A stretch of DNA of 13,570 bases from the IMG/VR virus record IMGVR_UViG_2731957955_000008. One strand, given 5' to 3'. Positions 1-13,570 of the stretch are shown here, in pieces. The position numbers were made by a program, and so were the translations under genes. How positions within the stretch are numbered: position 1 is the first letter of the stretch; each line of letters begins with the position of its first letter. The notes beneath the pieces are model-generated. The model saw nothing but the letters and a program-made list of their open reading frames with translations. It was not told the origin of the DNA and searched no databases. The DNA comes from a virus. Taxonomy: Duplodnaviria; Heunggongvirae; Uroviricota; Caudoviricetes.

Positions 1-20
1 GAAACATAATAATTGTTGTT

Positions 21-893
21 TTGTCAATATTAATTCTTTTTATTACTCCGTTTGTAGCAAAAAATCTAAGCAGTGACAATATAAAATATAGTCTTAATAT
101 TATACAATACTCGCTGAATCGTCATTTGTCGACGTGGAATACCGTGTACACCAAAATAATATCAGTATTTTGGCTTGTATTACTTATCAGCTCATGCATC
201 AGCATACGTAATTACTCAAAAATATGGTTGTGTATAATACTTATTAGTATAGTGTCAGTATGCAATAATCTAATTTTATTGTATTTTATTGATCAATCCC
301 ATCCTGCATGGTACATGACAAAATTTCTTGAATTGATATCAATGATTTATATCATTTCAACACTCATGTATTATGTTTTCAGGAAATTAAATCATGCTAA
401 TCATATGGCAATTCATGATCCACTAACGAATACATACAATAGAAGATACTTTATTGACTCATTGAAGAATATATCAAAACACCATGATTTCTCAGTAATA
501 ATGTTAGATATTGACAATTTCAAAAGCATCAATGACAAATGGGGGCATCATATGGGTGATCAAGTCATAGTAATGGTTACCAGAATAATAAAAAAATCTA
601 TCAGGAAAGAGGATATATTAGGGCGCTTAGGCGGTGAGGAGTTCGGTATTATCATTAAAGGTAATACTCAAAAGCTCTTGCTATCAATTGCAGAGCGAAT
701 CAGAAAAAACATTGAAGAGCAATGCTCGGAAAAATTATTATCGCATGGACCTGAGAAAATAACTGTCAGTATTGGTTGCTTTACTTCAAAAGAGAATAAT
801 CTCAGTCCATCTGAAATGTTAGTCAATGCCGATAAAGCGTTATATCAAGCCAAAAGAACCGGAAAAAACAAGGTGATAACTCACTCAAAATAA
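21..893 (+). CDS. Membrane-anchored GGDEF-domain diguanylate cyclase (putative c-di-GMP synthase); phage cargo (moron) gene
   Basis: Translation shows about four hydrophobic helices in the first ~125 aa, then a complete GGDEF domain: DPLTNTYNRRYF, DIDNFKSINDKWGHHMGD, an RKED I-site five residues before GGEEF (nt ~630-644), and ADKALYQAKRTGKNKV. The ORF track starts at a TTG (21), but the frame is open back to nt 3, so the true start may lie upstream of the window. The region is strongly AT-rich compared with the tail genes and is convergent with tfa. Confidence 0.85.
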   Translation: MSILILFITPFVAKNLSSDNIKYSLNIIQYSLNRHLSTWNTVYTKIISVFWLVLLISSCISIRNYSKIWLCIILISIVSVCNNLILLYFIDQSHPAWYMTKFLELISMIYIISTLMYYVFRKLNHANHMAIHDPLTNTYNRRYFIDSLKNISKHHDFSVIMLDIDNFKSINDKWGHHMGDQVIVMVTRIIKKSIRKEDILGRLGGEEFGIIIKGNTQKLLLSIAERIRKNIEEQCSEKLLSHGPEKITVSIGCFTSKENNLSPSEMLVNADKALYQAKRTGKNKVITHSK

Positions 894-922
894 ACACCTT
901 TTTAAAATACAGCCCCAATAAA

Positions 923-955
923 CTGCAGAATATTATTCCATATAATATCCTGCAG
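923..955. terminator. AT-rich inverted repeat (13-bp arms, 1 mismatch, 7-nt loop) between the convergent GGDEF gene and tfa; possible bidirectional terminator
   Basis: ctgcagaatatta (923-935), loop ttccata, taatatcctgcag (943-955), read directly from the sequence. It sits in the 73-nt gap between two convergent stop codons. The flanking T-tracts are weak. Confidence 0.3.
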
Positions 956-966
956 TTCGTAATGCA

Positions 967-1551
967 CTATTCGATAATGGGTACTGTTGGCCATTCAATA
1001 TCCGGTGCAGTTGTTGTATTAACACGGTTCAGCAACACCCGATACTTCTTCCAGGCTTCCAGCAACGAGGTTTCTTCCTCCGTTGCAATTTCCAGATCTG
1101 CAGCATCCTGAAGCGGCGCAATATGCTCACTGGCTACCTGCATCAGGCTGTTTTTTGTTTCTTCCGCCTCCCGGATCCGGAACAGTTTTTCTGCTTCTGC
1201 ATCTTTCACCCAGGCTGTGCCGTTCCACTTCTGATATTCCCCTCCCGGCGACAACCAGGTAACATTTTCCGGTAACGGACCGAGTTCAGAAATAAATAAC
1301 GCGTCGCCGGAAGCCACGTCATAAACCGTTTTACCCCGATGGTCTTCAACGAGATGCCACGATGCCTCATCACTGTTGAAAACAGCCACGAAGCCTGCCG
1401 GAATATCCGGCGGTGCAATATCGGTACTGTTTGCTGGCAGACCTGTATGAGACGGAATATATGCATCACCTTCACCAATAAATTCATTAGTTCCGGCCAG
1501 CAGATTATAAATTTTTATGGTCCGTGGTTGTTCACTCATTCTGAATGCCAT
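967..1551 (-). CDS. tfa: Tail fibre assembly protein (lambda Tfa family)
   Basis: 194-aa ORF beginning [33 protein letters not shown], matching lambda Tfa in length and N-terminus as I recall it. Its ATG overlaps the stf stop as TAATG (1549-1553), indicating translational coupling. Confidence 0.95.
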
Positions 1552-4500
1552 TATGCAAGCCTCACAATATAGTTAAATGCGATGTTTTTGACGGTGTTTT
1601 CCGCGTTACCCGCAGCGTTAACGGTGATGGTATGTCCATGTGAGCCAATCGCAACGGAGTGCGTATGAGCACCAATACCGACAGTATGTGCATGTGCGCC
1701 TGCGCTTGCAGCAGTGCCGGACAGCGAGTGGGTATGAGCACCATCTGATGATGTCTTCCCTGCATTACGAGTCTGGCCACTACCGCTTGTTGTGCTCATA
1801 ATCCCCGCGCTTAGATTTGAAATCGCAGTATAACCATTAGGAAAAATGCTCGTGTTCGTGCCACCAAATGCACCGGAACTCTTGTGTTGGTGCGCACCGG
1901 CACTATTTGCTGTCCCGCTAATACTATGGGTATGTGCACCAGTGTTATTCGTGGATTTAGTGCCGTAATCAAAAGATGATGTGGTTTTCGTCCCCAAATC
2001 CGTACTGGATGCGCTGGCGCTGTGGGTATGCGATTTAATGCCATCCTGTTCCTGAGACAATACGGCACGACCACTGGCGGGCTTGCCCTTAATCGTCCAG
2101 CCACGCATATCAGGGATCACGCCTGACGGATAAGCGGCTGCAAGTTTCGGGTAAGCAGATTTGTCAAAAGTCTGCCCCTGCATCAGGGCATAACCAGACG
2201 GAACGGTATCTGATGGCCACGGGATTGGTGCACCGACTGGATAAAACTCTGCAGGAGGATGAGCCGAGGTGTAAAGCTGCGCCCACGGCGACCAGTTTGC
2301 GTCGGTCATATCCCGTCGTGAACGAATAAATGCCGGAGCATGAGCACCGCTTGTACCACTCCAGCCGATGAGTAACTCACCTTCGCCAACGGCTGTCATC
2401 CCTTTCAGGTGAATGATATTTCCATACGCTGTTGGATATCCGTTGTTATACACCTCGTATAACTCAAGACCTGCTGCCCCCTGCGTATTGTCTGTCAGCG
2501 CGGTTACCCGACCTTTTGAAGCCAGATTAACTGATGATACTGCTGTTCCACCTGACGGTAACGCCCCGATCTCTGATGCCGTTGGCTTATTTCTGGAGTT
2601 ATAGTCCCTTCGCCAGCCAGGTGAATAATCTGTTCCGTGATTAATATAGGTAAACTGGGCGTTAGTTGTTCCACCACCAGTGGAGGTGGTCGGTGTGGTA
2701 ATGCGGATCGTCATCGCTGACTTTATCCCCATTACTTCAATGACAGCTCCGGCGAGATGAATATTACCGCAGTCAGTATCAGTAATGATTTTATTATTGC
2801 CATAAGACCAGGACCCCTTGCACATCCAGTAGGGATGGTTAAATGCTCCCTGAGAATCCAGCCACTCGATAAACTGTGCAGTCGTCCAGTTTCCTGTTGT
2901 TGTGCTTACTGACCCACCGAAGGCACGGCAGGCACCAATATTTTTCGTAAAGGTGTCTTTGCCAGGGATATCCGCACCGTTCTGATCTTTCTGCAGACGT
3001 TTCTCAGCATTGTCATTGGCTGCTTTTACTGCCTTTGGCGTTGCCGCCAGCGTTTCAGACGTGCTGTTGGTCGCGCTGCTTAACTGGATTATCCCTTTCT
3101 GTGCTGTCGTTGCATCCTGTGCGGTGTATTTCCCGTTAGCCAGGTCATACGCGGCCTTAACGGCTTTTGGCGTTGCCGCCTGTGACTCGGAAGTGCTGTT
3201 GGTCGCACTACTGAGCTGGACTATCCCCTTTTTCGTCGTGCTCGCATCCTCAAGCGCCACGGCGGATGCAATATCCTCTGCCCGTTTTGCCGCTGTCTCG
3301 GCGCGCGTTGCCGCGGTTTCTGCCGTACTTTTGCTCTGTGCTGCCGCTGTCGCACTGCCAGCAGCCTCTGTCGCCTTCGTGGATGCTGTCGTGGCGCTGC
3401 CCTTCGCTGCTGACGCCTGTCTGGTCGCCTCATCTTTTGAAGCTGACGCCGATGATGCCGATGAAGCCGCCGAACTGGCGGACGATGCGGCAGCCGTTTT
3501 TGAGGATTCTGCGCTGGTTTCCGACGCTTTCGCGTTCGTCTCGGATGTCTTCGCTGCGGAAGCAGACCTCGCTGCTGCACTGGCCTGTTCAGTGGCTTCG
3601 CCAGCCTTCGTTGTGGCTGTTGAAGCAGACGAGGCGGCACTTTCTGCCGACTTTCCGGCAGCGGTGGCACTGGCTGAGGCCTGCCCGGCACTTGTTGAGG
3701 CGGCACTGGCAGATGATGCAGCCGCTGTTTTTGAGCCTGCCGCAGCTGAGGCACTCTGTCCCGCTGCCGTTTCAGAAGACCTGGCGTTCGTCTCAGACGT
3801 CTTTGCCGCCTTCGCGGAATTTCCTGCCGCCGTTGCCGAGGAAGCGGCACTACTGGCGCTTGATGATGCGTTCGTTTCTGATGATTTCGCTGCCTCTTTT
3901 GAGGCCGCCGCATCCCGGGCTGAGGTGGCAGCTTCTGACGCCTTTGTGGTCGCTGCGGATGCAGAAGTGGCTGTAGATTTTTGTGACGCTGCCGCATTCG
4001 TTTCTGACGTTTTCGCCGCACCGGCACTGGTAGCTGCCGCGCTTTTTGAGGACTCTGCAGCGGCAGCACTTTTTGATGCTTCAGTAGCCTTTGTTGATGC
4101 CGTTCCTGCGCTGGAAGACGCTGACTGAGCCGACGTCGCGGCCTGCCCGGCTGATGTGCTGGCTGCGCGTGCTGAGCCTGCAGCATCAGTCGCATGGGTT
4201 GCCGCCTCACGTGCTGATGTGCCGGCATCGCTGGCTGACTTCTTCGCGGCTGCCGTGTTCTGTGCCACCGCGGACGCGTTACGCGCCACCTCTTCCACCA
4301 TCAGTTCAAAACGGCGCAGTGCCTCAGGACGGGCATCATCCTCCGTCATGGCACCGAGAAAATCATTCAGCGTACCGGGTCGGGAATCTTCATACACGGT
4401 GATGGTCCCGGCATGTGACGGCGGGAATCCCTCCACCAACAGAATAACGCTGTACTGCCCGTACTCAACGTCCATGCTGTAACGCCCGGCTTCATCCGGA

Positions 4501-4625
4501 TTTTCTGAGGCCAGCGTGTTCACCACCACCGTGGTGCTGTTACGTTTTGCTTTCAGCTGGATTGTGCAGTTCTGTACCGGTTTTCCTGTGCCGTCTTTCA
4601 GTACACCTGAAATCTTTACTGCCAT
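1551..4625 (-). CDS. stf: Side tail fibre protein (lambda Stf family), intact, long mosaic form of ~1024 aa
   Basis: N-terminus [26 protein letters not shown] is Stf-like. It is followed by a long Ala/Ser/Thr-rich repeat region with three KTSETNA units, two tandem fibre-repeat motifs ([26 protein letters not shown] and [26 protein letters not shown]), a Cys/Trp-containing central domain, and a C-terminal His-box region ending [12 protein letters not shown] place the start at the ATG at 4623-4625, preceded by GGGGTG; the ORF track begins at an in-frame GTG two codons upstream (4631). Confidence 0.93.
3038..3250 (-). repeat. Imperfect direct DNA repeat (~85-95 bp units, ~130 bp apart) inside stf, encoding the two tandem fibre-repeat motifs
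   Basis: Unit 1 (~3038-3125) and unit 2 (~3168-3250) share long near-identical runs, e.g. ttggcgttgccgcc and gtgctgttggtcgc(g/a)ct(g/a)ct(t/g)a(a/g)ctgga(t/c)tatccc. This was read directly from the sequence. Confidence 0.7.
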
Positions 4626-4634
4626 ATTCACCCC

Positions 4635-4663
4635 ACAAAAAAGCCCGCCTGAACCGGCGGGCT
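4635..4663 (-). terminator. Rho-independent terminator downstream of lom, immediately upstream of stf
   Basis: On the minus strand there is a perfect 8-bp GC-rich stem (agcccgcc / ggcgggct, + coordinates 4642-4649 and 4656-4663) with a 6-nt loop, followed by TTTTTGT. The T-tract runs into the stf ribosome-binding site. Confidence 0.55.
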
Positions 4664-4689
4664 GTCATAACACTGTGTTACCTGGCTAA

Positions 4690-5289
4690 TCAGAATTTAT
4701 AACCGACACCCACGATGAAACCGTCAGTGCGCCAGTCACCACTGCCGGAGCCTTCATAAGCAATATCAATGGCCACGGATTCGGTCGGGTTAAACTGCAC
4801 GCCAGCCCCCCACGCCAGAGACGTGTTGCTGTGGCGACCGTCATCACTTCCGGTCAGCACATCGTGCTTTTTCCCCTTGTTGTCAGTTACGCGAAGATAA
4901 TCCCCGGAGAAAGTCGACACACGGCTGTAAGCTACACCCGCCATCGCATACGCGCTGAACCATTCATTTACGCGCACAGACGGCCCCGCCATTACGCTGA
5001 ACCAGCGGTTACGCACGGAATCTTCATGCCAGCGGGTATCGCTGTAACGGGTCAGCTGGCGATTCTTGTCTCCTGCATAGCTGAATGACGTCACCAGCCC
5101 CAGTGTGTCCGTAAACTCATAACGGTATTTCACGTTAATCCCGTTCAGATCATCACTGCCGGGGACGTTCGTCGAGGCATGAAGATACCCCGCGCTCAGC
5201 GTGGACTGATGTTCAGACGCCCATGCAGGCGCACCGGATACGGCCAGACAAATGGCTGCGGACAAAATTGCTGCACAAACTTTACGCAT
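4690..5289 (-). CDS. lom: Lom outer-membrane protein (Ail/Lom beta-barrel family), lysogenic-conversion moron
   Basis: 199-aa ORF MRKVCAAILSAAICLAVSGAPAWASEHQSTLSAGYLHAS with a signal peptide, alternating amphipathic strands and a C-terminal GVGYKF typical of outer-membrane barrels. It sits between J and stf exactly as in lambda and is bracketed by hairpins on both sides. Confidence 0.95.
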   Translation of the reverse strand: MRKVCAAILSAAICLAVSGAPAWASEHQSTLSAGYLHASTNVPGSDDLNGINVKYRYEFTDTLGLVTSFSYAGDKNRQLTRYSDTRWHEDSVRNRWFSVMAGPSVRVNEWFSAYAMAGVAYSRVSTFSGDYLRVTDNKGKKHDVLTGSDDGRHSNTSLAWGAGVQFNPTESVAIDIAYEGSGSGDWRTDGFIVGVGYKF

Positions 5290-5313
5290 AATTACCTCTC
5301 GCTTTTCTGCAAT

Positions 5314-5337
5314 AAAAAAGGCGTCATTCCTGACGCC
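5314..5337 (-). terminator. Terminator-like hairpin between J stop and lom start
   Basis: 7-bp stem ggcgtca / tgacgcc (5320-5326 and 5331-5337) with loop ttcc, followed on the minus strand by TTTTTT (complement of 5314-5319). A lom SD (gagagg) lies just downstream on the minus strand. Confidence 0.5.
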
Positions 5338-5359
5338 CTTTATTGGGGTTATAAATATT

Positions 5360-8300
5360 TCAACGAATACTGATGCCGGAAGCGGCTTTTTTGGTCACAA
5401 TCACCGTACAGTCGGTGATATTGCCTGCCCCCTGATTGCCTTTCTGGAAAATCTTAAACTCCAGAGTGACGCTTCCCCTGCCACTCGGCATATCAATAAC
5501 TGCACTGTAACTACCGGGAATGGCCCCTTTAGTTTCTCTGGATGCGATTAATACGCCGTTTTTGCGAACTTCAAAACCATAACCCGTGTATCGCGTGCCT
5601 CCTGGGTTATTTCCGCTCCCCGGATCGTCATACGCTATACCGTTAAAAATAATGGGCGGAATAATAATCTGGCGGTCAAAGTTATGATCATCGCTGATGG
5701 TGACTGTAACCGTACCGTTTGGTGTTTCCGTGTTACCCCACGTACCGACTTTTTTCGGGAAGGCTTTTGATACAGCTTTAACGAAATCTCCTCTGACCTG
5801 GGTCGCCTCCAGCATGCCCTTAATCGTACAGTTCTGGTTAATCGTGACATTGTTGAGCGTTCCTGAGTTCGCATTCACACTGCCACTGATATCCGCATTT
5901 TTCGCCGTCAGTCTCCCGTCTGATGTCAGGGAAAATGCCGGAGGATTACCGCCGCTGGTAATGGTGGGGGCCGTCAGGCGTTTCAGGAACACTTCATTCA
6001 TGAATATCTGATCGCCCTGACCAACAAACATCGGCTTTGTGTTGCCATTCGCAGGATTAATCATCGCAATCCTGTCTGCTGCCAGCAGCACCTGACTCTG
6101 CATGCCGTCAGGGGTGTTCTCAATACCGGCACCGATACCCGCAATATAAAGGCGTCCGTCCTGCATCTGCTGCAGCTTCACTGCCCACATGCTGTTCAGG
6201 TTATTATTTGTATCAACCTGAACCTTCTGTATCTGCTGGATCGCTGCACTCTGGTCTTCCAGTTTCTTATTGACGGTCTGTGTTATTTCATTGCTGACAT
6301 CCGTTATGGACGTCCTGATTTCAGTCAGGTCAGGCGCAAGCTGACCGTTATCAATCTGCGTCCACAGCTCCTGAGCCAGATGGGTTTTCCCTATCTCGCC
6401 TTTGAAAAAATCCAGATAGCCTGATGCATCATCACTCGGCTGACCGACAGCCTCCACGAATGCCGATTTGCCAACGGTGTTCACACTGCGAACGTAAAAA
6501 TAATAATCATGGCCCGGTTTGATATTGATACTGGCGGCTATCCAGTACAGTGCCGTACCAAGATAACGCGCGCTGGTTTCAACCTGCCTGATATCCGCAA
6601 TCCGTTTTTCCGAGAACCAGAACTCAAACTGTACCGTCGGGTCATAAACCGCAAGATGCGGCGTGGCGGTTATCTGAAAATAGCCCGGCGTCAGCTCAAT
6701 CCGCGACGGCGCTGCCGGTGCGGCAATCCGGAACGATACCGACGCCGGATCGCCCTGCTGCCCCCACGCATTTACTGCCCGGACTGTCAGCCTGTAGTTC
6801 CCCAGAGCCAGTTGTGTGAAGCGGTAAGTGGTTTCCGTCGTCCGGGCCGTGCTGACCAGCCGCTCACGGCCGTCATCCGCTGCCACGGTCAGGCGAAGCA
6901 GGAAGCTCACGCCCTTCACCACCTTCGGCGTGTCCCAGCGCGCCAGCACCTGGTATTCCCCGCTGTCTGCGGTGACTTCTGCGGTCAGGTGCTGCACCGC
7001 TGGCGGCGTGACACCATTTACCGTGCCGCTCTGGTCGCCGTCAAAGTGCGCCCCGTTATCCACGATGGCCTCTTTTTCCGGTACATGCTGCACGGCGGTG
7101 ATGGCATACGTGCCGTCGTCGTTCTCACGGATACTCACGCAGCGGAACAGGCGCTGGCGCAACGTCGGCAGCTTCAGCCCCCATACGCTGTATTCAGCAA
7201 CGCCGTCAGGAACACGGCTCACTTTCACCTTCACGCCGTCGGTGACGGACTGAACCTCCACGCTGACCGGATTACCACTTCCGTCAACCAGGCTTATCAG
7301 CGTGGTACCGGAGGATGGCAGCGTGATTTCACGGTCGAGCGTCAGCGTCCGGGTCTGGCTGTTCACCGCCAGCACGCGCCCGCCGGTGCGGATACCGGCA
7401 TAGTCATCATCGCAGATTTCAATGACATCGCCCGGTACATGGCGAAGCCCTTCGGCACCCACGCTGAAGTCCACGGTCTGCGTTTCCAGCAGTTCTGTTT
7501 TAATCAGCCACAGCCCGGCGCGGTGTGCCTGCCCCCGGCTGGTACAGCCAAAAGCATCCATCTTCGTGACGTTACGACCGTAACGGGCAATGGCCTGCGT
7601 GTCCTCCACAAGCTCTGTCGCCGTCTCCCAGCCGTTATTCGGGTCAATCCAGTTCACCTCAACGGCATTATGGCGGTCCTTCAGGGCGCTGAAGCTGTAG
7701 CGGAACGGCGCACCATCATCCGGCATCACCACATTACTGCGGTTATAGGTCCACACCTTATCCGACGGTCGGTCCTGCACGAACGTCAGCGTCTGCCCGT
7801 TCCATACCGGCATACAGCGCATCGCAGAGCAGAAATCACTGAGCACATCCCACGCCTTACGCTGTGTGGTCAGCCAGGCATTACAGGTGATGCGCGGCTC
7901 CGTGCCGCCAAAGCCGTCCGGCACTGACTGGTCGCAGTACTGGCCGATAAGATACAGCGCCCATTTATCCACATCCACCGCACCAAGACGTTTCCCCATG
8001 CCGTAGCGCGGATGGGTCAGCATATCCCACAGACACCAGGCCGNGTTGTTGCTGTATGCCGGTTTAAACGTTCCGTCCCAGATACCGCTGTATTGCCGCG
8101 TCTGCGGGTTATAATTCGACGGCACCTGCAGAATACGCCCGCGCAGATGATAATTACGGCTCACCTGCTGGCTGCCGAACTGCTCCGAGTCCACCTGCAC
8201 GCCGACCAGTGCCGTGTTCGGGTAGCACTGTTTCACATCGATAATTTCGGTGTATGACGACCAGAGCGTTTTGTTCTGCAGCTGGTCTGTGGTGCTGTCC

Positions 8301-8857
8301 GGCGTCATCCTGCGCATCCGGATATTAAACGGGCGCGGCGGCAGGTTATCCACCACCACCGAGGCCAGATACTGTGAAGTGGTTTTACCCTTAATGGTGA
8401 TGTCTTTTTCCGTCACCCAGCCACCGTTACGTTGTATCTGAACCAGCAGGCGGACTTCCGATGGATTCCTGTCCCCCTTTGAGGTGGTTTCCACCAGTGC
8501 CTGCACGCCGAAAGTAAAACGCAGACGGTCAATGTTTGCCGACGTGATGGTCCGGGTGATCGGCGTGTCATATTTCACTTCTGTACCGAGCACCGTCTCG
8601 GAGCCGGAGGATTCAAATCCCTCCGGCGGTGTCTGCTCCTGCTCACCGGCCCGGAACACCACCGTGACGCCGGATATATTGGTATTCCCCTCACTGTCCA
8701 GCACCGGCGTACTGTTCAGCAGCACGCTTTTTAATCCATCCACCGGACCTTCAACCGGCCCTTCGCTGATGGCATCGATCACACTCAGCAGCTGCGTGGA
8801 CTTCAGGTTNTCNTTCGCTTCGCGCGGGGTATGCCCCTTACTGCTGCCTTTACCCAT
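5360..8857 (-). CDS. J: Tail tip / host-specificity protein J (central tail fibre)
   Basis: 1165-aa ORF beginning [14 protein letters not shown], in the expected position after I and before lom. Lambda J is 1132 aa as I recall, so this is a length variant. Several X residues come from N bases (e.g. 8043, 8810, 8813). Confidence 0.95.
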
Positions 8858-8879
8858 TCNTCANGCTCCATAAANGANA

Positions 8880-8899
8880 AAACCGCCCGNAGGCGGTTT
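8880..8899 (-). promoter_or_regulatory. Perfect 8-bp stem-loop in the I-J intergenic spacer, just upstream of the J ribosome-binding site
   Basis: aaaccgcc (8880-8887), loop cgna, ggcggttt (8892-8899). On the minus strand it is followed by a T-rich tract, a GGAG-like SD and the J ATG at 8857. Ambiguous bases in and around the loop limit certainty. Confidence 0.3.
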
Positions 8900-8917
8900 C
8901 ACATAAAACATTTTGCA

Positions 8918-9589
8918 TCAGCGACCAATCACCACAACCTGACCACCGTCCCCTTCGTCTGCCGTGCTGATCTCCTGAGAAACCACGCGTGACCCCACGC
9001 GCATTTCNCCGTACAGAACNGGCAGAACATTGCCCTGGGCAACCATGTTATCCAGTGAGGAGAAATAGGTGTTCTGNTTNCCGTTATCCGTTGTCTGTGT
9101 ACGGGGAGTTCTGGCTTTCGGTGCCAGCATCTGCGCCACACCACCGAGCACCATACTGGCACCGAGAGAAAACAGGATGCCGGTCATACCACCGGCCCCA
9201 ATGGCTGCCCCCCATGCTGCAAGGGTGGCTCCGGCGGTAAAGAATGATCCGGCAATGGCGGCAGCCCCCAGGACAATCTGGAATACGCCACCTGACTTGG
9301 CCCCGGCGACTCTGGGAACAATATGAATCACAGCGCCATCAGGCAGAGTCTCATGTAACTGCGCCGTTAACCCGGACGTGCTGACGTCCCGCCCGGCAAT
9401 CCGTACCTGATACCAGCCGTCGCTCAGTTTCTGACGAAACNCCGGGAGCTGTGTGGCCAGTGCNCGGATGGCTTCAGCCCCCGTTTTCACACGAAGGTCG
9501 ATGCGGCGGCCAAATCGTTGCAAATCCCCGTAAAGGCAGATGCGCGCCATGCCCGGTGACGCCAGAGGGAGTGTGTGCGTCGCTGCCAT
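8918..9589 (-). CDS. I: Tail tip assembly protein I
   Basis: 223-aa ORF MAATHTLPLASPGMARICLYGDLQRFGRRIDLRVKTGAEAI with a Gly/Ala-rich hydrophobic middle and a C-terminus ending QVVVIGR. Its length and 103-nt overlap with the end of K match the lambda arrangement as I recall it. Confidence 0.93.
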   Translation of the reverse strand: MAATHTLPLASPGMARICLYGDLQRFGRRIDLRVKTGAEAIXALATQLPXFRQKLSDGWYQVRIAGRDVSTSGLTAQLHETLPDGAVIHIVPRVAGAKSGGVFQIVLGAAAIAGSFFTAGATLAAWGAAIGAGGMTGILFSLGASMVLGGVAQMLAPKARTPRTQTTDNXXQNTYFSSLDNMVAQGNVLXVLYXEMRVGSRVVSQEISTADEGDGGQVVVIGR

Positions 9590-10230
9590 TTGTCGGTATA
9601 CCTCTCTCGTTTGCTCAGTTGTTCAGGAATATGGTGCAGCAGCTCGCCATCACCACAGTAAATGGCGGCATGATTCGGCACCGATGAACCAAAACAGCAC
9701 AGCAGCACATCGCCCGGCTGCGCCGCTGACAACGGCACCTGATACAGCCCTGTGGCCTCCAGATTATCCAGATAGAGATTCTGACCGTGACGCCACCAGT
9801 TATCCCCGCGATGAAAATCCGGCATCTCAATTCCCGCCAGATGGTAAGCGTCCCGGAACAGCGTGTAACAGTCCGTTACCCCGTGCTCAAAGCGCCGCCC
9901 GGTGAGATGCGGCACACAGCGGAATTTATGAATCGCCACCCGGCAGACCAGCCACCACGGCAAATCACTCTGTACCTGCAGCCGCCGGTCGGCCTCACTC
10001 AGCCAGGGCAGACCACCGGGGTGGCTGTGGACCAGCGCCACAATCTCTCCCTGCATTTCTGCACTCAGCCAGTCCTCCGGCGACATCCGGAAATACTCCT
10101 CCGGCTCACCGGAGATATTCACNCAGGGAAAATATCTTTCCTCCTCCGGCGTTCTCACCACGAAGCCGCACGACTCCGCTGGCGCACATCGCCGGGCGTG
10201 CGCCAGAATCGCTGATTCTGTCTCTGTCAT
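9487..10230 (-). CDS. K: Tail tip assembly protein K (N-terminal MPN/JAMM metalloprotease-like domain plus C-terminal NlpC/P60-like domain)
   Basis: 247-aa ORF beginning MTETESAILAHARRCAPAESCGFVV. It contains a full JAMM signature (HSHPGGLPWLSEAD, i.e. HxHx7Sx2D, with a candidate upstream Glu in PAESCGFVV) and an NlpC/P60-like Cys/His region (GVTDCYTLFRDAYH, NHAAIY, HHI). The ATG at 10228-10230 lies 5 nt after the L stop. An internal ATG at 10084-10086 would give the classical 199-aa lambda K. Confidence 0.9.
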   Translation of the reverse strand: MTETESAILAHARRCAPAESCGFVVRTPEEERYFPXVNISGEPEEYFRMSPEDWLSAEMQGEIVALVHSHPGGLPWLSEADRRLQVQSDLPWWLVCRVAIHKFRCVPHLTGRRFEHGVTDCYTLFRDAYHLAGIEMPDFHRGDNWWRHGQNLYLDNLEATGLYQVPLSAAQPGDVLLCCFGSSVPNHAAIYCGDGELLHHIPEQLSKRERYTDKWQRRTHSLWRHRAWRASAFTGICNDLAAASTFV

Positions 10231-10235
10231 GGGAT

Positions 10236-10934
10236 TTACTGCGAAAGTTTGTTAATGGAAAGGAAGCTGCCAAAGTTGCCGACATTATTGCGAAACTTAC
10301 AGCCACTCAGGCATTTGCTGCATTTATCCTTCGTGATATCGGACGTCGGCTGGTCATATTCATCCGCGACCGCCGGACCGCTATAACCGCACTCATCGCC
10401 GCGATAGGTCCAGGTGCAGGTGTTGGCCAGCATGATACGTCCCGGAAAAACAGCGCCATCCGTTTCAGTCGGCGTGGACAGTACAAAAGAGGCACTGACC
10501 GCGCTCAGTTCGCTGCACTGCTCGATGCGCCAGCGGCTGATCACCTCCTGCTCCGGATCGGCTTCGCTGTTTCCGTTGACGAAGTTCACCGCATCCAGAA
10601 AGCGGGCGTAAACCTTACGCCGGACCACCGTTCCGCCGACCAGACTCTGCAGATCTTCCGCCATCCCGGTGATCATGCCGTACAGGTTAGAAACCGTCAG
10701 CGTGGGGCGCGTACTGGTGCCTTTGCCATTCAGTTCAAAACCGCTCCCCTGAATGGGATACGGCTGATACTGTCGCCCCTGCCAGGTGACCGGCTCACCT
10801 TTTTCGTTCTGCTCATTACAGAAAAAATAACGTTCTCCACCGACCTCTGTCAGNTCGATTTCCCAGAGCACCACGCTGGCCGACTGCTCCGCACGGGTGC
10901 ATTCATTCAGTGTTTCCTGCCGGATATCCTGCAT
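10236..10934 (-). CDS. L: Tail tip protein L
   Basis: 232-aa ORF MQDIRQETLNECTRAEQSASVVLWEI with a C-terminal cysteine cluster (CTWTYRGDECGYSG, then KCSKCLSGC) consistent with the Fe-S site described for lambda gpL. Its start overlaps the M stop as ATGA at 10931-10934. Confidence 0.95.
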   Translation of the reverse strand: MQDIRQETLNECTRAEQSASVVLWEIXLTEVGGERYFFCNEQNEKGEPVTWQGRQYQPYPIQGSGFELNGKGTSTRPTLTVSNLYGMITGMAEDLQSLVGGTVVRRKVYARFLDAVNFVNGNSEADPEQEVISRWRIEQCSELSAVSASFVLSTPTETDGAVFPGRIMLANTCTWTYRGDECGYSGPAVADEYDQPTSDITKDKCSKCLSGCKFRNNVGNFGSFLSINKLSQ

Positions 10935-11263
10935 CAGTTCACCACCTGTTCAAACTCTGCGCTGAACTCAACACGCAGCATACTGACCCGCGACGACCAT
11001 TTTGCGCAGGTCACCTTTATCTGCCGCCACTCATAAGGCGGCGTCCACAGAAAGGATTTCCAGCCCCCGTGCTCTTCCAGAAACGACTCCAGTACCGTGG
11101 CCTCCTCACGGGGGACAGAAAGCGTCACGCTGTACGTTTTCAGGTTGGCATTCAGCCCGGCAGGCGCTCGCTGAGAATAGCCATCACCAAAGCGCACCTT
11201 TCTTACAGAAGGGACCGAAGCCACATCCATACCGGGTTTCACTTTCCAGCGGAAGGTCTTCAT
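10934..11263 (-). CDS. M: Tail tip protein M
   Basis: 109-aa ORF MKTFRWKVKPGMDVASVPSVRKVRFGDGYSQRAPAGLNANLKTYSV, the lambda M length. Its ATG overlaps the stop of the H C-terminal frame as ATGA at 11260-11263. Confidence 0.95.
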   Translation of the reverse strand: MKTFRWKVKPGMDVASVPSVRKVRFGDGYSQRAPAGLNANLKTYSVTLSVPREEATVLESFLEEHGGWKSFLWTPPYEWRQIKVTCAKWSSRVSMLRVEFSAEFEQVVN

Positions 11264-11697
11264 CGTCCACCTCCGGAGAACAGGCCACCATCACGCATCT
11301 GTGTCTGAATTTCATCACGGGCACCCTTGCGGGCCATGTCATACACCGCCTTCAGAGCAGCCGGACCTATCTGCCCGTTCGTGCCGTCGTTGTTAATCAC
11401 CACATGGTTATTCTGCTCAAACGTCCCGGACGCCTGCGACCGGCTGTCTGCCATGCTGCCCGGTGTACCGACATAACCGCCGGTGGCATAGCCGCGCATC
11501 AGCCGGTAAAGATTCCCCACGCCAATCCGGCTGGTTGCCTCCTTCGTGAAGACAAACTCACCACGGTGAACAATCCCCGCTGGCTCATATTTGCCGCCGG
11601 TTCCCGTAAATCCTCCGGTTGCAAAATGGAATTTCGCCGCAGCGGCCTGAATGGCTGTACCGCCTGACGCGGATGCGCCGCCACCAACAGCGTTCCT
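11260..11697 (-). CDS. H: Tape measure protein H, C-terminal segment (second frame of a disrupted H gene)
   Basis: This frame is open from just after a TGA at 11698-11700 down to the stop at 11260. By my own translation it encodes AVGGGASASGGTAIQAAAAKFHFATGGFTGTGGKYEPAGIVHRGEFVFTKEATSRIGVGNLYRLMRGYATGGYVGTP, continuing to the ORF-track ending DGGLFSGGGR, a Gly-rich tape-measure C-terminus. Confidence 0.8.
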   Translation of the reverse strand, partial: RNAVGGGASASGGTAIQAAAAKFHFATGGFTGTGGKYEPAGIVHRGEFVFTKEATSRIGVGNLYRLMRGYATGGYVGTPGSMADSRSQASGTFEQNNHVVINNDGTNGQIGPAALKAVYDMARKGARDEIQTQMRDGGLFSGGGR

Positions 11698-13489
11698 TCA
11701 GGCGCTGTTCCGTGGCTTCCCGTTCTGCCTGCCGGTCAGTCAGCCCCCGGCTTTTCGCATCAATGGCGGCCCGTTTTGCCCGTTGCTGCTGTGCGAATTT
11801 ATCCGCCTGCTGCGCCAGCGCGTTCAGGCGCTCCTGATACGTAACCTTGTCGCCAAGTGCAGCCAGCTGGCGTTTGTACTCCAGCGTCTCATCTTTATGC
11901 GCCAGCAGGGATTTCTCCTGTGCAGACAGCTGGCGACGTTGCGCCGCCTCCTCCAGTACCGCGAACTGACTCTCCGCCTTCCACAAATCCCGGCGCTGCT
12001 GGCTGATTTTCTCATTTGCTCCGGCATGCTTCTCCAGCGTCCGGAGTTCTGCCTGAAGCGTCAGCAGGGCAGCATGANCACTGTCTTCCTGACGATCGCC
12101 CGCAGACACCTTCACGCCGGACTGTTTCGGCTTTTTCAGCGTCGCTTCATAATCCTTTTTCGCCGCCGCCATCAGCGTGTTGTAATCCGCCTGCAGGATT
12201 TTCCCGTCTTTCAGTGCCTTGTTCAGTTCTTCCTGACGGGCGGTATATTTCTCCAGNGGCGTCTGCAGCCGTTCGTAAGCCTTCTGCGCCTCTTCGGTAT
12301 ATTTCAGCCGTGACGCTTCGGTATCGCTCTGCTGCTGCGCATTTTTGTCCTGTTGANTCTGCTGCTCAGCCTTCTTTCGGGCNGCTTCAAGCGCAAGACG
12401 GGCCTTTTCACGATCATCCCAGTAACGCGCCCGCGCTTCATCGTTAACAAAATAATCATCCTTGCGCAGATTCCAGATNTCGTCNGCTTTCTTAAACGCN
12501 GCCTCTGCCTTAATCAGCATCTCCTGCGCGGTATCAGGACGACCAATATCCAGCACCGCATCCCACATGGATTTGAATGCCCGNGCNGTCCTGTCTGCCC
12601 AGGTNTCCAGCGTGCCCATGTTCTCTTTCANGCGNCGGGTCTGGTCATCAAACCCTTTCGTTGCGGCCTCGTTCGCCGCCTGCAATGCCCCGGCTTCATC
12701 GCCGGAACGCTGCAACTGAGCAACATACGCAATCTGCTCCGCCGTCACGTTATGNAACTGGCGTGCCATCGCCGTCAGCCCCGACGTCGGGTCTGTGGTC
12801 AGCTTCCCGAAGGCTTCAGCGACCTTGTCCACCTCCACGCCGGATGCAGAGGAGAAACGCGCCACACTCTGGCTGATGGACGCAATCTGAGCCTCACCGC
12901 TTACCCCCGCCTTAACCAGTGCGCTGAGTGACTCGCTGGTCTGGTTAAACGTCAGCCCTGCCGCCTGCCCGGCTCTGGACAGGACCAGCATACGATCTGC
13001 CGTCAGTCCCGCCTGATTGCCGGAAAGGACCAGCGTTTTGTTGAAATCGGACAGGGTTGAGTTGCCCTGATACCAGGCATACGCCAGCGCNCCGGTCGCC
13101 ACCGCCAGCGAGGTNGCCCCCACCATCGGCAGGGTGATCGCACCGGCAAGCCCCCNGAACATGGGGATCATCCCGCCGAAGGAGTCCTTNACCTGACCNC
13201 CCTGTTGCAGCAGGATCAGCCACGGACTTTGCCCGCCTGCAAGCTGCGTGGCCACGTCNGTGAACTGNGCAGGCAGCATACGCATGGCGGCTTTATACTG
13301 CCCGACGGAAATNCCCGCTTTCTGTGCAGCCAGCGCCTGNCGGNTCANCGACTGTTCAACGACTGCCGCTGTTTTTTTCGCATCACTTTCCGTACCGGAA
13401 AAATGACGCCTGACTCTGGCCATCTGCTCGTCAAATCTGGCCGCATCCAGACTCAAATCAACGACCAGATCGCCTACCGGTTCAGCCAT
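11585..13489 (-). CDS. H: Tape measure protein H, N-terminal segment (frame leaves the H reading frame near nt 11692; tail of ORF is out-of-frame read-through)
   Basis: 634-aa ORF beginning MAEPVGDLVVDLSLDAARFDEQMARVRRHFSGTESDAKK with coiled-coil-rich, tape-measure-like content through ...ATEQRLKE. The last 35 aa (RCWWRRIRVRRYSHSG...) are Arg/Cys-rich nonsense. Many X residues come from N bases between 12067 and 13348. Confidence 0.85.
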   Translation of the reverse strand: MAEPVGDLVVDLSLDAARFDEQMARVRRHFSGTESDAKKTAAVVEQSXXXQALAAQKAXISVGQYKAAMRMLPXQFXDVATQLAGGQSPWLILLQQXGQXKDSFGGMIPMFXGLAGAITLPMVGXTSLAVATXALAYAWYQGNSTLSDFNKTLVLSGNQAGLTADRMLVLSRAGQAAGLTFNQTSESLSALVKAGVSGEAQIASISQSVARFSSASGVEVDKVAEAFGKLTTDPTSGLTAMARQXHNVTAEQIAYVAQLQRSGDEAGALQAANEAATKGFDDQTXRXKENMGTLXTWADRXXRAFKSMWDAVLDIGRPDTAQEMLIKAEXAFKKXDXIWNLRKDDYFVNDEARARYWDDREKARLALEXARKKAEQQXQQDKNAQQQSDTEASRLKYTEEAQKAYERLQTXLEKYTARQEELNKALKDGKILQADYNTLMAAAKKDYEATLKKPKQSGVKVSAGDRQEDSXHAALLTLQAELRTLEKHAGANEKISQQRRDLWKAESQFAVLEEAAQRRQLSAQEKSLLAHKDETLEYKRQLAALGDKVTYQERLNALAQQADKFAQQQRAKRAAIDAKSRGLTDRQAEREATEQRLKERCWWRRIRVRRYSHSGRCGEIPFCNRRIYGNRRQI

Positions 13490-13570
13490 ACCGGACTCCT
13501 CCTGCGATCCCTTCTGATACTGTCATCAGCATTACGTCATCCTCCGTCATGTCCGCCACATCCGGGGAAG
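13482..13570 (-). CDS. T: 3' end of the T frame of the G-T tail assembly chaperone (partial, runs off the window)
   Basis: By my own translation the minus-strand frame ending in TGA at 13482-13484 is open to the window edge and reads ...SPDVADMTEDDVMLMTVSEGIAGGVRYG*. Its stop overlaps the H start (ATGGCTGA), and an AGGAGG SD for H lies within it. Confidence 0.6.
   Translation of the reverse strand, partial: SPDVADMTEDDVMLMTVSEGIAGGVRYG

Follow-up and report, generated by a model that had tools for sequence, protein, structure and literature searches.

The window analyzed here, a stretch of 13,570 nucleotides taken as a whole, opens within a reading frame on the plus strand (positions 3 to 893) that, from the window edge on, contains no stop codon before the TAA at positions 891 to 893. 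This frame is a real coding sequence, namely, the last two thirds of dgcX, and the feature is already known: it encodes DgcX, the c-di-GMP synthase of the 2011 Escherichia coli O104:H4 outbreak strain, which was described and named by Richter et al. in 2014 (PMC4287979). The features of the locus are as follows.

Positions 1 to 893, plus strand: 3' two thirds of dgcX (codons 147 to 443 and the stop codon), an open frame from the window edge
Positions 3 to 383, plus strand: C-terminal half of MASE4, an integral-membrane sensor domain (residues 148 to 274 of the full-length protein; PF17158)
Positions 408 to 872, plus strand: GGDEF catalytic domain (residues 283 to 437; PF00990 and TIGR00254)
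Positions 603 to 614, plus strand: I-site RKED (residues 348 to 351), aligning with the RAID I-site of PleD, five residues upstream of GGEEF
Positions 630 to 644, plus strand: A-site motif GGEEF (residues 357 to 361), with E359 and E360 mutated in PMC10459773
Positions 921 to 957, no single strand: inverted repeat of 37 nt in the spacer where dgcX and tfa converge, forming a terminator-like hairpin on both strands
Positions 967 to 1551, minus strand: tail fiber assembly gene tfa (194 amino acids), 93% identical to K-12 TfaR over 191 amino acids
Positions 1551 to 4631, minus strand: side tail fiber gene stf, from the open reading frame and the RefSeq annotation of the identical O104:H4 stretch
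Positions 4690 to 5289, minus strand: lom, from the open reading frame and the RefSeq annotation of the identical O104:H4 stretch
Positions 5360 to 8857, minus strand: tail tip gene J, from the open reading frame and the RefSeq annotation of the O104:H4 stretch

Positions 1 to 8043 of the window are 100% identical to O104:H4, and the first 1,000 nucleotides are matched with 100% identity in fifteen genomes of the O104:H4 lineage among the matches listed, most of them labelled O104:H4. Past base 8043, the two sequences diverge: we counted 50 mismatches (99.6% identity) between positions 8044 and 11691; at about position 11691, an indel of 332 nt distinguishes the window from the tape-measure gene of O104:H4, and the remainder up to position 13570 is 98.7% identical. 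A 100% match to the whole window was not found among the complete E. coli genomes. Because the window differs from O104:H4 in this distal part, its upstream context was inferred from a reference, the genome of E. coli O104:H4 2011C-3493, in which we refer to the locus on the ybhB-dgcX side as L001 and to that on the int-ybhC side as L002. Both the 5' third of dgcX and the att site lie outside the window and were taken from this reference, which is identical over the adjoining stretch.

Extension into the reference placed the true start of dgcX at an ATG codon 439 nt upstream of window base 1, with the window opening in codon 147. The full-length protein has 443 amino acids (WP_000586343.1, annotated in O104:H4 as "sensor domain-containing diguanylate cyclase"), the window part corresponding to residues 147 to 443, and in this numbering E359 and E360 match the residues of the published mutants (PMC10459773). 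The original prediction had referred to a protein of 290 amino acids. Since the window edge cuts the gene and removes its 5' third, neither that length nor the start at TTG 21 is right: the listed frame at 21 to 893 merely begins at the first possible start codon past the edge, and TTG 21 is an internal codon of the identical O104:H4 gene. The GGDEF domain, in contrast, is indeed complete, as had been claimed, with PF00990 matched over positions 1 to 161 of 161.

This profile match was highly significant for the window part (E = 4e-45, with a score of 154 bits where the cut-off is 23.8), as well as for residues 283 to 437 of the full protein, where it again covered the full profile (E = 1e-44), and TIGR00254 scored 164 bits against a cut-off of 37.4. 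The MASE4 domain, likewise scoring above its Pfam cut-off, was recognized by PF17158 in the window part (E = 1.5e-13) and over residues 40 to 274 of the full protein (E = 5e-36). A hydropathy scan located four hydrophobic segments in the window part (full-length residues 148 to 166, 197 to 215, 221 to 239, and 255 to 273) and about eight in the whole MASE4 domain, so that the predicted number of about four transmembrane helices is correct for the window part but not for the entire domain. The published description of DgcX likewise gives about 270 hydrophobic N-terminal residues with eight predicted helices, in a domain common to YcdT and YeaI (PMC4287979).

In an alignment to PleD (1w25), the DID, IND, GD, RxxD, GGEEF, AERIR, and YQAK motifs are conserved, and with them the metal- and guanine-binding positions and both I-site elements; R446 of PleD is a lysine in DgcX. 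The alignment thus agrees with the predicted intact GGEEF motif and the RKED motif five residues upstream, both of which could be located, and the A- and I-sites had also been reported as intact (PMC4287979). At the sequence level, DgcX has everything expected of a diguanylate cyclase that is active, inhibited by its product, and equipped with a MASE4 membrane domain for input, and its assignment as a membrane-anchored diguanylate cyclase with intact A- and I-sites is supported. The enzyme would accordingly make c-di-GMP from GTP at the GGEEF site and would be subject to product inhibition via the RKED I-site. Literature support for c-di-GMP synthesis by DgcX is genetic, phenotypes being lost in GGEAF and GGAAF mutants (PMC10459773); a published in vitro assay was not found.

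Two K-12 proteins resemble DgcX. DgcT (YcdT) has the same architecture with RxxD and GGEEF motifs and shares 37% identity with DgcX across 408 residues, but it is encoded in the core chromosome, beside pgaABCD, and ycdT is weakly expressed (PMC4287979), whereas dgcX is highly expressed. CdgI (YeaI) is, like DgcX, a MASE4-GGDEF protein, and it is again core chromosomal in contrast to the phage-borne, AT-rich dgcX.

We located the lambda att core GCTTTTTTATACTAA at L001 18907 to 18921, between ybhB and dgcX, and a second copy on the same strand at L002 24410 to 24424, between int and ybhC. These two cores bound a prophage of about 44.6 kb that contains dgcX and has a lambda-like gene order: dgcX, tfa, stf, lom, J, and further on portal, terminase, lysis genes, and Q, followed by P, O, the cI region, bet/exo, xis, and int. 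The first core is separated from dgcX by approximately 400 nt that are 94 to 97% identical to the attP-proximal region of HK106 and HK97, in which the sib site is annotated, and 89% identical to lambda attP, with the tI/sib hairpin lying at L001 19066 to 19103. In genomes whose site is empty, similarity to the junction query is limited to bases 1 to 105, base 105 being the last base of the core. Since att cores, P arm, and empty-site junctions flank dgcX, its placement inside a lambda-like prophage is supported; it occupies the b-region slot, with attR (P-O-B') on one side and tfa on the other. The same slot had been predicted originally, and the possibility raised with that prediction, that the gene belongs to the chromosome beyond a prophage boundary, is answered by the upstream reference, which puts dgcX within both att cores and an intact P arm with sib/tI between ybhB and dgcX. 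The papers on DgcX place the gene "adjacent to" a prophage or outside a mobile element, whereas the att analysis presented here places it inside the prophage; this location inside, and not merely beside, the prophage is the only new point of our analysis.

The large terminase gene and rusA are frameshifted in the O104:H4 prophage, which may therefore be defective. Between its lysis genes and Q, the prophage additionally contains a gene for an OmpC-like porin. The frameshifted genes and the porin gene lie outside the window, at L002 2660 to 4584, 10881 to 11242, and 9004 to 10086.

Within the prophage, dgcX belongs to a cassette that spans about 1.7 kb, has a GC content of about 30%, and extends from a conserved hairpin to the 3' end of tfa. 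As predicted, the gene is AT-rich: its GC content is 29.7%, whereas tfa has 48.5%, the remaining prophage sequence in L001 56.6%, and the flanking host DNA 52%. A three-way alignment of O104:H4, HK106, and E. coli SE11 put the left edge at about L001 19301 to 19305, immediately behind the conserved hairpin (CCGCAGCACGT...ACGTGCTGCGG and TTTTCTTT; approximately L001 19267 to 19300; -24 kcal/mol, z = -5.3). Collinearity of O104:H4 with HK106 extends from the core to this hairpin, from which HK106 proceeds straight to tfa; in HK106, HK97, and K-12 Rac, the hairpin is present and dgcX is absent there. SE11, which has a dgcX prophage at the Rac site, is collinear with O104:H4 exactly from the hairpin and through dgcX and tfa (97.9% identity across 2.5 kb from the hairpin on). 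Its sequence on the other side is K-12-like from uspF through ttcC (Rac attR) and for about 230 nt further, including the hairpin, so that the SE11 cassette lies about 230 nt inside Rac attR (ttcC), again inside a prophage end. The right edge is located at about window positions 976 to 988, within the last codons of tfa, which has three C-terminal codons more than the TfaR gene; in dgcX-free genomes, tfa homology starts at positions 979 to 989.

The predicted convergence of dgcX with tfa was confirmed. The two genes are separated by a 73-nt spacer that contains the hairpin at 921 to 957. Its folding energy is -16.7 kcal/mol for the plus strand (z = -6.1) and -26.3 kcal/mol for the minus strand (z = -5.4), and it is not followed by a clean T-run on the plus strand. 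The best promoter-like site, TTGACA-17-TAGTAT, was found at L001 19461 to 19489, 73 nt before the ATG; because the number of such sites in the region (13) was not above that expected from shuffled sequence (14), it is considered a candidate promoter. As far as can be read from the sequence, the properties of the cassette, that is, its position inside att, its deviant GC content, its sharp edges, and its absence from relatives, match the definition of a phage moron.

Rfam matches near dgcX were limited to two below the gathering thresholds. A partial match to the sRNA family IS009 lies on the minus strand at window positions 1010 to 1100, in the 3' part of tfa (94 bits against a gathering threshold of 117; model positions 109 to 199, ending at the end of the searched stretch). 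A weak match to CssrB, a Shigella sRNA family, lies on the minus strand at L001 19270 to 19365 and overlaps the conserved hairpin at the cassette boundary (44 bits against 76).

Among 5,426 complete E. coli genomes, 771 (14%) carry dgcX. The junction ybhB-att-P arm-dgcX is present in 589 of these 771 genomes, and the dgcX-tfa junction was found in at least 522; every dgcX match in the sampled rows overlaps an annotated tfa. In IMG/VR, 17 contigs that are prophage fragments contain the gene. In contrast, dgcX was absent from 50,697 phage records in both nucleotide and protein searches, which returned only attP and tfa flanks and distant GGDEF domains, and it was not found in the PLSDB plasmids. 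Three of the 776 dgcX places in the E. coli genome collection are on records labelled plasmids, compared to PLSDB without a match. Strain M1 (NZ_CP010180.1) has a divergent copy, with just 76% identity across the start of the gene and the 3' portion of the region upstream of it. Scanning of genome contigs yielded E. coli, one probably mis-binned metagenome-assembled genome, and one unrelated weak match, and the nearest relatives outside E. coli are those of E. albertii (52%) and Citrobacter (41 to 43%).

Prophages integrated at the sites Rac, torS/torT, and argU also harbor the cassette or variants of 51 to 85% identity, and a fifth integration site of dgcX, argW, has been reported (PMC10459773). 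The 85% variant is found between torT and tfa, in a prophage that has tail genes of the Baseplate_J type, an integrase abutting torS, and a P-arm homologue upstream of the cassette. The 51% variant lies at a Rac-type prophage end, in a 2.4-kb insert flanked by an approximately 195-nt duplication of attR-proximal sequence. The two copies of this direct duplication are located at positions 6834 to 7028 and 9435 to 9629 of the respective locus (L029), which suggests a tandem or remnant integration. The 67% variant (P0010) adjoins a C-terminal remnant of an integrase and the tRNA-Arg(TCT) gene argU, that is, the DLP12 site. At this locus (L026 8001 to 9714), the variant is followed by a hairpin equivalent to the one behind dgcX, the integrase remnant, and the tRNA gene, and the region abuts the ybcH-nfrA-nfrB operon; the NfrB protein encoded there has a c-di-GMP-binding MshEN domain. 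We also considered that this variant might represent an ancestral chromosomal locus beside nfrBA, between ybcH-nfrA-nfrB and folD, with a link to the c-di-GMP-dependent synthase NfrB, but this was ruled out by the hairpin, the integrase remnant, and the argU tRNA. The variant can be assigned to a decayed prophage at the DLP12 site, and its position next to nfrBA probably results from this decay.

Published experiments indicate what the gene does in its host. In K-12 W3110, dgcX fused to lacZ in single copy surpassed all other E. coli diguanylate cyclase genes in expression, with contributions of both RpoD and RpoS, and this expression was reported as prophage independent (PMC4287979). Overexpression of DgcX led to more cellulose in a CsgD-independent manner (Cimdins-Ahne et al. 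2023, PMC10459773), an effect that the GGEAF and GGAAF mutants had lost, and deletion of dgcX in strain Fec101 caused a minor phenotype only (PMC10459773). The original suggestion that a phage-carried c-di-GMP synthase may alter host biofilm formation agrees with these experiments (PMC4287979, PMC10459773).

Taken as an explanation of the whole, we therefore consider it very likely that DgcX is a prophage-borne moron diguanylate cyclase and that dgcX is a lysogenic-conversion gene. The cassette, with its candidate promoter and flanking hairpin, sits inside the prophage between the P-arm/sib region and the 3' end of tfa; according to the literature, dgcX would be transcribed in the lysogen independently of phage regulators; and the higher c-di-GMP level would shift the host toward matrix production (cellulose and curli/CsgD) and sessile life, which amounts to lysogenic conversion. 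In this proposal, the identity of the gene, its domains and motifs, its att position, and the edges and distribution of the cassette come from the present analysis, expression under RpoD and RpoS and the GGEEF-dependent phenotypes come from the cited papers, and a benefit to the lysogen is what we infer from them.

Several known systems come close to this arrangement. The DgcX of O104:H4 and enteroaggregative E. coli (PMC4287979, PMC10459773) is identical over the window part and has the same domains, the same A- and I-sites, and the same lambda attB locus by the tail fiber genes. Lambdoid morons, a concept derived from HK97 and HK022 (PMC3594210) and exemplified by lom and bor of lambda, are, like the dgcX cassette, units of deviant GC content that lie between conserved phage modules and are absent from close relatives at the same position; they form independent transcription units expressed in the lysogen, as the dgcX cassette may do. 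What sets dgcX apart from these precedents is that the product is a synthase of a second messenger. According to a 2023 review (PMC10333796), c-di-GMP elements known from phages are few. The GGDEF proteins of Bacillus phage SP-15 and PHROG 5594 share a phage-borne GGDEF domain with DgcX, but the similarity is below 40% identity and confined to the GGDEF part, MASE4 is lacking, and the phages and hosts are unrelated.

The occurrence of alleles of 51 to 85% identity at no fewer than four integration sites (lambda attB, Rac/ttcA, torS-torT, and argU) and with two tail architectures could also mean that a tail-fiber-linked moron family has moved among prophages and that its selected role is on the side of the phage, a possible but rather doubtful interpretation. 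In that case, surface remodelling by c-di-GMP would block superinfection or would keep lysogens in biofilms, and host virulence would not be the selected function.

Alternatively, dgcX could be host or foreign chromosomal DNA that lies beside lambdoid prophages and has been spread by specialized transduction after aberrant excision, as proposed previously (PMC4287979). The gene has always been found by prophage DNA, mostly at attB (PMC4287979), the ybhB junction is shared by 589 of 771 genomes in our survey, and dgcX is absent from all 50,697 deposited phage genomes searched, all of which would be compatible with such an origin. However, cargo of a lambda-gal type phage would abut a hybrid att site and the P arm would have been lost, whereas dgcX shows no such hallmarks: the core, the P arm, sib/tI, and the further hairpin are intact and separate it from the host by about 380 nt of phage sequence. 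This intact P arm argues against specialized transduction. Moreover, the cassette is also found inside a Rac-type attR in SE11 and, as the 85% variant, inside the P-arm homologue on the torT side, and no host gene flanks it in any of its contexts. We thus regard this origin of dgcX as unlikely.

The linkage to the tail fiber genes could further be explained if the DgcX cassette served the phage more than the host, with a c-di-GMP-dependent change or response of the cell surface excluding superinfecting phages. Across prophages that use four different att sites and have two tail types, the cassette and its variants adjoin tfa/stf, and exclusion genes such as cor and lom occupy neighboring slots in related phages. 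It is also in line with this proposal that surface polysaccharides are under the control of c-di-GMP, among them the NfrB product needed by phage N4. Nevertheless, the linkage to tfa is equally well explained by a single insertion at the genome end and subsequent travel with the recombinogenic tfa/stf module. DgcX did not match any PADLOC defence model (0 families at E ≤ 0.001), which leaves the defence or superinfection-exclusion role offered as an alternative in the original prediction without support; PHROG yielded families of unknown function, with similarity in the GGDEF domain only, and a published phage-resistance test for dgcX was not found. Exclusion as the explanation of the cassette therefore appears very unlikely. 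It is extremely improbable, finally, that DgcX is a degenerate GGDEF receptor or partner and not an enzyme, as is CdgI (YeaI) of the same MASE4-GGDEF family, which is catalytically inactive and binds c-di-GMP (PMC5635695), since the GGEEF motif is intact, the metal- and substrate-binding residues align with those of PleD, and the GGEAF and GGAAF mutants of DgcX lose their phenotypes (PMC10459773).

The moron cyclase that we favor has so far been seen in prophages. There is no dgcX phage isolate on record, and because none of the 50,697 phage records carries the gene, its packaging into viable virions and its transmission by them are to be regarded as putative. The two frameshifted genes of the O104:H4 prophage, the minor phenotype of the deletion in Fec101, the unexceptional number of promoter-like sites, and the missing T-run behind the hairpin on the dgcX strand likewise speak against the favored explanation.

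In the literature, DgcX is already a candidate determinant of virulence and biofilm formation in the 2011 outbreak strain. Our analysis adds a modest correction, in that dgcX is to be regarded as genuine prophage cargo, lying in a cassette within the att boundaries, and as part of a mobile element, the contrary of which is stated in the 2023 review (PMC10333796), and with 771 of 5,426 complete E. coli genomes it is commoner than the "few strains" reported. If dgcX phages are inducible, a strongly expressed biofilm switch would be spread by ordinary lysogeny.

What the first reader, a model, noticed from the sequence alone, without database searches (positions are those of the whole stretch)
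1551..4625. Intact, extended mosaic side tail fibre with duplicated fibre repeats
At ~1024 aa the Stf is a single uninterrupted ORF, unlike laboratory lambda where stf is frameshifted, and is longer than the ~774-aa ancestral lambda Stf as I recall. It has a long low-complexity Ala/Ser/Thr shaft, two tandem fibre-repeat motifs that are also repeated at the DNA level (3038-3250), and a central Cys/Trp-containing domain ([32 protein letters not shown]) that I would expect to derive from a different lambdoid fibre. The repeats are plausible recombination substrates for fibre module exchange.
Basis: partly seen in the sequence, partly recalled or inferred. Interest (0 to 1): 0.5.

Follow-up and report, generated by a model that had tools for sequence, protein, structure and literature searches.

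The report
Mosaic lambda-type prophage side tail fibre
This is an intact side-tail-fibre gene of a lambda-like prophage of the E. coli 55989/O104:H4 lineage, stitched together from modules also found in phages lambda, P2, Mu, P1 and T4; it is a clear but ordinary example of a textbook phenomenon.

Summary
A single 1024-aa ORF on the minus strand (1551-4625) lies between lom and tfa in a lambda-type tail operon. It has two tandem Phage_fiber_2 repeats that are also detectable at DNA level.

The protein is a chain of modules:
- a lambda Stf N-terminal collar domain;
- a coiled-coil shaft of 48 unbroken heptads (lambda has 33);
- two 44-aa fibre-repeat units;
- a Cys/Trp module shared with Mu S', P2 H and P1 Sv' (PDB 8JU3);
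- a second knob-like module shared with P1 Sv', SSU5 and Vibrio phages;
- a T4 gp37-type collar, needle and tip with seven HxH motifs (PDB 2XGF).

Among isolated phages the best match changes along the protein. The centre is 99.6% identical to PhiR42_1 and the tip is 100% identical to mEp332.

Relatives with a single repeat carry R1-head/R2-tail hybrid units. Their switch points fall in the two longest runs of exact R1/R2 identity, which supports the repeats as crossover sites.

None of this is new in kind. The protein is identical to an annotated RefSeq protein in 17 complete genomes, and at least 80% of the gene is present in 636 of 5426 complete E. coli genomes. Fibre module exchange has been documented since 1989-1994, and engineers already fuse lambda Stf to P2 H at the same junction. 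Interest is low.

The parts
1551..4625 (-). stf coding sequence (1024 aa plus stop), the side tail fibre
   Evidence: ORF list and translation. 100% identical to the annotated CDS WP_001387657.1 in E. coli 55989.
4224..4625 (-). N-terminal tail-attachment domain, aa 1-134 (collar domain about aa 1-91 plus linker)
   Evidence: Pfam PF08400 phage_tail_N, E 1.4e-71. PDB 9E7M/9MGH Ur-lambda Stf collar chain, aa 1-94, E 1.3e-51.
3258..4268 (-). Coiled-coil shaft, aa 120-456: 48 heptads of the form A-x-x-S-A-x-x in one unbroken register
   Evidence: Lag-7 autocorrelation z = 10. DNA repeat spacings are multiples of 21 nt. Lambda has 33 heptads and the other panel fibres have 48. The proximal coiled coil is described for Ur-lambda in PMC12617516.
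3123..3254 (-). Fibre-repeat unit R1, aa 458-501
   Evidence: Pfam PF03406, DNA repeat family D2, unit alignment.
2991..3122 (-). Fibre-repeat unit R2, aa 502-545
   Evidence: Pfam PF03406. 64% nt identity to R1 over the unit and 78% over the core. Longest exact runs are 15 and 14 nt.
2541..2990 (-). Module A, aa 546-695: Cys/Trp-containing domain shared with Mu S', P2 H and P1 Sv'
   Evidence: PDB 8JU3 Mu fibre, aa 539-695, domain E 2.8e-68. tblastn: P2 81%, Mu about 70-72%, P1 73%. blastn contiguous with P2 H over aa 459-682 at 77%.
2247..2540 (-). Module B, aa 696-793: beta-rich knob-like domain shared with P1 Sv', SSU5, Goslar and Vibrio phage fibres
1554..2246 (-). T4 gp37-type collar, needle and tip, aa 794-1024, with seven HxH motifs
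   Evidence: PDB 2XGF, E 5.2e-83 over aa 794-1024. Pfam Collar PF07484, aa 798-845. HxH at aa 866, 898, 912, 964, 978, 987 and 996.
1746..1910 (-). Hypervariable tip cassette, aa 906-960, between HxH motifs 3 and 4; presumed receptor-contact region
   Evidence: The only strongly divergent stretch against PhiR42_1. blastn homology gaps at aa 906-960 in PhiR42_1, PhiR34_1, 2H10 and PhiR29_1. The whole last 230 aa are 100% identical to mEp332.
967..1551 (-). tfa, tail fibre assembly chaperone (194 aa); its start overlaps the stf stop
   Evidence: Pfam PF02413, E 2.2e-42. 95% identical to lambda Tfa and 97% to mEp332 Tfa.

Best explanation
WHAT IT IS. This is the side tail fibre gene (stf), with its chaperone gene tfa, of a lambda-like prophage integrated at att-lambda in the E. 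coli 55989/O104:H4 lineage.

HOW IT MOST LIKELY WORKS (inferred from the Ur-lambda and T4 gp37 structures).
- The protein is a homotrimer. The N-terminal domains of four trimers (twelve chains) form a collar at the junction of tail tube and tail tip.
- A 48-heptad coiled coil, roughly 50 nm long by helix geometry, holds the distal part away from the tail.
- Two 44-aa fibre-repeat units, a Mu S'/P2 H-type domain (module A) and a gp34-like knob (module B) replace lambda's hinge and distal segment.
- A gp37-type needle follows, with seven HxH motifs that probably bind metal ions, ending in a variable tip.
- The tip binds a cell-surface receptor reversibly, probably a porin such as OmpC, or LPS. 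This speeds adsorption before J binds its own receptor.
- Tfa assists folding of the distal part.

HOW IT AROSE. The gene was assembled by homologous recombination at short conserved stretches that flank the modules: the core of the fibre repeat, the [15 protein letters not shown] motif, and the collar/HxH boxes.

SHOWN VERSUS INFERRED. The module map, the changing best hits and the hybrid repeat units are shown here. Trimer state, metal binding, receptor identity and function in a virion are inferred.
For: Gene context J-lom-stf-tfa, with an att core beyond the cargo gene.

Pfam domains phage_tail_N, 2x Phage_fiber_2, Collar and Caudo_TAP.

PDB sequence matches: 9E7M aa 1-94, 5YVQ aa 492-568, 8JU3 aa 539-695, 2XGF aa 794-1024.

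Heptad periodicity z = 10, with 48 against 33 heptads.

Segment-wise best hits differ: PhiR42_1 for the centre, mEp332 for the tip.

mEp332, PhiR34_1 and 2H10 carry a different middle section between about aa 565 and 766-784.

One-unit relatives are R1/R2 hybrids with switches in the 14-nt and 15-nt identity runs.

Modules A and B are in the opposite order in P1 Sv'.

Published support. Ur-lambda Stf architecture and OmpC binding are in PMC12617516. Stf exchange among unrelated phages is called 'well documented' in PMC3945230. A working lambda(1-393)-P2 H(251-end) chimera is reported in PMC11338833.
Against: No experiment here shows that the fibre is expressed, assembled or functional.

The receptor cannot be read from the sequence. 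The tip cassette aa 906-960 differs from both lambda and T4.

In this window the tape-measure gene H lacks 332 nt relative to complete genomes and is frameshifted. If that is real, this copy of the prophage could not build tails. The 40 isolated Ns in the same region suggest a draft-assembly artefact instead.

The direction of the repeat-number change cannot be decided: deletion from two units, or gain by recombination with a P2-like array.

Confidence: 0.85

Rival explanations
1. The two fibre repeats are a recent in-place tandem duplication within this gene, which is how the first reader's title reads.
For: The two units are adjacent, in phase (132 nt) and detectable at DNA level at 75% over 107 nt. 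Close relatives such as PhiR29_1 have only one unit.
Against: Over the whole unit, R1 and R2 are only 64% identical. Their last 11 residues are unrelated: [11 protein letters not shown] against [11 protein letters not shown]. The R1-tail/R2-head linker is the same as the inter-unit linker of the four-unit P2 H array. P2 H DNA aligns contiguously across both units and module A at 77%. PhiR42_1 has the same two units at 96-97% identity. Two-unit forms are also common in other E. coli prophages, including those of O157:H7.
Confidence: 0.05
2. Module exchange at the boundary near aa 565 was driven by site-specific Gin/Cin/Pin invertases acting on a crossover site, rather than by homologous recombination. 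The gene would then be, or have been, part of an invertible segment.
For: The breakpoint with mEp332, PhiR34_1 and 2H10 (aa 565...FTKNIGA|C...) aligns with the position where Mu's gix site encodes FIQNLGLQE. Module A lies inside the invertible C segment of P1 and just after the gix position in Mu. PhiR42_1, PhiR34_1 and 2H10 carry a Pin-type serine recombinase gene just after tfa. PMC3945230, citing Sandmeier, attributes fibre exchange to invertases.
Against: The window DNA at that position matches only about 11 of 26 bases of the Mu gix site, counted by eye. No invertase gene follows tfa here; the next gene is a diguanylate cyclase. No inverted alternative fibre segment is present in the window. 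The repeat-unit hybrids switch within runs of sequence identity, which is the mark of homologous recombination.
Confidence: 0.1
3. The ORF is an intact but functionless relic in a defective prophage. Alternatively it is kept for a host benefit such as masking a receptor against other phages, not for building virions.
For: In the window, gene H lacks 332 nt and is frameshifted. A prophage-derived Stf chimera, StfE2, has been reported to block T2 adsorption (PMC12529663). Many E. coli genomes carry several stf copies, median 3 places per genome.
Against: Complete genomes of the same lineage have an uninterrupted tail operon as annotated, including an 853-aa tape measure. All twelve best complete-genome hits contain the 332 nt. 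The window has 40 isolated Ns in the J-to-H region, as expected for a draft consensus. stf and tfa have no Ns and no disruptions. Near-identical fibres occur in phages recorded with propagation hosts, such as PhiR42_1 and PhiR29_1.
Confidence: 0.1

Closest known systems
Ur-lambda side tail fibre Stf (774 aa; PDB 9E7M/9MGH; PMC12617516)
   Same: Same gene position (J-lom-stf-tfa). N-terminal domain and first 352 aa are 80% identical. Both have a coiled-coil shaft, one homologous fibre-repeat unit and a gp37-type C-terminus (69% identical). Tfa is 95% identical.
   Different: The shaft is 15 heptads (105 aa) longer. There are two repeat units instead of one. Lambda's hinge and distal segment (about aa 397-529) are replaced by modules A and B, aa 546-793. 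The tip cassette differs, and lambda has an extra FDYGTKTTGS repeat and an extra HxH unit.
Stf of isolated lambdoid phages PhiR42_1, mEp460, PhiR26_1 and PhiR68_2 (about 1025 aa)
   Same: Same full architecture, including both repeat units and modules A and B. PhiR42_1 is 93% identical at protein level and 96.7% at DNA level over aa 1-906.
   Different: The tip cassette aa 901-960 and a short shaft patch at aa 300-320 differ from PhiR42_1. The last 230 aa are only 79.5-79.9% identical in all four phages. The window's tip is instead identical to that of mEp332.
P2 tail fibre H, Mu S' and P1 S' (variable part Sv'), myophage fibres; PDB 8JU3 and 5YVQ
   Same: P2 H shares the fibre-repeat array with an identical inter-unit linker, followed by module A: 77% nt identity, contiguous over aa 459-682. 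Mu S' and P1 Sv' share module A, and P1 Sv' also has module B.
   Different: Their N-termini attach to contractile-tail baseplates, not to a lambda tail. Their distal tips are unrelated to gp37. P1 has B before A. The P2 H variant examined has four repeat units. In Mu and P1 the module lies in an invertible segment.
T4 long tail fibre distal tip, gp37 (PDB 2XGF)
   Same: Collar domain, needle with HxH motifs and C-terminal strand match over aa 794-1024 at E 5e-83. The motif count of seven equals the seven iron sites of the gp37 structure; that figure is from my own knowledge of Bartual et al. 2010.
   Different: The tip cassette between HxH motifs 3 and 4 is longer and unrelated in sequence. 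T4 uses gp57A/gp38 for assembly, whereas this fibre has a lambda-type Tfa.
Engineered lambda-P2 STF chimera (PMC11338833)
   Same: It joins lambda Stf 1-393 (just after the fibre repeat) to P2 H from residue 251. This is the same junction type as the natural lambda-shaft to P2-like join seen here.
   Different: The engineered fibre keeps the P2 tip, which binds LPS. The natural one continues into module B and a gp37-type tip.

Membership tests
Lambda-type side tail fibre (Stf) | N-terminal phage_tail_N domain that forms the collar on the tail | tested here: met
   PF08400, E 1.4e-71, full length 1-134. Ur-lambda collar chain 9E7M/9MGH, aa 1-94, E 1.3e-51.
Lambda-type side tail fibre (Stf) | Gene lies after J and lom and is followed directly by a tfa chaperone gene | tested here: met
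   ORF order on the minus strand is J 5360-8857, lom 4690-5289, stf 1551-4625, tfa 967-1551. RefSeq shows the same order.
Lambda-type side tail fibre (Stf) | Long proximal coiled-coil shaft | tested here: met
   48 heptads in register, z = 10. 86% nt identity to lambda over aa 1-302. Trimeric state was not tested.
Lambda-type side tail fibre (Stf) | Binds OmpC and accelerates adsorption | not testable with these tools
   Needs adsorption assays. The tip cassette differs from lambda's.
T4 gp37-type fibre tip | Collar domain followed by a needle with repeated HxH motifs and a conserved C-terminal strand | tested here: met
   2XGF, E 5.2e-83 over aa 794-1024. PF07484 Collar, E 6.5e-12. Seven HxH motifs.
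T4 gp37-type fibre tip | Metal ions coordinated by the histidines in the trimer | not testable with these tools
   Inferred from motif conservation only.
Phage_fiber_2 repeat (PF03406) | Match to the roughly 42-aa repeat profile above the curated cut-off | tested here: met
   Two stretches, 125.6 bits against a cut-off of 22. Units at aa 458-501 and 502-545.
Invertible (Gin/Cin/Pin) tail fibre segment | Crossover sites in inverted orientation, an adjacent serine invertase gene and an alternative C-terminal fibre segment | tested here: not met
   Only about 11 of 26 bases match Mu gix at the homologous position (by eye). No invertase or inverted alternative segment is in the window; the gene after tfa is a GGDEF protein.
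T4 gp34 C-terminal trimerisation domain (PF21446) | Match above Pfam's gathering score | tested here: not met

The most novel reading that the evidence does not exclude
The two mid-fibre modules may not be mere spacers. Module A is Mu S'/P2 H-like and module B is a gp34/pyocin-knob-like domain. They could give the fibre a second, independent binding site, for example for LPS sugars, in addition to the gp37-type tip, making it bispecific. A related reading is that the prophage-encoded fibre also protects the lysogen by masking a receptor, as reported for StfE2. Nothing here tests either idea. They are only not excluded.
Probability: 0.07. Interest if true: 0.45.

Novelty: already known. Interest (0 to 1): 0.15.

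Why it matters
It matters little as a discovery. The protein is already in RefSeq, the architecture is widespread in E. coli prophages, and mosaic fibre evolution is textbook knowledge.

It does have modest practical value. The module map and the natural junctions show where fibres tolerate swaps. Those junctions are the repeat core, the [15 protein letters not shown] motif at about aa 565, the boundary at aa 766-794, and the HxH boxes flanking the tip cassette at aa 906-960. This is useful for engineering lambda-based delivery particles and for predicting the host range of prophages in the O104:H4 lineage.

The hybrid repeat units are a tidy small example of exchange at 14-15 nt of identity. 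That fits the relaxed homologous recombination described for lambdoid phages.

Tried and rejected
1. Plus-strand reading. Translating 1551-4625 on the plus strand gives only stops. The gene is on the minus strand.

2. Functional invertase site at the aa 565 boundary. The position aligns with Mu's gix, but the DNA is degenerate (about 11 of 26 bases) and there is no invertase gene. Rejected.

3. A fibre repeat between modules B and A in P1. A loose tblastn alignment suggested this. Translating P1 Sv' shows an ATKLQTA..INGVSFDGS motif there instead. Claim dropped.

4. PDB sequence search with module B found nothing, even at E = 10.

5. Pfam scan of aa 540-803 at E up to 10 gave only a sub-threshold Gp34_trimer hit.

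6. The large protein-database search with module B returned only short, partial or frameshifted proteins, 44 hits. It was useful only as a shallow alignment for AF2. Four junk rows were removed.

7. Counting one-unit against two-unit repeats by coverage in E. coli genomes. The 80% coverage figure mixes both states, because two joined pieces also pass. Only the 30 evenly spaced rows could be read: 15 two-unit, 8 one-unit, 7 partial.

8. Naive positional comparison of the window with 55989 gave 1388 mismatches, caused by the 332-nt gap in H. It was redone with blastn.

9. Literature search for the PhiR/mEp phage collection paper found no paper describing these fibres.
Full report
1. THE OBSERVATION

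The region 1551-4625 holds no ORF on the plus strand. On the minus strand it is one uninterrupted ORF of 1024 aa, with ATG at 4625 and stop at 1551-1553. A GTG lies two codons upstream.

The gene sits in a lambda-type tail operon read on the minus strand: H, M, L, K, I, J (5360-8857), lom (4690-5289), stf, tfa (967-1551).

Pfam finds the following:
- phage_tail_N, aa 1-134, E 1.4e-71;
- two Phage_fiber_2 stretches, E 5e-37;
- a Collar domain, aa 798-845;
- Caudo_TAP in the next gene;
- Ail/Lom in the previous gene.

The DNA-level repeat is real. Positions 3012-3118 and 3144-3250 are 75% identical with 132-nt spacing.

2. WHERE IT COMES FROM AND HOW COMMON IT IS

- The gene is 100% identical to a CDS in 17 complete genomes of the E. 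coli 55989/O104:H4 lineage. RefSeq calls it 'prophage tail fiber N-terminal domain-containing protein', WP_001387657.1.
- It is 97-98% identical over its full length in unrelated strains from soil, pig, poultry and cattle.
- 636 of 5426 complete E. coli genomes hold at least 80% of it, and 5179 hold some part.
- The prophage sits at the classic lambda attachment site next to ybhB-bioA. The att core GCTTTTTTATACTAA lies just beyond a diguanylate cyclase cargo gene.

3. MODULE MAP

Residue n starts at window position 4625-3(n-1).

(a) aa 1-134, attachment domain. It matches the Ur-lambda Stf collar chain of PDB 9E7M/9MGH over aa 1-94, E 1.3e-51.

(b) aa 120-456, shaft. The 'low-complexity' Ala/Ser/Thr stretch is 48 heptads (A-x-x-S-A-x-x) in one unbroken register.
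- Lag-7 self-identity is 0.43 against 0.22 in shuffles, z = 10; lag 11 shows nothing.
- DNA repeat spacings are multiples of 21 nt.
- Lambda has 33 heptads. The difference is exactly 15 heptads, or 105 aa.
- PhiR42_1, PhiR29_1, PhiR34_1 and 2H10 all have 48. mEp332 was not measured because its stf is disrupted.
- The Ur-lambda structure paper describes this part as a proximal coiled coil, residues 102-393 (PMC12617516).

(c) aa 458-545, fibre-repeat units. There are two 44-aa units, R1 (window 3123-3254) and R2 (2991-3122).

- It matches the solved Mu fibre 8JU3 over aa 539-695 (domain E 2.8e-68). The preceding aa 492-568 match Mu S, PDB 5YVQ.
- By tblastn it is about 81% identical to P2 H, about 70-72% to Mu/D108 S' and 73% to P1 Sv'.

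(e) aa 696-793, module B.
- It is found in P1 Sv', RCS47, SSU5, Goslar and many Vibrio phage fibres.
- It has no solved relative by sequence.
- An AF2 model from a 16-row alignment has pLDDT 72 and pTM 0.66, with six strands.
- I read it as a knob-type fibre domain, with moderate confidence.

(f) aa 794-1024, tip. It matches the T4 gp37 tip structure 2XGF at E 5.2e-83. It has seven HxH motifs. From my own knowledge of Bartual et al. 2010, this equals the number of iron sites in gp37.

4. IS IT MOSAIC?

Against intact Ur-lambda-type Stf (774 aa, KT232076):
- aa 1-352 are 80% identical;
- aa 795-1024 are 69% identical;
- aa 547-794 have no counterpart.

Among isolated phages the best hit changes along the protein:
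- PhiR42_1 is 99.6% identical over aa 546-794 but only 79.5% over the last 230 aa. There mEp332 is 100% and ev099 is 99.1%.
- mEp332, PhiR34_1 and 2H10 share aa 1-565 and aa 766/784-1024 with the window. Between those points they carry a different, longer middle section.
- Against PhiR42_1 the only strong divergence is the cassette aa 901-960, between HxH motifs 3 and 4. By analogy with gp37 this is the receptor-contacting tip.
- In P1 Sv', module B lies before module A, so the two are independent, movable units.
- Tfa is conserved across the panel at 92-97%, closest to mEp332.

5. THE REPEATS

R1 and R2 are 64% identical over the 132-nt unit and 78% over the core.

Their tails differ entirely: [11 protein letters not shown] against [11 protein letters not shown]. 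The R1-tail/R2-head linker is the same as the inter-unit linker of P2 H. The P2 H variant examined has four units in the same 44-aa phase.

P2 H DNA aligns contiguously across both units and module A, aa 459-682, at 77%. The array is therefore old and shared, not a recent duplication.

Lambda, PhiR29_1, PhiR34_1 and 2H10 each show a single unit on direct inspection. mEp332 is inferred to have one from re-use of subject DNA, and K-12 Rac StfR from its match span.

At the 48 sites that distinguish R1 from R2, the single units of PhiR29_1, PhiR34_1 and 2H10 are R1-like at the 5' end and R2-like at the 3' end, with one switch each.
- The switch falls in the 14-nt exact-identity run in PhiR34_1 and 2H10.
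- It falls in the 15-nt run in PhiR29_1.
- These are the two longest runs shared by R1 and R2.

This is the pattern expected from unequal homologous exchange within the repeat core. The direction, loss or gain of a unit, cannot be decided.

Of 30 evenly spaced hits in E. coli genomes, 15 were two-unit, 8 were one-unit and 7 were partial. Both states are common.

6. INVERTASE RIVAL

The boundary at aa 565 (FTKNIGA|C) aligns with the place where Mu's gix site encodes FIQNLGLQE. Several related phages have a Pin-type recombinase gene after tfa.

In the window, however, the DNA matches only about 11 of 26 gix bases (by eye). There is no invertase gene and no inverted alternative segment. Invertase-driven exchange may have shaped this family in the past, as PMC3945230 suggests citing Sandmeier. 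It is not a feature of this locus now.

7. WHAT IS KNOWN

Exchange of fibre segments among lambda, T4, P2, P1 and Mu is called 'a well documented case' in PMC3945230, citing Montag 1989 and Haggard-Ljungquist 1992.

The Ur-lambda fibre architecture and its OmpC binding are published (PMC12617516).

Engineers fuse lambda Stf 1-393 to P2 H 251-end. That junction lies just after the fibre repeat, where this natural protein switches from lambda-like to P2-like sequence (PMC11338833).

The finding is therefore a correct description of a known kind of object that is already annotated.

8. VERDICT

Novelty is 'already known' and interest is 0.15.

The small additions made here are:
- the strict 48-heptad shaft, differing from lambda's by a whole number of heptads;
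- the hybrid repeat units with switches at 14-15 nt of identity;
- the split of the 'central domain' into two modules that occur in the opposite order in P1;
- the finding that this allele combines a PhiR42_1-type body with an mEp332-type tip.

Noticed in passing
window 11691/11692 (gene H, minus strand ORF 11585..13489): Relative to E. coli 55989 the window lacks 332 nt inside the tape-measure gene H. This is not a multiple of three, so H is frameshifted and truncated: 634 aa against 853 aa. All twelve best complete-genome hits contain the 332 nt, so this is a strain-specific deletion or an assembly artefact.
   Followed up: partly
window 8044-13348 (40 single positions in J, I, K, L, H): Forty isolated N bases, all in the J-to-H tail genes and none in stf, tfa, lom or the GGDEF gene. 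Apart from the Ns and the 332-nt gap in H, at most one base differs from 55989. The pattern suggests a draft consensus blurred by several near-identical lambdoid prophages.
   Followed up: partly
window 21-893 (+), cut at the window start; L001 15739-17070: A sensor-domain diguanylate cyclase (GGDEF) gene lies between tfa and the att-lambda core (L001 17711). It is therefore prophage cargo in the position of lambda's b region, not a chromosomal gene.
   Followed up: partly
window 3010-4228, both strands: Long alternative-frame ORFs (3010..4128 +, 372 aa; 3221..4228 -, 335 aa; 3266..3976 +, 236 aa) overlap the shaft-coding DNA. Their translations are low-complexity. I take them as by-products of the GCN-rich heptad-repeat coding sequence, not as genes.
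   Followed up: no
window 2925-2960 (aa 556-567, [12 protein letters not shown]): The motif [17 protein letters not shown] is a diverged copy of the Mu Sc motif NGADIPNKPLF-IQNLGLQ, whose DNA is the gix crossover site. Mu S' itself carries both copies in tandem. The window copy is degenerate at DNA level, yet it coincides with a natural module boundary.
   Followed up: partly
L007 (mEp332) 1507-4907: The stf of phage mEp332 is annotated as two separate 'hypothetical protein' ORFs (1507-2187 and 2871-4907). It appears disrupted, like laboratory lambda's stf, although its tip is 100% identical to the window's.
   Followed up: no
L003, L008, L009 (PhiR42_1, PhiR34_1, 2H10), just after tfa: These related phages carry a PinQ/PinR-type serine recombinase gene immediately downstream of tfa. 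The window prophage has the GGDEF gene there instead.
   Followed up: no

Follow-up and report, generated by a model that had tools for sequence, protein, structure and literature searches.

A lambda-type gene J with a long shaft allele and a 434-type tip, predicted to target OmpC, in a prophage of the Escherichia coli O104:H4/55989 lineage

The central tail fibre gene J studied here is, by sequence comparison, a natural three-module recombinant of lambda gpJ, in which a lambda-like body is followed by an alternative long shaft and by a tip of the 434 type. The receptor predicted for this fibre is OmpC and not LamB, an assignment that we hold to be highly probable. A J mosaic of this composition (lambda body, long shaft, 434 tip) is already known, annotated and widespread. 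What is gained is a correction at the level of annotation: the tail of a prophage of the O104:H4/55989 lineage is lambda-like, and its central fibre has OmpC as the predicted target. This is of use in anticipating which hosts the prophage, or vectors derived from it, would infect, and the gene adds one more case in which the J specificity region has been exchanged as a module.

The window, that is, the whole stretch of DNA analysed (13,570 nucleotides), corresponds by sequence match to a lambda-like prophage of E. coli O104:H4 (C227-11, HUSEC2011) and of strain 55989. It is identical to the O104:H4 reference except for a number of N bases and one deletion in gene H. The prophage adjoins bioA-ybhB and thus lies at the lambda attachment site, on its bio side. 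The tail operon has the order H-M-L-K-I-J, followed by lom, stf and tfa, both in the ORFs of the window and in the RefSeq annotation of the identical locus; lambda and 434 are arranged alike. Gene J and its downstream neighbours are the following:

5360..8857, minus strand: J, tip attachment protein and central tail fibre; an intact ORF with an ATG start, 1165 aa plus stop codon
5311..5337, minus strand: terminator-like site between J and lom, a hairpin (GGCGTCA-GGAA-TGACGCC) followed by TTTTTTATT, found by direct reading and a hairpin scan
4690..5289, minus strand: lom, Ail/Lom outer-membrane protein and downstream neighbour of J (Pfam Ail_Lom, E = 1e-122; RefSeq)
1551-4631, minus strand: stf, side tail fibre, intact, 1026 aa
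967-1551, minus strand: tfa, with a product 95% identical to lambda Tfa

The terminator-like hairpin starts 22 nt past the J stop codon, and phage 434 has an annotated terminator at the corresponding site. Two ORFs on the plus strand (5252-5551 and 5697-6011) are antisense to a strongly conserved coding frame and were rejected as spurious; a scan for promoter-like sites gave no excess over chance. At the left end of the window, a flank of low GC content (positions 1-893, plus strand, GC 28-35%) codes for the C-terminal portion of a sensor diguanylate cyclase of the MASE4-GGDEF type. This fragment sits between tfa of the prophage and ybhB-bioA of the host, on the same bio side of the attachment site, and may be either prophage cargo or a small island.

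The product of J is a member of the lambda gpJ family, as its domains, its position in the operon and its full-length similarity all agree. It is annotated in RefSeq as gpJ, "phage attachment tail tip protein J" (WP_000515639.1, E. coli O104:H4 C227-11). Six Pfam families are found in it, all above the gathering cut-offs and in the order expected for gpJ: FNIII-A_GpJ (residues 86-207), Phage-tail_3 (330-498) and Ig_J (610-714) in the first half, and Ig_J_second (716-818), Phage_Tail_Tip (872-1000) and Ig_GpJ_C (1029-1164) in the second, the last being the family that Pfam names [quoted passage not shown]. Over its full length the protein is 82% identical to lambda J (BLASTP). Three codons read as X, owing to isolated N bases at 8044, 8810 and 8813, where the reference genome has G, A and T, respectively.

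Such N bases are not confined to J. There are 40 of them, all isolated, between window positions 8044 and 13348, and most are the third base of a codon in one of the tail genes J, I, K, L and H, which are common to 4-5 lambdoid prophages per genome. The pattern looks like that of ambiguous consensus calls made from mixed reads of paralogous prophages. In the same region, the tape-measure gene H is left as a remnant ORF (11585..13489, minus strand), with a frame-breaking deletion of 332 bp at 11691/11692 relative to the O104:H4/55989 genomes: its product has 853 aa in the reference genomes of the lineage, and the frame breaks after 634 aa in the window. The junction shows no microhomology. Among the best matches listed in complete E. 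coli genomes none contains it as one contiguous piece, all of them being split into two pieces that span 632 bp. The deletion is either an assembly artefact or the mark of a tail-defective prophage.

In the latter case, J would be an intact gene carried in a defective prophage, with no current role in infection in its host, which we regard as possible though on balance unlikely. The loss of the H frame against otherwise identical genomes speaks for it, as does a junction never seen in one contiguous piece among the best complete-genome matches listed. Nevertheless, an artefact of assembly could account for that junction, given the lack of microhomology and the 40 isolated N bases of the same stretch, and J is of full length, while H itself is intact in reference genomes of the same lineage. 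It is important to note that a defect of this sort would bear on the viability of the prophage and not on the identity of J, so that it is compatible with the three-module explanation, whose evidence is given below.

An earlier note on this DNA had given J as 1165 aa against 1132 aa for lambda, and both lengths are right (ORF translation; lambda J, NC_001416, 15505-18903, NP_040600). Of the 33 additional residues, 28 come from one insertion in the shaft and the rest is the net outcome of four small indels in the receptor-binding domain. The sum is simple when phage 434 is taken as an intermediate, its J of 1137 aa plus 28 giving 1165, and the remaining five residues relative to lambda arising from the indels of the receptor-binding domain. 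Segment identities were obtained by cutting into blocks a MAFFT alignment with lambda J, 434 J and lambda h434 imm21 J, and nucleotide identity was followed along the gene in windows of 90 nt. The gene divides as follows:

6443..8857, minus strand: module 1, aa 1-805, hub domains of the lambda type with two FNIII/Ig domains; 785 of 802 aa the same as in lambda J
5993..6442, minus strand: module 2, aa 806-955, comprising the alpha-helical shaft and the upper beta-prism fibre in an alternative "long" allele
6260..6352, minus strand: within module 2, the 28 residues extra to lambda and 434 (aa ~836-866), seen as gaps in the BLASTP and MAFFT alignments
5858..5992, minus strand: aa 956-1000, conserved lower fibre segment common to lambda, 434 and the window J
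5363..5857, minus strand: module 3, aa 1001-1165, specificity region of the 434 type together with the receptor-binding domain (Ig_GpJ_C, aa 1029-1164)

In module 1 the protein has 97.9% identity to lambda J, the count against lambda h434 J being likewise 785 of 802, and its nucleotide identity to lambda/434 is about 96% (90-100% per 90-nt window). Nucleotide identity then falls sharply, at window position ~6425, and stays between 19 and 77% as far as ~5978; the encoded residues (aa 806-955/960) are identical to lambda and to 434 alike at only 70 of 155 positions (45%), with 28 gap positions. The segment that follows is again conserved, aa 951-1000 being identical at 47 of 50 positions to lambda J and at 46 of 50 to lambda h434 J, and the conserved stretch (aa 956-1000) is a likely recombination joint. 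A second sharp breakpoint is observed at window position ~5902. From gene nt 2956 (window 5902) the sequence turns 434-type, the first 113 nt showing no mismatch to 434 and the rest, up to the stop codon, 92-100% identity to it per 90-nt window, while lambda departs from the window J from gene nt ~2994 onward. The lambda-like N-terminal two-thirds and the divergence of the final ~300 residues described in the earlier note are therefore both real, although the drop begins at ~6425 and not at 6300, and the divergent end consists of two blocks around a conserved stretch and not of a single one. Alignment with lambda J gives 157 identities over the last 313 residues.

The tip is where the departure from lambda is of most consequence for the receptor. 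Summed over blocks of 50 aa, residues 1001-1165 are identical to lambda h434 J at 159 of 165 positions, with no indels, and to lambda J at 66 of 165 (about 40%). By tblastn, the last 166 residues are 96.4% identical to lambda h434 imm21 J and 39% identical to lambda. The same 166 residues are 100% identical in the phages mEp332, Kati and vB_EcoS-569R4, and 94.6-100% identical across a phage set that includes these three, ev099 and Stx phages. The tip is accordingly placed in the 434-type (h434) J specificity class, to which by its sequence it belongs. A lambda-type, LamB-binding tip was also considered for the window J and rejected: residues 1011-1165 match lambda J at 59 of 155 positions with 11 gap positions, and the gaps fall at the loops 1012, 1048, 1077 and 1107. 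The suspicion that the receptor-binding end of this J is unlike that of lambda was thus well founded, with ~40% identity over aa 1001-1165 and indels at specificity positions. These indels lie at or beside lambda residues 1012, 1048/49, 1077/78 and 1107, where Maddamsetti et al. 2018 (PMC6646904) place natural indel hotspots and sites of specificity.

The prediction of OmpC follows from the near-identity of this tip to that of h434, the classical host-range switch from LamB to OmpC. The C-terminus of gpJ sets specificity, and 434 J in place of lambda J switches the receptor to OmpC, which is the receptor of 434 itself (PMC3509688; PMC11101478). In lambda, the specificity region has been delimited to residues 960-1132 (PMC6646904). 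The J of the lambda h434 hybrid is identical to lambda up to gene nt 2132 and 434-type beyond, and the only dense differences between lambda and 434 J start at aa ~943-974; therefore, the host-range determinant of h434 coincides with the segment that it has in common with the window J. The hybrid also carries the lom and stf of 434, so that the role of the J tip in host range is taken from the literature and not from the comparison of sequences alone. OmpC is named as one receptor class among lambdoid mEp phages in a passage of PMC11893012 that cites Hernandez-Sanchez 2008. A search of the literature for a published receptor of phages with the window J variant (mEp332, Ayreon, cdtI, phiSTEC1575-Stx2k, ev243, PhiR phages and IdasGreatGrand) returned none.

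Module 1 is the hub with the FNIII domains, of lambda type, by which the tail tube is closed, and module 2 is an alternative allele of the putative trimeric alpha-helical shaft plus upper beta-prism, with 28 more residues of heptad periodicity. By analogy with lambda, the trimer of module 3, a 434-type Ig-like receptor-binding domain, would enter a trimeric porin of the outer membrane with its bottom loops, the porin being most likely OmpC in the case of this tip, and binding to the porin would then trigger the refolding of the shaft and the opening of the tube. The side fibres deserve a comment here. The Stf of the window is 80% identical to lambda Stf in its N-terminal part and 69% in its His-rich C-terminal tip, and the gene is free of the frameshift of stf in laboratory lambda. 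Since the Stf of Ur-lambda binds OmpC (PMC12617516), the side fibres and the central fibre of this prophage may, by analogy, both target OmpC.

Six substitutions separate the tip from that of lambda h434 (N1047D, D1078N, R1127G, I1136V, Q1138H and G1143W), some of them in or near the predicted receptor loops. At position 1143 relatives have G, R or W, and this site is three residues away from the counterpart of lambda 1107. Other gpJ types tell OmpC alleles apart (PMC11338833), and on account of this and of the six substitutions the range of OmpC variants recognised could differ from that of 434. A stronger effect would be that LamB, or a different porin such as OmpF, is still the receptor of the tip, a few loop substitutions having retargeted it so that its likeness to 434 does not predict the receptor. 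Small changes can indeed retarget lambda J from LamB to OmpF, four point mutations being sufficient (PMC6646904), and the six substitutions with their variable site beside the lambda-1107 equivalent could be read in the same light. We consider this improbable, as the tip is 96% identical to one whose OmpC host range has been defined by genetics, its identity to the LamB-binding tip is only ~40%, four indels in loop regions also separate it from the latter, and the substitutions seen are common natural polymorphisms of the 434-type class.

The extra length belongs to a different part of the fibre. The 28-residue insertion falls between the second Ig/FNIII domain and the fibre domain, immediately before the residues corresponding to lambda gpJ 841-861. 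At that interdomain place, cryo-EM of lambda has revealed a trimeric alpha-helical shaft (AHS), of which residues 841-861 refold into beta-strands on receptor binding (PMC11101478). Hydrophobic residues recur through the insertion at 3-4-3-4 spacing (L840, L844, I847, I851, V854, I858, V862 and L866), with a heptad a/d occupancy of 0.75 for aa 831-867. An AF2 monomer model of aa 790-1165 places helices at J residues 811-823, 826-836 and 841-890, at a pLDDT of only 50-60; the model was built on a 12-sequence alignment and has a mean pLDDT of 37 and a pTM of 0.27, a poor fit being expected for a monomer cut from a trimeric fibre. These features hint that the insertion lengthens the helical shaft. 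If all 28 residues were helical, the fibre would be ~4 nm longer, at ~0.15 nm per residue.

Shaft and tip occur in several combinations. In an alignment of 434-type tips from the protein database, such tips are joined to four shaft forms, the combinations being taken from a search with 8000 matches, mostly partial J fragments from draft assemblies. The first two forms are the short shaft of lambda/434 and the +28 form of the window J. The third is a second +28 form, about 60% identical to the first in that stretch, and the fourth has a further insertion of ~73 aa, which makes it ~100 aa longer than lambda (proteins P0108 and P0110, E. coli prophage). This further insertion is rich in heptad-like sequence and defines a third length class of the central fibre. 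On the other hand, Stx2 phage 1717 has a shaft 97% identical to that of the window J and a tip only 47% identical. With the same tip on four shafts and the same shaft on unrelated tips, the length variant and the receptor variant are independent of each other, and the occurrence of one tip with several shaft lengths points to modular exchange, which agrees with the separate phylogenies found for J and for its specificity region (PMC6646904). The same work mentions nested indels outside the specificity region, of unknown consequence and with no positions given in the text (Maddamsetti et al. 2018, PMC6646904); these may be the shaft-length indels of the window J.

The earlier note had implied a tie between the extra length and the receptor-binding region, which proves wrong, as the 28 residues sit in the shaft and vary independently of the tip. 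The notion that the extra length itself alters receptor specificity, the 33-aa difference being part of the receptor-binding region, is suggested by the presence of both the extra length and the divergent tip in one gene, within about 900 nt, but is scarcely credible, since the 28 residues (aa ~836-866) lie about 165 residues upstream of Ig_GpJ_C and outside the lambda specificity region 960-1132 (PMC6646904), phage 434 pairs its tip with the short shaft, other prophage J proteins pair a 434-type tip with the different +28 or the ~+100-aa shaft, and the long shaft of the window is also found with unrelated tips (Stx2 phage 1717).

The observed spread of the shaft allele is wide. At an amino acid identity of at least 95%, 65 phage records have the module 2 allele, Ayreon, ASU11 and Stx2 phage 1717 among them. 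Among 5426 complete E. coli genomes, DNA of the long shaft (303-nt module 2 probe) is present in 3555 and DNA of the tip in 2092; 1167 genomes have shaft and tip together, as judged by a match covering no less than 80% of a 1141-nt C-terminal probe. Given the 3555 genomes with long-shaft DNA, the long form of the shaft predominates in E. coli prophages and the short form of lambda is the less common one.

No study testing the nested indels outside the specificity region was found in the literature. That the polymorphism in shaft length and the few loop substitutions (for example at G1143) have functional consequences is a tentative idea, and we would sooner doubt it than adopt it. Shaft length might tune the reach of the tip through O-antigen or capsule, or the ease of the receptor-triggered refolding that opens the tail, and loop substitutions such as that at G1143 (R or W in relatives) might adapt the tip to particular OmpC alleles.

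Compared with known systems, lambda gpJ (NP_040600, 1132 aa, LamB-binding; PDB 8IYK, 8XCK and 8XCJ) has the same Pfam architecture and the conserved segment aa 956-1000, and differs in being shorter, in its different shaft allele and in a receptor-binding domain ~40% identical to that of the window J. The engineered chimeras A8 and 1A2 (PMC11338833; PDB 9wca, "A8 gpJ 713") consist of a lambda gpJ body with a swapped natural C-terminal tip and use OmpC. They show that exchange of the tip retargets the fibre; unlike the window J, they keep the short shaft of lambda. Identity of their tips with that of the window was rejected, as the A8 tip can be aligned with it yet diverges clearly in the receptor-binding domain, and the C-termini of 1A2 and A8 are of other sequence types. 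Among solved structures, none has the shaft allele of the window or a 434-type tip, the nearest being 9wca ("A8 gpJ 713") and lambda gpJ (8xck and 8xcj).

The J of phage 434 and lambda h434 (1137 aa, with an OmpC-dependent host range) has the same order of domains as the window J and is 91% identical to it overall, rising to 96-97% in the specificity region and receptor-binding domain, and the J locus is also alike (I-J-lom-stf-tfa). The differences lie in aa 806-955, where the other allele is present (45%), in the 28 aa by which the window J is longer and in the six substitutions of the tip. Full-length 1165-aa variants are found in the phages phiSTEC1575-Stx2k, PhiR42_1, ev243, Kati, mEp332, cdtI, Ayreon and phi458. 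The J genes of these eight phages are 94.5-98.3% identical to that of the window at the nucleotide level over 100% of the gene, with scattered substitutions only. Phages of the mEp332 type, with the identical tip, are plaque-forming phages of K-12. Judged by these matches, the J variant of the window occurs in free phages as well as in the O104:H4/55989 prophage.
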